The notes under the pieces were generated by a model. It was not told the DNA's origin and made no database searches. It saw only the letters and a program-made list of their open reading frames with translations. Both the position numbers and the translations under genes were made by a program. A DNA stretch of 64,000 nt from an uncultured Maribacter sp. (GTDB taxonomy: Bacteria; Bacteroidota; Bacteroidia; Flavobacteriales; Flavobacteriaceae): assembly GCF_963977385.1 (NCBI RefSeq), contig NZ_CAXBOU010000008.1, positions 108,619 through 172,618 on the forward strand. The letters are read 5' to 3'. Positions 1 through 64,000 of this stretch are shown piece after piece. Every line of letters starts with the position of its first letter. Position 1 is the first letter of the stretch.

Positions 1-318
1 AAAAGGTTTGGTCAAGTAATCATCCGCACCAAGATCCATTCCTTTACGAACAGCTTTGTGCTCTGTAATCGCAGAAAGAAAAATAAAAGGTATGTGTTGT
101 GTACTTTCATTGCTTGATAGTGCTTCTAAAACACCATAGCCATCTACTTCGGGCATCATAATATCACAAACAATTAAATCGGGCAGCTTTTCTTTTGCGC
201 TTTCGATTCCAATTTTACCGTTGGCTGAGGTAAAAACTTGATAACCCGAAAGTTCTAAAAGTTCTGCTGTATTCTCCCTTAATATTCTATCGTCTTCTAT
301 TAATAAAATGGTTTTCAT
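1..318 (-). CDS. response regulator, CheY-like receiver domain (partial; 3' end runs off the window)
   Basis: Absent from the ORF track because it is truncated. Reverse-strand translation from the ATG at 318-316 reads MKTILLIEDDRILRENTAELLELSGYQVF...LPDLIVCDIMMPEVDGYGVLEAL...DDYLTKPF, showing the receiver acidic pocket, phospho-acceptor D and K-P. The ATG overlaps the TAA of the upstream kinase ORF (TAATG). Confidence 0.85.
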   Translation of the reverse strand, partial: MKTILLIEDDRILRENTAELLELSGYQVFTSANGKIGIESAKEKLPDLIVCDIMMPEVDGYGVLEALSSNESTQHIPFIFLSAITEHKAVRKGMDLGADDYLTKPF

Positions 319-1469
319 TAGGTGGTAATTTTGATATTTTTAGGGATATGAATTGTAAAAGTTGAACCGATATTCTCTTGGCTATTAAATGTGAGTGTCG
401 CTCCTAAATTCTTAAGATGCTGCTTAGATATATTAAGTCCAATACCAGTACCTTGATTCAATAAAGCATTTTCAGCCCTAAAATAGCGATCAAATATATA
501 TTTCTGTTGTTCTTCAGGTATACCTATACCCTGATCGATAACTTCTAAGACAAAAAAATCGTTTTCAATGGTAAATAGAATTTTAATTGTTGAATCTTCG
601 GGTGAATATTTAACGGCATTCTGTAGCAGGTTAGAAAGAGCCAAGATCAATGTTTTTTCATCAAATGTAAGAACCACCTCATCTACATTGTCGGGATAAC
701 GAATATTTTGCCCTGTTTTTAATAGCATATTTGCATCATACACAACTTCATTAATTAATCTGCTTAATGGAAATTCTGCAATACAATAATTGACCTTACC
801 CGATTCTAAACGTTCTATAGAAAGAAAATCGTTTAGTATTGCATCTAGCTGTTTTACCTTAGATTTTATGGTATCTACGTGCTTATCACGTTTTTCTTGC
901 TGTTCGGTTTCTTTATATTTTGAAAGTAAGGTTACTGAGGTAAGAATGCTACTTAGCGGGGTTTTAAATTCATGAGAAACTAAAGACAGAAATCGGGTTT
1001 TTAGTTCATTAAGTTCTTTTTCCTTTTCTAGAGCTTCGGTTAATTGTTTTGTTCGTTCTTGAACAGTTTGTTCGAGATTTCGAGTGTAGTTTTTACGATT
1101 TGTTATGTCAGTAACAAGTGCCATTACATAAGAGTTCCCATATAGATTAAAAGGGTTAAGTCCCGCTTCTACAGGAAATTCCTCACCATTCTTTCTAAGA
1201 CCACTAAGATCACGACCATGGCCCATTTTTCTTTTTTCACTCTTTTCCATAAAATGAGAAAAATGTTCTCCGTGATTATGGTGATATCTCTTCGGTATTA
1301 TAGACTCTAAGGGTTTCCCTATAAGTTCTTCTTTATCATAACCAAACATTTCCTCTGCAGATGAATTTGTTGCTACAATTTCTTGTTTTGTATTGACTAA
1401 AATAATTCCCTCAGAAATTCCTTCCGACAAGAGATTGAAAATATTACTATTTTTTTCAAACACGTTCAT
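318..1469 (-). CDS. PAS-domain sensor histidine kinase
   Basis: 383-aa ORF. N-terminal PAS-like segment (ILVNTKQEIVATNSSAEEMFGYDKEELIGKPLESIIP), H-box SHEFKTPL, and N/G boxes (LLQNAVKYS, DQGIGIP, GTGIGL). Translationally coupled to the receiver gene at 1..318. Confidence 0.9.
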   Translation of the reverse strand: MNVFEKNSNIFNLLSEGISEGIILVNTKQEIVATNSSAEEMFGYDKEELIGKPLESIIPKRYHHNHGEHFSHFMEKSEKRKMGHGRDLSGLRKNGEEFPVEAGLNPFNLYGNSYVMALVTDITNRKNYTRNLEQTVQERTKQLTEALEKEKELNELKTRFLSLVSHEFKTPLSSILTSVTLLSKYKETEQQEKRDKHVDTIKSKVKQLDAILNDFLSIERLESGKVNYCIAEFPLSRLINEVVYDANMLLKTGQNIRYPDNVDEVVLTFDEKTLILALSNLLQNAVKYSPEDSTIKILFTIENDFFVLEVIDQGIGIPEEQQKYIFDRYFRAENALLNQGTGIGLNISKQHLKNLGATLTFNSQENIGSTFTIHIPKNIKITT

Positions 1470-1557
1470 TTTTAAATATAATCTTTAACTGATTATTATC
1501 ATAGTAAAGTGCGTTTTATAATAGTATTTTTCTAACATTAATAATAAATATTAAGAT

Positions 1558-1959
1558 ATGTTGAACTCACAGAAATTTGGTATAGAACTTTATGAGAATT
1601 TAGGAAAATTATTTTATGCTATGGCAAGTGTAGATGGTTCGGTACACACGAAAGAAGTAGATCATCTGCGGTCTTACCTACGTAGCTATTGGTTAGATAT
1701 AGATGTTATCGAAGATGAGTATGGTACAGATGCAGCATTTAGAATAGAGACTACATTCGATAGGTGTTTAGAGTACGAAGAAAAAGCTAATGATTGTTTT
1801 AATTATTTTAAGGATTTCTATTTAGAACACGTGAAGTTGTTTACGCCCGATGTAAAGAGATTGACGATAGATACAGCAAACGCAATGGCAAATGCCTATG
1901 CAGGTAAAAACAAATCCGAATTGATACTTCTATCAAAAATTGAAATTCTATTTAGATAA
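1558..1959 (+). CDS. hypothetical protein, possibly TerB-like
   Basis: 133-aa ORF. The segment LGKLFYAMASVDGSVHTKEVDHLRSYL resembles the TerB/co-chaperone DjlA-N helical repeat. Similarity is weak. Confidence 0.45.
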   Translation: MLNSQKFGIELYENLGKLFYAMASVDGSVHTKEVDHLRSYLRSYWLDIDVIEDEYGTDAAFRIETTFDRCLEYEEKANDCFNYFKDFYLEHVKLFTPDVKRLTIDTANAMANAYAGKNKSELILLSKIEILFR

Positions 1960-2082
1960 GTTTTAGAACGTTTAATCATTCGATTAAGAAGACTGATAAT
2001 GGTTATAGTAAAAGTATAATGAACAGAATTCATTGGTAGAATAATCTTGATTGTTCTTTTAACAAATTAAAAATTAATACCC

Positions 2083-2844
2083 ATGGGAAGATTAAAAGAT
2101 AAAGTTGCGGTAATTACCGGAGGTACCGGAGGTATAGGCTTAGCTACGGCAAACCTATTTTTAGAACAAGGAGCTAAGGTTGTTCTAGTTGATAATAATA
2201 AAGAAGCTATTGAAGAATCGCGTGCTAAACTAAATCACAAAAATGTTTCATATTTTCAAGCTGATGTTTCTAAAAAAGAGGATACAATCAAGTTTTTGAA
2301 CCATTCGTTAAAAACCTTTGGTAAAATAGATATATTCTTCGCTAATGCAGGTATTGAAGGAGTTTCTAGTCCCATTGAGGCATACCCAGAAGACATTTTT
2401 GACAAGGTTGTATCTGTAAATCTTAAAGGGGTATGGTTAGGTTGTCAATACATAATCCCAAAGATGGAAGAGGGTGGTAGTGTCATCATTACATCTTCTG
2501 TTGCAGGATTAAAAGGATTTGTTGGTTTGGGCGCCTACGTTGCTACTAAACACGCAGTAGTTGGAGTTATGAAAGTTGCTGCGGCCGAAAATGCCTCACG
2601 TAAAATTCGTGTAAATACAATACACCCTGGCCCAGTAGATAATGATATGATGCGTAGAATAGAAAGCGATATGTCTCCTGACAGTCCAGATGCTGTTAAA
2701 GATGGTTTTACAGCAACGGTACCTTTTGGGCGTTATGCAACCTCAAAAGAGATTGGTGAAATCGCATTGTTTTTAGCTTCTGATGAAAGTAAATATATAA
2801 CTGGGTGTACACACCTTATTGATGGTGGTATGCTGAATGCTTAG
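2083..2844 (+). CDS. SDR family oxidoreductase (short-chain dehydrogenase/reductase)
   Basis: 253 aa. Has the TGGTGGIG cofactor motif, NAG, and the catalytic S...YVATK (YxxxK) motif. Confidence 0.9.
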   Translation: MGRLKDKVAVITGGTGGIGLATANLFLEQGAKVVLVDNNKEAIEESRAKLNHKNVSYFQADVSKKEDTIKFLNHSLKTFGKIDIFFANAGIEGVSSPIEAYPEDIFDKVVSVNLKGVWLGCQYIIPKMEEGGSVIITSSVAGLKGFVGLGAYVATKHAVVGVMKVAAAENASRKIRVNTIHPGPVDNDMMRRIESDMSPDSPDAVKDGFTATVPFGRYATSKEIGEIALFLASDESKYITGCTHLIDGGMLNA

Positions 2845-2956
2845 GCGGTAATCTACCAAAAAGCAATCAGTTTAAAACTTGAATATATGAATGGTAGCAT
2901 TGATATATTCAAGTTTTATGTATGAAAGCAGTACCTTACAAATAAAAATAGCATTC

Positions 2957-3610
2957 ATGATCATCCATAATTTAGGAGAAGAAAATTCAGTTCTCAATCA
3001 ATTTATTTCGGAAATACGTGATTCACATATTCAAAGAGACGCCATGCGTTTTCGACGTAATATAGAACGAATAGGGGAAGTACTTGGGTATGAGTTCAGT
3101 AAAGAATTGGTTTATAGTCCGAAAATTATAGATTCACCATTGGGTCTTAAGGAAATGAATTTAAATCATGATCAGTTAGTGCTATGTTCCATATTAAGGG
3201 CTGGTTTACCGCTTCATCAAGGACTATTAAATTATTTTGATACTGCAGAGAACGGTTTTATTTCTGCTTTTCGAAAGCATGAAGGCAATGAAGATACTTT
3301 TGAGGTAATTGTAAAATATTTCGCAGCACCATCTTTAGAAGGTAAAATCTTAGTACTGACAGATCCAATGTTGGCTACAGGTAGAACGTTAGAAAATGTT
3401 CTTTTGGCCTTGAAGGAACATGGTACTCCTTCAGCCATTCATATTATCTCAGTAATTGGGTCTCAACAGGGTATCGAGTATATAGAGAATATCTTTCCAG
3501 AGAACACCCATTTATGGATAGCTGCTATAGATCCAGAGTTAAATTCTCGGGGTTATATAGTACCAGGTATTGGTGACGCAGGTGATTTGGCTTATGGTGA
3601 AAAGCTTTAA
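2957..3610 (+). CDS. upp: uracil phosphoribosyltransferase
   Basis: ORF 2891..3610. I prefer the internal ATG at 2957 (MIIHNLG...), which gives about 217 aa, typical for Upp. PRPP-binding loop VLTDPMLATGRT and C-terminal YIVPGIGDAGD motif are present. Confidence 0.85.
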   Translation: MIIHNLGEENSVLNQFISEIRDSHIQRDAMRFRRNIERIGEVLGYEFSKELVYSPKIIDSPLGLKEMNLNHDQLVLCSILRAGLPLHQGLLNYFDTAENGFISAFRKHEGNEDTFEVIVKYFAAPSLEGKILVLTDPMLATGRTLENVLLALKEHGTPSAIHIISVIGSQQGIEYIENIFPENTHLWIAAIDPELNSRGYIVPGIGDAGDLAYGEKL

Positions 3611-6118
3611 TTAATCTTTGTTTTTACTACGTTTTCTCCACTTTACCAATTCAAACCACAGCACTGAAACAGCACCGACTAAAAACGAAGTTCCTAGCTG
3701 AGTAAACGATAAACTTTTAAATTCAAAAAACCTAGTTAAGGCAGGCGCATAAAGTAATAGTAGCGAAAGTGTTACGGTAATGCCTATAATTAAAGGAATC
3801 AAAGAGTTCTTGTATTTCAAAGTCGTGAAAATGGAATAATAAAAAGAACGATTGACCAAGGTTAAAAAGATATTAGCAAATATTAAAACCATAAATACCA
3901 TGGCTCTTGTAGTATTTTCTGCAAACCCCGTTGCAACTGTATACTGGTATACTGATAGTGCACCAAGAGTTATAATTAAACCCTGTATAACACTAGTTGT
4001 TAGCTCTTTGTAGTTGAAAAAGGTAGTTGAAAAAGGTCTAGGTTTTTTGAACATCATATTCTTTTCCATCGGTTCATTTTCGAAAATGATAGAACATGTT
4101 GGTCCCATAATCAATTCAAGTAAAATTACGTGTGAAGGCGAAAATATATTCGGATAAACCCAACGTAATGCTAGCGGTATAAATACCGTAAGAATTATAG
4201 GAATGTGAATAGAGATGATATACTGTATTGCTTTTTTTAAATTGGTATAGATTTTTCTACCCATAGCAATGGCATCGACCATTTTAGAAAGATCATCATC
4301 AACCAAAATTAATGAGGCAGCCTGTTTCGCTATTTCAGTGCCTTTTTTTCCCATAGCAATGCCAATATGAGAAGCTTTTAGGGCTGGCCCGTCATTGACA
4401 CCATCACCTGTCATGGCCACTACTTCGTTATTTTTCTTAAGCGCATTTACGATTCTCAATTTTGCATCAGGATACATTCTTGAAAACACATTGGTGTTTT
4501 TTACTTTCTCTTGTAATTCAGCATCTGTTAATTGCATCAATTCATCACCAGATATACATTTTTCATATCCTTTGAAGTTGATTTGCTTTGCGATAGCCAT
4601 AGCTGTATTGGCATTGTCTCCTGTAACCAGCTTTACTTGAATTCCGGCTGTTTCAAAATCTTGGAGTACTTGAGATATATTTTCTTTTGGCGGGTCGTAA
4701 AAGGCCACGATGCCTTTAAAATCAAATTTAAAGTCTTGCTGCTTCTCAGGATATTCGTTGCCAGTAAAGATAGCCTTGGCTACCGCTAATAATCGATAAC
4801 CTTCCTTTCCTAAATTTAAAATAGTTTCTTGCAGTATTTTTACTTCTGATGGTGTTAGATTAGATACTGCGATAATTGCTTCAGGGGCTCCTTTGGCAGC
4901 AACGATAAGGTTTCCTTTTTCATTTTGAAATAAATGAGTCATCATAGGTGGTTTACCACCTAATGGATATTCATGAACCATTTTGTATTTTGGTCGCTCA
5001 TCAAATGTGGAAAATTTCCCATATGCATTATGTAACGCAATCTCCATAGGGTCGAATGGTATCGGTTCGCTCGCCCACATAGCCATAGTAATTAGGTTCT
5101 TTTCTTCCGTCTCAAGATTTTCATCAGCATTAACTATTTGTCCATTTTTTAAAGTGAATAGTTTTGCTAAGGCCATTTTATTCTGTGTAATGGTACCGGT
5201 TTTATCTGTACAGATGACAGTAGCACTACCTAATGTTTCTACCGTCTTCATTTGCTTAACCACAATACCCATTTTCATAAGTCGCCAAGCTCCTAATGCC
5301 ATAAAAGTGGTAAATGCAACAGGTATTTCCTCAGGTAGAATACTCATGGCTAGTGTCAGGGCTTTCAACAAACTATCGAGAACTATTCCTGAACGCAAGT
5401 AATTAATAGCCCAAACCAATAAAAAAATGACACCGCCCCAAATCGACATCAACTTTACAAAGTTTGAAATTTTTAATTCTAAGGGAGTTTTTTCCTCGTT
5501 AATATCTTCAAGGCTTTTTCCTATTTTACCAAGTTTGGTTAGATTTCCAATAGCCGTAATTTGCGCAATGGCCAAACCACTGGCTACTGTACTACCAGTA
5601 AAAATTGAATTATCTGAACTTTGAGAATCTTTATAAATCGATAGCGATTCTCCTGTTAGGATAGATTCATCTACCGAGAAGTCATTACTATGTACAATAA
5701 TACCATCAGCAGAGATAGTGCTACCTTCTTCTACCATAAGATAATCGCCAATAACCAATTCCTCACTATCAATCTCAACCACCTTACTATTACGTATTAC
5801 TTTACTTTTCGGGTGTGTAAGATTTTTAAGGTTTTCAAGTGCTTTTCTGCTTCTAGAGTCTTGGTACAGCGATATAGATCCAACAAGGATAATTGCAGAA
5901 GCTAAAAATATACCATCTCCCCAGTTACCGGTTATGAAATATATAGAAGAGGCAACTAGTAATAATAATACCATGGGCTCTTTAGCGATACTCTTAAGGG
6001 CATCTAAAAAGCTGTTTTCTTTTTTATAGTTAAAGGTATTTGTGCCATGTTTTTCTCGTGAGGTTCTAACTTCTTTATCGGTGAGGCCAGAAATTCCGAA
6101 ATCTTTAGGACTATTCAT
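3611..6118 (-). CDS. cation-translocating P-type ATPase (P2-type, Ca2+/Mg2+-like)
   Basis: 835 aa. Has TGES, the phosphorylation motif DKTGTITQN, TGDN and the hinge GDGVNDGPALK, with about 10 predicted TM helices. Confidence 0.9.
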   Translation of the reverse strand: MNSPKDFGISGLTDKEVRTSREKHGTNTFNYKKENSFLDALKSIAKEPMVLLLLVASSIYFITGNWGDGIFLASAIILVGSISLYQDSRSRKALENLKNLTHPKSKVIRNSKVVEIDSEELVIGDYLMVEEGSTISADGIIVHSNDFSVDESILTGESLSIYKDSQSSDNSIFTGSTVASGLAIAQITAIGNLTKLGKIGKSLEDINEEKTPLELKISNFVKLMSIWGGVIFLLVWAINYLRSGIVLDSLLKALTLAMSILPEEIPVAFTTFMALGAWRLMKMGIVVKQMKTVETLGSATVICTDKTGTITQNKMALAKLFTLKNGQIVNADENLETEEKNLITMAMWASEPIPFDPMEIALHNAYGKFSTFDERPKYKMVHEYPLGGKPPMMTHLFQNEKGNLIVAAKGAPEAIIAVSNLTPSEVKILQETILNLGKEGYRLLAVAKAIFTGNEYPEKQQDFKFDFKGIVAFYDPPKENISQVLQDFETAGIQVKLVTGDNANTAMAIAKQINFKGYEKCISGDELMQLTDAELQEKVKNTNVFSRMYPDAKLRIVNALKKNNEVVAMTGDGVNDGPALKASHIGIAMGKKGTEIAKQAASLILVDDDLSKMVDAIAMGRKIYTNLKKAIQYIISIHIPIILTVFIPLALRWVYPNIFSPSHVILLELIMGPTCSIIFENEPMEKNMMFKKPRPFSTTFFNYKELTTSVIQGLIITLGALSVYQYTVATGFAENTTRAMVFMVLIFANIFLTLVNRSFYYSIFTTLKYKNSLIPLIIGITVTLSLLLLYAPALTRFFEFKSLSFTQLGTSFLVGAVSVLWFELVKWRKRSKNKD

Positions 6119-6274
6119 AAGCTATAATTATATATAATAGATATAGGTTAGAGGTAATTAGAAGTAATCGGCAAATTATTCCAAAACCTTATTGAATATA
6201 CTGATATTTATCATATCGTTTTTACAAATAAGGTTGCACTTTTAGCATAATAAAAATCTTTTAATTTTAATATT

Positions 6275-7033
6275 ATGGAATCAGAAGTAAATGATGTACG
6301 AATAATAATGAAAGAAACATATGCTAGGTTGGTCACATTTAAAAGTGAGAACAATCAAGAGTCGTTTAATAAAGAATTTTTAAAAATTCTTCCAAAAATA
6401 TATAGGTATGTAGCTAAACGATTAAATAGCGCAGTGTCCAATGGAAAATTGAATAAAGGCATGTTTAATCCGAATGATTTTACGGATCAATTATTTATTG
6501 AAGTCTATGATAATATAGCAGAAATAAAAGATGAAAATGAACTACATGCTTTTCTCTTTAAAAAAGTAGATCAGTTACTGGAAGACAGTTTGGTAGAAGA
6601 GGAGTTTGATCAGGTGTTCTTTGATAATATAGACACCTATTCTAAACCTGAGTGGGATGCTATGGAAGAGAAATATGGCAGAGATGGTGATGGGGATTTT
6701 GTAATGTTAGAAGAAATGGATGATAAATCCTTAAATAAGGATAACTATATACTTGACCATGTTTTTATTACGAATGAAGAAAAAGAACTTGCAGACAAAT
6801 TAGATGCTTCATTGAATAAAGAGCGAATTGAACGCCATATGCAGTTTGTACTTGATAAGATGGACTTGCCTATGAGAACTGTTTTTGAGCTCTTTGCTAA
6901 TGAAGGTTTTACGGCCAAAGAGATTTCGAATATCCGTGATACTACTCTTGCTGAGGTTGAAAAAGTTTTAGTTACTGCACGAAAAATCTTAAGAAACAGT
7001 TTTGAAAAAAGATTCTTAATAGGAACTAATTAA
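6275..7033 (+). CDS. atypical sigma-70-family-like protein (region 4 HTH) with acidic central insert
   Basis: 252 aa. The C-terminal MRTVFELFANEGFTAKEISNIRDTTLAEVEKVLVTARKILRNSF looks like a sigma region 4.2 HTH. The N-terminal part is only vaguely region-2-like. The centre is D/E-rich. Confidence 0.4.
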   Translation: MESEVNDVRIIMKETYARLVTFKSENNQESFNKEFLKILPKIYRYVAKRLNSAVSNGKLNKGMFNPNDFTDQLFIEVYDNIAEIKDENELHAFLFKKVDQLLEDSLVEEEFDQVFFDNIDTYSKPEWDAMEEKYGRDGDGDFVMLEEMDDKSLNKDNYILDHVFITNEEKELADKLDASLNKERIERHMQFVLDKMDLPMRTVFELFANEGFTAKEISNIRDTTLAEVEKVLVTARKILRNSFEKRFLIGTN

Positions 7034-7039
7034 GGTATA

Positions 7040-7080
7040 AAAGAAATGCTCTCATTGAAAAATGAGAGCATTTCTTTTTA
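7040..7080. terminator. bidirectional rho-independent terminator
   Basis: Perfect 17-bp stem (aaagaaatgctctcatt / aatgagagcatttcttt) with GAAA loop. T-tracts flank it on both strands. It lies between convergent genes 6275..7033 and 7121..7582. Confidence 0.9.
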
Positions 7081-7120
7081 ATAATTGAGTGTTTGTTTTA
7101 TTCATTTAAAAGTGTAAAAC

Positions 7121-7582
7121 CTAGTTATCGGTATTTCTAAGTTTTCCGGTTAATTCTGTTATGTTAATGCGAAATACTATGGGCGTATCTTCAGTGTCTA
7201 TTTTTGCGGAAAACTCACTAATACATTTCGGATGTTCTCCGTAATTATCTAAAATTACTTTTTTAACTCCGACAGAAAATTGATGAAGCATATGTTTAGC
7301 ATCGATTCTTGATAGTTCTTCATAGGTGCCTTGTGTCAATATAGATTTCCAATTTCCGATTGAGGTTATATCATCGACTGCCAAACAAATAGAAGGGTTT
7401 TTTCGCATTTCTCTTACTTTATGACCTTCAGATGAATAACTTATTATTGTCTTAGTTTCTGCATCATAGAAGTACGTTATAGGTACAATATGTGGAAACC
7501 CAGCTGAAACATAAGATAAGCGCCCTATATAGTTTTGTTTAAGTAAAGAGATACATTCTTTTTCATCTAAATTTCTTCTCAT
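7121..7582 (-). CDS. pyridoxamine 5'-phosphate oxidase family (FMN-binding split barrel) protein
   Basis: 153 aa. The N-terminus LLKQNYIGRLSYVSAGFPHIVPITYFYD is typical of the Pyridox_ox_2 / flavin-nucleotide-binding family. Confidence 0.7.
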   Translation of the reverse strand: MRRNLDEKECISLLKQNYIGRLSYVSAGFPHIVPITYFYDAETKTIISYSSEGHKVREMRKNPSICLAVDDITSIGNWKSILTQGTYEELSRIDAKHMLHQFSVGVKKVILDNYGEHPKCISEFSAKIDTEDTPIVFRINITELTGKLRNTDN

Positions 7583-7776
7583 AACAAGTCATAATTTAAT
7601 AATGTTTTAAAAGTAAACATCATTAAAAGGGCGGCAAATGATTTTGGTCAGTTGTATAGAAATCAGTAGTCTGATTCTTATATTTTTCAAATTAATGTTA
7701 TACTTTTTCAATGTAGTTGTATTTGTTTATTAGACATTTATTTCTCCTGTTTTATAAATGAAACCAAATGTCAACT

Positions 7777-7807
7777 ACGAATTCTAGTTGATACCCAACG
7801 AATACTA
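7777..7807 (+). promoter_or_regulatory. direct-repeat operator (ACGAATTCTA-N11-ACGAATACTA), candidate LytTR-type binding site
   Basis: Two 10-bp direct repeats with starts 21 bp apart (7777 and 7798). Exactly 31 nt later comes a -7 box TAGATTTG (7839..7846), then the ATG at 7877. The same module occurs at 10158..10188. Confidence 0.6.
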
Positions 7808-7876
7808 AAAGCCTCCATAATTCTTGATTGTTCACAGTTAGATTTGAATCAGAAATAATAATCTAAAACTACAATC

Positions 7877-10024
7877 ATGAAACTACTTTACACCTTTTTA
7901 CTGTGCTGCACCATTTTCACAGGTTTTTCTCAGGACGATAATAGCCCATACTTATTGGTATCCACAGAAGATGCCATAATCCCATTAAAATCTTCAAAGA
8001 CAGATGTTGAAATATCGGGTACTATTGCCCATGTTCGGGTTACACAAGTCTATCAGAATAAAGGAAATCAAGCTATCGAAGCTAAATATGTCTTTCCACT
8101 TTCTACACAAGCAGCAGTGCATAAAATGCAAATGACCATTGGAAACCGAATTGTGAATGCAAAAATATTTGAAAAACAAGAAGCTCAAAAAGTGTACGAG
8201 AAAGCAATAGATGAAGGTAAACGTGCTGCAAAATTAGAACAGAACAGACCTAATGTATTTCAAATGAATGTGGGTAATATTATGCCAGGCGATGAGATTT
8301 CAATTGCTATTTATTACACAGAATTATTAGTTCCTATAAATGGCGAATATCAATTTGTAGCACCAGCGGTAGTTGGACCACGATTTACGGGAGAAAGTGC
8401 TGAAAATGAGGAAAGCTTCAATATGCCATATACGGCTAAAGGAATTGCAGATAGTTTTGATTTTGATATGACGGTTACCCTAAATGCGGGTATGATTATT
8501 CAGAATATCAATAGTACTACTCATAAAGTAAAAGTCAATTACCCAAATGCAAAAACGGCTGAGGTCTTTTTATCCGAAGGAAATAAAAATCCATCGAACA
8601 GAGATTTTATTTTAAATTATAATCTACGTGGCAACCAAATACAATCAGGATTACTGCTATACGAAGGGGAAGATGAAAACTTCTTTACGTACCAAATGGA
8701 ACCAAACAAGAATGTTGTTTTAGAAGACATTCCGGCGCGTGAGTATTTATTTATTGTTGATGTATCGGGTTCTATGAACGGGTATCCATTAGAGGTGTCA
8801 AGAGAACTAATGCGTAATCTTTTGTGTGGTTTACGAATGACAGATACGTTCAATGTACAATTATTCGCTTCGAGCTCTACTATTTTTAGTCCGACTCCGG
8901 TAGAAATTAATGAACAGAATATTGAAGTAGCCATTCGGTTCTTATCCGAAGGTCAAGGCGGTGGTGGTACCGAATTACTAAGTGCATTAAATGAAGCATA
9001 CAAATTACCAAGGAAAGACATAAACGTTGCCCGTTCTATGGTAATTATAACTGACGGATATGTAAGCGTTGAAAAAGAAGCTTTCGAACTTATTAGTTCT
9101 AATCTAGATCAAGCAAATGTCTTCACTTTTGGTATTGGTTCTAGTGTAAATAGATATTTAATAGAGGGTATGGCTAAAGTATCAAATAGCGAATCTTTTA
9201 TTGCGACTACTTCTGAGGAAGCACAAGGAGTTGCAAAAGACTTTGCTAAATACATTGCCACACCATTACTTACACGAGTTAAAATTGAATCTAAAGGATT
9301 TGATATGTATGACCTAGCTCAAAAAAGTATACCAGATGTTTTTGCAGCAAGACCAGTAATAATTCACGGAAAATATAGAGGCAAGGCAGAAGGGAAGATT
9401 ATTGTCACTGGGTATCAAGGTAAGAAGCGATTTAGAGAAGTATACAATGTGTCTGATGGACAGTTAAGTAAATCGAACCAGGCATTACGCTACTTGTGGG
9501 CGAGAAAGAAAATAGGGGAGTTGGATGATTACAATAAACTGTTTAATGAAGATGTGAAAGCAGATGTTGTGGAATTAGGACTTAAGTACAACTTGGTTAC
9601 CAATTATACTTCGTTTGTTGCTGTAGATGAAGCAATAGTTAATGAAGATGGAACATTGACGAAAGTAAAACAACCGTTACCAATGCCAAATAATGTAAAT
9701 AATTCAGCAGTAGGGGCAGAAGCGGAAGTAAAAGAAAGAACAAAATTTAAAGCAACCTATACATTGATTTTTGATGCCGAATTGGATAAAAAAGATAAAA
9801 GACAAGTAACCATGGAGTTCAAAGTGATGTATTCAGAATTAGTAGCAAAGTACCTAGGTAAGTATGAAAGTCTACGCATAAAATTTAACGCCCAAGGTAA
9901 AGTAGTTGGTGTTGAAAAGCTGGAAAATGGAAAATGGGTTTCTGAGGAAAAGATAAGAGTAGACTTTGCTGAAATAGTTATGAAATCAATCCAGAAAGAA
10001 ATGACATTGACTTTGAAAAAATAG
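7877..10024 (+). CDS. secreted VIT domain + von Willebrand factor type A domain protein
   Basis: 715 aa with a signal peptide. The N-terminal VIT-like region contains VTQVYQN...IEAKYVFPL. The vWA MIDAS motif is DVSGSM and a later segment reads ITDGYV. Confidence 0.8.
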   Translation: MKLLYTFLLCCTIFTGFSQDDNSPYLLVSTEDAIIPLKSSKTDVEISGTIAHVRVTQVYQNKGNQAIEAKYVFPLSTQAAVHKMQMTIGNRIVNAKIFEKQEAQKVYEKAIDEGKRAAKLEQNRPNVFQMNVGNIMPGDEISIAIYYTELLVPINGEYQFVAPAVVGPRFTGESAENEESFNMPYTAKGIADSFDFDMTVTLNAGMIIQNINSTTHKVKVNYPNAKTAEVFLSEGNKNPSNRDFILNYNLRGNQIQSGLLLYEGEDENFFTYQMEPNKNVVLEDIPAREYLFIVDVSGSMNGYPLEVSRELMRNLLCGLRMTDTFNVQLFASSSTIFSPTPVEINEQNIEVAIRFLSEGQGGGGTELLSALNEAYKLPRKDINVARSMVIITDGYVSVEKEAFELISSNLDQANVFTFGIGSSVNRYLIEGMAKVSNSESFIATTSEEAQGVAKDFAKYIATPLLTRVKIESKGFDMYDLAQKSIPDVFAARPVIIHGKYRGKAEGKIIVTGYQGKKRFREVYNVSDGQLSKSNQALRYLWARKKIGELDDYNKLFNEDVKADVVELGLKYNLVTNYTSFVAVDEAIVNEDGTLTKVKQPLPMPNNVNNSAVGAEAEVKERTKFKATYTLIFDAELDKKDKRQVTMEFKVMYSELVAKYLGKYESLRIKFNAQGKVVGVEKLENGKWVSEEKIRVDFAEIVMKSIQKEMTLTLKK

Positions 10025-10068
10025 TGAGTTAGTTTTTTGGTTAGTTGGTTCTCTGTAGAGAGAAGAAG

Positions 10069-10105
10069 ACCTGTGGGAATGTAAATTCTTGCAGGTTTTT
10101 CTTTT
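10069..10105 (+). terminator. rho-independent terminator after the VIT/vWA gene
   Basis: Imperfect hairpin gacctgtgggaat-gtaa-attcttgcaggt followed by tttttctttt. Confidence 0.6.
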
Positions 10106-10157
10106 GCTAATTATTACTGAAGAGCACCCTTTTATAATAATAAATACGGAGCATTCA

Positions 10158-10188
10158 ACGAATTCTAGATGAAGGTCTACGAATACTA
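10158..10188 (+). promoter_or_regulatory. direct-repeat operator (ACGAATTCTA-N11-ACGAATACTA), second copy
   Basis: Repeats identical to 7777..7807, with starts at 10158 and 10179. Again 31 nt separate them from a -7-like box TAATTTAG (10220..10227). The ATG is at 10261. Confidence 0.6.
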
Positions 10189-10260
10189 GAACAGCACCTA
10201 AAACACGCTTTGTCTACCCTAATTTAGAGGTGTAGAAACAAAACAACTAAAATAAATACT

Positions 10261-10824
10261 ATGAAAAATTTAATCCTTTTTGCCTTTATACTAGGTGTTT
10301 GTGTAACCAATGCACAAGAGTTTCAATTAACGGATAAGTATAATGTGACTAATCAACGAATGAATAATCAAGAGCAGGAAGATGCATGGTTGGTTGATAT
10401 AATTGTATCAGAGAACCCTGGTAATCGTTTAGGGGCATTGACTATTTCAGATTTCGGTTTATTAGACGAAATACGCATTTCAGTTTTAAAGAATCCAGAA
10501 TTAGAAAATATTTCTGAAATACTTAAAGTAACCCTAGAATATTCCGCTTGCTGCTCAAGTACAGAAGAGTACTATTATTTGGTAACAAACGATAATGATT
10601 TTATCGCGCTACCAAGTATCAAAAACGAATTTGCGTATGATCCTATTTCAGACATACACTACATTTTTCCTAATCAGTCATTTGGCAAGGAAGGAACAAT
10701 TCTAAGAGCTGCATTACAATACACAGAAACATATACGATCAAAGACATTACAGTGCTTCGCAGCATTGCTTGGAACGATGATGACTTTGATACTGAAGAC
10801 GCTATCACAGCAATTAATTATTAA
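10261..10824 (+). CDS. secreted hypothetical protein
   Basis: 187-aa ORF with a signal peptide (MKNLILFAFILGVCVTNAQ). I recognise no family. Confidence 0.6.
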   Translation: MKNLILFAFILGVCVTNAQEFQLTDKYNVTNQRMNNQEQEDAWLVDIIVSENPGNRLGALTISDFGLLDEIRISVLKNPELENISEILKVTLEYSACCSSTEEYYYLVTNDNDFIALPSIKNEFAYDPISDIHYIFPNQSFGKEGTILRAALQYTETYTIKDITVLRSIAWNDDDFDTEDAITAINY

Positions 10825-10845
10825 TAACCCTTAAAATTTAGAATT

Positions 10846-11739
10846 ATGAGAAATTTAAAGAAAAGTGCCTTATTCCTATGCTTATTTGCATTTGTAAACA
10901 TGTTCGCTCAAAATGCACAAGAAGTAGAATTTGAGATAATGGACAAAGAAATTCCCGCAGAAGAATTAACCTATGAATATCTTTTGGCGCACAAAGTTTT
11001 TCTTCGCGAAAAGCCATCTGTTAGAAGTGGAAAGATAACGCTTCTTGATATTGGTACTAAAATGGTGCTTTGGGAAAAGAGTTTGTATACCAAGGAAATC
11101 GACGGTATAAAAAGCCACTGGTACAGAGTAACAACAGGAGATCAGACCGGATGGGTTTGGGGAGGAATGATTGCCCAAAAATCTTTTGGAAGCATTGCTG
11201 ACAACCAGGTAAAGTTTGTATACGGGTATGAAAGTATTGCCACGAATGAATCGGGCATGACAGAGGCAAAATACCAACTACGTGCTTTTAAGAATGGAGT
11301 ACAATTAGACAAGATGGTTTTAGATAGCCTTGGTGCAATTCCGGTACATATTGAAAACCATGGAAGTTTAGGTTTATTCAATGTAGAAGATGTAATTACG
11401 ATAGATTTAGCCGATTCAGATTCTGGCTACCAAGTAGGAAAGAGTTACATTTTTTGGAATAACGGACATTTTAAAAAAGTTGCTAGTTTAATCGACTACG
11501 CCGATGCATCGTATTTAAAGACCGAGTCATTCGTTTTCCCTTCAGATATGCAAGGTGTGAAGAGTACTATTTTATTGAAGACTACCATTACAAAGAACAT
11601 CGTAACACTAGATGATGCTTTAGCTCAGAACAATGTAGAATTCATTACAACGCCTTATACATGGAATGGCTCTAAGTTGACAAAAAAGGAAAAGATTCAA
11701 GCAATTACAAAAGATGCTATAGTAAGTACTGACTATTAA
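10846..11739 (+). CDS. secreted hypothetical protein with SH3b-like domain
   Basis: 297 aa with a signal peptide. KVFLREKPSVRSGKITLLDIGTKMVLW...WYRVTTGDQTGWVWGGMI resembles a bacterial SH3 domain. Confidence 0.6.
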   Translation: MRNLKKSALFLCLFAFVNMFAQNAQEVEFEIMDKEIPAEELTYEYLLAHKVFLREKPSVRSGKITLLDIGTKMVLWEKSLYTKEIDGIKSHWYRVTTGDQTGWVWGGMIAQKSFGSIADNQVKFVYGYESIATNESGMTEAKYQLRAFKNGVQLDKMVLDSLGAIPVHIENHGSLGLFNVEDVITIDLADSDSGYQVGKSYIFWNNGHFKKVASLIDYADASYLKTESFVFPSDMQGVKSTILLKTTITKNIVTLDDALAQNNVEFITTPYTWNGSKLTKKEKIQAITKDAIVSTDY

Positions 11740-11748
11740 AAGATAAAA

Positions 11749-12780
11749 ATGAATAAGTATACAATCTTAGTATTGGTTTGTGTTTTAGTGCTAGGCTGCA
11801 AGAAGCCGTTTTCGAAAAGCTCGGAGACGGCGCTTGCTTCGCCTTTTAGCATTGCAACAGTGCAAGAATCTATAGTGTTTATTGCAGGTTTTGACGAAGG
11901 TGATAATACATATTACACCAATGCAAAACGTTATTTCACTAAGAAAGAAATGCAAGTTGTAACGGGTTTGTATTCTATTGATGAGATTATAAACTTTATA
12001 AATAGGGCAGAGGATAATCGTATTCGTTTTAAAGAAATACATATTGTTAGCCATAGTAATGCTTGGTTGGGTGTGTCTTTAAAGACAACGAAATCGGGTA
12101 AACGAATTACGGTTAAGACATTACACAATGCTATTCAAGAACAGGAAATTCAGTTAATTAAAAATGAATCTACTTCGAATTCAGAAGTGATTTTTCATTC
12201 TTGCGGATTAGGTGAAAATCAAGATTTGTTACAAGAACTAAAAAATACGCTAGGTGCAAAACAAGTATCTGCATCAACATATTTTAATGTATTTGGAGGA
12301 AAATTTGCAGAACACTATTTAGCAAAACCATATTACGGGTACTACCCAACATCAGAATCTAAGGGACCTGCTCATCTTTCCAAAGAATTTAAACAAGAAT
12401 ATCCAGATGTAAACATCGATTGGTTTACTGCTTTAAAGACAAGACAAGAGTCTTCCTTTGGTGAAGCCTATAGTTTCAAATTTAATATTCCAGTAGATTG
12501 GGAGTTTACTTTTGACAACACAGATGATATGCCTAAATTGGAAAACAAAGAAACTATTATGGATTGGATTTCAGAATCTCCAGAAATGGCTGAGGTGCTT
12601 TTTAAATTGAATATTCCGATAGAAAAATTCCGTTGGAGAAGTACTGTTGAAGGCAACAAATTAATAATAAAAGGAAAAACAACGGTACTGTGTGTATTGG
12701 CACCTATTTTGCAGTCTAATGACAAGAATGAATACCAAAGCGTTACAGTAAATGACCGTTCGCTTTATCAAATATTATAA
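11749..12780 (+). CDS. lipoprotein, DUF4347-like N-terminal domain
   Basis: 343 aa with lipobox LVLGC. The pattern VFIAGFDEGD...IDEIINFI...EIHIVSHSNAWLG...VIFHSCGLGENQDLLQEL...GAKQVSAST resembles DUF4347. Assigned from memory. Confidence 0.55.
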   Translation: MNKYTILVLVCVLVLGCKKPFSKSSETALASPFSIATVQESIVFIAGFDEGDNTYYTNAKRYFTKKEMQVVTGLYSIDEIINFINRAEDNRIRFKEIHIVSHSNAWLGVSLKTTKSGKRITVKTLHNAIQEQEIQLIKNESTSNSEVIFHSCGLGENQDLLQELKNTLGAKQVSASTYFNVFGGKFAEHYLAKPYYGYYPTSESKGPAHLSKEFKQEYPDVNIDWFTALKTRQESSFGEAYSFKFNIPVDWEFTFDNTDDMPKLENKETIMDWISESPEMAEVLFKLNIPIEKFRWRSTVEGNKLIIKGKTTVLCVLAPILQSNDKNEYQSVTVNDRSLYQIL

Positions 12781-12831
12781 CAGTATCAGCGTTAAAAAGA
12801 TACTTGAAACCTTAAAATAGAAAACCTTTTT

Positions 12832-15800
12832 TTGAAACTGTATTTGAAATACTTGCTCATTGTGTTTTGTTTCTTCGGAACGATACAAATGTTTGCGCAA
12901 AACAGTCAACTAAGATCGTATACACTTGCAGATGGTTTGCCACAGTCTCAAGTATATGATATACTACAGGATGACATGGGTTATTTGTGGTTGGGAACGC
13001 AAGGTGGCGGATTAGCGAATTTTGATGGAGAAGCATTTGAAGTTTGGAATGAAAGTGATGGATTGCCTTCTAACTACATTGACGCTTTATACAACTCAAA
13101 CGATTCATTATTTATTGGGAGTAGAAAAGGTTTATCTATAAAAGTCAAGAACCGCTTTGTCAATTTTGAATCTCCTCAAATATTTCAAATTTATTCAGCA
13201 GAAAACATTTTATTCATTGGAACTAAAAAGGGAGTTTATAGGTATTCTAAAAACAAAGAACTTCAAAAAGTTTCTATCAATCCAGAGATAGATAAAAGTG
13301 AAATTAACACGATACTTTTTGATGGAAATTGGTATTGGTTAGCTACTAACAACGCCTTATGGAAGCTTAATGAACTAAGTGAATCTGCAACTGAACAATC
13401 TAAAGTTGAGGTCAATAATTTTAAGTCGGTTCTGCTACGTAATAACAAGATAATTGCCGCAACATTTGATGATGGTGTTTTTATAATGGACGTAGAAAAT
13501 ACTGACAATCAGTTTTTAATGCCAGAACCATCTCGTATAAACTCAATGTCAATTCAAAATGAAGATGAATTATGGATAACCACTGACAATGATGGAATTA
13601 CGATTGTAGAGACCGAAAAATTTTCAGAGATAAAACGATTAAATACGGCTGGCGGATTAGCTACTCCGCATATAAGAAAAGTCATTAATGATGATAACGG
13701 CAACCTTTGGATAGCAACTTCTGGTGGCGGATTTTACAAATACTTCCAGAATAATTTTAAGCATTATGACCAACGAACGGGTTTAAAAGGCAATCGTATT
13801 TATGCGGTTCACAATGCCCCGGACGGATTATGGTTTTCAAGTTCAGAAGCTGGATTATCAAAAATAGATTCTGCAGGTATTCATCCATTACCAAACGAAG
13901 GTTCATTTTTCGATGTAAAAATTAAAACGATTACCAGTGATGCCAAAGGCAATATTTGGGCTGGTTCAGATAATAGAGGTTTGTTGTTTAGGGAAACCAA
14001 AATGGTAGACAGTTTGGTATTCTCATCTAGCGAAACCTATTTAATACAAATTGATACCGTTTCGGTAGAAAGAACTACTAATCATATTATTGATGAAAGC
14101 AAAGGCTTTCCGTCAGATTGGGTTCGTACCGTTATTGCAGAAGATGACTACACATGGGCGGCAACGTATGCGCATGGAATCGTAAAATTCAATTATTATT
14201 CAGAAAACGATAGTGTAAAAGTTCGAAAGACATTTACAATGCGAGACGGTATTTCTGATATGCTGATTAGAGATTTTGTAAAAGATAATAATGGTAGGTT
14301 TTGGTTCTCAACACAAAAAGGACATCTAGGCTACATTGAGAATGATAAGGTTAGAGCTGTAGAAACCGGATTGGAACAGCAAACCGCAATTGGTACGGTA
14401 TTATTCCATGAAGATTATATTTTCTTAGGCACATCGGGCAAGGGTATTTGGTACGCGAACAGCACTGATCCTTCACATTTTCAACAATTGAAAGGTGCTA
14501 AGAACTTATCATCAAACAATATATATCAGCTAATTTTTGATGATCAAGGGTATCTGTGGGCAGGTTCTGAAAGAGGAGTAGATAAAATTGAAATGAATAC
14601 TGCCAATGAGATTATGGACATCTATCACTTTGGTAGAAATGATGGTTTTTTAGGAATTGAGACCTGTTTAAATGCCGTAGATAAAGATGAACAAGGTAAC
14701 CTTTGGTTCGGTGCTATTTATGGGTTAACGAAACATATTCCAAGTGAAAGCAAAAAAGCATCGCTACCACCAACGGTCTATTTTACGGGAGTAGAGGAGC
14801 GTTATAAAAATATAGATTCCTTAGTTTTAAAAGACTGGACGAATAGTAAAAAGGTACTGCAACTAACTCCAGAACAGACACAACTAGGGTTTTCATTTAG
14901 AACGGTAGATGTTGACCACCCTAAGGAAATAGAATACAGAACAAAATTAGATGACACCGAATGGAGCCCTTGGGTAAAGGAGAACAAGCAAAATTTTGCA
15001 GGTCTGGCATATGGTCCACATGATTTTTCGGTACAATCTAGAAACTTTAGATGGCAAGAAAGCGAGCCAATAAAATTCAGCTTTTTTATTGATAGTCCGT
15101 TGTATAAGAAAGACTGGTTTCAATGGTCCGTTTTGGCGTTTGCAATTTTAGTGTTGTTAGGTATTGGATTGTTTTACATCCGTAAGATAAAAGCAAAGAA
15201 CAAAGCGGAACAAGAGCGGTTAAAAACTCAGAATTACCTTTTGACCCTAGAACAGAAAGCACTGCAATTACAAATGAATCCGCATTTTATATTCAATGTC
15301 TTAAATGGGGTAAAAGCCATGGCAGGTACGAAACCAGAAAAGATGGATGCGACCATTAATAGCTTTGCCATATTATTAAGAGAGACGCTACAAAATTCAA
15401 GAAAGGAATACATTAGTTTAGATCAAGAGATTAAGGCGCTACGGCATTATATAGAAGTAGAAAAGCTGATGGCGCAAAAGCCTTTTGAGTATACAATTGA
15501 TGTTCAAACCAATCCTGATGCAGAAGAGATATTGATTCCGCCAATGTTAATTCAGCCATTTGTAGAGAATGCCATCAGACATGGAATTTTGAAAGGAGAT
15601 AAACCAGGAAAGCTGTCGATAGAGTTCACCACCTCTAAAACGCATTTGCATTGTAGTATTATTGATAATGGTTTGGGTATTTTTAAATCACAAAACGAAA
15701 AGCCAAAAACAGACCATCAATCCATGGCATTGACGGTGACTAAAGAACGATTAGAATCTATATCAGGAGCAAATACCCTGCATATAAGTGAAATTAAGAA

Positions 15801-15864
15801 TGAAGATGGTAGCATTGATGGCACCAAGATTACCTTTAAAATACCTTTACTAACAGATTATTAG
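12832..15864 (+). CDS. hybrid-architecture sensor: beta-propeller repeats (Reg_prop/Y_Y_Y) + TM + LytS-type histidine kinase
   Basis: 1010 aa with a TTG start and N-terminal signal/TM. Repeated GLPSN/GL..G....I motifs suit two-component-regulator propellers. A single TM (WSVLAFAILVLLGIGLFYI) is followed by the His_kinase motif NPHFIFN and an HATPase region (FVENAIRHG, DNGLGI). Confidence 0.85.
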   Translation: MKLYLKYLLIVFCFFGTIQMFAQNSQLRSYTLADGLPQSQVYDILQDDMGYLWLGTQGGGLANFDGEAFEVWNESDGLPSNYIDALYNSNDSLFIGSRKGLSIKVKNRFVNFESPQIFQIYSAENILFIGTKKGVYRYSKNKELQKVSINPEIDKSEINTILFDGNWYWLATNNALWKLNELSESATEQSKVEVNNFKSVLLRNNKIIAATFDDGVFIMDVENTDNQFLMPEPSRINSMSIQNEDELWITTDNDGITIVETEKFSEIKRLNTAGGLATPHIRKVINDDNGNLWIATSGGGFYKYFQNNFKHYDQRTGLKGNRIYAVHNAPDGLWFSSSEAGLSKIDSAGIHPLPNEGSFFDVKIKTITSDAKGNIWAGSDNRGLLFRETKMVDSLVFSSSETYLIQIDTVSVERTTNHIIDESKGFPSDWVRTVIAEDDYTWAATYAHGIVKFNYYSENDSVKVRKTFTMRDGISDMLIRDFVKDNNGRFWFSTQKGHLGYIENDKVRAVETGLEQQTAIGTVLFHEDYIFLGTSGKGIWYANSTDPSHFQQLKGAKNLSSNNIYQLIFDDQGYLWAGSERGVDKIEMNTANEIMDIYHFGRNDGFLGIETCLNAVDKDEQGNLWFGAIYGLTKHIPSESKKASLPPTVYFTGVEERYKNIDSLVLKDWTNSKKVLQLTPEQTQLGFSFRTVDVDHPKEIEYRTKLDDTEWSPWVKENKQNFAGLAYGPHDFSVQSRNFRWQESEPIKFSFFIDSPLYKKDWFQWSVLAFAILVLLGIGLFYIRKIKAKNKAEQERLKTQNYLLTLEQKALQLQMNPHFIFNVLNGVKAMAGTKPEKMDATINSFAILLRETLQNSRKEYISLDQEIKALRHYIEVEKLMAQKPFEYTIDVQTNPDAEEILIPPMLIQPFVENAIRHGILKGDKPGKLSIEFTTSKTHLHCSIIDNGLGIFKSQNEKPKTDHQSMALTVTKERLESISGANTLHISEIKNEDGSIDGTKITFKIPLLTDY

Positions 15865-15870
15865 AGACCT

Positions 15871-16620
15871 ATGCATACAGCGATTATAGTAGAAGATATG
15901 ATTGACGCCTTAACCCTTTTAAAGAAGGATATAGAGACGCAGCATACAGATATTGAAATTATTGCCACGGCACAGAGTGTAGTGGAAGCTGCCAAGGTAT
16001 TGCGTAAAAATCAACCAGATATCTTGTTTTTGGATATTATGCTGGGTGATGGTACAGGGTTTGACATTTTGGAGATATTTCCAGATTTAAAATCTAAAAT
16101 CATTTTTGTAACCGCTAGTGATGAGTTTGCTATACGTGCATTCAAATTTGCCGCAATTGACTATGTATTAAAACCCTATTCAAACGAAGATTTAAGTTTA
16201 GCGATATCTAGAGCAAAAGAGCAATTGCAGCCTAATAAAGAACGACTACAGATCTTAAAGGAGACTATTTCTGCCCCAGAGAAGAAACCCAATAAAATAT
16301 CGTTACACACGCTAGACCAAATTATCATTGTTAGTTTAGATGATATTATACGTTGCGAATCTGATAGCAATAACACCATTTTTCACCTTCAAGATAAACG
16401 TAAGATATTTGTTACCAAAACCTTAAAGTACTTTGCGGACCTTTTAAGCAGTCACGATTTTGTACGCGTACACCAAAGTCATTTAGTGAATCTTCAATGC
16501 ATAAGTGCCTACATAAAAACAGATGGCGGCTATTTAATGTTGAAGAACGGAGAGAATGTTCCGGTATCTGTCCGTAAGAAAACTGAAATTATAGAGATTT
16601 TGGATAAGATGCATCGGTAG
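15871..16620 (+). CDS. LytR/AlgR (LytTR) family response regulator
   Basis: 249 aa. Receiver domain (IVEDM...PDILFLDIMLGDGTGFD...KP) plus a C-terminal LytTR DNA-binding domain (IIRCESDSNNTIFHLQD...FVRVHQSHLVNL). Lies 6 nt after the kinase gene. Confidence 0.9.
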   Translation: MHTAIIVEDMIDALTLLKKDIETQHTDIEIIATAQSVVEAAKVLRKNQPDILFLDIMLGDGTGFDILEIFPDLKSKIIFVTASDEFAIRAFKFAAIDYVLKPYSNEDLSLAISRAKEQLQPNKERLQILKETISAPEKKPNKISLHTLDQIIIVSLDDIIRCESDSNNTIFHLQDKRKIFVTKTLKYFADLLSSHDFVRVHQSHLVNLQCISAYIKTDGGYLMLKNGENVPVSVRKKTEIIEILDKMHR

Positions 16621-16969
16621 ATAAAAAACAAATATTCAATTATTGATTTCCTTGCCAGGTTGTTGAAAAAACAAAAATTCTTGCGCTAATTTTTACATTA
16701 TTCTCAAAAACATCATTTAAAGTTATATTTTATGTTAAGGTTAACATAATTGTTACAAAACCCTGTCTATTTTTAGAGAGCTAGAATTAAGCTTGTTAAA
16801 TCTATCTATATGATTTAACAATGGAGTTAATAATAGCTGTTTTCTCTTAGGAGCTAGAAAAGTAAGAATACTAAGTTTTTATGAATAGTAGATTCATAAG
16901 CACTTTATATAATATGGTAAGATAAACACTAAGTATATCTAACCTCAAAGAACCATTTAAAACTAACAG

Positions 16970-18610
16970 ATGAAAAGAAGAGATTTTGTACAGTATGCCG
17001 GGATGGGCGCCGGAGCATTAATGATGCCATCATTATTGCTAGGTAATGATATCCCGACAGAGGCTTTACTAGAACCGGGTATGGATACCTTGGTAAAAAA
17101 GAGAATGGCTGATGTTGCCCTTAACACGGCTAAGTCACTTGGCGCAACGTATGCAGATGCTAGAATAGGTAGGTATCTTAACCAGTATGTTTTCACTAGA
17201 GAAGATAAAGTACAAAATGTTGTAAACACAGAGTCTTTCGGTATTGGTATTCGAGTTATAGCCAACGGAACTTGGGGTTTTGCATCAACAAATAGTGTAA
17301 CTGAAGATGGTATTAAAAAAGCTACGGAACAAGCAGTTGCTATTGCTAAGGCAAATTCAAAAATTCAAACAGATCCAGTTAAATTGGCACCTGTAAATGC
17401 ATATGGCGAGGTCTCATGGAAAACGCCTATAACAAAAGATTTTAAAGAAGTACCAGTATCAGAAAAAGTAGATTTATTATTGACTGCTAATGCAGCAGCG
17501 TTGGATAATGGGGCAGATTATGTGAACTCAGCTTTGTTTATGGTAAACGAGCAAAAATATTTTGCTTCTACCGACGGTTCTTATATTGATCAAGACATTC
17601 ACCGTTTATGGCCTACGTTCAGAGTAACTGCAATTGACAAGGCCAAAGGTAACTTTAAGACCCGAGAGAATATGAGTGCGCCAGTAGGAATGGGGTATGA
17701 ATATATGGACGGTCTAGAATCTGAAAAGCTTGATGGTCCTGCAGGTTTACGTTTATATCGTAACAGTTATGATATGGTAGAAGATGCTACTATCGCAGCA
17801 AAACAAGCAAAAGAAAAATTGACTGCAAAATCGGTTGATGCAGGTAAGTATGATTTAGTGCTAGAGCCAAATCATTTAGGTTTGACCATTCATGAATCTG
17901 TGGGGCATCCGCTTGAATTGGATCGTGTTTTAGGATATGAAGCCAATTACGCAGGTACAAGTTTTGCATCTTTAGATAAATTAAAATCAGGAAACTTCCA
18001 ATACGGTAGTGATGTTGTAAATCTTGTAGCCGATAAAACTCAAGTAGGTTCGTTAGGTGCTGTAGGGTATGATGATGAAGGTGTTAAAACCAAAAAGTGG
18101 GATTTGGTACGAAATGGTATCCTTACCAATTTCCAGGCTATTCGCGATCAAGTTCACATGATTGACCAAAATGAATCTCATGGTTGTTGTTATGCACAAA
18201 GTTGGGAAGATGTACAGTTTCAGCGTATGCCAAATGTTTCATTAGAACCAGGGAAAGATAAATACTCTATTTCTGAAATGATAAAAGATGTTGAAAAAGG
18301 AATTTATATTGCAGGTCGAGGCTCTTACTCAATTGATCAGCAACGATATAATTTCCAATTTGGAGGTACTGTGTTCTATGAAATTAAGGATGGTGAAATT
18401 GTAGGTATGTTAGAAGATGTGGCTTACCAATCAAATACTCAAGAGTTTTGGAATTCTTGTGTTAAGATTTGCGATGAAAGTGATTACCGTGTTTTCGGAA
18501 CTTTCTTTGATGGTAAAGGGCAGCCTTCTCAAGCTAGTGCTGTATCTCATGGTAGTTCTACAGCTAGGTTTAATGATGTAAATGTAATTAACACAGGTAG
18601 AACTATTTAA
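16970..18610 (+). CDS. TldD/PmbA family metallopeptidase with twin-arginine signal
   Basis: 546 aa. Tat motif MKRRDFVQYAGMGAGAL and TldD-type HExxxH site (HESVGHPLE). Confidence 0.85.
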   Translation: MKRRDFVQYAGMGAGALMMPSLLLGNDIPTEALLEPGMDTLVKKRMADVALNTAKSLGATYADARIGRYLNQYVFTREDKVQNVVNTESFGIGIRVIANGTWGFASTNSVTEDGIKKATEQAVAIAKANSKIQTDPVKLAPVNAYGEVSWKTPITKDFKEVPVSEKVDLLLTANAAALDNGADYVNSALFMVNEQKYFASTDGSYIDQDIHRLWPTFRVTAIDKAKGNFKTRENMSAPVGMGYEYMDGLESEKLDGPAGLRLYRNSYDMVEDATIAAKQAKEKLTAKSVDAGKYDLVLEPNHLGLTIHESVGHPLELDRVLGYEANYAGTSFASLDKLKSGNFQYGSDVVNLVADKTQVGSLGAVGYDDEGVKTKKWDLVRNGILTNFQAIRDQVHMIDQNESHGCCYAQSWEDVQFQRMPNVSLEPGKDKYSISEMIKDVEKGIYIAGRGSYSIDQQRYNFQFGGTVFYEIKDGEIVGMLEDVAYQSNTQEFWNSCVKICDESDYRVFGTFFDGKGQPSQASAVSHGSSTARFNDVNVINTGRTI

Positions 18611-18636
18611 TTAGGTTCTCCAAAAAAAGGACAACA

Positions 18637-19953
18637 ATGGCAATATATACAAAAGAAGAAGCAAGAAAAATTTTGGAACGAGCTTTAAGCTTTTCCAAGG
18701 CCGATACCTGTGAGATTAACCTAAGCGGTTCAAACAGCGGTAATATAAGGTATGCAAGAAATACGGTTTCTACCTCTGGGTACAGTTCCAATCAAAGTTT
18801 GGCGGTACAATCTAGTTTTGGTAAAAAATCGGGCACAGCTACAATCGATGAGTTTGATGATGCGTCGCTAGAAAAAGTGGTAAGAAGGGCAGAGGAACTG
18901 GCTAATTTATCCCCAGAGAACTCTGAGTTTATGGAGCCCTTAGGGCCGCAAATTTATGATGAAGCCATCAGTTATAGCGAATCAACAGCAACAATTTCAC
19001 CAGACTATAGAGCTACAGTTGCTAGTAGTAGTATTGACCCTGCTTCGACACAGGATGTTACTGCAGCTGGTTTCTTAAATGATTCAGCAGGTTTTAGTGC
19101 AATGATCAATTCAAAAGGACTTTTTGCCTATAATAAATCGACAAATGTTGATTTTACAGTTACCATGCGTACCAATGACGGTACCGGTTCGGGTTGGGTA
19201 TCTAGAGATTTCAATGATGTTACAAAGTTCGATGCAGACGAAGCATCGAAAATAGCAATTGAAAAGGCTGTTTTATCAAGAGAAGCAAAAGCAATTGAAC
19301 CCGGTAAATACACAGTTATTTTAGAGCCTGCAGCAGCATCAGATTTGTTGCGTAATATGTTCAGGTCACTAGATGCACGTTCTGCAGATGAGGGTAGAAG
19401 TTTTATGTCCGGAGCTGACGGAACAAACAAACTAGGTCAGAAAATTGTTGATGAACGTGTACATATTTATTCAGACCCATTAAATGCAGAAGTCCCAACT
19501 TCCACATGGAATCAAGAAGGACAGCCTATAAAGAAAATAACTTGGTTAGAAAACGGGATGGTTAAAAACTTAGCTTATGATCGTTTTTGGGCAAAAGAAA
19601 AAGGAGTTGATCCTGTACCTTTTCCATCAAATGTAATTATGGCTGGTGGTGATCAAAGTTTAGAAGAATTGATCAAAGGAACTAAAAAAGGAATTTTGGT
19701 GACACGATTATGGTACATACGTAGCGTTGATCCACAAACCTTATTATATACGGGACTGACAAGAGACGGAACGTTTTATATCGAAAACGGACAAATTAAA
19801 TACCCTGTGAAGAATTTTAGGTTTAATGAGAGTCCGATAATTATGCTTAACAATCTAGAAACACTTGGTAAGCAAGTACGTATCGATGGTAATCTAATAC
19901 CATACATGAAAATTCGTGATTTCACGTTTACCAGTCTATCCGATGCCGTATAA
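18637..19953 (+). CDS. TldD/PmbA family protein (PmbA/TldE-like partner, no HExxxH)
   Basis: 438 aa with a PmbA_TldD-like fold pattern (GGG..FRFNES, RLWYIR). Adjacent to the TldD-like gene. Confidence 0.8.
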   Translation: MAIYTKEEARKILERALSFSKADTCEINLSGSNSGNIRYARNTVSTSGYSSNQSLAVQSSFGKKSGTATIDEFDDASLEKVVRRAEELANLSPENSEFMEPLGPQIYDEAISYSESTATISPDYRATVASSSIDPASTQDVTAAGFLNDSAGFSAMINSKGLFAYNKSTNVDFTVTMRTNDGTGSGWVSRDFNDVTKFDADEASKIAIEKAVLSREAKAIEPGKYTVILEPAAASDLLRNMFRSLDARSADEGRSFMSGADGTNKLGQKIVDERVHIYSDPLNAEVPTSTWNQEGQPIKKITWLENGMVKNLAYDRFWAKEKGVDPVPFPSNVIMAGGDQSLEELIKGTKKGILVTRLWYIRSVDPQTLLYTGLTRDGTFYIENGQIKYPVKNFRFNESPIIMLNNLETLGKQVRIDGNLIPYMKIRDFTFTSLSDAV

Positions 19954-19971
19954 AGGATAAAATCAAAATTT

Positions 19972-20015
19972 AAACTGGTTGTTTGTGTTGCATCACAACA
20001 GCCAGTTTTTCTTTT
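19972..20015 (+). terminator. rho-independent terminator after the TldD/PmbA pair
   Basis: Hairpin aaactggttg(t)ttgtg-ttgcat-cacaacagccagttt followed by ttttctttt. Confidence 0.65.
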
Positions 20016-20047
20016 ACATCTAGAAAATAAATTAAGTTACCAAGCCC

Positions 20048-20668
20048 TTGAGCAACGAATTTTTCTTTACAAGATTACAGTACGAATCTGGCGATTGGGA
20101 TGTTGATCAGCGTATGCCTTCCAATTTGTTGAATTCGTTGGTTGAATACACTACCCTTAAAGTGGACACCCAAGAGAAGATTATCACTTTAGCAAGTGAT
20201 GATATTTTCAAAAGTCCGTTCTGTTATATCTCGGGTCATAAGTTGGTAGAATTCACTAAAAAGGAAAAAGAGAATTTTGAGAAATACGTTCGTAATGGTG
20301 GCTTTGTATTTGCCGATGATTGCAACCACGATATTGACGGGCTTTTCGCAAAATCTTTCGAACGGCAAATGGAAGAAATATTTGGTCCGTCCGAATTAAA
20401 AAAAATACCCAACAATCACGAATTGTATTCCATCTTTTTCGATTTCGAAAACGGTCCGCCAACCACATCACAAGAATTAAATGGTTGGGGAGATGATTTG
20501 GTTCATGAATACTTAAAAGCCATTGAGGTAAACGGTAGAATTGGGGTGTTGTATAGTAATAAGGATTACGGTTGTGAATGGGATTACGATTTCAGAAATA
20601 AGCGTTGGTACAAAATAGACAATACACGATTTGGGGTAAACATAGTGCTGTATGCCCTAACATCATAA
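20048..20668 (+). CDS. DUF4159 domain protein
   Basis: 206 aa with a TTG start. FTRLQYESGDWDVDQRMPSNLL and FVFADDCNHD are typical of DUF4159 proteins that precede MoxR/DUF58 clusters. Confidence 0.7.
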   Translation: MSNEFFFTRLQYESGDWDVDQRMPSNLLNSLVEYTTLKVDTQEKIITLASDDIFKSPFCYISGHKLVEFTKKEKENFEKYVRNGGFVFADDCNHDIDGLFAKSFERQMEEIFGPSELKKIPNNHELYSIFFDFENGPPTTSQELNGWGDDLVHEYLKAIEVNGRIGVLYSNKDYGCEWDYDFRNKRWYKIDNTRFGVNIVLYALTS

Positions 20669-20678
20669 ATAGTTTTGA

Positions 20679-21683
20679 ATGGATAAAGAATTACAACGCA
20701 TTGCAGATGAAGTAGATATGCTGTCTGGCAAGTTAAAAGCCTTAAAGCGAGAAATAGGTAAAGTAATTATAGGGCAAGAAGAAACCGTATCTCAATTACT
20801 GATTACATTCTTGGCTGGCGGACATGCATTATTAGAAGGAGTGCCAGGTTTGGCAAAAACACTAATGATCAGAACCTTGGCGAATGCTATTGATTTAAAA
20901 TTTAAGCGTATTCAGTTTACGCCCGATTTAATGCCTTCGGATATTATTGGTACCGAGATTTTAGAGGAAGACCATACGACGGGTAAAAAGTTCTTTAAGT
21001 TCAATAAAGGTCCGATTTTTTCAAATATCATTCTGGCCGATGAGATAAATAGAACACCACCAAAAACACAAGCTGCTTTGTTGGAAGCTATGCAAGAATT
21101 TGAGGTAACCTACGGTGATAAAACCTATCCGTTAGATAAGCCGTTCTTTATTTTGGCTACCCAAAACCCGATAGAGCAATCGGGGACTTTTGTTTTACCA
21201 GAAGCACAACAAGACCGATTTTTACTGTATATCAAAATAGGGTATCCAACAAAGCAAGAAGAGGAAGCCATATTAAAGGCAACTACGGGCTCTGTGAAAA
21301 AGGAATTAAATAAAGTAATTTCTGGAGAAGATATTATACGATTACAACAATTAGTTCGTGAAGTGTCCATTAGTGATGCACTTATCAGTTTTGTGAGCGA
21401 TGTTATACGCGCAACCCGACCAGAATCGACTACAGATTCTTACGTAAAAGATTGGGTAGATTGGGGTGCAGGTCCGCGTGCAGGTCAAGCAATGATCTTA
21501 ACGGCAAAGGCTAATGCCTTGTTAGAAGGTAGGTTAGCCGTTACTTTAGATGATATTAAAAGTGTGGCATTACCCGTACTTCGACATAGAATTCTCGTGA
21601 ATTTTAGAGCAGAAGCAGAAGGGATTACTTCAGATAAGGTAGCTGCTCATTTGTTGAATGCTATTGATATTAAAGGCAAGTAA
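20679..21683 (+). CDS. MoxR family AAA+ ATPase
   Basis: 334 aa. Walker A GVPGLAKT, Walker B ILADEINR, and the characteristic RIQFTPDLMPSDIIGT segment. Confidence 0.9.
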   Translation: MDKELQRIADEVDMLSGKLKALKREIGKVIIGQEETVSQLLITFLAGGHALLEGVPGLAKTLMIRTLANAIDLKFKRIQFTPDLMPSDIIGTEILEEDHTTGKKFFKFNKGPIFSNIILADEINRTPPKTQAALLEAMQEFEVTYGDKTYPLDKPFFILATQNPIEQSGTFVLPEAQQDRFLLYIKIGYPTKQEEEAILKATTGSVKKELNKVISGEDIIRLQQLVREVSISDALISFVSDVIRATRPESTTDSYVKDWVDWGAGPRAGQAMILTAKANALLEGRLAVTLDDIKSVALPVLRHRILVNFRAEAEGITSDKVAAHLLNAIDIKGK

Positions 21684-21779
21684 ACAACCTCGGGGGAAGC
21701 TCGCGAGGCATTGAAATGAAATTTTAATTTAAATTTCGACGCAAGCGTCGGAGCATTTAAATCTCGATTATCGAGTAAA
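21681..21779 (+). repeat. structured intergenic repeat, copy 1 (full length, about 99 nt)
   Basis: taaacaacctcgggggaagctcgcgaggcattgaaatg...tttcgacgcaagcgtcggagcatttaaatctcgattatcgagtaaa. Contains three small hairpins (cctcg/cgagg, cgacg/cgtcg, ctcga/tcgag). It fills the whole MoxR-DUF58 spacer, including the MoxR TAA, and touches the DUF58 ATG. The reverse complement matches 35690..35782 and 29073..29126. Confidence 0.8.
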
Positions 21780-22678
21780 TGGAAAAACAAGACTATCACG
21801 ATTTATTAAAACCAGAAGTCATCAATACCGTTTCGGGGTTATCATTGATATCACGGATTGTGGTTGAGGGCTTTACGTCTGGTTTAAATAGAAGTGTTAG
21901 TGTAGGTCCTGGTATGGAATTTAGTCAATATAGAGGCTATGAGCCTGGGGATGATTTACGACTACTCGATTGGAAAATGTTGGCGCGTTCCGGTAGATAC
22001 TACATCAAGCAATCTGAAATTGAAAGTCAGGTAACCATTAAATTCATTGTTGATGCTAGTGCTTCAATGCTTCACAAAGAAGCTGACCTATCTAAAATGG
22101 ATTTCGTGCGTGTGCTCGTTGCCACCTTGGCATATATGGCACATAAACAAGGGGATGGTGTTGGGCTATTTGCTTTGAATGAACGCGATTTGGTAAGTAT
22201 TTTTCCAAAGGCAGATAAGAAGCATTATAATAGATTGCTGTTAGAGTTGATTAAACTTTCCAATACGGGCAAATGGCCAGGCGCACAAGTTTCAACGAAA
22301 CGTATACCAAATAGAGGAACTAAAGAATTGATTTTCTTTCTGACCGATATGTATGAAAGTAATGCTGAGATTTCCAATTTTATAAAAGGATTGAAATCCT
22401 CTAAAAATGAAGTTGTTGTCTTACAGATAATGGGCTCGAAAGAAATGGATTTTAATTACGGTCCAAATATCACCTTTGAAGATTTAGAAACAGGGGCTAG
22501 GGTAAAGGTCGATACAGAAAAAGCAAAAGCCCAATATGTATTGGCAATGGAAAGTAAATTAAAAATGGTCAAAGACGAATTGTTATCAAAAGGAATAGAA
22601 CATCATGTCTTTCGAATGGATGCGCATTTGAGCGAAGCATTGCAATTATTTTTAAAACAACGTAAAAGACTCCATTAA
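21779..22678 (+). CDS. DUF58 domain protein
   Basis: 299 aa. GMEFSQYRGYEPGDDLRLLDWK is the signature DUF58 motif. Confidence 0.85.
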   Translation: MEKQDYHDLLKPEVINTVSGLSLISRIVVEGFTSGLNRSVSVGPGMEFSQYRGYEPGDDLRLLDWKMLARSGRYYIKQSEIESQVTIKFIVDASASMLHKEADLSKMDFVRVLVATLAYMAHKQGDGVGLFALNERDLVSIFPKADKKHYNRLLLELIKLSNTGKWPGAQVSTKRIPNRGTKELIFFLTDMYESNAEISNFIKGLKSSKNEVVVLQIMGSKEMDFNYGPNITFEDLETGARVKVDTEKAKAQYVLAMESKLKMVKDELLSKGIEHHVFRMDAHLSEALQLFLKQRKRLH

Positions 22679-22679
22679 T

Positions 22680-23975
22680 ATGTCATTTGCACATCCTTTA
22701 TATTTATGGACGCTTTTGGGGCTTTTGGTTCCCATAGCTATCCATTTATGGAGTAAAAAGGAAGCAAAAACCATAAAAATTGGGAGCATTCAATTATTGT
22801 CAGAATCAACTTCAAAACAGTCGAGTAGTATTCAACTAAATGAGTTTTGGTTACTGCTTCTACGAATGCTTATAGTCGGACTACTATCTATAATTTTAGC
22901 AAAACCGCAATGGAATTCTAAAGTAGAAAATTCCTCATTAACGTATATAGTAGAACCTGAATTGAGTCAAAATCAAGATTTCATGGCTCGTCTAGATAGT
23001 CTTGCGGAAGGGCAGGAAATACGCATTTTAGAGAAAGGTTTTCCGATTTGGGAGCACGATTTAAAGGATGGTAATACTACTGAAGTAATTGACTATTGGT
23101 CGCTAGCATCAGAAATGGATGCTTTAAAAACTGATAGTATCGTTGTTTTTACCAATGGATATGCTAAAGGGTTGATAGGTTCACGACCAGAAACAAATCA
23201 CCACATCAAATGGATTGTGGTAGAAGTAGCACAAAAGGTAGAAAAAACTTTGATTGCGTATAAAAGAGGGGAGAACCTACAATTGCATTCTTCAGTCAGT
23301 AATTCATTTCAAACTAAAATTTCTAGCAAGAATATTTCCTTGGGTCCAGAATATACTTTGAATTCAGAAGGGGATAGTTTGGTAATGGTTAATCGAGATA
23401 CCATTAGTAAAGTAACAGTAATTTTGCAAAAGCCTATTGAGGTTTCTCTTTATTACGCAGATAGTTTGGTTAAAGACAAAAGATTCTTAGAAGCCGCATT
23501 CGCTACACTAGCGCAATATTTGGATAGGGAAATAATAGTAGATAGTAGGTTAGACAGTTTAGTAACTAAAACTGAGCCGGCCGATTTGACTATTTGGTTA
23601 AGTGAAAAACCAATGCCTAGTTTCTTTCAGAAGATACTATTGTTTAAGAAAGATTCAATAGCAGAATCTCTCATCGAAACCGGATTGGAACCTGAAACCT
23701 ATTTTGTGACACAAAGAATCAATGCTGAAAATGCAGTTGAGCAGAGGTTAGTTGAAAGTTTATTAGACATTTTAGAAGTCAATAAGGAGTTAGAGGTTTT
23801 GTTGGCTAAGGTTGACTTACGCTCAGTGGCAGAATCTGAATTACAAACGAATTTTAAGGCGACTGATATAAGCAAGCCACAATTGGGGAGTTTTAAGGTA
23901 AGTCCTTATTTATGGGCAGCACTTTTTATATTGTTATTAGTTGAACGCTTGGTAGCTTATTATAGAAAACAGTAA
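22680..23975 (+). CDS. BatA-N (aerotolerance N-terminal) domain membrane protein
   Basis: 431 aa. The N-terminus FAHPLYLWTLLGLLVPIAIHLW matches the BatA_N motif. There is a C-terminal TM helix. Confidence 0.7.
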   Translation: MSFAHPLYLWTLLGLLVPIAIHLWSKKEAKTIKIGSIQLLSESTSKQSSSIQLNEFWLLLLRMLIVGLLSIILAKPQWNSKVENSSLTYIVEPELSQNQDFMARLDSLAEGQEIRILEKGFPIWEHDLKDGNTTEVIDYWSLASEMDALKTDSIVVFTNGYAKGLIGSRPETNHHIKWIVVEVAQKVEKTLIAYKRGENLQLHSSVSNSFQTKISSKNISLGPEYTLNSEGDSLVMVNRDTISKVTVILQKPIEVSLYYADSLVKDKRFLEAAFATLAQYLDREIIVDSRLDSLVTKTEPADLTIWLSEKPMPSFFQKILLFKKDSIAESLIETGLEPETYFVTQRINAENAVEQRLVESLLDILEVNKELEVLLAKVDLRSVAESELQTNFKATDISKPQLGSFKVSPYLWAALFILLLVERLVAYYRKQ

Positions 23976-26194
23976 TGGATTCAGGAAAACAATACTTGAT
24001 GAAATTCAATCGTCGCTGGCAAATGTTCGCGTACGTAGAAGCTATGCTTTACGCTATCGGTATTGGTTCGTTTGCGTATTTTTTAGCAAGTAGTTTATTC
24101 TTTGGTTCACTAGCTTTTGCAGTTGGTTTGTTGCTGCTACTAGTTATAAAACATCCTTGGTCTCAAAATTTAAGGGCTACCAGTTCATACATAGATGCAC
24201 ATGTAGCCGAAGCATCTTTTAGTACGGGACTTTTATTACAGCCAGAAGATGATTTATCTAGTCTAGCCCGATTACAGCGCTATAAAGTATCGAACGAACT
24301 TAAGAAGAGACTAGGGTCGATAACGCCACCGAATAAATTACGACAAGCTACTTTAATTATGGGGATACTTGTGATTTTAGGGTTCGCAGTAAATAAACTA
24401 GAACTCTTCAATCGAGTAAATGCTGGTTTAGATTCTAATTCAAATAATGAGCACATACAATTTGTTGCTACTGATTCAGTGATAAATGAAACAATTACAC
24501 CAAAAATAACAGAACAGGTAATTACTGTTTCCTATCCGTCGTACACGCGCGAAAGAACTAAAACGACCACTGAGCCTAATATTAAGGCAGTCATCAGTTC
24601 TAGGATAAGTTGGGCGCTAAAGTTCGATAATTCGGTCTCTAGCGTTAGCATGGAGCGTATGGGAGAAACAATTCCATTGCAGCACATTGATAATAATTAT
24701 AAGATAAACCAGCCCTTGATAGTATCGGGATTTTATAGTTTTAAGTTCAAGAACGAAGCGGGATTGGAATTTACCTCCGATTTATTTTCGTTGGAAGCTA
24801 TACCAGATAATCCGCCAGAGATAGAGATTACAGGTATGGAGCAATACACGTATTTTGATTTTTCAGACACAAAGAAAATCCAGTTGCAAAGTACAATTAC
24901 TGATGATTACGGAATCGATGAAGCATATATCATTGCAACCGTCAGTAAAGGTTCGGGAGAATCTGTAAAGTTTAGGGAAGAAAAATTGAATTTTAACGAG
25001 ACCATTCAAAAAGGACAACGTAGCTCGAAAGTAACCAAGAATATAGATTTAGATGGTTTGAAGATGGATGTAGGGGACGAACTCTATTTCTATATCGAAG
25101 CGTTTGATGAAAAGGAACCTAAACGAAATGTTACTCGAAGTGAGACTTATTTTGCGGTGATTAAAGATACGGTAACCAGTGATTTTGCAGTAGAGGGAAC
25201 CTTAGGGGTAGACCAAATGCCAGATTATTTTAGAAGTCAACGCCAATTAATTATTGATACTGAAAAATTAATAAAAGACAAACCCAACATAACGGTTAAG
25301 GAGTTTAAGTTTAGAAGTAATGAGCTTGGTTTTGACCAAAAAGCCCTCAGATTAAAATATGGTCAATTTATGGGTGATGAATCTGAAATGGAAGAAGCAC
25401 CCAAAGGGATCGAAACTGATGAAGCAAGTGAAGACCATGATCATACTGAAGATCAAGAAAATATATTAAAGGAATACTCGCATGACCATGACGGAGATAA
25501 TGAACATAACCTAGTAGCTACAGAAGAAGCAGATGAAGCTGAAGATCCGTTACACGATTATTTACATAATCACGATGACCCTGAAGAATCAACTTTATTT
25601 GAAGAATCCCTAAAAACGAAATTGAGAAAGGCATTGAGTATAATGTGGGATGCAGAATTGTATTTACGATTATATGAGCCAGAAAAATCATTACCATTTC
25701 AATATGATGCCTTGAAATTGATTCAAGAAATAAAGAATAGTGCACGAATCTATGTGCATAGAATTGGTTTTGACCCTCCACCAATAAAGGAGGAAAACAG
25801 GTTAACGGGTTCTATAAAGGATATCGACAATTTTAGGAAAACAGAAAATATTGAAATAGCGCATCCATTTAAATCAATAGAAACTGCGGTTTCTAGATTA
25901 GAAGTACTGATTCAACAACAAGATGCTTTTAAGGAGAATGACAAGGTGATTTTTGCTGCTGCAGGTAATGAATTAGCGCAATTAGCAATAGACAATCCCG
26001 GGAAATATTTGCGTATTCTTCAAGGGCTGAAGAATATTGAAAATAATACAGGAAGAACACTCGGTAATTATAAAATTGTTCAGAAAGGCTTATTGTCGGC
26101 TTTGCCTAAGGCTAAAGAAGTACCTGGCGCTCGAAAAGGATATACTGATGAAATTAATTCTTTATTTTTAAAACAATTGGAAACCTATGATTGA
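23975..26194 (+). CDS. large membrane-anchored hypothetical protein with acidic/His-rich segment (DUF4175-like position)
   Basis: 739 aa. Its ATG overlaps the upstream TAA (TAATG). N-terminal TM pair, and a D/E/H-rich tract at about nt 25380..25610. Confidence 0.6.
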   Translation: MDSGKQYLMKFNRRWQMFAYVEAMLYAIGIGSFAYFLASSLFFGSLAFAVGLLLLLVIKHPWSQNLRATSSYIDAHVAEASFSTGLLLQPEDDLSSLARLQRYKVSNELKKRLGSITPPNKLRQATLIMGILVILGFAVNKLELFNRVNAGLDSNSNNEHIQFVATDSVINETITPKITEQVITVSYPSYTRERTKTTTEPNIKAVISSRISWALKFDNSVSSVSMERMGETIPLQHIDNNYKINQPLIVSGFYSFKFKNEAGLEFTSDLFSLEAIPDNPPEIEITGMEQYTYFDFSDTKKIQLQSTITDDYGIDEAYIIATVSKGSGESVKFREEKLNFNETIQKGQRSSKVTKNIDLDGLKMDVGDELYFYIEAFDEKEPKRNVTRSETYFAVIKDTVTSDFAVEGTLGVDQMPDYFRSQRQLIIDTEKLIKDKPNITVKEFKFRSNELGFDQKALRLKYGQFMGDESEMEEAPKGIETDEASEDHDHTEDQENILKEYSHDHDGDNEHNLVATEEADEAEDPLHDYLHNHDDPEESTLFEESLKTKLRKALSIMWDAELYLRLYEPEKSLPFQYDALKLIQEIKNSARIYVHRIGFDPPPIKEENRLTGSIKDIDNFRKTENIEIAHPFKSIETAVSRLEVLIQQQDAFKENDKVIFAAAGNELAQLAIDNPGKYLRILQGLKNIENNTGRTLGNYKIVQKGLLSALPKAKEVPGARKGYTDEINSLFLKQLETYD

Positions 26195-27941
26195 AGGATT
26201 TTCATATGTACATAAAGATTTTCTGATACCGGTTCTTATTGGAGGACTTGTCTTATTCGGCAGCTATTTCTATAAGGAATGGGTTACAAGAAAACAGGGT
26301 AATTTTTTAATTAATATAATCGTCGCATTTCTAACCATTGCATCACTGATCATTCTGGTATTAAAACCAACTCAGGAGGTTGAAATTAATGACCAACAGG
26401 GTATTTTGCTTACAGAAGGTTTTAATGAAAAGCAAAGAGACAGCCTGTTGTCCCTCAAAAAAGGTGTAAAAGTGTTGACGTATAACCCGAAGAAATCTAT
26501 TCGGAGGGAACTGGATTCCCTTACTTCTGTTTATGTTTTAGGGGAAGGCATAAAACCATTCGATTTCTCACGTTTTAAAGACATTTCGGTTGAATATATT
26601 CCCGCTAAGAAACCATTAGGAATTACCCAGCTAAAGTATACCAAGCAAATTTCGTTAGGTGAAAAAATAGAAATTGTTGGCAGCTACAATCACCCAGTTA
26701 AAGGCTCATTTTTAGTTTTTGAAGATTCACGAGGCAATGGTTTAGATTCTGTTCAAGTCATTGATAATGACAATACTGATTTTTCATTAGCTGGTAGTCC
26801 GAAAACAAGTGGAGAATATGTGTATCAACTTGCGGTAAAAGATAGTACTGGAGTTTTAATAGATATCAATCCATTACCGGTAGAAATTAAGAAGAAGCAG
26901 CCGTTACGGGTATTGATATTAAACAATTTCCCAACCTTTGAAACAAAATACCTAAAGAATTTTTTAGCAGAGGAAGGTCACGAAGAAATTGTGAGAAGCC
27001 AATTGACAAAAGGCAAGTTTAAGTTCGAATATTTCAATACGAGTAGTACACCTGTTTATCAGTTTACTGATGAGATTTTAAAACGGTTCGATTTAGTCAT
27101 TACAGATGCAGATACCTATTTTAGTTTTGGGTCTGCAACTAAAAATCGCTTTGAAAAGAATATTAGAGAAAATGGGTTAGGGGTATTCATTCAGCCAAGT
27201 GATTTTCTTTTCAATTTGAGTACAAGGTCATCTTATTTTAGATTTAAACGAGATGGAATAAAAGATGTTCAATTATTGAATAGTACTATTGCCTTAGAAA
27301 AATACCCTTATGAATTTGATGAAGAATTTTTGGTGAAATCACTAATAGTAGGGGAAGGTAAAACTATAGCCGTGTATAAACAAATGGGATTAGGCAAGGT
27401 TGCAACTACAACGTTATTAAGTAGTTATCAAATGTTATTGAATGGCTCGGATCAAGTATATAAAAGTATTTGGACTAAAATTTTAGACGAAATTGCAAAA
27501 ACGCAAAGTGTGCAGGTTGAATGGAAGGCTTACACAGAAATTCCAAAAGTAGATGAGCCATTTCATTTTAGTTTGTATACAAATCTACAGGAGTTCACTG
27601 TAATAAATGAAGATAGTATACGTATCCCAATACTTCAAAAACCAATGGTGTCTACTCATTACAAAGGAACAATTTATCCGAAGAAAACGGGGTGGCAACA
27701 TTTAAGCATAGAAGGTGATAGTACTGCTCAATTTTCGTTTTTTGTCTATGATAGTATTGATTGGAAAGCGTTATCCACAACTCAAAATATAACCTCAAAT
27801 CAAAAGAGATTTAAGAATGGTATAAACAAAAACAGGACGGTTATTCATAACCGTCCTGTTTCTCCAATATTGTTTTACGTCCTATTTTTACTGGGCGTAG
27901 GCTGGTTGTGGCTATCACCTAAACTATCAACCGAAAGGTGA
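26187..27941 (+). CDS. membrane-anchored hypothetical protein (last gene of the MoxR cluster)
   Basis: 584 aa with an 8-nt overlap (ATGATTGA) with the upstream gene. N-terminal TM helices and a C-terminal TM helix. Confidence 0.6.
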   Translation: MIEGFSYVHKDFLIPVLIGGLVLFGSYFYKEWVTRKQGNFLINIIVAFLTIASLIILVLKPTQEVEINDQQGILLTEGFNEKQRDSLLSLKKGVKVLTYNPKKSIRRELDSLTSVYVLGEGIKPFDFSRFKDISVEYIPAKKPLGITQLKYTKQISLGEKIEIVGSYNHPVKGSFLVFEDSRGNGLDSVQVIDNDNTDFSLAGSPKTSGEYVYQLAVKDSTGVLIDINPLPVEIKKKQPLRVLILNNFPTFETKYLKNFLAEEGHEEIVRSQLTKGKFKFEYFNTSSTPVYQFTDEILKRFDLVITDADTYFSFGSATKNRFEKNIRENGLGVFIQPSDFLFNLSTRSSYFRFKRDGIKDVQLLNSTIALEKYPYEFDEEFLVKSLIVGEGKTIAVYKQMGLGKVATTTLLSSYQMLLNGSDQVYKSIWTKILDEIAKTQSVQVEWKAYTEIPKVDEPFHFSLYTNLQEFTVINEDSIRIPILQKPMVSTHYKGTIYPKKTGWQHLSIEGDSTAQFSFFVYDSIDWKALSTTQNITSNQKRFKNGINKNRTVIHNRPVSPILFYVLFLLGVGWLWLSPKLSTER

Positions 27942-27956
27942 TTAAACCACTGTATT

Positions 27957-28370
27957 TTAATGCGGTAATTTATCTTTTACAAGACCGTAAATAAAAGTTC
28001 CCAAAAGTGCTCCTCCTATTACAACAAGAATCGAATAATAGCCAGCTCCTGCAAGAACATACATAGGTCCTGGGCAAGCACCTGCTAACGCCCATCCTAA
28101 ACCAAAAATAATACCACCTAGTAAATAGTTAGTAACACCTTTCTTCTTTGGATGTAAATTCATTTCGGTACCGCCAATAGCTTTTATTTTGAACTTTTTA
28201 ATGAGTTGAATACCTATAACGCCTAATACCAATGCAGAGCCAATAATGCCATACATATGAAAAGAACCAAATTGAAACATTTCATAGATGCGAAACCACG
28301 AAGCAGCTTCAGATTTATACATGATGATTCCGAAAAATATACCGATGGTTAAATAACTTAAATATTTCAT
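27957..28370 (-). CDS. YeeE/YedE-family sulfur-compound transporter, small subunit/half
   Basis: 137 aa with four TM helices. Motif GACPGP. Immediately follows 28372..28938. Confidence 0.75.
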   Translation of the reverse strand: MKYLSYLTIGIFFGIIMYKSEAASWFRIYEMFQFGSFHMYGIIGSALVLGVIGIQLIKKFKIKAIGGTEMNLHPKKKGVTNYLLGGIIFGLGWALAGACPGPMYVLAGAGYYSILVVIGGALLGTFIYGLVKDKLPH

Positions 28371-28371
28371 A

Positions 28372-28938
28372 CTATCCGAAAATTAGAGGGAATAAAAGGT
28401 GAATCATTACAAGGCCTCCAATAAAGAAGCCAATTACTGCAATAAGTGAGGGTAGTTGTAAATTGCTAAGTCCTGAAATGGCATGACCACTGGTACAACC
28501 GCCAGCATATCGAGCACCAAAGCCAACTAGGAATCCTCCAATAATTAATATGATAAGCACGAAAGGGTTAGTAAGTTGTTCCGTTGCGAAAAGTTCAGTA
28601 GGTAAATAAGCTTCACCGGCACTTTCAATACCATAATCCGTTGCAAGTTGTTGGGCAACTTCCGGGTTGATTTTCACGGTATTATCCGACATAAATTGGG
28701 AAGCAATAAATCCGCCGATAACCGCTCCTAGAACAATTATTAGATTCCATCTTTGTGATTTCCAATCGAATTTAAAAAAATCAGCGTATTTGCCAGCACC
28801 ACCAATAGAACACATGGTTCTTAAATTTGAGGACATTCCGAATTTTTTGCCAGCAAATAGCAAAATAAACATGGTTAAGGCAATTAAAGGTCCGGCTACA
28901 TACCAAGGCCAAGGGTCATATATCAAATTCATTGTCAA
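28372..28938 (-). CDS. YeeE/YedE-family sulfur-compound (thiosulfate-type) transporter
   Basis: 188 aa. The conserved-Cys motifs MCSIGG and GGCTSGHA are typical of the sulphur-transport domain. Confidence 0.75.
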   Translation of the reverse strand: MTMNLIYDPWPWYVAGPLIALTMFILLFAGKKFGMSSNLRTMCSIGGAGKYADFFKFDWKSQRWNLIIVLGAVIGGFIASQFMSDNTVKINPEVAQQLATDYGIESAGEAYLPTELFATEQLTNPFVLIILIIGGFLVGFGARYAGGCTSGHAISGLSNLQLPSLIAVIGFFIGGLVMIHLLFPLIFG

Positions 28939-29072
28939 TTAATTCTTGTTATTTGTAACTTAAAGAAGCGCAAAGAAAATGAATCTTTTACTAACGCTGT
29001 TACATTGGCAAGATATTAACTACCAATATGTGTTTGCTTTTCAATATAATGATAACATAAAGTAAGTTTTAA

Positions 29073-29126
29073 TTTACTCGATAATCGAGATTTAAATGCT
29101 CTGAGGCTTGCCTTGAGGTTGTTTAC
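29073..29126 (-). repeat. structured intergenic repeat, copy 2 (short form, about 54 nt)
   Basis: tttactcgataatcgagatttaaatgctctgaggcttgccttgaggttgtttac. Shares both termini with the reverse complement of copy 1. The internal part is reduced to one hairpin with the same GCTTGC centre. Confidence 0.75.
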
Positions 29127-29222
29127 TTTTTATATATTGAAAAGCAGACCATAGTAGCCTCTGTTCTGTTTAGAATTAGGAGTGAATTATTTAGAAAGGG
29201 TTAGTATCTAAATATTAAAACC

Positions 29223-29411
29223 CTATTTTTTCTTGATTCCTAATTTCACAAGAATGGTTTCCAACAAACACCATTTCGTAAACGCCGATTGTATAAGGTT
29301 TACCCCTATAAATACGGTAAACCATAACCAGTTTATATGTACATATACTGCCAATACGACGCTCAGTAAAACCATTGTACCTACTATTACTCTAAAATAT
29401 GTATTTAACAT
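29223..29411 (-). CDS. DUF2892 (YgaP-like) small membrane protein
   Basis: 62 aa with two TM helices. The motif NLIQSAFTKWC is typical of DUF2892. Confidence 0.7.
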   Translation of the reverse strand: MLNTYFRVIVGTMVLLSVVLAVYVHINWLWFTVFIGVNLIQSAFTKWCLLETILVKLGIKKK

Positions 29412-29429
29412 GTTGATTTATTTTTAAGA

Positions 29430-29735
29430 TTATATTGATTTTTCAATAGGAACTACCACTGCTTTTATAGGGTTGTTTGTTTCCAGATTTTGATTGAAGT
29501 CTTTAATAAGCTCAAATAGCGTATCAATATTTTCATCTTCGGTAAAAGAGAAGAACAAACTCGATTCTAGACCACCCTTCTCAATTGGAAACCAACTAGT
29601 GGTACGAACCAATGAAGTATGATTTTTATAGCCATCTATATCTGAACCGCTAAAGCTCTCGATCCTCGCTTTTTTAAAGAGTCGCAGAATTTCCTTTTCG
29701 AATTCTTCTACGACCGTTACGATTAGTAATTTCAT
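29430..29735 (-). CDS. small cytoplasmic protein, possibly P-II-like fold
   Basis: 101 aa. The MKLLIVTVVEEFEKEILRLFKK beta-alpha start resembles P-II/DUF3240-type proteins found after RND pumps. Functional call is weak. Confidence 0.45.
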   Translation of the reverse strand: MKLLIVTVVEEFEKEILRLFKKARIESFSGSDIDGYKNHTSLVRTTSWFPIEKGGLESSLFFSFTEDENIDTLFELIKDFNQNLETNNPIKAVVVPIEKSI

Positions 29736-29746
29736 TTTTATCGTTT

Positions 29747-32700
29747 TTAGTCCTTATTATTTTCTGTTATTTCTTGAATTTCCGTATCAGGATAATTCTT
29801 TCGCTCGATCATATAATAAACCAATGGCACAACCAATAATGTAAGCACCGTAGAAACAATAGTTCCGCCCATTAATGAGATAGCTAAACCTTGAAATATT
29901 GGGTCGAATAAAATAACGAATGCGCCAATAACCACCGTACCAGCTGTTAGTAGAATAGGAGTGGTACGTACAGCACCAGCTTCAATTGCCGCCTGTTTAA
30001 TAGGTACGCCTTCGGCTAATCGCAGGTTAATGAAATCAATAAGTAAAACGGAGTTTCGAACCATTATACCTGCCAATGCAATCATTCCAATAAAAGAGGT
30101 CGCTGTAAAAAATGCGCCCATAATCCAGTGGCCTAAAATAATTCCGATTAATGATAAGGGTATCGCTACCATCATTACAATAGGAGCCTTAAAGTTTTGA
30201 AACCACCCTACAATCAATATATAGATTAAGATGATGGCTCCTAAAAAGGCAATTCCTAAATCACGGAATACCTCAAGTGTAATTTGCCATTCACCATCCC
30301 ATTTAACTGTGTAGTCATCTTCAAATTCAGGCTGACCTAAGTACATTTCGTTAATTTTATACCCTTTTGGTAAGGCTATTTCTTTAAGCTTTTCTTCCAT
30401 ACCCAAAATAGCATAAGCAGGACTCTCCAATTCACCGGCCATATCTGCCATCACGTAAACTACCCGTTTTTGATTTTTACGGTAAATACTCTTTGCGCTT
30501 GTTGTTTCTACAATGTCGACTAAATCGGATATAGCCACCATTGTACCAAGTTTAGAGGTTATTTTCAACTGTGAAATATCTGAAATGGTTGATTTTTCCT
30601 TTTCATCCAATGCCAATATTAAACCGACTTGGTCGCTAGCATTCTCATCATATAAATTAGTTATAGCCCTATTCGATAATGCCATATTCATGGTGTAGAC
30701 AATTTGCTGCGGTGCCACACCATAAAGCATTGCTTTCTCTTTATCGATTACGAATTGATATTCGGTTTGGTCTGCTTCAACAAGCCAATCGATATCAACG
30801 ACATCATCGGTATTCTTTAAAATATCTTGAACGCTATTGGCAATTCTCATTTGTTCTTCATAATCAGGGCCATAAACCTCTGCTACAATTGTGGATAATA
30901 CAGGAGGTCCTGGTGGAACTTCAACCAATTTTACATTCGCATTATATTTCGCAGCTATTTTTTGAATATCTGGTCGTAATAATTTTGCGATGTCATGACT
31001 CTGGGCAGAACGTTCACCTTTGTCAATAAGATTAACCTGAATATCTGCCATATTACTGCCACCACGTAAATCGTAATGACGTACCAAACCGTTAAATGTT
31101 ATTGGTGCAGAGGTGCCAATATAATTTTGGTAATTCACCACTTCTGGGCGGGTTGATAGATATTGTGAAATTTCCTGTGCAACTACACCCGTACGTTCTA
31201 ACGTAGTACCTTCTGGCATATCAATGACCACTTGAAACTCATTCTTATTGTCAAATGGTAACATTTTTACGGCTACCGATTTGGTGAAGAATAATACCAT
31301 AGATCCCATGAGTAATAAAAAAGTCAATCCTAAAAACAACCAACGTTTACTTTTATTTTCAATTAGAGGTCTTTCAAATTTGTTGTAAATCCTATAGATA
31401 AAAGTTTCCTCTAAAGGTTTTTGTTGTTTCGCTTCTTCACCTTTTTTATCTTTTTCTCTTAAGAAAATATATCCTAAATAGGGAGTGATGGTTAAAGCAA
31501 CGAATAAGGACAGAATCATTGCGATAGAAGCCCCAATAGGCATTGGAGCCATATAAGGACCCATTAAGCCAGATACGAATGCCATGGGTAGTACAGAGGC
31601 TATTACAGTAAATGTGGCCAATATTGTTGGGTTACCTACTTCATTTATAGCATACAGCGCAGCTTGTTTAAACGGTAGCCGTTTCATTTTAAAATGCCGG
31701 TGCATATTCTCGGCAATAATAATAGAGTCATCTACTACGATACCAGTAACAAATACCAGGGCAAACAAAGTAATTCTGTTCAGCGTGTAATCTAACATGT
31801 AGTAGCTCAACAGCGTTAAAGCAAACGTAATCGGAACCGATAAAAATACCACTAAGCCACCGCGCCAGCCCATCGCTAGCATAACCACAAGTGTTACTGC
31901 AAAGATGGAACCTATAAGGTGCAACAGTAATTCTGATACTTTATGAGATGCAGTTTCACCATAGTTTCTGGTAATTTCTACATGTACATCATCAGGTATA
32001 AGTGTAGTGCGTAAATGGTCAACTTTATCAATAACGATATCTGCAATTTTCATCGCATCGGCACCCTTTCTTTTTGCTACCGAAATGGTAACAGCTGGGT
32101 ATTCAGATTTGTAATCAGCAACTTTATCGCTAGCCTGTCCAAAACCTAAAGACACATAACTCTGTGGAACTTCTGGTCCATCGATAATGCTCGCGATTTG
32201 CTTTAAATAAATAGGTTGGTCCTGCTGTACGCCAACTACAAGATTTTCAACATCGGTTACCGAAGCCAGAAAATTACCGGTATTTACCAAAAATTCGGTA
32301 TCATTTTTATCAAAACTACCTGAACTCAATTGTGCATTGTTCGCCTTTATCATTTCAGAAACCGATAAGAAATCTAAGCCGCTAGCAGCCAATTTATCTT
32401 TGTCTAAAACCACGCGCAATTGACGGTCTTGATTACCGATTTTATGGGTAATCGCAACATCGGTTACCTTTTTAATCTCACTTTCTAACTCTTGTGCCAT
32501 TTGGCTCAACTGGTACCCATCATAGTTCTCACTCCATAATGTCAGGCCCAGCATGGGTACATCATCAATTGCCCGTGTCTTTACCAACGGAAACGTAACA
32601 CCCTCGGGCATTTGATCCATGTGCTTATTAATTTCATTGTACAATTTCACGAACGAACGTTCAATATCCTCGCCTACATAAAATTGAACGATGACCATTC

Positions 32701-32980
32701 CCTGTTCTTTCATAGAAGTTGAATACACATATTCAACACCTTTAATGTTCGAAATTAATTGTTCTAATGGCTTTATCACTCTCGACTCAACTTCCGTTGG
32801 ACTTGCGCCAGGATAACCCACAAAAATATCGGCCATTGGCACATCAATTTGAGGTTCTTCTTCTCTCGGAATCAAAAACGAACTGTACACCCCAACGACC
32901 ATAAATACAATCATCAGTAGTACCGTTAACTTGCTGCCTATAAATAATTTGGCAATTTTACCAGCTAAACCTTCCTTCAT
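29747..32980 (-). CDS. RND efflux transporter permease (AcrB/CzcA superfamily)
   Basis: 1077 aa with a 12-TM pattern and two large periplasmic loops. Family-typical segments include VDDSIIIAENM and MVRNSVLLIDF. Confidence 0.92.
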   Translation of the reverse strand: MKEGLAGKIAKLFIGSKLTVLLMIVFMVVGVYSSFLIPREEEPQIDVPMADIFVGYPGASPTEVESRVIKPLEQLISNIKGVEYVYSTSMKEQGMVIVQFYVGEDIERSFVKLYNEINKHMDQMPEGVTFPLVKTRAIDDVPMLGLTLWSENYDGYQLSQMAQELESEIKKVTDVAITHKIGNQDRQLRVVLDKDKLAASGLDFLSVSEMIKANNAQLSSGSFDKNDTEFLVNTGNFLASVTDVENLVVGVQQDQPIYLKQIASIIDGPEVPQSYVSLGFGQASDKVADYKSEYPAVTISVAKRKGADAMKIADIVIDKVDHLRTTLIPDDVHVEITRNYGETASHKVSELLLHLIGSIFAVTLVVMLAMGWRGGLVVFLSVPITFALTLLSYYMLDYTLNRITLFALVFVTGIVVDDSIIIAENMHRHFKMKRLPFKQAALYAINEVGNPTILATFTVIASVLPMAFVSGLMGPYMAPMPIGASIAMILSLFVALTITPYLGYIFLREKDKKGEEAKQQKPLEETFIYRIYNKFERPLIENKSKRWLFLGLTFLLLMGSMVLFFTKSVAVKMLPFDNKNEFQVVIDMPEGTTLERTGVVAQEISQYLSTRPEVVNYQNYIGTSAPITFNGLVRHYDLRGGSNMADIQVNLIDKGERSAQSHDIAKLLRPDIQKIAAKYNANVKLVEVPPGPPVLSTIVAEVYGPDYEEQMRIANSVQDILKNTDDVVDIDWLVEADQTEYQFVIDKEKAMLYGVAPQQIVYTMNMALSNRAITNLYDENASDQVGLILALDEKEKSTISDISQLKITSKLGTMVAISDLVDIVETTSAKSIYRKNQKRVVYVMADMAGELESPAYAILGMEEKLKEIALPKGYKINEMYLGQPEFEDDYTVKWDGEWQITLEVFRDLGIAFLGAIILIYILIVGWFQNFKAPIVMMVAIPLSLIGIILGHWIMGAFFTATSFIGMIALAGIMVRNSVLLIDFINLRLAEGVPIKQAAIEAGAVRTTPILLTAGTVVIGAFVILFDPIFQGLAISLMGGTIVSTVLTLLVVPLVYYMIERKNYPDTEIQEITENNKD

Positions 32981-33000
32981 TATTTCTATATTTTATTTGT

Positions 33001-33103
33001 GTGTTACCACCTGCCGGTTGGCAGGCGGTCGGGCTTTCCGCTCATACTCCTCGGCACAAAAATGCCTGTGGGGTAACCGCTTCAATCCCTAACCCAGACT
33101 CGT
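33001..33103. repeat. GC-rich structured intergenic element inside the RND operon
   Basis: About 100 nt between the MFP stop and the RND start. Clearly more GC-rich than its surroundings. Hairpin ccacctgcc-ggtt-ggcaggcgg at 33007..33028. The segment aatgcctgtggggtaacc resembles aatgcctcttgggtttacc of repeat copy 3. Confidence 0.5.
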
Positions 33104-34186
33104 TTATTGATTTGCGATTTTTGCTCCGTTAAATAATTTTCCTTCTGCAGAAACTATATATTGCTCATCGGCAGAAAGACCTGATAATACTTCTACTTCA
33201 TCTCCGAAAGTTCTCCCCAATCGCAACCAACGCAACAGCGCGGTGTTACTTTGACTTACCGTATAAATACCTGACAACTGTCCATTCTTTACAATAGCTT
33301 CAATAGGAATCATGACAGCGGAAGTAGTCGTTTTTCGTGCTACAGGAAACTGTACTGTGGCATACATACCTGATAATATCTGTGCATCGGTCTTGTCTAA
33401 AATAACTTTTACAAGATATTGACCTCCTGTGTTTTTAGAAGAGGTACTAACTTCGGTCACCTTACCTTTTACATTCTCATTTAATGCTTTTATCTGCACA
33501 GTTACTTCAATATCACTTTTAACATCAAGAATTTCAGATTCTGGTACCATGGCCAAAACTTGATATTTACCTGGAGATTCTACTTCCATCAATGCCATAC
33601 CTGGGTTTGCCATATCGCCTGCACTAATGAATTTATTAGTGACCACACCATTAAAAGGAGCACGGATATTCGCATAACCCATTTGTGCATTTACACCGTT
33701 TCTCATTTGTTTAGCAGACTCTAATCGTGCCTTAGCCATGTTATAATTGGCTGTGATATCATCAAGCTCTTTCTGTGAGGCACTGTTTTCTTGAAACAAC
33801 GTTGAGAACCGATTATAGTCCTTTTCAGCATTGGTGAATGCAGCTTCAGCTTCAGTGATTCCCGCATTTACTTGTGCTAATTGAGCCGACATATTAGCAT
33901 TATTGACGCTCATCAGTAATTGGCCATCACTTACTTTATCACCAACGCCAACATATATTTTATCTACATAACCCATCATTCGGGTACTGATGTTAGCACT
34001 CTTGGCTGCTTCGATTTTTCCGCTTACCGATAAAAATGGACTACTATTGTCTTCAGAAACAGTTTTCACTTGAACGGCTATAGCTGGTGAATTATCAACT
34101 ACTGCTTTTTTATCTTCGCTTCCACAACTAGAGATTAGGACTGTTGCTCCTAAAATTGCTGTGATTATATATTTTTTATTTTTCAT
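33104..34186 (-). CDS. RND efflux periplasmic adaptor (membrane fusion protein)
   Basis: 360 aa with lipobox ISSCG, a coiled-coil hairpin region and HlyD-like barrel motifs. Confidence 0.9.
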   Translation of the reverse strand: MKNKKYIITAILGATVLISSCGSEDKKAVVDNSPAIAVQVKTVSEDNSSPFLSVSGKIEAAKSANISTRMMGYVDKIYVGVGDKVSDGQLLMSVNNANMSAQLAQVNAGITEAEAAFTNAEKDYNRFSTLFQENSASQKELDDITANYNMAKARLESAKQMRNGVNAQMGYANIRAPFNGVVTNKFISAGDMANPGMALMEVESPGKYQVLAMVPESEILDVKSDIEVTVQIKALNENVKGKVTEVSTSSKNTGGQYLVKVILDKTDAQILSGMYATVQFPVARKTTTSAVMIPIEAIVKNGQLSGIYTVSQSNTALLRWLRLGRTFGDEVEVLSGLSADEQYIVSAEGKLFNGAKIANQ

Positions 34187-34218
34187 CTTTATGATTGGTA
34201 TTAAGTAATTGATTTATC

Positions 34219-35532
34219 CTATTCTTTCGTAAGAAACTGTACATATGCCAAGGCATAATTATGTTGAAATATTGTAGCGTAATATTCTAATTGCTTTTGA
34301 GAATATTGCGTTTCAGACATCAGCAAATCAGTAGTTTTTTCTAAACCCTGCTTGAACCTATTTGTGCGTATGCGTAATGATTCTTCAGATTGTTCAAGTG
34401 CCAATTTTGTAAGCTTTAATTTGTTTTTAGCATCTTCAAAACCTCTTTTTGCTTTATTAAGTTCTAATTGACTTTCAGACTTGTATTGTTCTAACTGTAA
34501 TTTAGATTTGTCATATTCAGCTTTACTTTTTTGAGATTTCCCAAAACGTTTACTGCCTTCAAAAAGATTCCATTTTAATTCTGCACCAAATAAATATCCT
34601 TGGGCTTGACCTTGAAAAATTTCATCATCATGTAACTCATAAGTGCCAAAGGCATTTAATCTAGGTAAGAAAGCCATTTGGTCTGCCTTATGCATTTGTC
34701 TATATGCTTCGGTAGCCGAATTCATCGCTAAAATATCTTTTCTATTTTCAGATAAGTTTACAGCCGTTGCAGTCGCAGAACTAGTTATGGATAGTGAATC
34801 AGAAGGTTTTAAAATTTCATTTTCATCAGCATTCATTAAAACAGATAGGTAGTTGCTGGCATTTAGAATATTACTTTTTGCGTATTGCAATTGATTATCT
34901 ATTTCTGTAACTCGTACTTCTACCGAAAGAACATCAGATTTTTGTAGGTAGCCTTGTTTGTAGCTATTGTCGGCTATACGCTTATTTTCTAAAGCTGTTT
35001 CTTGGGCTTTTTCTATAACCTTCACGGTTTTATAGGCAAGTTGTAATTGCATATAGGCTTTTTCAACCTCAAGGGCTAGATAATCTTCGGTGCGATCCGA
35101 CTGTAGTTCGGTAGCGTTCCATTTTGCCTTTGCAGCCTTACGTTGAAAAATTCCGTCGAAATTTATGAGCGGTTGTTGAACTTCTACACGAGTCGCATAA
35201 TCTTCAATTTGTCGAGGGTCATTCAATACACTAGGATTAAAATCTGCCGCTGTTAAAATTTCTTGATTAAGTTTTGAGCCAAAAGCCATTAAAGGGTTCG
35301 TGGTGGCAATCGCTGTATGTGAAACGCTGATATTGGGTAATAAAATAGCATTGGTCTGATTATAATCACCCTTTGCAGACAACACATCTTGTTGTGCCAT
35401 TTTTATCGTGTTATTACGCTCCTTAACTTTGGCTAACACTTCATCTTTAGTAATAGACTTAGTTTCTTGCGCTAGTCCCGAAAAAAAGACGAATAACACT
35501 ATCATTCCTAATTTATACTTCATCGTATTCAT
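34219..35532 (-). CDS. TolC-family outer membrane efflux protein
   Basis: 437 aa with a signal peptide. Two OEP repeats with long coiled-coil segments. Confidence 0.88.
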   Translation of the reverse strand: MNTMKYKLGMIVLFVFFSGLAQETKSITKDEVLAKVKERNNTIKMAQQDVLSAKGDYNQTNAILLPNISVSHTAIATTNPLMAFGSKLNQEILTAADFNPSVLNDPRQIEDYATRVEVQQPLINFDGIFQRKAAKAKWNATELQSDRTEDYLALEVEKAYMQLQLAYKTVKVIEKAQETALENKRIADNSYKQGYLQKSDVLSVEVRVTEIDNQLQYAKSNILNASNYLSVLMNADENEILKPSDSLSITSSATATAVNLSENRKDILAMNSATEAYRQMHKADQMAFLPRLNAFGTYELHDDEIFQGQAQGYLFGAELKWNLFEGSKRFGKSQKSKAEYDKSKLQLEQYKSESQLELNKAKRGFEDAKNKLKLTKLALEQSEESLRIRTNRFKQGLEKTTDLLMSETQYSQKQLEYYATIFQHNYALAYVQFLTKE

Positions 35533-35571
35533 TTATTTAATGCAAAATTAAGGCGGTAAAACAGGCTGCAC

Positions 35572-35587
35572 AGTAACTAATGTTACC
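35572..35587 (-). promoter_or_regulatory. CRP/FNR-type box upstream of the TolC-MFP-RND operon
   Basis: Gene-oriented GGTAACATTAGTTACT. After 21 nt comes a perfect -7 box TAATTTTG (35543..35550, minus strand). The box ends 40 nt upstream of the ATG. Confidence 0.7.
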
Positions 35588-35627
35588 TAAGGAAATTTCT
35601 TTCTTAAAAAACATCTGTTTAAAAAAG

Positions 35628-35658
35628 AAAAGGCACTCTTTTATAAAGAGTGCCTTTT
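35628..35658 (-). terminator. rho-independent terminator after the SQR/small-ORF unit
   Basis: Perfect palindrome aaaaggcactcttta/taaagagtgcctttt, followed on the minus strand by a T-run (tttctttttt). Confidence 0.85.
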
Positions 35659-35689
35659 ACAATCAACCGAAAAACAAAAGAAAAATTAG

Positions 35690-35782
35690 TTTACTCGAAA
35701 ATCGAGATTTAAATGCTCCGATGCTTGCGTCGAAATCAAAATGTTCTTTCTTATGAATGCCTCTTGGGTTTACCCCGAGGTT
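35690..35782 (-). repeat. structured intergenic repeat, copy 3 (full length)
   Basis: tttactcgaaaatcgagatttaaatgctccgatgcttgcgtcgaaatcaaaatg...gaatgcctcttgggtttaccccgaggtt. Its reverse complement aligns end to end with copy 1. Its right end supplies the last codons and the TAA of ORF 35770..35979. Confidence 0.8.
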
Positions 35783-35979
35783 ATTTTCTTTTTAGGAGAT
35801 TTTATAAATAAACTGAATAATAGTCCACCCATAAAACCGCCATATAATGTACTGGTCAAAGGTTTAGAAGTTATGGCACAAGTACCACTCAAACAACCAA
35901 TTTCTGTGTAGTATATATACCCTGCTATAGCGTCAATTACCACACCGATTGTGGTTAGTATAATTACTTTTTTTGTCAT
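35770..35979 (-). CDS. small membrane protein (two TM, CxxGxC motif)
   Basis: 69 aa. Contains the motif GCLSGTCA between hydrophobic helices. Start overlaps the stop of the 46-aa ORF upstream (TAATG). Confidence 0.55.
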   Translation of the reverse strand: MTKKVIILTTIGVVIDAIAGYIYYTEIGCLSGTCAITSKPLTSTLYGGFMGGLLFSLFIKSPKKKITSG

Positions 35980-36119
35980 TAGTTATTGGCTTTTCTTGTG
36001 CCCCCGTGACCGCCAGCCACAATGAGCATTATTTTAATACTCAGCCAAATGAACTTAAAAAATTGAATTATTGGGTTCATCATATAAAAGCGTTTCGATT
36101 TCGATATTCTCTGTGTCAT
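35979..36119 (-). CDS. unannotated 46-aa small membrane protein (below ORF-track cutoff)
   Basis: My translation is MTQRISKSKRFYMMNPIIQFFKFIWLSIKIMLIVAGGHGGTRKANN. One hydrophobic helix and a GGHGG tail. Coupled by TAATG to the next ORF and located 55 nt after the SQR-like gene. Confidence 0.35.
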   Translation of the reverse strand: MTQRISKSKRFYMMNPIIQFFKFIWLSIKIMLIVAGGHGGTRKANN

Positions 36120-36174
36120 TTCTTTTGGTTTTTAAGTTTTATTAATTCAAGTTTTAAAAGATTGTATCTCAAAA

Positions 36175-37629
36175 CTATTCAGGAATTAGCCACCAAAAAG
36201 GTTTCATTTTCGCCTTATAAATAAAGGCATAGTGTAGGGCTAATTTTAACCAATGACCAGCTAAACCGATTTCACCAAAAGTCTTGTCTAACTGTCTACC
36301 TTGTGTATCGGGATATTTATGATAATCAGGTACAATAGGATAGGTGGTAATACTAACGCCACTACCTTTTGTCATTCCATAACCCGCAGATGCAATACAT
36401 GCTGCCCCCATGTTACCCATAGAACCCTTATGGTGCAATTCTTTTTTCCCGTTAATGATATCAATAATATTGTCTGCCACTAACTTCGCTGTAATACCAG
36501 AAGGCATTCCTGTTCTTGGCGGAGCAGGGGATATGAGTGTACCATTTTTACTTACCCTAGGTTTAGAAATAGCATGCGGTGGAGCAAACGCAATACCTGG
36601 GGCGAATATATTTTTATACGACGGATTTTGGTAGATTTCAGGCCAATCTTGTACACTCCATTCTTCATATGGTTTAGGCGTATAATCGGCATCGACCAAC
36701 ATAAATCCTTTGAAGAGTTTTTCTGTGATATCTTCGTTATTTTTATTAAAAGCTTTAAAACCATGCCCTGAGAAAGCAGGTATTAGCATGGCAAAATCAT
36801 ATGTTTCAGAATTGTATTCACCATCTAGCGTTTCATAATGCGCTACACCATCTTCTATTTTGTTTACCCCTGCACCAATAATCCATTTTATACCACGGTC
36901 TTCAAAGACCATTTCGACCATTTCGCTAGATTTCATTATGTTGTTGCCGTAACTGAGCAGCATACCGTCCATACCAAAATCACCTAATTGATGCTCATTG
37001 GCAATCCATACAACTTCAGCTTTGTCACGTACATTATGTCGCCTTAGTTCTTGTTCAACATTTAAAATATATTCGAAAGCTGCACCTTGACACGTAGATT
37101 TTGCATGGCCAGTGCCAATTAGTATTTTCACTTTTTTGCCTTGTTTCATTTCCTGAATCAAGTCATTCAAAGCATGCCACGCATGTTCGGCATGTGTATA
37201 TGTACAAACAGAATATGCTTTGTTAGTACCTGGGTTTAGGCCTTCGGTCATATCAAAGGCTAGTTTAGGGCCTGTAGCATTTATTAAATAATCGTAGGTT
37301 ACTTTTTCGGTTTGTCCTTTTTTCTCATCGTTTACATATTCGATTTTAACAAAAGGCTGTGTAGTATCGGTATCACCTTCTGGGTGAAACGTAGTTACTT
37401 TTGCTTGTTTATAACCGATGCTTTTTTTCTTGTATAAAGGAGCCAAAGGAAATAGGATCTCTTTAGACTTCATTCTACCAATACCAACCCAAATGTTTGA
37501 GGGTATCCATTGGTAATTACTATTTGGCGAAACAACCAAAACTTCATGTTCTTTCGATAATTTTCGACGTAGATGAGCTGCTGCGACGTGACCGGAAATT
37601 CCTGCACCTAATATGACTATTTTTGACAT
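36175..37629 (-). CDS. FAD-dependent sulfide:quinone oxidoreductase-like protein (long form, C-terminal amphipathic tail)
   Basis: 484 aa. Rossmann motif ILGAGISGH, cysteine motifs KSTCQGAAFEY and GAACIASAG in the positions used by SQR-family enzymes, and a hydrophobic C-terminus. Confidence 0.7.
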   Translation of the reverse strand: MSKIVILGAGISGHVAAAHLRRKLSKEHEVLVVSPNSNYQWIPSNIWVGIGRMKSKEILFPLAPLYKKKSIGYKQAKVTTFHPEGDTDTTQPFVKIEYVNDEKKGQTEKVTYDYLINATGPKLAFDMTEGLNPGTNKAYSVCTYTHAEHAWHALNDLIQEMKQGKKVKILIGTGHAKSTCQGAAFEYILNVEQELRRHNVRDKAEVVWIANEHQLGDFGMDGMLLSYGNNIMKSSEMVEMVFEDRGIKWIIGAGVNKIEDGVAHYETLDGEYNSETYDFAMLIPAFSGHGFKAFNKNNEDITEKLFKGFMLVDADYTPKPYEEWSVQDWPEIYQNPSYKNIFAPGIAFAPPHAISKPRVSKNGTLISPAPPRTGMPSGITAKLVADNIIDIINGKKELHHKGSMGNMGAACIASAGYGMTKGSGVSITTYPIVPDYHKYPDTQGRQLDKTFGEIGLAGHWLKLALHYAFIYKAKMKPFWWLIPE

Positions 37630-37681
37630 TTCTACAAGCTTTTAAGTTTATACTAAGGTCACTTTAATCTTGAAGCTATAC

Positions 37682-37697
37682 AGTAACCTTTGTTACA
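37682..37697 (-). promoter_or_regulatory. CRP/FNR-type box upstream of the SQR-like gene
   Basis: Gene-oriented TGTAACAAAGGTTACT, ending 53 nt upstream of the ATG. This site has no recognisable TAnnTTTG at the 20-21 nt spacing. Confidence 0.55.
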
Positions 37698-37787
37698 CAA
37701 ACAGGTATAATTCATTTTGTTACAATAGTCTACTGCAAAACAGTGATGGATTGTTAGAATTGCTTTGACGACAGGCTTAATAGCTAT

Positions 37788-37803
37788 ATTGATTAATATC
37801 ATA
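37788..37803 (+). promoter_or_regulatory. FNR-consensus-like box (TTGAT-N4-ATCAT) upstream of a small ORF
   Basis: ATTGATTAATATCATA, then 21 nt to a perfect -7 box TAATTTTG (37825..37832). Same geometry as the TGTAAC boxes but with different half-sites. Confidence 0.4.
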
Positions 37804-37858
37804 TTTAGATATTAACGGGATACTTAATTTTGAGGATACTATTTAAAATAGCTTAGAG

Positions 37859-37978
37859 ATGAGAGGCAGTTCAAATACATTGATTTATGTCATTGCCGGT
37901 ATTATTATTCTCCATTTTGTTGTCGGCTTTATTTGGCTGATCTATAAATTAAATAAGAAAAAAGAGAAGATAGATTAA
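37859..37978 (+). CDS. possible 39-aa small membrane protein
   Basis: MRGSSNTLIYVIAGIIILHFVVGFIWLIYKLNKKKEKID. One TM helix and a basic tail, 26 nt downstream of a consensus -7 box. No homology evidence. Confidence 0.25.
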   Translation: MRGSSNTLIYVIAGIIILHFVVGFIWLIYKLNKKKEKID

Positions 37979-38045
37979 TTGATTCATTAACCTCTGCTTG
38001 ATAGTAACACTGGTATGTATCTTAGAAAGGAAAAGGGGATAATAG

Positions 38046-38345
38046 TTATGATTTATTAAATTTATGATATACTTTTTTAGCCAAAACAAGGGCTAAGGCA
38101 CCACCAATTGCTGAGACTAACAAATTAATAGTCAGTCGAAAACCATCAAAATCACCATTATTCATTATAGACCAAGGGTCAAAGCCTAATCTTCCAAAAG
38201 TTTTTATGAATAAGATGCTTCCAAAAACGCCTGCAATCGTATTGCCTATAACACCAAATGAGTACTTTTTTAATATAAAGCCTACACCATTTGCTGCAAT
38301 TATTCCTATAACAATACTAATTAATGAAATTAATGTGCCTGTCAT
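38046..38345 (-). CDS. GlsB/YeaQ/YmgE family (transglycosylase-associated) stress membrane protein
   Basis: 99 aa. Has the typical glycine-rich TM pattern (GIIAANGVGF...GNTIAGVFGSILF). Lies 15 nt after cydB. Confidence 0.75.
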   Translation of the reverse strand: MTGTLISLISIVIGIIAANGVGFILKKYSFGVIGNTIAGVFGSILFIKTFGRLGFDPWSIMNNGDFDGFRLTINLLVSAIGGALALVLAKKVYHKFNKS

Positions 38346-38360
38346 ATGAGTCTCTTTATT

Positions 38361-39434
38361 CTAATGGCCATAATCCATATGATCTACTTTTCCTTTCATT
38401 AATCTTTTTTGAATAATCATATAAATGAAGAGGAGTATGAAACCAATAATTCCCCAATAAAGTGCTACTGATAAACTATAATCAGAAGCAGCTGTATTGT
38501 ATATTGTTAATGGTTCATGTGTATCATTAACAGAAGGCAATATCACAGGAAATAAAGATGCTAATGATGATGTAATTCCCCCAACTATTAATAAGGTTGA
38601 CAAGACAAAAGCATTGCTGTCTTTTTTGATTTTTTTAATAAAAAATAACCCAATTAAGCCTGTTAAATAAATAACTGGAAAAACAATAAGATAAGGTTTA
38701 AGAATAAAATTATCTAAAGAATTTGGATTCACTATTTGCCATACAAATAAAGAAAAGACCGTTAGAATCGTTAACGCAATGTTTAACTTAAAGATTACAC
38801 TTTTAAGCTTGTTGTTTATTGACGAATTAGTTTTTAGAATTACCCAATTAGCACCATGAATAGCTAATGTTACAACAGATATTAACCCAATAATAATTGT
38901 AAACCAATCTATGACACCAGGATGTTCAGATAAAGGACTAAAACTACTATTCCATAAGGGTAGGAAAAAATAATGTCCTTCATGTACAGATATGCCATTA
39001 TCAACACCACCTAAATTTACACCTCTTACAATATTGCCTAATGCGATACCGAAAAATAAGGCTAGTAATAAACTAGAAACTCCGAAAGATTTGTCCCAGA
39101 TATCTTTCCACATTTGGAATTTAAATTGCCCCCTTAATTCTAACCCAATAGCGCGGAAAATTATTAACCATAAAACTAGTATCAATGGTAAATAGAAACC
39201 ACTAAAAACCGAAGCATAGAATGTTGGGAATGCCATAAAAAGCATCCCACCGGCAGCGACTAACCAAACTTCATTAGAATCCCAAAATAGACCAGCAGAT
39301 TTTGCAATGACTTCTTTATCTTTTTCCTTTTTAGCAAAGAACAAATGAATAATTCCTGTTCCAAAATCATAACCATCCAAAATAAAAAATACAGCTAAAA
39401 CAGTGGCTATTAAAATGTACCAAAATATTTCCAT
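38361..39434 (-). CDS. cydB: cytochrome bd ubiquinol oxidase subunit II
   Basis: 357 aa. N-terminus WYILIATVLAVFFILDGYDFGTGI is typical of CydB. Lies 2 nt after cydA. Confidence 0.9.
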   Translation of the reverse strand: MEIFWYILIATVLAVFFILDGYDFGTGIIHLFFAKKEKDKEVIAKSAGLFWDSNEVWLVAAGGMLFMAFPTFYASVFSGFYLPLILVLWLIIFRAIGLELRGQFKFQMWKDIWDKSFGVSSLLLALFFGIALGNIVRGVNLGGVDNGISVHEGHYFFLPLWNSSFSPLSEHPGVIDWFTIIIGLISVVTLAIHGANWVILKTNSSINNKLKSVIFKLNIALTILTVFSLFVWQIVNPNSLDNFILKPYLIVFPVIYLTGLIGLFFIKKIKKDSNAFVLSTLLIVGGITSSLASLFPVILPSVNDTHEPLTIYNTAASDYSLSVALYWGIIGFILLFIYMIIQKRLMKGKVDHMDYGH

Positions 39435-39436
39435 AA

Positions 39437-40768
39437 TTAATGTGTTTTAGGTTTTGGCCCTTCGTTAATGGTTTTGCCTACTAAGATTAAGAATAAAAGT
39501 CCCAATAGCATATATAAAGCGACAAAACCAAGTAAGGTAAATAAGGTGTTGCCAGATGAAACTGTTGGGGAAATACCATCGCTAGTTCTTAGTAAACCAT
39601 ATACTAAATACGGTTGTCTACCTAACTCCGCCGTGTACCATCCGGTAAGGTTTGCTATATAAGGGAACGGAACTAAAAACATAATGATCCAAAGTAATGC
39701 TTTTGCCGTGTACAGTTTTTTACGCCATAATAGAAATGCTGCTAATGCCATTATAGCCATAAAAATTGTGCCTAAACCAACCATTATATGATACGAATAA
39801 TACAGTGCAGGAATGTTATCGGGCAATTCTTCTTTTTCGAATTTATCCATACCAACGATTTGCTTATCCCATTCTTGATAGGTTAAAAAACTTAATATGT
39901 TCGGAACGGCAATTTTGTTATCTAGTTTTTTCTCAACCATATTAGGTTGCCCAATAAGTACAATTTCTGCACCAGCGTCTTCGGTCTCAAAAATACCTTC
40001 CATAGCGGCAAAAGCTGCTGGCTGGTATTTTGCGACATTTTTCGCATTCCAATCTCCAGTAGGGAAGGCCACCAAAATACTGGAAACCAAACCGAAAATA
40101 ACTCCGGTTTTTAAAAACAGTTTTCCGTGTTCAGTCTGTTTATTTCTAAGCAGGTAAAAGGCCCCTATACTAGCGACCACGAAAGAAGAGGTGACTACAG
40201 AAGCTAATTGATTATGTAAAAAAGCGGGTAGAAGCCAAGGATTACTAAACAGTGCAGAAAAATTTTGTAAAACGAATTTTCCATTTTCCAAAATTTCATA
40301 CCCTACTGGGTGTTGCATCCAAGCATTGGTTGCTAAAATAAACCAACCACTAGCCCAAGATCCTAGAAATACTAGAAAGCCAGTTAAGAGGTGTAATTTT
40401 TGTCCCATTAACTTTTCGCCAAAAATAAATAGTGCCAAGAAAGAGGATTCTAAGAAGAAAGAAAACATGCCTTCCATGGCTAAGGTCTGCCCAATAATAC
40501 CACCTGTTAGTTCAGAGAATTTTGCCCAATTAGTGCCAAATTGAAATTCCATAGGAATTCCTGTTACGACGCCCATGGTAAAATTGATGGCAAAAATTTT
40601 CATAAAAAATTTAGCAGCATCGTTATATTTTTCAATCTTATTTCTAAGGTATTTCCATTTAAAGTAGACTATCAATAATGACAATCCCATGGTTAATTGA
40701 GGAAATATATAGTGGAATGTGATAGTAAATGCAAATTGCAGTCTATCGTAAAAAATCATGTCTTCCAT
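39437..40768 (-). CDS. cydA: cytochrome bd ubiquinol oxidase subunit I
   Basis: 443 aa. Has RLQFAFTITFHYIFP, the Q-loop region and the GWYTAELGRQPY motif. Confidence 0.92.
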   Translation of the reverse strand: MEDMIFYDRLQFAFTITFHYIFPQLTMGLSLLIVYFKWKYLRNKIEKYNDAAKFFMKIFAINFTMGVVTGIPMEFQFGTNWAKFSELTGGIIGQTLAMEGMFSFFLESSFLALFIFGEKLMGQKLHLLTGFLVFLGSWASGWFILATNAWMQHPVGYEILENGKFVLQNFSALFSNPWLLPAFLHNQLASVVTSSFVVASIGAFYLLRNKQTEHGKLFLKTGVIFGLVSSILVAFPTGDWNAKNVAKYQPAAFAAMEGIFETEDAGAEIVLIGQPNMVEKKLDNKIAVPNILSFLTYQEWDKQIVGMDKFEKEELPDNIPALYYSYHIMVGLGTIFMAIMALAAFLLWRKKLYTAKALLWIIMFLVPFPYIANLTGWYTAELGRQPYLVYGLLRTSDGISPTVSSGNTLFTLLGFVALYMLLGLLFLILVGKTINEGPKPKTH

Positions 40769-40829
40769 AATCTATATTCTTTACAGCTTTTAGGATGGTT
40801 ACAAAAGTAGACAACAGATGATTTTTAAA

Positions 40830-40845
40830 GGTAACCATTGATACA
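40830..40845 (-). promoter_or_regulatory. CRP/FNR-type box upstream of cydAB
   Basis: Gene-oriented TGTATCAATGGTTACC (one half-site degenerate). After 20 nt comes a perfect -7 box TACTTTTG (40802..40809, minus strand). Confidence 0.55.
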
Positions 40846-40957
40846 TATTTCAAAAAAATCGTACTTAAAAGCCCAATTTTAACAAGATTAAATGTTGAAT
40901 GCTTTTTTATATGAGAATGATTGATTTATAATTTTAAACACAATGTTTTTAAACGTC

Positions 40958-40997
40958 AAATCCCCTGAAATTTGAATTAACAAACTTCAGGGGATTT
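40958..40997 (-). terminator. terminator after dps
   Basis: 12-bp stem aaatcccctgaa / ttcaggggattt with a 16-nt loop. Confidence 0.7.
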
Positions 40998-41015
40998 AAG
41001 ATACTATTTTAGTAA

Positions 41016-41495
41016 TTAGTCTTTGTATGCAGATAGCATCCATACTAATTTTTCTTGTTGCACAATATAATCGCTCATTAAAGAAACTGTTCCTTCGTCT
41101 TCAGCCTCGGCAGCAATTTTAAGTGTTGCTCTCTCTTTTTTTAGTAAAATAGTCAAGCTTGCTAAAATATTATCTACAGCTATATCTCCGTCAACAACAT
41201 TTTCGATAGGCTTAATTTCTGAGTTTTCAATATACGTTGCGAAGGTATGAATAGGGGTAAAGCTCAAGGTTAGTACACGTTCAGCAATTTCATCAACCTT
41301 AATTAAAGCGTCATTGTATAATTCCTCGAACTTAAGGTGAAGCTCAAAAAACTTTCTTCCTTTAATATTCCAATGAAAACCTCTAAGGTTCATATAGAAC
41401 ATTTGATAATTCGATAGTACATCATTTAAGTGATTAGCGATATCATTTGAACTTTTTTTATCTAATCCGATATTTGATAGTTCTGTATTCGTCAT
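41016..41495 (-). CDS. dps: Dps family DNA-protection/ferritin-like protein
   Basis: 159 aa. Contains LNDVLSNYQMFYMNLRGFHWNIKG..F..LH..FEE, which carries the ferroxidase-centre residues. Confidence 0.9.
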   Translation of the reverse strand: MTNTELSNIGLDKKSSNDIANHLNDVLSNYQMFYMNLRGFHWNIKGRKFFELHLKFEELYNDALIKVDEIAERVLTLSFTPIHTFATYIENSEIKPIENVVDGDIAVDNILASLTILLKKERATLKIAAEAEDEGTVSLMSDYIVQQEKLVWMLSAYKD

Positions 41496-41590
41496 GGTAT
41501 TTAGGTTTAAAGAATTTTTATAATTATTAATAGATAAAAATTATAGATAAATTAATTTTCGATAAAGATAATCTATAATAAAAAAGGGAA

Positions 41591-41606
41591 GGGTAACTTA
41601 GGTTAC
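41591..41606 (-). promoter_or_regulatory. CRP/FNR-type box upstream of dps
   Basis: Gene-oriented TGTAACCTAAGTTACC. After 20 nt comes the -7-like TATCTTTA (41563..41570, minus strand). Confidence 0.65.
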
Positions 41607-41710
41607 ATAAATCTTTTTTTAACTTTTTTTAACAATAAAAATGGAGGTGTTAAGACAATGATTAAGTTCATCGTTCTGCGATAATGAGTTTATCTTAATT
41701 ATTCTGTTTA

Positions 41711-41726
41711 TGTGACCAAAGTCACA
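41711..41726 (+). promoter_or_regulatory. CRP/FNR-type box upstream of 41760 / TonB-dependent receptor unit
   Basis: TGTGACCAAAGTCACA, a perfect CRP-like TGTGA-N6-TCACA. After 21 nt comes a perfect -7 box TAATTTTG (41748..41755), only 4 nt before the ATG at 41760. Confidence 0.7.
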
Positions 41727-41759
41727 TTTTGAACCAATTGTGGTCATTAATTTTGCCGC

Positions 41760-42137
41760 ATGAGATTGTCTGGTTTTATCATATCGACTTTTTTTGTGAT
41801 TATTGCTCTGGCGAGTAGTCTTAAGACAGCTAGTGTTATGAGCTATTATGCACTATTTACCGATGATTTTGTAGAACGATTTTGCGAAAATACAGCTCGA
41901 CCAGAAATGCATTGTGATGGTAAATGTGCTTTATCAAAAATGTTACTGCAAGAAGCAGGGGATGATCAGACGCCGATAAATCTAGATTGGTTGAAAAACG
42001 AAACCGTACTATTTGTCGGTCCGCTAATTACCTTTAATTTTTTACAGTTACCTCGAAAAGAATTAAATAAACTACAATATAGTGTTCTATATGATTTTCA
42101 TTTTTCGAAACGCATAATTCATCCTCCCCAATTTTAG
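41760..42137 (+). CDS. membrane-anchored hypothetical protein with Cys motif
   Basis: 125 aa with an N-terminal TM helix and the motif FCENTARPEMHCDGKCALSK. Precedes the TonB-dependent receptor. The start may be leaderless. Confidence 0.5.
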   Translation: MRLSGFIISTFFVIIALASSLKTASVMSYYALFTDDFVERFCENTARPEMHCDGKCALSKMLLQEAGDDQTPINLDWLKNETVLFVGPLITFNFLQLPRKELNKLQYSVLYDFHFSKRIIHPPQF

Positions 42138-42221
42138 GAATTTTATTCTCCATTTAATGAAGCCAACACTATTACTTATGGTGTTTTGGCATATTCCTAT
42201 ACATAATTTAAACATTTACAA

Positions 42222-44519
42222 ATGAACCTAAAATATTTTTGGGTGCTCTCAGTATTACTATTGGGGAACCTAACAAACGCACAAAATTTAAAAGGACAGA
42301 TTATATCAGAAATTAATAAAGAACCCTTAGTAGGGGCTCACATACTAGCCAAAAATGGAAAGGCAGCCTATTCTGATTCTGAAGGAAATTTCGAAATTAG
42401 AATTCCAGAAGAAGGTACTGTACTAACCATTTCCTTTATGGGGTATAAAACAATAGTACAAGAGGTAACCCTTAGTAACGAGCGCTTAGCTATTGCAATG
42501 CAAGAAGCTCCAATAATTATTAACGGTGTAATGGTTACCGGTAATGCGAAAACGGACCCTATACTTTTTCTAGAAACCAATGATTATGTCAAGAATATTG
42601 TACAGCCAAGAAATGTAGCCGATTTGTTTCAAGATATCAATGGTTTTTCATTAATTAAACGTGGTAACTATGCTATTGACCCAAGTTTTAGGGCAACACA
42701 ATACGAACAATTAAATGTTCAATTTGATGGTGGAACCAAGGCTATGCACGCCTGTCCCAATCGTATGGATCCTATTACTACACATGTGATTCCTGAAGAA
42801 ATCGAAAAAATCGAAATCATAAAGGGACCTTATACGGTGCGTTACGGAGCTACTTTTGGAGGCATTATTAATATGGTTACTAAAAAGCCTACAGATGAAG
42901 ATTATGGTATTCATGGTAGCGTAGATGGTGGTTTTGAAAGTAATGGCGGCTCTATCGTGTCAATGGCACGTTTACAACAGGCCACCGAGAAGTATGATAT
43001 TGTAGGCAACGTAGGGTTTCGTGATTTTGGTAACTATGAAGATGGTGACGGCGTTGAAATACCTTCTTCATTTAGAAGTTTAGATTACGGAATTAAAGCT
43101 GGGTATAATTTTACAAAACAACAACGTCTTCAAGCACATTGGAGACAATCGTATGGGCGTGATGTGTTACATGCCGGTTTACCCATGGATACAGAAAAAG
43201 ATAATAGTAGTATTCTATCTTTAGATTACAAACTAAATGGTTTAACTGGTTTAGTAAAGAGTGTTGACGCTAAAGTGTACTACAGTTTTGTTGATCATAT
43301 TATGAGCAATAAGAATAGACCTAGTTTTATGATGACAGATGCCTTGTCTGAAATAGATGCTACCACAGCAGGTGGTAAAGTCGAATTGAAATTAAAGCCA
43401 ACCGAAAAAATGACGGTGTACACGGGTCTCGATTTTCTTGGTATAGCTAGAGATGGTGAACGTACTAGATTAGTAAAGAGAAATGCTATGGGGGCTTTAG
43501 CAACCCCAGTTCTTTTTACCGATAAGGTTTGGCAAGATTCTTATATCAACGATTTAGGGGTATTTGTTGAAAGTAAATATCATTTAACTTCAAAAACCAT
43601 TGCAACTGTGGGTTTACGTTATGATAATGTGACCTCAGAAATTAAAGATTCGGCAGAAGATTTTCAAGCCTTATATCCAAATTTAGATAAACGTACAGAG
43701 CATAATATTAGTGGTACTGCATCTTTAAAGTATGCACTATCTACTCAGTTTATAATGGAGTTGGCATATGGTAGGGGAGTTCGTTCTGCAAACATGATAG
43801 AACGTGTTATAAATCATTTTACGGTTGGTCAAGATTCGTACGAATATATTGGTAATCCGAATTTAGATGCAGAAGTTAACAATCAATTCGAAATTGGTTT
43901 TAAGGGTAGTTTACCAATATCAGATTTAAATTCAGATAGGTTTAATTACAGTACTTCCTTTTACTATTCATTATATGAGAATTATATAGTTGCGGTAATT
44001 GATGAAACTCAAACTAGAAAGTACATGCCCATGCTTGAGCCGGTAAACCCTAAAGTGTTTCGCAATTTAGATGGAGCCTATAAAACAGGGTTTGAGATTA
44101 GTGGAGGAATTGATTTCTTAGAGGATTTTAATTTTACCACGGCATTAGCATATGTATATGCCAAGAATAAAGATTTAAATGAGTCTTTACCATTAGTGCC
44201 ACCATTAACAACTCGATTTAAATTACAATATGAAAAGGAGAAATTTTGGGTAAATGTAAATTATACGATTACGTCTAAGCAGGAAGATATAGCGCCTTCT
44301 TTTGGTGAGCAAATTACTGCTGGTTATGAAGTTATGGATGTTCGTTTTGGAGTTGTTCCTATCAAGAATGTGACTTTAGGATTTGCGGTATTGAATGTAT
44401 TTGATAAGACATATAATAACCACTTAAATTTTTCTTTCAATAATCAGGCAGCATTTGGTACGGTGCCTATTAATGACCCTGGTAGAAACTTAACAGCCTT
44501 TGCGCAGTACAAATTTTAA
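42222..44519 (+). CDS. TonB-dependent receptor with N-terminal carboxypeptidase-regulatory-like domain
   Basis: 765 aa with a signal peptide, a CarbopepD_reg-like start (GQIISEINKEPLVGAHI), a plug domain and a C-terminal beta-barrel ending ...AQYKF. Confidence 0.9.
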   Translation: MNLKYFWVLSVLLLGNLTNAQNLKGQIISEINKEPLVGAHILAKNGKAAYSDSEGNFEIRIPEEGTVLTISFMGYKTIVQEVTLSNERLAIAMQEAPIIINGVMVTGNAKTDPILFLETNDYVKNIVQPRNVADLFQDINGFSLIKRGNYAIDPSFRATQYEQLNVQFDGGTKAMHACPNRMDPITTHVIPEEIEKIEIIKGPYTVRYGATFGGIINMVTKKPTDEDYGIHGSVDGGFESNGGSIVSMARLQQATEKYDIVGNVGFRDFGNYEDGDGVEIPSSFRSLDYGIKAGYNFTKQQRLQAHWRQSYGRDVLHAGLPMDTEKDNSSILSLDYKLNGLTGLVKSVDAKVYYSFVDHIMSNKNRPSFMMTDALSEIDATTAGGKVELKLKPTEKMTVYTGLDFLGIARDGERTRLVKRNAMGALATPVLFTDKVWQDSYINDLGVFVESKYHLTSKTIATVGLRYDNVTSEIKDSAEDFQALYPNLDKRTEHNISGTASLKYALSTQFIMELAYGRGVRSANMIERVINHFTVGQDSYEYIGNPNLDAEVNNQFEIGFKGSLPISDLNSDRFNYSTSFYYSLYENYIVAVIDETQTRKYMPMLEPVNPKVFRNLDGAYKTGFEISGGIDFLEDFNFTTALAYVYAKNKDLNESLPLVPPLTTRFKLQYEKEKFWVNVNYTITSKQEDIAPSFGEQITAGYEVMDVRFGVVPIKNVTLGFAVLNVFDKTYNNHLNFSFNNQAAFGTVPINDPGRNLTAFAQYKF

Positions 44520-44524
44520 TACCT

Positions 44525-44554
44525 AAAAAGGGGACCACATTTGGTCCCCTTTTT
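44525..44554. terminator. bidirectional rho-independent terminator
   Basis: aaaaaggggacca-catt-tggtccccttttt. Lies between the convergent receptor and DsrE-like genes. Confidence 0.9.
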
Positions 44555-44580
44555 AAATATAATATCCTTCAATATTCTTC

Positions 44581-45108
44581 TTATGGCATTAAAATATAAC
44601 CATCAAGTTGGTAATTGGCAAGCACCATCATAGCCGATAAACCTAATTCTGTATTTGGGTTTAAATCTTCTGCACCAATACCTCTAGATGCTGTAGCTTG
44701 GGCACATACTATTAGTTTTACACCGTAATCTTTTAAAAGTTGAATAACTTCTGCATTTGGGTTTTCCTTTTCGTATTTGGCTTTATACTTAGCATCGTTT
44801 AAAGCGGTAAATGTAGCCCCACCATGTATAGCTGCTACAATATTTACTTTATCGGCAGAAATACCATTAATACCTAGCATGTTAATCATACGTGCAATTT
44901 TAAAATATCCAATATTAGACCCTTCCATTTCTCGATCGTCTTTTAGGTCAAAAACGATATTGTATTCCTTATCAGCATCTGGTAGTGTAGTCACATCTTT
45001 AAAATCTTTAATTTTTCCGTAACCATCTATTACAGGAGTAATCCATTCTTGTGCAGATGAGAGTTGTGTAGCCATAATTGCTATTAAAATTAAAAGTACT
45101 TTTTTCAT
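44581..45108 (-). CDS. secreted DsrE/DsrF-like sulfur-relay family protein
   Basis: 175 aa with a signal peptide. DsrE-like pattern (NIVFDL...VAAIHGGAT...VCAQA). Confidence 0.65.
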   Translation of the reverse strand: MKKVLLILIAIMATQLSSAQEWITPVIDGYGKIKDFKDVTTLPDADKEYNIVFDLKDDREMEGSNIGYFKIARMINMLGINGISADKVNIVAAIHGGATFTALNDAKYKAKYEKENPNAEVIQLLKDYGVKLIVCAQATASRGIGAEDLNPNTELGLSAMMVLANYQLDGYILMP

Positions 45109-45219
45109 GAGTTTGTAGAATTTTAAATTAGTGTAGTTTGGTTATAAATATATGATGATAGCTACTAATGTCCGTTATTTTTTAAAGTAATAAAAGTAAG
45201 TAGGGTTATTTAACGCTAC

Positions 45220-45235
45220 TGTAACTCATGTTACT
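45220..45235. promoter_or_regulatory. single CRP/FNR-type box shared by divergent promoters (dsrE-like / dihaem cytochrome)
   Basis: TGTAACTCATGTTACT. There are 21 nt to TAGATTGG (45257..45264, plus strand) and 21 nt to TACTTTTA (45191..45198, minus strand). Confidence 0.65.
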
Positions 45236-45311
45236 GTCATTATTAAATTGAATTTCTAGATTGGTTGACTAAATTAGTATCACAATAATTTTATAAGCTC
45301 GTTGCACAGGT

Positions 45312-46349
45312 ATGGAAGAATTTAGAACATTGACCAAAAAACTATATCATCTCTTTATAGTGGTTTTTATATTGGTCATGACCATATTTATAATGTTACT
45401 TATCTACGAGCCTAAATCTGAAAGTTATACCCCAATAATAACTGATGAAATTACTTCTATAACTATTTGGAAACCTAAAGATGCTATTACTGAAATTCCT
45501 AATATGTCCAAAGTGGTAAAAAAAGGATATTACTTGATTGCGGAGACGTCAAAGTATATGGGACCTAATGCCGAGAATGCCGAAGACCGATATAGTGGAA
45601 ATAATTTAGCATGTGCCAATTGCCACCTGCAAAAAGGAGCTCAAGCGGGCTCTGGTTCTTGGGTAGGTATTTTAGAACGATTTCCTCAATTTGGAGGTCG
45701 TGGTAATAGAGAAGGTACTATTCAAGATCGAATCAACGGTTGTATGGAACGCAGTATGAACGGTAAGATGCTTCCTGAAGATTCTGATAAAATGACCGCT
45801 ATTGTAGCCTATATGGATTGGTTGGGAGAAGGATTACCAGATAATAGAAAAGCAGAATTTAAAGGCTACCCAAAGATCGAGATTCCGAATGTTGCGGTAG
45901 ATTTAGATAAAGGCAGGGACGTATATAACAAAGAGTGTATAATTTGTCATGCAGAAAATGGAGCGGGAGTACTAAATCCAATGGATGGTAAAACCTATAC
46001 GTATCCGCCATTATGGGGGCCAGATAGTTTCAATGACGGAGCAGGAATGAATAGGGTAATTACTTCTGCAGAATTCATAAAAAGTAATATGCCTTATTTA
46101 CAGGCAACTTGGGATAATCCTAAATTGACAGATGAAGAGGCTTATCATGTGGCGGGATATATTAATAGTTTTGCAAGACCACATAAGGCAAATAAAGAAA
46201 ATGATTACCCCAATAAAAAATTAAAACCGGTATCTACTCCTTATGGTCCTTGGGTTGACGATTTTTCTCCAGAACAACACAAATACGGACCATTTCCACC
46301 TATAATGGAGTTTTACGAGAAAGAATACGGTATTACTAAAACGAAATAG
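45312..46349 (+). CDS. dihaem c-type cytochrome, TsdA-like (thiosulfate dehydrogenase family candidate)
   Basis: 345 aa with an N-terminal TM/signal anchor. Two CxxCH sites (CANCH, CIICH). The segment TIQDRINGCMERSMNG resembles the region carrying the Cys haem ligand in TsdA/SoxA-type cytochromes. Confidence 0.55.
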   Translation: MEEFRTLTKKLYHLFIVVFILVMTIFIMLLIYEPKSESYTPIITDEITSITIWKPKDAITEIPNMSKVVKKGYYLIAETSKYMGPNAENAEDRYSGNNLACANCHLQKGAQAGSGSWVGILERFPQFGGRGNREGTIQDRINGCMERSMNGKMLPEDSDKMTAIVAYMDWLGEGLPDNRKAEFKGYPKIEIPNVAVDLDKGRDVYNKECIICHAENGAGVLNPMDGKTYTYPPLWGPDSFNDGAGMNRVITSAEFIKSNMPYLQATWDNPKLTDEEAYHVAGYINSFARPHKANKENDYPNKKLKPVSTPYGPWVDDFSPEQHKYGPFPPIMEFYEKEYGITKTK

Positions 46350-46354
46350 GCTTT

Positions 46355-47692
46355 ATGCGAATACTATTAATACTCTTTATTTGCTTGCCTATTTTTTCTT
46401 TGGGACAAGATTCTGTTGCTACTAAGAAGAAAGGAAATCTTTCTGGACAATGGCGTACGTATTATATGATGACGGCTAACAAAGATGATTTAAAGGATTT
46501 TAATGCTTTGGCCACAGGTGGTAAATTAAAATATCAATATGACATTTTAGACAATTTAGAATTAGGAGCAGCCTTATATAATACCACCAATTTAGGGTTA
46601 CAAAATTTAACTGTTCCTGATAATACTACCGGTAGAATTAGCAGATATGAAGAAGGATTGTTTGATAGATTGAACCTTAGTAATGATGCTGTTTTTTTAT
46701 TAGGGGAATTATATGTGAAATATAAATTGAACCAGCATGCCTTTACACTAGGGCGAATGAAAATAAATACACCACTTATAAACCCTGAAGATGGTAGAAT
46801 GATACCCACTTTAGTGCAAGGGTTTTGGTATAATTATAAAGCGAGTAAAAGTACTTTTCAATTGGGGTTATTAAATGAAATAGCACCAAGATCTACAGGT
46901 CAATTTTACGGAATTGGTGAGAGTATAGGTACATATCCGGTTGGTAGAAACAAGGGTGGTAATGCTTCTCAATATTCAGATAATTCGGAGTCAGATTATA
47001 TTTTAATGTTTAATGCAGATTTTGAAATAGCTAAGAATTTAAAGCTAAATGTATGGAACCAATATGTAGATAATGTGTTCAATTCTATCTACATTAAACC
47101 TTCTTTGAAGATATCTGAATCTGTACAAATAGAAGGGGAGTGGTTACACCTGAATAAGATTGGAGATGGTGGTAATTCTTTAGATTCGCTCCGCTATTTT
47201 AATCAGAATACAGCAGATGTTTTAGGGTTAAAGATTGCTTATAAAAAAAAGGGAGGGTTGGTGAGCTTAGCTTATAATAGAATATTGCCACAAGGTCAAT
47301 TTTTATCTCCAAGGGAATGGGGTAGAGAAGATTTGTTCAGTTTTCAAAAGCGAGAGCGTAGCGAAGGCTCTGCCGATAATCACGCTTTGGTTCTGAACTA
47401 TAAAAATGAGTTCGAAATACTAAAAGAGGATCTAAACCTAACTTCAATATTAAGTATTGGTAAGCATTGGAAACCAGCAGTAACCAATGCTGTTCTTAAT
47501 AAATATGCCATGCCAGATTATACGCATATTAACTTAGATATATTCTTCTATATTAAAAAATTAAAGCACTTTAAACCAGAGCTTTTACTTACTTCAAAAA
47601 TTGGTAATGGTGATATTCCAGATAATCCTAACTTCTATTTTAATAAGGTAGATATGTTTCATGTAGACGTAATACTCAACTATAACTTTTAA
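46355..47692 (+). CDS. outer-membrane porin-like beta-barrel protein
   Basis: 445 aa with a signal peptide. Alternating beta-strand pattern and a C-terminal aromatic residue (…NYNF). Lies 5 nt after the cytochrome gene. Confidence 0.5.
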   Translation: MRILLILFICLPIFSLGQDSVATKKKGNLSGQWRTYYMMTANKDDLKDFNALATGGKLKYQYDILDNLELGAALYNTTNLGLQNLTVPDNTTGRISRYEEGLFDRLNLSNDAVFLLGELYVKYKLNQHAFTLGRMKINTPLINPEDGRMIPTLVQGFWYNYKASKSTFQLGLLNEIAPRSTGQFYGIGESIGTYPVGRNKGGNASQYSDNSESDYILMFNADFEIAKNLKLNVWNQYVDNVFNSIYIKPSLKISESVQIEGEWLHLNKIGDGGNSLDSLRYFNQNTADVLGLKIAYKKKGGLVSLAYNRILPQGQFLSPREWGREDLFSFQKRERSEGSADNHALVLNYKNEFEILKEDLNLTSILSIGKHWKPAVTNAVLNKYAMPDYTHINLDIFFYIKKLKHFKPELLLTSKIGNGDIPDNPNFYFNKVDMFHVDVILNYNF

Positions 47693-47708
47693 AAAGACTA
47701 AAAAAAAC

Positions 47709-47733
47709 CCCCATTTCAATGGGGATTGTTTTT
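47709..47733. terminator. weak terminator hairpin
   Basis: ccccat-ttca-atgggg followed by ttgttttt. Lies between convergent genes. Confidence 0.45.
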
Positions 47734-47742
47734 GGTAGTAAA

Positions 47743-49053
47743 TTAAACATCTTTGCCCTTCATCATCTTATTCCAATACAAATAAGGAAGGCCATATTTT
47801 TTAAGCATCCATAATCTCCAATGTTCTTTAGAAGAATCAAAGATTAGCATCTGCTTCAGTTTTGGGTCTGGTGTAAAGTTGTTGTCATAATCAAATTCGG
47901 CCAAAACCATTTTACCGTAATCGGTTACTAAAGGGCAAGAAGAATAACCGTTGTAAGATTTAGTTCCCATTTTATGGGTATTTATTAAAAGGTCAATATT
48001 ATCAACTACAATAGGTGCTTACTTACGAATTGCCGCACCTGTTTTGGCTGTTGGCAATGCAGCTACATCTCCTAAGCCAAAAATATTAGAGTATGTATTA
48101 TGTTGCATAGTTTGATGATTTACATCTAACCAGCCCGCAGGGTTTACCAAAGTTGATTCTTTTACAAATTTAGGAGCTATAGAAGGTGGTGCAGTATGTA
48201 ACATATCATAATGAATACCATATCGATTTCCGTCAATAATTACCTTAACATCTTTATAATTGTATTGAAACTTATCGTCTAGTTTTAAGTCATCAACTTT
48301 ATTACTTGAAATTACGACACAACCTCCGGCTGTAATTTCTTGTCCCATTTCATACCATGCAATTTGTTTCTCGCCATCTACAGCGACTAATTTATGGTGA
48401 AATCTTAGGTTAATATCTTTACGGTCTACAACCTCCATTAAGGTTTTGGCTACCTCTTTTACTCCAAAAATAACGGTACCTCCAGTCGCAAATATAACAT
48501 CGGTCTTTTTCCTAACACCACTTTTTCTAAAATGATTATCAGCTAAATACATGATTTTTTGTGGTGCTCCGCCACATTTAATCGGTGTTGTAGGTTGTGT
48601 GAATAATGCGGTGCCTCCCTTGAAGTTTTTAATGACATCCCAAGTATGTTTTGGATTTGTATAATTACTGCACACCACACCTTTATCCATTGCCTCTCCA
48701 AGTCCAGGTACTAAACTAAAATCATAGGCAAGACCTGGGGCAACTACTAAATAATCATAAGTAATATCTCCTTTTAATGAGGTATGAATAATGTTATTTT
48801 CTGGGTCAAAACCTGTTGCCTTGTCCTTTATCCAAGTAGCACCTTTAGGTATAACAGAAGACATTGGTCTGGCAGTTTTTTCAAAATCATATGTACCAGC
48901 ACCTACGAGAGTCCACGCAGGTTGATAATAATGGGTGTCAGCAGGTTCAATAATTGCAACGTCTTTAGCTTTCTTTTGTGTGAGAAGCTGGGCTGCTACC
49001 ATAATACCTGCAGTACCACCTCCAATAATCAATACCTGATGATGTGTGCTCAT
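47743..49053 (-). pseudogene. type II (SQRDL-like) sulfide:quinone oxidoreductase interrupted by a single in-frame TAA
   Basis: ORFs 48019..49053 and 47743..47970 are in the same frame. The only break is the TAA at 48019..48021. The 48 nt between them read through as APIVVDNIDLLINTHK. The downstream part carries the conserved GYSSCPLVT...AEFDY...LYWN C-terminal region. Confidence 0.75.
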
Positions 49054-49107
49054 TTTATAACTATTTTTTAGAATTTAATAAATATAATAGTTATCAATTT
49101 CTAATTA

Positions 49108-49123
49108 TGTAACAAGAGTTACA
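49108..49123 (-). promoter_or_regulatory. CRP/FNR-type box upstream of the interrupted type II SQR
   Basis: Perfect palindrome arms TGTAACAAGAGTTACA. After 21 nt comes the -7-like TATATTTA (49079..49086, minus strand). Confidence 0.7.
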
Positions 49124-49205
49124 TAAGTCAAGTTATATTGAAATAGGTAAATTAAATGATTCTAAAACAAATAGAATTTGTTTTAGAATCATTTAAGAAA
49201 TAGCC

Positions 49206-49412
49206 TTATTTTTTCACCCTGCAGGTATTAGCACCAAACAAAGTATATAATGGACAAAAACTAACAAATGTTGTTAAGATTAATATGGCTGCTACTGCCA
49301 CTACTATATAGCCTAAAGTTCCACCAACAGTATCCGTGTAAAATGTAGTTAAAAGAGCTACGGCTATAAAGAATCTAATAAATCGGTCTGTACTTCCCAT
49401 ATTTTTTTTCAT
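49206..49412 (-). CDS. DUF2892 (YgaP-like) small membrane protein
   Basis: 68 aa. STDRFIRFFIAVALL...FCPLYTLFG is typical of DUF2892. Confidence 0.7.
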   Translation of the reverse strand: MKKNMGSTDRFIRFFIAVALLTTFYTDTVGGTLGYIVVAVAAILILTTFVSFCPLYTLFGANTCRVKK

Positions 49413-49542
49413 GACACTAATTTTTATTTTATGTGTTAAACCGCAAACTGTAATGATGTGTAGGTTATATAGACAAACAGAGTAGCACTATAGTTTTATG
49501 TTAAAGATATACTGCAAAGTAATATTAACCTATCAGCTTAAG

Positions 49543-49558
49543 TATGACATTTGTCATA
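49543..49558 (-). promoter_or_regulatory. CRP/FNR-type box variant (TATGAC-N4-GTCATA)
   Basis: Perfect palindrome arms TATGACATTTGTCATA. After 21 nt comes a weak -7-like TACTTTGC on the minus strand. Lies 131 nt upstream of the DUF2892 ATG. Confidence 0.4.
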
Positions 49559-49588
49559 ATTGAAGCTTAAGATAATAGTAGGTTAATA

Positions 49589-49604
49589 TGTAACAAGAGT
49601 TACA
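49589..49604 (+). promoter_or_regulatory. CRP/FNR-type box upstream of the fatty-acid-hydroxylase-family gene
   Basis: TGTAACAAGAGTTACA, a 16-mer identical to 49108..49123. After 21 nt comes TATATTTA (49626..49633). Confidence 0.7.
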
Positions 49605-49650
49605 GAATTGCTGTTTATTAAAAAGTATATTTACCAAAATCGTAATACGA

Positions 49651-50526
49651 ATGGAAGCATATGTAGATGCATTTTTAAACGCAGTTTCGGGAACATTTAG
49701 TTGGACCTGGAAATCTATTATTTTTAATGTGCCATGGTACCTTAATTACTTTTGGGGCTTAATCTTTATCTCTTTGATAGTTTGGTTTTTAGAAATCGTT
49801 TTTCCTTGGAGAAAGCAACAAGGGGTTTTTAGAAAAGATTTCTGGCTAGATGGTTTTTATATGTTTTTCAACTTCTTTTTATTCGCGATAGCCATTAGTG
49901 GTATTTATAAAATAATAAATGTTTTTTTTGGGGATATAGGTATTACCGCAAATAGTCTGGCGGTTATAAACATATCTCAATGGCCAATGTGGGGTCAGTT
50001 GTTGCTATTTTTTATTGTATTGGATTTTGTACAGTGGTTTACTCATATACTATTACATAAGTATGCTTTTCTATGGAATTTTCATAAGGTACACCATAGT
50101 GTTAAAGAGATGGGATTTGCAGCACATTTACGTTACCATTGGATGGAGAATATATTCTACAAACCCCTGAAGACATTCGGGGTCATGATTCTTGGTGGTT
50201 TTGAACCCGAACAAGCATATATTGTTCATTTTGCAGCCATTGCTATTGGCCATTTTAACCATTCGAATATAAAAATTACATGGGGTCCGTTGAAGTATAT
50301 TTTCAATAACCCTGTAATGCACTTATATCATCATGCTTATGACCTGCCAAAAGGAACTTATGGTGTAAACTTTGGTATCAGTTTAAGTATATGGGATTAT
50401 ATTTTCAAGACCGATTATATACCTGAAGATAGTGGAGATGTAAAGTTAGGTTACCCTGGAGATGAGAATTTACCAAAAGACTTTCTTGGGCAAATGGTAC
50501 ATGGTTTTAAAGGCAAAAAGAAGTAA
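49651..50526 (+). CDS. fatty acid hydroxylase / sterol desaturase superfamily membrane protein
   Basis: 291 aa with four TM helices. Histidine boxes HILLH, HKVHH and HLYHH. Confidence 0.8.
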   Translation: MEAYVDAFLNAVSGTFSWTWKSIIFNVPWYLNYFWGLIFISLIVWFLEIVFPWRKQQGVFRKDFWLDGFYMFFNFFLFAIAISGIYKIINVFFGDIGITANSLAVINISQWPMWGQLLLFFIVLDFVQWFTHILLHKYAFLWNFHKVHHSVKEMGFAAHLRYHWMENIFYKPLKTFGVMILGGFEPEQAYIVHFAAIAIGHFNHSNIKITWGPLKYIFNNPVMHLYHHAYDLPKGTYGVNFGISLSIWDYIFKTDYIPEDSGDVKLGYPGDENLPKDFLGQMVHGFKGKKK

Positions 50527-50551
50527 TTAATTACTTCTTTTTGCCTTTAAA
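50506..50551. terminator. 46-nt perfect palindrome, bidirectional terminator
   Basis: tttaaaggcaaaaagaagtaatt / aattacttctttttgcctttaaa with 23 perfect pairs, centred at 50528/50529. It contains the last codons and the TAA of 49651..50526. Confidence 0.8.
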
Positions 50552-50563
50552 TAAGAGTTGGGT

Positions 50564-50833
50564 TTATTTAGATAATTTTCCAGAAGCACAGCTTACAAAA
50601 GATTTAGCTTTTGATAGTACCGAATTACCTTGATCAATACTTGGGTATCCAATTGACTTTAGCTTATCTTTTACTGTAGTAATAGCCTCTTGATTTGATA
50701 CATCGAACTTTACCGATGACGATTCTACGGATACAGTTACATTTGTTACCGCAGGTAATTCTTCTAATTTAGAGATAACCGTTTTGGCACAGCCGCCACA
50801 CTTTAGATTTTGAATAGGAATTACTGATGTCAT
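50564..50833 (-). CDS. heavy-metal-associated (HMA) domain protein
   Basis: 89 aa. The motif LKCGGCAKTV is the CxxC metal-binding motif at the start of a ferredoxin-like fold. Confidence 0.75.
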   Translation of the reverse strand: MTSVIPIQNLKCGGCAKTVISKLEELPAVTNVTVSVESSSVKFDVSNQEAITTVKDKLKSIGYPSIDQGNSVLSKAKSFVSCASGKLSK

Positions 50834-50839
50834 ATTTTA

Positions 50840-51478
50840 TTATTTTATTTCGTCGTTGAAAGTTATACTCCAAAGACCCCTTACTTCATTTTCTTTATAA
50901 TCAATAGCTTTGTCATAAGGATATTTATCGTTTATGATCTGCATAACCTTTGGGTCTATATTCGATACAGGTGTTCCATGGCAATTTAAGCACATGGTAT
51001 TCGTAATAATAGGAGAATAAAAATTTGTAATGCCATTTTCCGTAGTTAAAATGGGCTCATAAGACTCCTTATTGTTAATTTTTGATTTAAAATATTCAAT
51101 ATACTCAAGCTCTTTTTCATTAGCTTGATTTTCAAGGTTTCTAGGCTTATCGGTTACCCTTCTGATTTTGGCATTGTGTATAATTGCCATGCTATCGGTT
51201 AGTGGACAAGCTTTTTCATTACAAAACTCTACTGCAGCCACAACACCATTTTTCTGTATGTTCGATATGAGGTTTTTACCTAGAACCTTTTGAGTACTTT
51301 GGGCATACATTTTACCTTTTTCCATGAAATACATGTCATCGATATCAGTATTTGCATTCTTGTCATTTTGAATTTTAGATTCATATTGGGGATTATTTAA
51401 CCCCTCTTGTTTAACTTTAGGAGAATCTTTACAACCAAGCATAAAAGCAACTACTAAAAATAGCGCAATATTTTTCAT
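50840..51478 (-). CDS. DUF3365-like haem-c lipoprotein
   Basis: 212 aa with lipobox LGC and a single CxxCH (CLNCH). Contains NKRRVT-like IRRVTDKPRN and a WSITF ending, as in DUF3365/Tll0287-like proteins. Confidence 0.6.
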   Translation of the reverse strand: MKNIALFLVVAFMLGCKDSPKVKQEGLNNPQYESKIQNDKNANTDIDDMYFMEKGKMYAQSTQKVLGKNLISNIQKNGVVAAVEFCNEKACPLTDSMAIIHNAKIRRVTDKPRNLENQANEKELEYIEYFKSKINNKESYEPILTTENGITNFYSPIITNTMCLNCHGTPVSNIDPKVMQIINDKYPYDKAIDYKENEVRGLWSITFNDEIK

Positions 51479-51580
51479 CCGATTAGAATTTTATAGTTTG
51501 CATGATGTATTAAATACAGCTTTCGTATAAGGGTACATTCTATATTTTACCGCGCCCATAAATAGAAATAGTTTCTTGAT

Positions 51581-51925
51581 TTAATTCCAAGAACTATAAC
51601 CGCCTTTTAAATCATATACTTCAAGAAAGCCCATGTTTAATAACTTACGTGCTGCTTTTTGACTTCTGGCTCCTGATCTGCAATAAACATATACCGCCTT
51701 ATTTTTATCTAACTTTTCAAAGAAATTTTTAAAATTGTTAGGGTTAAAAAAATCAATATTAATAGCATTTTTAATATGGCCGCTATTAAATTCAGATGCC
51801 GTTCTAACATCAATAGGTTTTATCTTGTTTGTAATAATGGCCGTTGCATACTCATTCTTTTTCAAAATAGTAATCTGGCCTAAAGTTTCTTTTTTCTTGC
51901 CAAAAATGGCGTCTAAAAATGACAT
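51581..51925 (-). CDS. single-domain rhodanese (sulfurtransferase)
   Basis: 114 aa with active-site loop CRSGARS and the motif DVRTASEFNSGHI. Confidence 0.85.
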   Translation of the reverse strand: MSFLDAIFGKKKETLGQITILKKNEYATAIITNKIKPIDVRTASEFNSGHIKNAINIDFFNPNNFKNFFEKLDKNKAVYVYCRSGARSQKAARKLLNMGFLEVYDLKGGYSSWN

Positions 51926-51960
51926 AATTATTCTGTTTAAAATTAATATTCAATACTAAA

Positions 51961-51990
51961 AGGAAACAGCCTTTTTCAAGACCGTTTCCT
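51961..51990 (-). terminator. weak hairpin between peroxiredoxin and rhodanese genes (attenuator or terminator)
   Basis: aggaaac...gtttcct, a 7-bp stem with a 16-nt loop and a short T-run on the minus strand. Confidence 0.35.
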
Positions 51991-52013
51991 GAACCAACCA
52001 ACCAATAAAAAAT

Positions 52014-52676
52014 TTAATTAAGACTTTTCTTAGCTAGATACCAATCAACTTTTTCTAGGGTATCATCTGCAATTCGAGCATTTAGTTCATCTAAAGTTTT
52101 AGGTGGAGAAACAATTACCTTGTCTCCCTTTTTCCAATCTAATGGCATCGCTACTTTATATTTGTCAGAAGTTTGTAAGGCTTCTAAAGCTCTTAAAATC
52201 TCATTCATATTACGACCTACATTTAAAGGGTAATACATAATTAGACGTATTTTTTTCTTAGGATCAATAAAGAATACTGCCCGTACAGCTGCAGTTTCAC
52301 TTTCATTAGGCTGTAACATTCCGTATTTCTTGGAGACTTTCATATCTATATCTGCTATGATAGGAAAATCGAAATATACCCCTGTATTCTGGCGAACATT
52401 TTGAACCCATCCTAAATGAGCATGAACACTATCTATACTTAGACCAAGAAGTTCTGTGTTAAGTACATCAAATTCTGGTTTACGTACTGCAAAGCCACTC
52501 ATTTCAGTAGTACAAACAGGTGTGAAATCTGCAGGATGCGAGAACATAACTATCCATTTGTTTTTAGCAAAATCTGATAATTTAATTTTTCCTTTTGTAG
52601 TAACAGCCTCAAAATCTGGAGCGATATCTCCAATTCTTGGCATACTGTTCACTTCAATATTATTTATAGTTTCCAT
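52014..52676 (-). CDS. peroxiredoxin (1-Cys/Prx6-like)
   Basis: 220 aa. Contains FSHPADFTPVCTTE with the peroxidatic Cys. The C-terminal extension is typical of the Prx6 subfamily. Confidence 0.9.
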   Translation of the reverse strand: METINNIEVNSMPRIGDIAPDFEAVTTKGKIKLSDFAKNKWIVMFSHPADFTPVCTTEMSGFAVRKPEFDVLNTELLGLSIDSVHAHLGWVQNVRQNTGVYFDFPIIADIDMKVSKKYGMLQPNESETAAVRAVFFIDPKKKIRLIMYYPLNVGRNMNEILRALEALQTSDKYKVAMPLDWKKGDKVIVSPPKTLDELNARIADDTLEKVDWYLAKKSLN

Positions 52677-52722
52677 GTTGTATTAATTTTAATTAAAGGT
52701 ATAACTACACCATAATTACTAC

Positions 52723-52738
52723 AGTAACTCTTGTTACA
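52723..52738 (-). promoter_or_regulatory. CRP/FNR-type box upstream of the prx-rhodanese-DUF3365-HMA unit
   Basis: Gene-oriented TGTAACAAGAGTTACT. After 21 nt comes TACCTTTA (52694..52701, minus strand). Confidence 0.7.
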
Positions 52739-52761
52739 TAGACCATAAAAAATATAAAAAT

Positions 52762-52797
52762 TTAAAAGGTGTATTTCTTAAGAAATACACCTTTTAA
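52762..52797 (-). terminator. rho-independent terminator after the first PDO-rhodanese gene
   Basis: Perfect palindrome ttaaaaggtgtatttctt / aagaaatacaccttttaa. Confidence 0.85.
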
Positions 52798-52865
52798 CAT
52801 CAATCTAAAAAACTAAAACAGTTCTTTAATTTATAGGTAGTTATACTACCAATACTGGGTAATAT

Positions 52866-54275
52866 TTATAATGTAGTAGGACAAATAAACTCAGATACTT
52901 GAATACCAGTTTCTTGTATAGCCTTAAAGCCGTCTTTTACATCAATGAGGTTATGTATACCTCTGCTTTTTAAAATGGAGGAAGCAATCATACTTCTATA
53001 ACCACCGGCACAGTGTACATAAAATATCTTATTTTCAGGAAATTCTGCTAAGTGGTCATTTAGAAAATCTAATGGTGTATTTACAGCTTCTAAAATATGC
53101 TCAGATAGATATTCAGATTCTTTACGTACATCGAACACAGGGGCTTTTTCACTTTCAATAATTTTTTTAAGCTCACTTGCATCGACTTGACTAACGGTAT
53201 CATATTCCATTGCAGCTTTTTTCCATGCCTCAAAACCTCCATCTAAATACCCTAAGGTACCATCGAAACCAACTCTAGAAAGTCGGGTTACTGCTTCCTC
53301 TTCTAATCCTACTGGCGCAACTAATAAAATGGGTTGTTTTACATCAGCGATCAAGGCTCCTACCCAAGGTGCAAAACTACCGTCTAGACCAATAAATATA
53401 GAACGTGGTATATGACCTTTAGCAAAATCATCTTGATGGCGCACATCTAATACAATGGCTCCCGTCTCATTTGCCGCAGCTTCAAAAGCCTTTGGGGAAA
53501 GCGCTCTTGTACCACGCTCCAATACTGTTTTGATATCTTCATAACCCTCTTTGTTCATTTTTACATTTAATGGAAAATACTGGGGCGGTGGAAGTAGACC
53601 ATCAATTACCTCTTCTATGAATTCTTCTTTGGTCATGTCTTTACGTAATGCGTAATTCACTTTCTTTTGGTTACCCAAGGTATCGACAGTTTCTTTCATC
53701 ATATTCTTGCCACAAGCAGAACCAGCACCATGTGCCGGATATACAATTACATCATCTGCTAACGGTATTATTTTTTCACGTAAGCTATCGTATAAATATC
53801 CTGCGAGGTCGCGCTCGGTTAATTCTCCCATTTTTTGGGCTAAATCTGGTCTTCCCACATCTCCAAGAAATAAGGTGTCTCCACTAAAAATAGCGTAGTC
53901 TATACCGTTGGAGTCTTTTAAAAGATAAGTGGTACTCTCCATAGTATGACCTGGGGTATGTAATGCAATAATGGTTACATCGCCCAATTTAAATTCCTGA
54001 TTATCTTTTGCTATAATAGCTTCGAAAGAAGGATTTGCTTTTGGCCCGTAAATAATATCTGCTCCAGTTTCTTTTGCTAAGGTTACATGGCCACTGACAA
54101 AATCGGCATGAAAATGAGTTTCAAAAATATATTTGATTTTTGCATTATCAGATTTCGCTTTATTTATGTAAGGTAACACCTCTCGTAAGGGATCAATTAT
54201 TGCAACCTCTCCATTACTTTCAATGTAATAAGCACCTTGAGCAAGACAGCCAGTATATATTTGTTCAACCTTCAT
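52866..54275 (-). CDS. persulfide dioxygenase (MBL fold) fused to two rhodanese domains (CstB/ETHE1-Rhd-like)
   Basis: 469 aa. Metallo-beta-lactamase motif THFHADFVSGH, HTPGHT, a middle inactive rhodanese and a C-terminal active rhodanese loop HCAGGYRS. Confidence 0.85.
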   Translation of the reverse strand: MKVEQIYTGCLAQGAYYIESNGEVAIIDPLREVLPYINKAKSDNAKIKYIFETHFHADFVSGHVTLAKETGADIIYGPKANPSFEAIIAKDNQEFKLGDVTIIALHTPGHTMESTTYLLKDSNGIDYAIFSGDTLFLGDVGRPDLAQKMGELTERDLAGYLYDSLREKIIPLADDVIVYPAHGAGSACGKNMMKETVDTLGNQKKVNYALRKDMTKEEFIEEVIDGLLPPPQYFPLNVKMNKEGYEDIKTVLERGTRALSPKAFEAAANETGAIVLDVRHQDDFAKGHIPRSIFIGLDGSFAPWVGALIADVKQPILLVAPVGLEEEAVTRLSRVGFDGTLGYLDGGFEAWKKAAMEYDTVSQVDASELKKIIESEKAPVFDVRKESEYLSEHILEAVNTPLDFLNDHLAEFPENKIFYVHCAGGYRSMIASSILKSRGIHNLIDVKDGFKAIQETGIQVSEFICPTTL

Positions 54276-54326
54276 AAGTTCACTTTTAAAATTATGTACA
54301 AAATTAAACCTTGAGATAGTATTGTA

Positions 54327-54342
54327 CAGTAACTTAGGTTAC
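54327..54342 (-). promoter_or_regulatory. CRP/FNR-type box upstream of PDO-rhodanese gene 1
   Basis: Gene-oriented TGTAACCTAAGTTACT. After 20 nt comes TTAATTTG (54299..54306, minus strand; one mismatch to TAnnTTTG). Confidence 0.65.
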
Positions 54343-54356
54343 ACTCGTTACTAGTT

Positions 54357-54391
54357 GCAAAAAAGCCCCGTTTTAAACGGGGCTTTTTTTT
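54357..54391 (-). terminator. rho-independent terminator after PDO-rhodanese gene 2
   Basis: aaaaaagccccg-ttttaaa-cggggctttttttt. Confidence 0.9.
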
Positions 54392-54405
54392 ATCATTTAA
54401 AAAAT

Positions 54406-55821
54406 CTATAATAGGGTAGAGGGACATACATACTCGGACTTCGGAATTGTAGTTTTCGAAATAGCTTCGAAACCGCCTCTAACATCTGTAAAATCTTGCC
54501 ATCCTCTTTGTTTCAGAATAGAAGCGGCAATCATACTACGATAACCACCTGCACAATGAAGAACAAACGGCTTATCTTTTGGAAATTGAGCCAAATGTTG
54601 ATTGATTTCATTTAAGGGAACATTAATTGCCCCAATAACATGCTCTGAATCGTACTCGCTCTTTTTTCTTACATCAATTATTATAGGCTTCTTATTCTTA
54701 TTAAGAGTTTCTAATTCAGGACCATCAATTCTATTGATATCTTCAAAATCTTTTCCAGCGGTTTTCCAAGCATCAAAGCCTCCTTTTAAAAAGCCTACAG
54801 TATTGTCGTAACCCACTCTCGATAATCTTGTAATCGCTTCTTTTTCCTTGTCTTTATAAGTGACTAAAAGTATTTCTTGTTTTATATCAGGTATCATTTC
54901 ACCAACCCATTGGGCAAAACTACCTTCAAGTCCAATATTAATACTGTTAGGGATAAAACCTTTGGCAAAGTCTTCGGCATTTCTGGTATCTAATACTAAA
55001 GCACCGGTTTCGTTTGCAACAGCTTCAAAAGCCTCTGGTGAATATGGTGTGGTAGCCCTATCCATAATTTTATCTAAACTCTCATAGCCTTGAATATTCA
55101 TAAGAACATTTTTTGGAAAATACCCTGGAGGTGCAGTTAAACCTGTCAACAGTTCTTTAATAAACTCATCTTTGGTCATGTCTGGGCGTAAAGCATAATT
55201 TACCTTTTTTTGATGGCCTAAAGTATCTGTAGTTTCTTTACTCATCATTTTACCACAAGCAGAACCTGCACCATGGTTAGGGTAAACTATTAAATCATCA
55301 CTTAAGGGCATTATTCTATTTCGAAGGGAATCGAATAAATATCCGGCTAATTTTTTTTCGGTCAAATCAGCTACAACATGTTGTGCCAAATCTGGTCTGC
55401 CTACATCACCAATAAACAAAGTGTCACCGGTAATAATACCATGTTCGTTTCCATTTTCATCTATTAAAAGATAAGTCGTACTTTCCATAGTGTGACCAGG
55501 AGTATGTATGACTTTTACTTTATAATCACCCACTTCAAATATTTGATTATCAACAGCAATTGTCGCCTCATAGCCAGGTTTTGCGCTTGGACCAAATACA
55601 ATTTCGGCACCTACTTTTTTCTTTAAATCTAAATGACCACTAACAAAATCGGCATGAAAATGAGTTTCAAATACGTACTTGATTTTCGCGTTGTCTTTTT
55701 TAGCACGGTCTAAATAAGGCTGTACTTCGCGTAATGGATCAAACACAGCTGCGACTCCTTTACTTTCAATATAATAAGCGGCATGCGCTAAGCATCCTGT
55801 ATATATTTGTTCTACTTTCAT
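54406..55821 (-). CDS. persulfide dioxygenase-rhodanese fusion, tandem paralogue
   Basis: ORF 54406..55884. I prefer the ATG at 55821 (MKVEQIYTGCLAH...), which aligns with the paralogue's start. Same motifs as the paralogue (THFHADFVSGH, HCAGGYRS). Roughly 60% identical to 52866..54275 by eye. Confidence 0.85.
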   Translation of the reverse strand: MKVEQIYTGCLAHAAYYIESKGVAAVFDPLREVQPYLDRAKKDNAKIKYVFETHFHADFVSGHLDLKKKVGAEIVFGPSAKPGYEATIAVDNQIFEVGDYKVKVIHTPGHTMESTTYLLIDENGNEHGIITGDTLFIGDVGRPDLAQHVVADLTEKKLAGYLFDSLRNRIMPLSDDLIVYPNHGAGSACGKMMSKETTDTLGHQKKVNYALRPDMTKDEFIKELLTGLTAPPGYFPKNVLMNIQGYESLDKIMDRATTPYSPEAFEAVANETGALVLDTRNAEDFAKGFIPNSINIGLEGSFAQWVGEMIPDIKQEILLVTYKDKEKEAITRLSRVGYDNTVGFLKGGFDAWKTAGKDFEDINRIDGPELETLNKNKKPIIIDVRKKSEYDSEHVIGAINVPLNEINQHLAQFPKDKPFVLHCAGGYRSMIAASILKQRGWQDFTDVRGGFEAISKTTIPKSEYVCPSTLL

Positions 55822-55876
55822 GGCGTAATAATTTTTGATTAATACTATAAAATTACTTCTTGTAAGTGTCTTGTAC

Positions 55877-55892
55877 AGTGACATTAGTCACA
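55877..55892 (-). promoter_or_regulatory. CRP/FNR-type box upstream of PDO-rhodanese gene 2
   Basis: Gene-oriented TGTGACTAATGTCACT. After 21 nt comes TAATTTTA (55848..55855, minus strand). Confidence 0.7.
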
Positions 55893-55903
55893 TAAGAAAA
55901 GAA

Positions 55904-56704
55904 TTATTTAAAAAATTCCATATAGAAAATAAAGATGGCCATAACCAGTATAAAATAGCCGAATCCTTTTTTAAGTTTTTTGCCATCAATAAAATTGCTG
56001 AGGTAACTTCCAATAAAAATTCCGATAAAAGAAAGGCCTGTGAATAGAGCTAAAAAATTCCAATCAATTTCCATAGTCATGGCATCTCCTAGAAAAAACC
56101 CCATTAAAGATTTTATGGCGATTATAATTAATGATGTACCCACGGCAACTTTCATTTCAACATTTGCCAATATAACCAATGCGGGGATGATTAAGAATCC
56201 GCCACCAGCACCAATCATGCCTGTGATACCACCAACGATTAATCCTTCTAATAAAATCAACGGATAGTTATAAGCAACATCGCCACTTTTAACTGTAATC
56301 TTCTCTTTCTTGAGCATAGAATACGCTGCAGGAAACATCAATACAGCAAACAGGCCGAACATGGCCATTCTACGTGTAAATTGAAATGCTTCAACTTGAA
56401 ATAAAATATCGGGCATTGCAGGTACTACATAATGTCTGACTACTGTTACGCCTATAATAGCAGGAATGCCAAAAACTAATGCCGTTCGCCAATCTACAAA
56501 TCCTTTAAGGTGCTGTTTCCAACCGCCTACCAATGCACTTGCGCCAACGATAAATAGAGAATATGCAGTTGCGACTTTCTCGTTTATGGAAAAAAGATAA
56601 GCTAGAACGGGTACTGCCAAAATTGAACCTCCACCACCGATAAGACCCAATGAGATACCTATAATTAAGGCGCTTATATATCCAAAAACATGTAACATTT
56701 CCAT
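55904..56704 (-). CDS. TauE/SafE family sulfite/anion exporter
   Basis: 266 aa with about 8 TM helices. Duplicated GGGGS/GAGGGF motifs (GLIGGGGSILAVP, GMIGAGGGFLIIP). Confidence 0.85.
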   Translation of the reverse strand: MEMLHVFGYISALIIGISLGLIGGGGSILAVPVLAYLFSINEKVATAYSLFIVGASALVGGWKQHLKGFVDWRTALVFGIPAIIGVTVVRHYVVPAMPDILFQVEAFQFTRRMAMFGLFAVLMFPAAYSMLKKEKITVKSGDVAYNYPLILLEGLIVGGITGMIGAGGGFLIIPALVILANVEMKVAVGTSLIIIAIKSLMGFFLGDAMTMEIDWNFLALFTGLSFIGIFIGSYLSNFIDGKKLKKGFGYFILVMAIFIFYMEFFK

Positions 56705-56750
56705 AAAGGTATTTTATACCTCAAAAGTAAAGTGGTATGAAAATGTGTGC

Positions 56751-56766
56751 AGTAACAATAGTTACA
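56751..56766 (-). promoter_or_regulatory. CRP/FNR-type box upstream of tauE-like gene
   Basis: Gene-oriented TGTAACTATTGTTACT. After 21 nt comes a perfect TACTTTTG (56722..56729, minus strand). Lies 6 nt after the regulator's stop codon. Confidence 0.7.
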
Positions 56767-56772
56767 GAAGTA

Positions 56773-57405
56773 CTATAAATCTAAAATTTTAATGTAATTA
56801 CGATGAAGTTTTATTTTACCCATCTCCTCTAATTTTTTTAATAATCTGGAAATCACTACTCTAGAGCTATGAAGGTCATAAGCAATCTCTTGGTGGGTAC
56901 TATGAATAATATCATCGTTTGTTACCCTAGCTTTTTCTTTTAAGTAGCCAATTAAACGTTCGTCCATTTTTTGAAAAGCAATACTGTCTAACGTGCTCAA
57001 CAATTCATTTAGACGAACATGGTAACTACTGAAAACAAAATTCCGCCAAGATTTATATTTAATGGTCCATTCCTCCATCTTTTGAATAGGAACCATTATT
57101 AGCTTGGCATCAGTTTCTGCAACGGCTCTTATTTCACTTTTAGTATCGCCCATACAACACGCCATAGTCATTGAACACGTATCACCTTTCTCTAAATAAT
57201 ACAATAGAAGTTCGTCGCCATCTTCATCCTCTCTAAGAATTTTAATAACGCCAGATATTAATAATGGCATTCCTCTAAGGTAATCACCAATTTCTATTAA
57301 TTTATAACCTTCGGGAACCTCTTTAAAGGTACCTACTTGAACAATTTCATTAATTAGTTCCTCTTCAAAAATATTCCCGTATTGCTCTTTTAAGTCTTGG
57401 ATCAT
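56773..57405 (-). CDS. Crp/Fnr family transcriptional regulator
   Basis: 210 aa with a cNMP-binding-like beta-roll and a C-terminal HTH (HQEIAYDLHSSRVVISRLLKKL). No FNR-type N-terminal Cys cluster, but C-x5-CC (GDTCSMTMACCMGD) lies inside the beta-roll. Confidence 0.9.
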   Translation of the reverse strand: MIQDLKEQYGNIFEEELINEIVQVGTFKEVPEGYKLIEIGDYLRGMPLLISGVIKILREDEDGDELLLYYLEKGDTCSMTMACCMGDTKSEIRAVAETDAKLIMVPIQKMEEWTIKYKSWRNFVFSSYHVRLNELLSTLDSIAFQKMDERLIGYLKEKARVTNDDIIHSTHQEIAYDLHSSRVVISRLLKKLEEMGKIKLHRNYIKILDL

Positions 57406-57412
57406 TCTTTTT

Positions 57413-57802
57413 TTAATTAACTTCTTGTGCTATTTTCTTATCAAATTTAAAAAATATATTTGCCCAAATCGATTTGGAAACTGCCGCTATCCAAGGCATG
57501 GCAAGTATTAAGCTAATGACGATTATAGCAAACAATGACGAAACCTTAAATTACAAGCCGTAAATCAATATCAAAACATTAGTGGCCAACGCAACAGCAA
57601 TACCTACGCCATAAGAAACATACATTCATCCACTATAAAAACTAGGTTTTAAACTGGAGATTAAATCGCATTTAGGGCATCGTTCTTTAATCTTGTTGAA
57701 ATTACTTAATTTATAAGGATTTGCCTTTAGGAATTCTCCTTTAAGACACTTTGGGCATTTCAAAAATATGATACAGTACAATTTGGAAGCTTTTGCTAAC
57801 AT
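57413..57802 (-). pseudogene. DUF983-like small membrane zinc-ribbon protein gene with two in-frame stops
   Basis: A single frame reads MLAKASKLYCIIFLKCPKCLKGEFLKANPYKLSNFNKIKERCPKCDLISSLKPSFYSG*MYVSYGVGIAVALATNVLILIYGL*FKVSSLFAIIVISLILAMPWIAAVSKSIWANIFFKFDKKIAQEVN. The TGA is at 57626..57628 and the TAA at 57551..57553. The CPxC...CPxC plus two-TM layout is as I recall for DUF983. Confidence 0.65.
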
Positions 57803-57849
57803 GACTTAAAAATTTGGAAACAAATTTATTATATCAACTCTTTTTAAAA

Positions 57850-57865
57850 GGTAATCATAGTTGCA
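57850..57865 (-). promoter_or_regulatory. degenerate CRP/FNR-type box upstream of the DUF983-like/crp unit (possible autoregulation)
   Basis: Gene-oriented TGCAACTATGATTACC (2 mismatches). After 21 nt comes a perfect TAAATTTG (57821..57828, minus strand). Confidence 0.4.
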
Positions 57866-57926
57866 TAACACCACCCGATTGTATCCAATTTATAAAGGAA
57901 ATTTAAAACTAATCATAAAACCATGA

Positions 57927-57942
57927 ACTGACATTGGTCATA
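57927..57942 (+). promoter_or_regulatory. CRP/FNR-type box upstream of hemN
   Basis: ACTGACATTGGTCATA. After 21 nt comes a perfect TAAGTTTG (57964..57971). The ATG is at 57990. Confidence 0.65.
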
Positions 57943-57989
57943 TTATTTACTGTTTTTGGCGTGTAAGTTTGTTATTAAATCAAAAGTTT

Positions 57990-59351
57990 ATGTGTTCGCT
58001 TGTTCAAAAATATAATGTACCTGGTCCTCGATATACTAGTTATCCAACAGTACCTTTTTGGGATATCAATACTTTCTCAGGAAAGAAATGGGAAGAATCG
58101 GTAAAGAAAAGCTTTCATGTAAGTAATTCAACTACAGGAATAAGTCTATATATACATTTACCTTTTTGCGAGAGTATGTGTACGTTCTGTGGATGCCATA
58201 AACGAATTACAAAACGACATGATTTAGAATTACCTTATATAAAATCTGTTTTAAAAGAGTGGAGATTATATAGTGCCCTTTTTGATAAAAAACCAATAAT
58301 CAAAGAATTGCATTTAGGTGGAGGTACGCCAACGTTTTTTAATCCAGAAAATTTAAAATTTTTAATTGATGGTATATTAAGAATTGCCAGCAAAGCCAAT
58401 GATGCAGAATTTAGTTTTGAAGGACACCCGAACAATACGACAAAAGAGCATTTACAAGCTTTATATGATGTTGGTTTCAGAAGAGTAAGCTATGGCGTAC
58501 AAGATTATAATGAAACGGTACAGAAGGCAATTAATAGAATTCAACCATTTGAAAACGTCAAGAATGTTACCAAGTGGGCACGAGAAATAGGGTATGATTC
58601 AGTGAGTCACGATATTATCTTTGGTCTGCCACATCAGAAGTTAGAACATGTAAAAAATACTATAGCAAAAACCAAAGAATTGAAACCAGACCGTATAGCT
58701 TTTTACAGTTATGCACACGTGCCATGGCTTGCAGGTAACGGACAACGAGGTTATAATGATGCCGATTTACCTGAAGGCGATGAGAAGAGAACGCAATATG
58801 AAGTAGGTAAAGAATTATTAGAAAACTACGGTTATCAAGAAATAGGTATGGACCACTTTGCATTAGAGACAGATAGTCTTTACAAGGCTATGGAAAGTGG
58901 AGATTTACATAGAAATTTTATGGGCTATACAAGCTCCAACACTAATTTAATGATTGGTTTAGGTGCTTCTAGCATTAGTGATAGTTGGTATGGCTTTGCT
59001 CAGAATGTTAAGAATGTTGAAGAATATCAAAATTTGATTGAAAATGATATTATACCTCTTTATAGAGGACATATTTTAACAGAGGAAGATCAAATAATAA
59101 GAAGACATATCTTAAATTTAATGTGCAGATTTCAAACTTCATGGAGCGACTTCCAATTATACATTCCGGAGATGGATAGTATACTAAAGCGGCTAGGGGA
59201 GATGGAGCAAGATGGTATAGTTGAAATTAAAGAAGGTAGTTTGCTTATAACTGAAAAAGGAAGACCCTTTGTACGAAATGTATGTATGGCTTTTGATTTG
59301 CCTTTACAAAAGAAATCGCCGGAGACAAAACTTTTTTCAATGACCGTCTAA
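57990..59351 (+). CDS. hemN: oxygen-independent coproporphyrinogen III oxidase (radical SAM)
   Basis: ORF 57969..59351. The ATG at 57990 is preferred because the TTG at 57969 lies inside the predicted -7 box. Contains YNVPGPRYTSYPT and the radical-SAM motif CESMCTFCGC. Confidence 0.9.
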   Translation: MCSLVQKYNVPGPRYTSYPTVPFWDINTFSGKKWEESVKKSFHVSNSTTGISLYIHLPFCESMCTFCGCHKRITKRHDLELPYIKSVLKEWRLYSALFDKKPIIKELHLGGGTPTFFNPENLKFLIDGILRIASKANDAEFSFEGHPNNTTKEHLQALYDVGFRRVSYGVQDYNETVQKAINRIQPFENVKNVTKWAREIGYDSVSHDIIFGLPHQKLEHVKNTIAKTKELKPDRIAFYSYAHVPWLAGNGQRGYNDADLPEGDEKRTQYEVGKELLENYGYQEIGMDHFALETDSLYKAMESGDLHRNFMGYTSSNTNLMIGLGASSISDSWYGFAQNVKNVEEYQNLIENDIIPLYRGHILTEEDQIIRRHILNLMCRFQTSWSDFQLYIPEMDSILKRLGEMEQDGIVEIKEGSLLITEKGRPFVRNVCMAFDLPLQKKSPETKLFSMTV

Positions 59352-59403
59352 TTTTTAGAAATATTGAAGTTGGTTGTTTTATTAAATTCTAAATAAAATT
59401 ATT

Positions 59404-60225
59404 ATGAAAAAAATTATAGTACTTACAGATTTTTCAGAGCAATCAGGTTTTGCTCTAAAAGCTGCTGCAGATTTAGCTAAAAAGCATAAAGTAGAACTTT
59501 TGGTAGTTCACATGTTAGAACTTAATCAAGCGATGATCTCTTCGCCTGACGGCATTTACATAGAACAGACAGTCTTTCTAGTAAAATTAGCAGAGAAGAA
59601 TTTAAAAGAATTCTTGAACAAATCATTTTTGGAAGGATTAACTGTTACTCCCGTTATTAAGCATTATAAAGTTTTTAGTGAACTTGATACTATAGCAGAA
59701 GAACATGATGTAGATTTAATTGTGATGGGTTCTAATGGCGCCAGTGGTCTTGAAGAAATTTTAATTGGTTCTAATGCTGAGAAAGTAGTCCGAAATTCAA
59801 CTACACCCGTTTTGGTTATTAAAGGGGAGGTTGAGGAATTTAGTATAGATCGATTTGTTTTCGCATGTGATTTCAATGATGATAATCTACCTGCTTTTCA
59901 GAAAGCTAAGGAATTTTCAGAATTACTCAATGCTAAAATGCAAGTTGTTTTTATTAACACACCAAATGATGAATTTTTAAGCAATAGAGATGCTTATCAG
60001 AAAATAAATAAGTTTCTAACTAAGGCCAACGCTAGTGAGCAAGTAGAAATTTATAATGATTATAGTGTAGAGCAAGGCATACTTAATTACGGTAATACTA
60101 TATTGGCAGATGCTATTGCCATGCCAACACATGGGCGTAAAGGTCTTTCACATTTGTTCAATGGAAGTATAGGCGAAGATGTTGTTAATCACGCTAGAAT
60201 TCCGGTGATTACGTTTAAAATATAG
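59404..60225 (+). CDS. universal stress protein (tandem Usp domains)
   Basis: 273 aa with two UspA-like halves (…LIVMGSNGASGLEE..IGSNAEKVVR; …MPTHGRKGLSHLFNGSIGEDVVNH). Confidence 0.85.
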   Translation: MKKIIVLTDFSEQSGFALKAAADLAKKHKVELLVVHMLELNQAMISSPDGIYIEQTVFLVKLAEKNLKEFLNKSFLEGLTVTPVIKHYKVFSELDTIAEEHDVDLIVMGSNGASGLEEILIGSNAEKVVRNSTTPVLVIKGEVEEFSIDRFVFACDFNDDNLPAFQKAKEFSELLNAKMQVVFINTPNDEFLSNRDAYQKINKFLTKANASEQVEIYNDYSVEQGILNYGNTILADAIAMPTHGRKGLSHLFNGSIGEDVVNHARIPVITFKI

Positions 60226-60251
60226 TAACTATCCATTATAACTATAAGCAA

Positions 60252-60284
60252 AGAAAAACTCAAGGTAATACCTTGGGTTTTTCT
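60252..60284. terminator. bidirectional rho-independent terminator
   Basis: agaaaaactcaagg-taata-ccttgggtttttct. Lies between convergent genes. Confidence 0.8.
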
Positions 60285-60290
60285 GCTTAT

Positions 60291-60782
60291 TTATGAATTA
60301 AGAACTTTCATCATAAAACTATATTGTTCGTGCATTTGGGGCTTGCCTTTTTGTTTACCGCTACGTCCAAAAAAGTAAAGAACGAACCATATGACTACAA
60401 TTATACCCATTAACCCTAATTGTAAGCCGTAAGATTTATCTAAGCTCGCACTAGAATAGGCCCAAATGCCTAGAATAATGAACAAAGTTGCTATAACAAA
60501 GTGCACAAACATAAAAAAGGTCCATAGGGTAGGGTTTGGTCCAAACACACCATAAACACGGCATTTAGAAAAATCTACCTCATCAATTTGTAAATGTAAT
60601 TGAGGTGACCAAAAATGGTTGTTCTTAGCGTTGAATTTAATAAAGACATGCTCATCTAAACGATTTACAAGAAAGGGATCATACCCGGCAGTCTCAAAAT
60701 TTAAAAGTAAATTTTCTTTGGATTGTACTACATCTAATTGAAACCTTGGGCGAAGTATAATTTCGTTCGGTAACGGTTTCAT
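60291..60782 (-). CDS. hypothetical membrane protein
   Basis: 163 aa with a soluble N-terminal half and two C-terminal TM helices. Last gene of the cco accessory string. Confidence 0.5.
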   Translation of the reverse strand: MKPLPNEIILRPRFQLDVVQSKENLLLNFETAGYDPFLVNRLDEHVFIKFNAKNNHFWSPQLHLQIDEVDFSKCRVYGVFGPNPTLWTFFMFVHFVIATLFIILGIWAYSSASLDKSYGLQLGLMGIIVVIWFVLYFFGRSGKQKGKPQMHEQYSFMMKVLNS

Positions 60783-60809
60783 ATAAAAATAGTTAAATGG
60801 CCGTGGCCG

Positions 60810-61514
60810 TTAGTTGTGACATTCTATAGCACTTGAGGCTAATTGTGTAACAGGCGCTGGTGATACATACGGAATACCCAAACCAAGACCTCTAAGTATA
60901 AAAAGTAGGCCGATGACAACCACAAAAACTGGAATGGCCTTTTGTACTTTTTGACGTATACCACCTTTTAATAAGCCGCTAAAATATATTGCAATAGTCA
61001 TTAAAGGCACAGTTCCTAATCCGAATAACATCATATAAAGGCTGCCTTGTAAAGCATTACCCATGGCAATGGCTCCGAAAAGTGCCATATAGACCAAGCC
61101 ACATGGTAAAAAACCGTTTAGGAAACCGATAGTTAAAAAGGTGTCGGGTGATTTTTTCTTCAATTCTTTACCGAGTTGATTCTTAACTTTTGATATGACT
61201 TTATATATAGGTTTAGAAAAATTGTATTTATTGAAGGTTTTATACGGAATCAAAACTACAAGTATCATTAAAACACCGACAGCTATGGATAGTTTCTGCT
61301 GTGCTCCAAAAATGGACAGTCCTTTTCCTAAAAAGCCAAAAACAAGTCCGATAAGACCATAAGCCATCAGTCGGCCAAAATGATAAATAAATATTTGTCC
61401 GAATTTCTTGTAATTATTAGATTGGTCTACCGGCAGCATAAAGGCAATTGGGCCGCACATGCCTACGCAGTGCATGCTACCCATGAGACCTAATATGATG
61501 GCAGATAAAATCAT
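60810..61514 (-). CDS. TauE/SafE- or DsbD_2-like membrane protein of the cbb3 accessory cluster
   Basis: 234 aa with six TM helices. N-terminal HCVGMCGP motif. Follows the fixH-like gene. Confidence 0.65.
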   Translation of the reverse strand: MILSAIILGLMGSMHCVGMCGPIAFMLPVDQSNNYKKFGQIFIYHFGRLMAYGLIGLVFGFLGKGLSIFGAQQKLSIAVGVLMILVVLIPYKTFNKYNFSKPIYKVISKVKNQLGKELKKKSPDTFLTIGFLNGFLPCGLVYMALFGAIAMGNALQGSLYMMLFGLGTVPLMTIAIYFSGLLKGGIRQKVQKAIPVFVVVIGLLFILRGLGLGIPYVSPAPVTQLASSAIECHN

Positions 61515-61520
61515 GCTTCT

Positions 61521-61967
61521 TTAAAAAGTTATACTTTCTTTATATAGAAATTCTTTTCCATGGTGTTTCCAGGCAATTTTAATGTCCCAACGACCGTCCA
61601 ACAAGCGTTTGTCAGGTACGAGCAAATGTGAATTGGATAAAACTATGGGTAAGTCAAAATCCAAGTGCTTATTGGACGGTCTGTAAAGGGACACTATGCC
61701 TGTAATATTAGTATTATCATATCCTTCAGGAAAAACAACAAGTAATCCGTCGGGTGCTTTTTCTAATTGTATTTGTTCGCTAGAATTAATGGCATTTTGC
61801 TCAGCATCTATTTCTTTTTGATAACCGAGTTCAGCCTTGTAATACTCTTCAGTAACTAAATCATGATTAGCATTATGGCTCGTAGTCATTCGTATCACGA
61901 AAAAAAGAATGAAACTAATGAAAGCAATAAAAGCAATTATTATACTTGTACCCCAGTTTATTTTCAT
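61521..61967 (-). CDS. FixH/CcoH-like protein
   Basis: 148 aa with an N-terminal TM helix and a beta-rich periplasmic domain. Directly downstream of ccoG. Confidence 0.7.
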   Translation of the reverse strand: MKINWGTSIIIAFIAFISFILFFVIRMTTSHNANHDLVTEEYYKAELGYQKEIDAEQNAINSSEQIQLEKAPDGLLVVFPEGYDNTNITGIVSLYRPSNKHLDFDLPIVLSNSHLLVPDKRLLDGRWDIKIAWKHHGKEFLYKESITF

Positions 61968-61985
61968 GATTTATTTACTTAAATA

Positions 61986-63404
61986 CTATTTATAACTACG
62001 TGGTGCCAAAAAGCGGGCCGTGGTGGTCTCTATCAGTTTGTCATTACTATAAACACCAATTTTTAAGTTGTTCTTATCTCCACTTAAAGCTGAAGCATTT
62101 ATTTCTATAAATAAAGTTCCTTCTGCCAAAGCTTCTGGCTGTACATCAAAATTCTCGTTCCGTACTAGTTTAATTTCACCTTTAGGTGATATCAATTCGA
62201 AATGAACATTATCTACCGATTTGGTGGTTTTATTCAATAGTTTGTATGTAAATACATTACTAATGATATTGCCATCTTTGTGTTCGTAAAGTTGACCTGG
62301 TAACCTCAAAATATTCGCTTCAAGGTCATTTCTCAAGAACATCATACCAACAAGAACACCAGTTAAAATAACCAATACAGCAGTATATCCTTTTAAACGC
62401 GGCGTAAACTTAAATTTTTTCTTCTCTGTAATTTCATCCTCACTGGCATAGCGAATCAACCCTTTTGGTAGATCTACTTTTTCCATAATAGAATCACACT
62501 CATCTATACAGGCAGTACAGTTGACACATTCTAATTGAGTTCCGTTTCTAATATCGATACCTGTAGGGCAAACATTCACACATTGAAAACAGTCGATACA
62601 ATCTCCATTACCCAAAGCCTCTCTATCCTCGTTCTTACGCCATTTTTTTCTTCCGTTTTCAGCTTCACCTCTTTTGTGGTCATAAGCAACAACGATAGAT
62701 TTGTTATCTAGAAGCACCCCTTGCATTCGGCCATAAGGACAGGCAATAATACAGACTTGCTCTCTAAACCAAGCAAAAACAAAATAAAAGACGGCTGTGA
62801 ATATTAATAAAGACACCATCGTACTCATATGTTGAGACGGGCCATCTGTAACATATTGTATTAAGCGGTCACTACCAATTAAATAGGCGAGGAAGACATT
62901 TGCAATAATAAACGATATAATAAAAAAGATAATCCACTTTAGTACACGTTTACGAATCTTTTCAGAATTCCATTCCTGTCTGTCTAGTCGTATTTGGGCC
63001 CCACGATCACCATCTATCCAATATTCAATTCTACGGAATACCATTTCCATGAAAATGGTTTGTGGACACATCCATCCGCAGAAAATACGGCCAAATGCCA
63101 CAGTGAAAAGGGCAATAAAAACCACACCAATAATCATCGAAATAACAAAGAGATGAAAATCTTGTGGATAAAACGGGAATCCAAAAATGTTGAAACGTCT
63201 TTCTAAGACATTGAACATTAAAAACTGGTTGCCGTTAATCTTAATAAAAGGGGAGGCAATCAAGAAAGTTAAAAGAATATAGCTGACATATTTACGATAC
63301 TTGTAAAGTTTGCCACTGGGTTTTTTAGGGAAAACCCATGCACGTTGTCCATCTTCTTTAATGGTGCCAATAGTATCCCTAAAATTATCTTGATCTTGTG
63401 CCAT
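61986..63404 (-). CDS. ccoG: cytochrome c oxidase accessory protein CcoG (4Fe-4S ferredoxin-type membrane protein)
   Basis: 472 aa. Has CGWMCPQ, two ferredoxin clusters (CIDCFQCVNVCP, CVNCTACIDEC) and a C-terminal Ig-like domain. Confidence 0.9.
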   Translation of the reverse strand: MAQDQDNFRDTIGTIKEDGQRAWVFPKKPSGKLYKYRKYVSYILLTFLIASPFIKINGNQFLMFNVLERRFNIFGFPFYPQDFHLFVISMIIGVVFIALFTVAFGRIFCGWMCPQTIFMEMVFRRIEYWIDGDRGAQIRLDRQEWNSEKIRKRVLKWIIFFIISFIIANVFLAYLIGSDRLIQYVTDGPSQHMSTMVSLLIFTAVFYFVFAWFREQVCIIACPYGRMQGVLLDNKSIVVAYDHKRGEAENGRKKWRKNEDREALGNGDCIDCFQCVNVCPTGIDIRNGTQLECVNCTACIDECDSIMEKVDLPKGLIRYASEDEITEKKKFKFTPRLKGYTAVLVILTGVLVGMMFLRNDLEANILRLPGQLYEHKDGNIISNVFTYKLLNKTTKSVDNVHFELISPKGEIKLVRNENFDVQPEALAEGTLFIEINASALSGDKNNLKIGVYSNDKLIETTTARFLAPRSYK

Positions 63405-63450
63405 TTTATTTTTCTTTGTTGGCTTGCGAAGCGTTAAGAGTTCGCTTAAT

Positions 63451-64000
63451 TCAGTTCATTGTAACCGACGTAGAATCTATTACCTGTTCGGTACTAGTTT
63501 CTTGTACAGGAGTTGCAGGTATAGGTGCATTGGGGTCTACCCAAATATCACCTTCAGCAGCTTTAGGGTTCGCAGCAGTAGTACCTTCAAAAGTTAATAC
63601 ATAACTCGCAACCTGTGCAATTTCTAAAGGTTTTAAACTTTGTTTCCACGCAATCATACCTTTACCATCACGACCACCTTCAGAAATAGTATGGAAAACA
63701 TTCTTGATGCCACCACCTAAAATCCAATTTTGGTCGGTTAAATTAGGTCCGATACCACCACCGCCATCGGCCATATGGCAAGCAACACAATTAGATTCGA
63801 AAATTGTTTTACCAGCATTTAAATCAGAAGCGTCAGTTAAAAGCTCAACAGTGTTAGCATCAACAAGGCCTTTAGCGGTCTTTTTATATTCCTCAATTTC
63901 TAATTGTGCAGCAGCAACTTCTTGCTCATATTCTTGATCTTGAGTGTAATCGTTAAAGATGTGAAAACGCACTAAGTAGACTACTGCAAAAACTACAGAG
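63451..64000 (-). CDS. ccoP: cbb3-type cytochrome c oxidase subunit III-like c-type cytochrome (partial; 5' end outside window)
   Basis: The reading frame stays open to the window edge (…SVVFAVVYLVRFHIFNDY…), so the ORF-track Met is not the true start. Contains CVACH and GGxxMIAWK-type motifs. Confidence 0.7.
   Translation of the reverse strand, partial: SVVFAVVYLVRFHIFNDYTQDQEYEQEVAAAQLEIEEYKKTAKGLVDANTVELLTDASDLNAGKTIFESNCVACHMADGGGGIGPNLTDQNWILGGGIKNVFHTISEGGRDGKGMIAWKQSLKPLEIAQVASYVLTFEGTTAANPKAAEGDIWVDPNAPIPATPVQETSTEQVIDSTSVTMN

What the first reader, a model, noticed from the sequence alone, without database searches (positions are those of the whole stretch)
56773..57405. Candidate cognate Crp/Fnr regulator has no FNR N-terminal cysteine cluster but a C-x5-CC cluster inside the beta-roll
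- **Sequence.** The protein lacks the N-terminal Cys-x2-Cys-x5-Cys that ligates the FNR [4Fe-4S] cluster. Instead it has three cysteines (GDTCSMTMACCMGD) in the effector-binding beta-roll. Its HTH has RVxxSR where CRP has RExxGR.
- **Regulon context.** The predicted regulon mixes sulfide/persulfide enzymes with microaerobic respiration genes.
- **Hypothesis.** The cysteine cluster could sense thiol persulfidation or redox state, or bind a metal or haem ligand, rather than a cyclic nucleotide. This would be a sensing mode for sulfide different from the known CstR, SqrR, BigR and FisR types.
- **Status.** This is inference only.
Basis: inference. Interest (0 to 1): 0.62.

Follow-up and report, generated by a model that had tools for sequence, protein, structure and literature searches.

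The report
Cysteine-pocket Crp/Fnr regulator of sulfide detoxification
This Maribacter gene encodes a Crp/Fnr-type switch that almost certainly turns on the neighbouring sulfide-detoxifying genes; three conserved cysteines sit where relatives bind their signal molecule, so it may be an undescribed kind of reactive-sulfur sensor, but the chemistry is untested.

Summary
The 210-aa Crp/Fnr protein (56773-57405, minus strand) has only three cysteines, C77, C83 and C84. It has no FNR N-terminal cluster, and its recognition helix is SRVVISR.

- **Conservation.** All three Cys are kept in 80 of 81 Flavobacteriaceae orthologues. C77 is present in 138 of 141 diverse relatives (32-64% identical). C83 and C84 are each kept in about half.
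- **Cognate regulator.** Its box, GTAAC-N4-GTTAC, occurs 12 times in the 4.8-Mb genome, and 9 of those lie in the 21-kb island beside the gene. The island holds SQR, two CstB-like dioxygenase-rhodanese fusions, TauE, rhodanese, DsrE-like, TsdA-like, cytochrome bd, Prx and Dps.
- **Helix and box co-vary.** Val183 goes with GTAAC and Glu183 with GTGAC in other genomes.
- **Activator geometry.** The box centre lies 29 nt upstream of the -7 element in 9 of 12 promoters, which is class-II activator geometry as in NtcA.
- **Linkage.** The link to dioxygenase/rhodanese/TauE genes holds across Bacteroidota.
- **Correction.** hemN and the cbb3 genes have no such box, so only cytochrome bd links the regulon to respiration.

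Persulfide sensing through C77-C83(/84) is the best reading but is inferred. Haem, Fe-S or a non-covalent ligand are not excluded. I found no paper describing such a sensor. This scan has already flagged the same family on other genomes.

The parts
56773..57405 (-). Crp/Fnr-family regulator gene, 210 aa
   Evidence: ORF. Pfam cNMP_binding plus HTH_Crp_2. AF2 model with pLDDT 94.7. Crp/NtcA fold matches.
57154..57177 (-). Codons for C77...C83-C84, the remodelled phosphate-binding cassette
   Evidence: Sequence. C77 in 138/141 relatives, C83 in 74 and C84 in 80. CCC in 80/81 orthologues. C77 lies two residues before helix 79-84 of the model.
56845..56865 (-). Recognition helix S181-R-V-V-I-S-R187 (NtcA-like R-V-x-x-S/T-R)
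   Evidence: NtcA reads GTA-N8-TAC with R186, V187, T190 and R191 (PMC11850224). Position 183 co-varies with the box type.
56752..56765 (.). Box GTAACAATAGTTAC upstream of tauE and the first PDO-Rhd gene
   Evidence: 23.5 bits. TACTTTTG starts 29 nt downstream of the box centre.
55878..55891 (.). Variant box GTGACATTAGTCAC upstream of PDO-Rhd 1
   Evidence: 10.5 bits.
54329..54342 (.). Box upstream of PDO-Rhd 2
52724..52737 (.). Box upstream of the prx-rhodanese-Tll0287 unit
49590..49603 (.). Box upstream of the fatty-acid-hydroxylase-family gene
49109..49122 (.). Box upstream of the Pyr_redox_2 (SQR-like) gene at 48019-49053
45221..45234 (.). Box between the divergent DsrE-like and TsdA-like/porin genes
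41593..41606 (.). Box upstream of dps, divergent to an unknown gene plus TonB receptor
40831..40844 (.). One-mismatch box upstream of cydAB
   Evidence: 14.7 bits. TACTTTTG starts 28 nt from the box centre.
37683..37696 (.). Box upstream of the SQR-like flavoprotein at 36175-37629
35573..35586 (.). Box upstream of the TolC/HlyD/RND efflux operon
57851..57864 (.). Degenerate box facing the regulator's own transcription unit, possibly weak autoregulation
   Evidence: 7.2 bits. TAAATTTG starts 29 nt downstream on the minus strand.

Best explanation
**What it is.** The gene encodes the dedicated local activator of a roughly 21-kb sulfide/persulfide-oxidation island.

**DNA binding and activation.**
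- A dimer binds GTAAC-N4-GTTAC with an NtcA-like recognition helix (R182, V183, S186, R187).
- The site is centred about 41 bp upstream of the transcription start, where it replaces the -33 element, so it acts as a class-II activator.

**Sensing (inferred).**
- The cyclic-nucleotide phosphate-binding cassette has been remodelled into a hydrophobic, cysteine-bearing segment.
- C77 sits at the N-terminal cap of the short cassette helix and is the family-invariant nucleophile.
- Reaction with persulfides or polysulfides, which SQR makes from sulfide, would persulfidate C77 and bridge it to C83 (or C84) as a di-, tri- or tetrasulfide.
- This covalent 'ligand' would occupy the place of cAMP or 2-oxoglutarate. 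Through the conserved interfacial-helix Arg131 (= NtcA Arg128) and Arg58 (= NtcA Arg55), it would set the DNA-binding-competent conformation.

**Shown:** identity, conservation, cognate box, activator geometry and gene linkage.

**Inferred:** the signal, the chemistry at the cysteines and the allosteric path.
For: **Cognate regulator**
- 9 of the 12 exact boxes in the genome lie in the adjacent 21 kb, against about 5 expected genome-wide.
- This is the only family member in the genome.
- Helix and operator co-vary in other genomes: Val183 loci carry 24 GTAAC and 1 GTGAC boxes, Glu183 loci carry 0 and 6.
- The helix matches the four base-reading residues of NtcA, and the box fits GTA-N8-TAC.

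**Activator**
- The -7 element TAnnTTTG starts 29 nt from the box centre in 9 of 12 promoters.

**Sulfur signal**
- Island content: SQR-like, two MBL-Rhd-Rhd fusions, TauE, rhodanese, DsrE-like, TsdA-like, cytochrome bd, Prx and Dps.
- PDO-Rhd lies within 10 kb in 52 of 64 Flavobacteriaceae loci and next to most C77+C83 homologues across Bacteroidota down to about 30% identity.
- 110 of 116 regulator-positive genomes carry PDO-Rhd.
- Even C77-only relatives sit beside rhodanese, OsmC or thioredoxin genes.

**Cysteines**
- C77 is invariant in alignment A1, and the triad is kept in 80 of 81 orthologues.
- C77 and C83/84 flank the segment that aligns to the NtcA 2OG-site residues 76-78.
- Known primary RSS sensors use a Cys pair that forms polysulfide bridges (review PMC13467558).
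Against: - There are no biochemical data.
- By alignment, C77 occupies the position of CRP I70 / NtcA F74. That residue could be a core residue rather than a pocket-lining one.
- About a quarter of the wider family has C77 alone, so a two-Cys bridge cannot be the ancestral mechanism.
- The link between C83 and PDO neighbours rests on about two evolutionary events.
- A hydrophobic pocket with one invariant Cys also suits a haem-thiolate sensor such as CooA.
- Sulfide and low oxygen co-occur in nature, so the regulon content does not rule out another signal.
Confidence: 0.55

Rival explanations
1. The protein is a cofactor-based sensor. C77 is a haem thiolate ligand (as Cys75 is in CooA), or C77/C83/C84 with a fourth ligand hold an Fe-S cluster or metal. 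Sulfide, O2, NO or redox state would act on the cofactor.
For: - The pocket is hydrophobic, with one invariant Cys at the start of the cassette.
- CooA, DNR and HcpR show that Crp/Fnr folds can hold haem in this pocket (established knowledge).
- A three-Cys [2Fe-2S] sulfide sensor has just been described in NreB (PMC13478379, listed).
- B. subtilis Fnr uses three Cys plus Asp (from memory).
Against: - No second invariant ligand residue occurs in the sensory domain.
- PDO-linked clades with only C77+C83 exist (CCA, CCM), and 37 of 141 relatives have C77 alone. That is too few ligands for a cluster.
- Vicinal Cys rarely ligate the same cluster.
- CooA, DNR and HcpR entries were not among the 32 PDB sequence hits at E<=0.01.
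Confidence: 0.2
2. The protein binds a small sulfur metabolite non-covalently (thiosulfate, sulfite, a low-molecular-weight persulfide or an organic acid) in the pocket, as NtcA binds 2-oxoglutarate. The cysteines would shape the site or tune it.
For: - Anion-binding positions are kept: S90 (= CRP S83) in 126/141 and R131 (= NtcA Arg128) in 122/141.
- NtcA is the closest characterised relative by sequence, at E 8e-11.
- The island includes TsdA-like and TauE genes that handle thiosulfate and sulfite.
Against: - NtcA Arg87 and CRP R82/E72 have no conserved equivalent (alignment).
- An invariant Cys and a conserved vicinal Cys pair are unusual for a purely non-covalent site.
- All known primary regulators of cst-like operons are covalent thiol sensors.
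Confidence: 0.12
3. The protein is a general thiol-oxidation or electrophile sensor (H2O2, disulfide stress, quinones). C77-C83/84 would form a plain disulfide, and the sulfur genes would be induced as part of a redox-stress response.
For: - The regulon also holds peroxiredoxin, Dps and an RND efflux pump.
- C77-only relatives neighbour OsmC and thioredoxin genes.
- Crp/Fnr members with redox-active Cys exist: FixK2, CprK and Flp (from memory).
Against: - The conserved core of the neighbourhood across the phylum is PDO-Rhd, TauE and rhodanese, not antioxidant genes.
- In those known cases, oxidation switches the regulator off rather than turning on an activator.
Confidence: 0.1

Closest known systems
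NtcA (cyanobacterial global nitrogen regulator, Crp/Fnr family)
   Same: - It is the best characterised sequence relative in the PDB (E 8e-11).
- The base-reading residues match: R-V-x-x-T/S-R (PMC11850224).
- The box fits GTA-N8-TAC.
- It is a class-II activator centred near -41.5 (PMC3898017 abstract).
- The allosteric residues Arg128 and Arg55 are conserved as R131 and R58.
   Different: - It scores 36.9 bits against the NtcA model cut-off of 245.
- The 2OG-binding Arg87 is not kept.
- The pocket carries C77/C83/C84.
- The regulon is a local sulfur-oxidation island, not nitrogen assimilation.
- No PipX context was seen.
Staphylococcus aureus CstR / cst operon (also SqrR, BigR, FisR)
   Same: - The controlled genes are equivalent: TauE, CstB-like MBL-Rhd-Rhd dioxygenase, SQR and rhodanese.
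- A conserved Cys pair is available for polysulfide bridging (review PMC13467558).
   Different: - The fold is different: Crp/Fnr, not CsoR, ArsR or Fis.
- It acts as an activator at -41.5 rather than a repressor (CstR, SqrR, BigR) or a sigma-54 enhancer-binding protein (FisR).
- The cysteines lie 6-7 residues apart in one cassette.
HcpR2 group of Rodionov et al. 2005 (PMC1274295)
   Same: The operator consensus is the same, GTAACnnnnGTTAC, and it also lacks the FNR Cys motif.
   Different: - HcpR2 has Pro at the CRP-181 position and is defined by linkage to hcp in anaerobes.
- Here the residue is Val183, no hcp gene is in the island, and the linkage is to PDO-Rhd/TauE.
PDB 3dv8 (Eubacterium rectale Crp/Fnr, structural genomics, uncharacterised)
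   Same: It is the top PDB hit (E 3e-15), with cysteines aligned to C77 and C83: DMCLLSASC.
   Different: It is 24% identical, has no third Cys, and its function and ligand are unknown.
CooA (CO sensor, Crp/Fnr family)
   Same: A Cys at the start of the cassette region (Cys75) ligates the sensing cofactor. This is from memory and was not tested here.
   Different: There is no detectable sequence match at E<=0.01, no conserved His partner, and a different regulon.

Membership tests
Crp/Fnr superfamily | N-terminal cNMP-binding-type beta-roll, long dimerisation helix and C-terminal winged HTH | tested here: met
   Pfam PF00027 plus PF13545/PF00325. The AF2 secondary structure fits. Foldseek hits to CAP, NtcA, GlxR and FNR have probability 1.00.
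FNR (O2-sensing [4Fe-4S]) | N-terminal Cys-x2-Cys-x5-Cys plus a central Cys | tested here: not met
   The only Cys are 77, 83 and 84. The NCBIfam Fnr score is 15.7 bits against a cut-off of 228.
FNR (O2-sensing [4Fe-4S]) | TTGAT-N4-ATCAA operator read by E-x-x-S-R | tested here: not met
   The FNR box is not enriched: 93 matches against 82 expected. The helix has Val, not Glu.
CRP (cAMP receptor) | Cassette residues G71, E72, R82 and S83 that bind cAMP | tested here: not met
   By alignment these positions are S78, M79, K89 and S90, so only the Ser is kept. The NCBIfam CRP score is 48.3 bits against a cut-off of 266.
NtcA | Recognition residues R186, V187, T190 and R191 and a GTA-N8-TAC box at -41.5 | tested here: met
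   R182, V183, S186 and R187 are present. GTAAC-N4-GTTAC equals GTA-N8-TAC. The spacing to the -7 element is 29 nt.
NtcA | Equivalog-level sequence similarity and a 2-oxoglutarate site | tested here: not met
   The score against TIGR03697 is 36.9 bits against a cut-off of 244.95. Arg128 is kept as R131, but the loop that forms the site carries the Cys triad instead.
HcpR2 (Rodionov 2005) | Pro at the CRP-181 position and co-localisation with hcp | tested here: not met
   The residue is Val183. No hcp-like gene was found among the island ORFs scanned with Pfam. The rest of the genome was not searched for hcp.
Primary persulfide (RSS) sensors: CstR, SqrR/BigR, FisR | CsoR, ArsR or Fis/sigma-54 activator fold | tested here: not met
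   The fold is Crp/Fnr. The review lists only those three superfamilies.
Primary persulfide (RSS) sensors: CstR, SqrR/BigR, FisR | Controls SQR, PDO, sulfurtransferase and TauE genes | tested here: met
   Boxes lie upstream of these genes and almost nowhere else in the genome.
Primary persulfide (RSS) sensors: CstR, SqrR/BigR, FisR | A Cys pair that forms di- to tetrasulfide links with sulfane sulfur donors | not testable with these tools
   C77+C83 are conserved in the PDO-linked clades. The chemistry needs mass spectrometry, and model coordinates for a distance check were not available.

The most novel reading that the evidence does not exclude
This family would be a fourth structural class of dedicated reactive-sulfur sensor. 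A Crp/Fnr fold would have its nucleotide cassette replaced by a Cys77...Cys83/84 dithiol that is covalently loaded by persulfide or polysulfide. The modification would act as a tethered effector that switches on a class-II activator. The family is widespread in aerobic Bacteroidota and would explain how marine Flavobacteria control sulfide detoxification.
Probability: 0.45. Interest if true: 0.75.

Novelty: new variant of a known kind. Interest (0 to 1): 0.62.

Why it matters
- **A gap in known sensors.** Dedicated sulfide/persulfide sensors are known only from the CsoR, ArsR and Fis families, plus secondary sensors. None is described for Bacteroidota, a dominant phylum in marine particles and sediments where sulfide pulses are common.
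- **A new input for an old fold.** A Crp/Fnr-type covalent sulfur sensor would add a new input chemistry to one of the best-studied regulator folds.
- **A compact model regulon.** About 11 promoters share fixed class-II geometry.
- **A genomic marker.** The regulator plus its box would mark heterotrophic sulfide oxidation in metagenomes.
- **A point of comparison.** The wider family, with one invariant pocket Cys next to rhodanese, OsmC or thioredoxin genes, suggests an older thiol-based sensing mode.

Tried and rejected
- **FNR-type O2 sensor: rejected.** There is no N-terminal Cys, the FNR box is not enriched, and hemN/cbb3 genes lack the box. hemN/cco genes neighbour the regulator in only 2 of 64 orthologous loci.
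- **cAMP/CRP: rejected** on the cassette residues and model scores.
- **True NtcA or HcpR2 membership: rejected**.
- **Metal(loid) sensor of ArsR-like logic: considered and dropped.** The regulon is overwhelmingly sulfur enzymes.
- **The search for related loci with the 124-row alignment failed** because no stretch was conserved enough. It was redone with 15 rows.
I read neighbourhoods from the fetch from genomes plus tblastn and Pfam instead.
- **The listing of cluster members gave almost no names**.
Absence from this library is not proof.
- **Structure.** The model is confident, but the tool returns no coordinates, so the planned Cys-Cys and Cys-Arg131 distance check could not be done.

Full report
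**1. The observation.**
- The ORF at 56773-57405 on the minus strand encodes a 210-aa protein containing GDTCSMTMACCMGD.
- Pfam finds a cNMP-binding domain (residues 28-112) and a Crp-type HTH (149-210).
- The protein has exactly three cysteines, C77, C83 and C84, and none near the N-terminus. The recognition helix reads S181-R-V-V-I-S-R187.
- All NCBIfam equivalog models score far below their cut-offs: CRP 48 against 266, NtcA 37 against 245, Fnr 16 against 228.
- Close homologues are named from Maribacter.
- Cys makes up 0.69% of residues in this genome's long ORFs, and C-x5-CC occurs in 4 of 2861 such ORFs.
- The sequence observation is correct as written.

**2. Conservation of the cysteines.**
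- A search of 1.84 billion cluster representatives gave 3652 relatives at E<=1e-3 and 226 at E<=1e-30.
- Among the 141 best full-length representatives (32-64% identical to the query), C77 is present in 138, C83 in 74 and C84 in 80. The patterns are CCC 53, C-only 37, CxC 27 and CCx 21.
- In a 124-row alignment only G52, C77 and R182 are invariant.
- In 80 named Flavobacteriaceae orthologues (58-92% identical) the full triad is present in all but one. The exception is a MAG that keeps C77 only. Of the 81 rows, 74 have exactly three Cys.
- The defining residue of the wider family is therefore C77. C83, usually with C84, marks the subgroup to which this protein belongs.
- Six of the seven other Crp/Fnr paralogues in this genome have no Cys at the C77 position. 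One distant, partial match (L007) does.

**3. It is the cognate regulator of the neighbouring island.**
- The palindrome GTAAC-N4-GTTAC has 14 matches at up to one mismatch in the window, against 1.65 expected.
- Genome-wide there are 12 exact copies. Nine of them lie between window positions 35573 and 56752, directly beside the regulator.
- A weight matrix finds 17 positions above 4 bits in the whole window. These add a one-mismatch box at cydA and a GTGAC-type box at the first PDO-Rhd gene.
- The genes behind the boxes are:
  - a TolC/HlyD/RND pump;
  - an SQR-like flavoprotein;
  - cydAB;
  - dps;
  - a TonB receptor unit;
  - a DsrE-like gene, divergent from a TsdA-like dihaem cytochrome and porin;
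  - a second Pyr_redox_2 gene;
  - a fatty-acid-hydroxylase-family gene;
  - prx-rhodanese-Tll0287;
  - two MBL-rhodanese-rhodanese fusions (CstB-like);
  - tauE.
- The regulator is the only member of its family in the genome (303 bits; the next paralogue scores 46 bits).
- In 40 homologous loci sampled across Bacteroidota, residue 183 and the box co-vary. The 27 Val183 loci carry 24 GTAAC and 1 GTGAC boxes. The 13 Glu183 loci carry 0 GTAAC and 6 GTGAC boxes, most of them directly beside the regulator gene. This is the pattern expected if this helix reads this box.
- The helix matches the four residues with which NtcA reads GTA-N8-TAC: R186, V187, T190 and R191. Val187 is the discriminator against CRP (PMC11850224). 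GTAAC-N4-GTTAC is itself a GTA-N8-TAC sequence.
- The same consensus was reported for the unrelated 'HcpR2' group, which has Pro at that position and is tied to hcp (PMC1274295).

**4. It acts as an activator.**
- In 9 of 12 promoter orientations a Bacteroidota-type -7 element (TAnnTTTG/A) starts 28-29 nt downstream of the box centre. This puts the box near -41, in place of a -33 element.
- That is class-II geometry, as at NtcA-activated promoters (PMC3898017 abstract).
- A degenerate box (7.2 bits) with the same spacing to TAAATTTG faces the regulator's own unit, so weak positive autoregulation is possible.

**5. The link to sulfur genes is old and wide.**
- Of 301 Bacteroidota genomes sampled, 116 have a homologue at E<=1e-20, including 22 of 22 genomes in the same family. 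One large family has none in 63 genomes.
- Of those 116 genomes, 110 also carry a PDO-Rhd fusion at E<=1e-40. Among the other 185 genomes, 56 do (compared by hand). Kin are not independent, so this is descriptive.
- In 20-kb neighbourhoods, C77+C83 homologues sit beside PDO-Rhd, TauE and/or rhodanese in about 25 of 27 cases, down to about 30% identity.
- In Flavobacteriaceae, PDO-Rhd is within 10 kb in 52 of 64 loci. hemN/cco genes are within 10 kb in only 2 of 64.
- The hemN/cbb3 neighbourhood in this window is therefore incidental, and these genes carry no box.
- An FNR-like paralogue with an N-terminal C-x2-C lies about 6 kb beyond the window end. It is a better candidate for their control.
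- The C77-only homologues form one clade with 96/94 support. They neighbour single-domain rhodanese, OsmC and thioredoxin genes, or nothing obviously related.
- The C83/PDO correlation thus rests on about two evolutionary events and should not be over-read.

**6. Where the cysteines sit.**
- The AF2 model is confident (mean pLDDT 94.7). It shows a short helix at residues 79-84 between beta strands, which is the phosphate-binding-cassette helix.
- C77 lies two residues before the N-terminus of this helix. A helix dipole there can stabilise a thiolate (inference). C83 and C84 lie at its C-terminal end.
- From the HMMER alignment to S. elongatus NtcA:
  - C77 aligns with F74;
  - M79-A82 align with residues 76-78, which are part of the 2OG site (PMC11850224);
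  - C83/C84 align with L79/L80;
  - R131 aligns with Arg128, the interfacial-helix residue that moves on 2OG binding (PMC6243067);
  - R58 aligns with Arg55 of the beta4-beta5 hairpin network.
- The CRP cAMP contacts E72 and R82 are replaced by M79 and K89, while S83 is kept as S90 (126/141).
- The effector site is thus remodelled around the cysteines, while the allosteric arginines are retained.
- I could not get coordinates, so side-chain orientation and Cys-Cys distances are untested.

**7. Mechanism and rivals.**
- The most economical reading is a covalent reactive-sulfur sensor. C77 would be persulfidated and bridged to C83/84 by sulfane sulfur. The adduct would play the role of the effector and turn on a class-II activator.
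- This agrees with the regulon and with the rule that known primary RSS sensors use a Cys pair (PMC13467558). It also agrees with the retention of C77+C83 where C84 is lost.
- Rivals:
  - A haem-thiolate or Fe-S/metal site. A single invariant Cys in a hydrophobic pocket also fits haem, but too few ligands are conserved for a cluster in many members.
  - A non-covalent sulfur-anion ligand held by S90 and R131.
  - A general disulfide-stress switch.
- None of these is excluded by sequence analysis.

**8. Comparison and novelty.**
- In DNA binding and promoter logic the protein works like NtcA. In regulon content it parallels CstR/SqrR/FisR systems. It is a member of none of these families (see the membership table).
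- Reviews up to 2026 list only the CsoR, ArsR and Fis superfamilies for primary RSS sensors. Seven of my eight library searches looked for a Crp/Fnr sulfur sensor and found none.
- This scan has already flagged the same family on this and other genomes, with similar conclusions.
  - C77 invariance across the wider family, and the C77-only clade with its rhodanese/OsmC/thioredoxin neighbours;
  - helix-operator covariation;
  - the finding that the boxes are confined to this island genome-wide;
  - the mapping to the NtcA allosteric residues;
  - the exclusion of hemN/cbb3 from the regulon.

**Verdict.** The protein is a real, conserved and probably undescribed variant of the Crp/Fnr family. 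The regulator-regulon assignment is strong, at about 0.9. The persulfide-sensing chemistry is plausible, at about 0.5, but unproven.

Noticed in passing
G000:C8:178451-179155 (+), about 6 kb beyond the window end; locus L003:1465-2169: A second Crp/Fnr paralogue of 234 aa with an N-terminal C-E-N-C motif and further Cys. It looks FNR-like and is followed by a USP gene. It is a better candidate than the finding's protein for control of hemN and the cbb3 genes.
   Followed up: partly
window 57925-57940: Upstream of hemN there is a different palindrome, TGAC-ATTG-GTCA. It scores under 4 bits with the island matrix, so it may be a site for another Crp/Fnr paralogue.
   Followed up: partly
window 57413-57802 (-): Between the weak box/promoter and the regulator start there is a short frame with CPKC...CPKC motifs, interrupted by stop codons (seen in the minus-strand read). 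A second perfect TAAATTTG lies about 36 nt upstream of the regulator ATG and may be its constitutive promoter.
   Followed up: partly
window 55878-55891: The first PDO-Rhd gene has a GTGAC-N4-GTCAC box, the type used by Glu183 relatives, although the local regulator has Val183. The listed ORF start at 55884 overlaps the box, so the real start is probably the internal Met at about 55821.
   Followed up: partly
G000:C5:58345-59751 (+): A third PDO-Rhd fusion, 75% identical to the one at 52866-54275, lies on another contig, away from the island. I did not check whether it has a box.
   Followed up: no
G000:C2:454193-454663 (-), locus L007: A distant 199-aa Crp-like paralogue (E 6e-7 to the family profile, sensory domain only) also has a Cys aligned with C77.
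   Followed up: no
P0178 (493 aa): A representative of twice the normal length matches the query in two stretches, so it may be a tandem fusion of two family members.
   Followed up: no
loci L066, L069, L070, L075, L076: Distant relatives, mostly of the C77-only clade (L075 has C77+C83), sit directly next to a roughly 100-aa single-domain rhodanese, often with OsmC or thioredoxin. This recurrent pairing might reflect a sulfur-relay partner of the regulator.
   Followed up: partly
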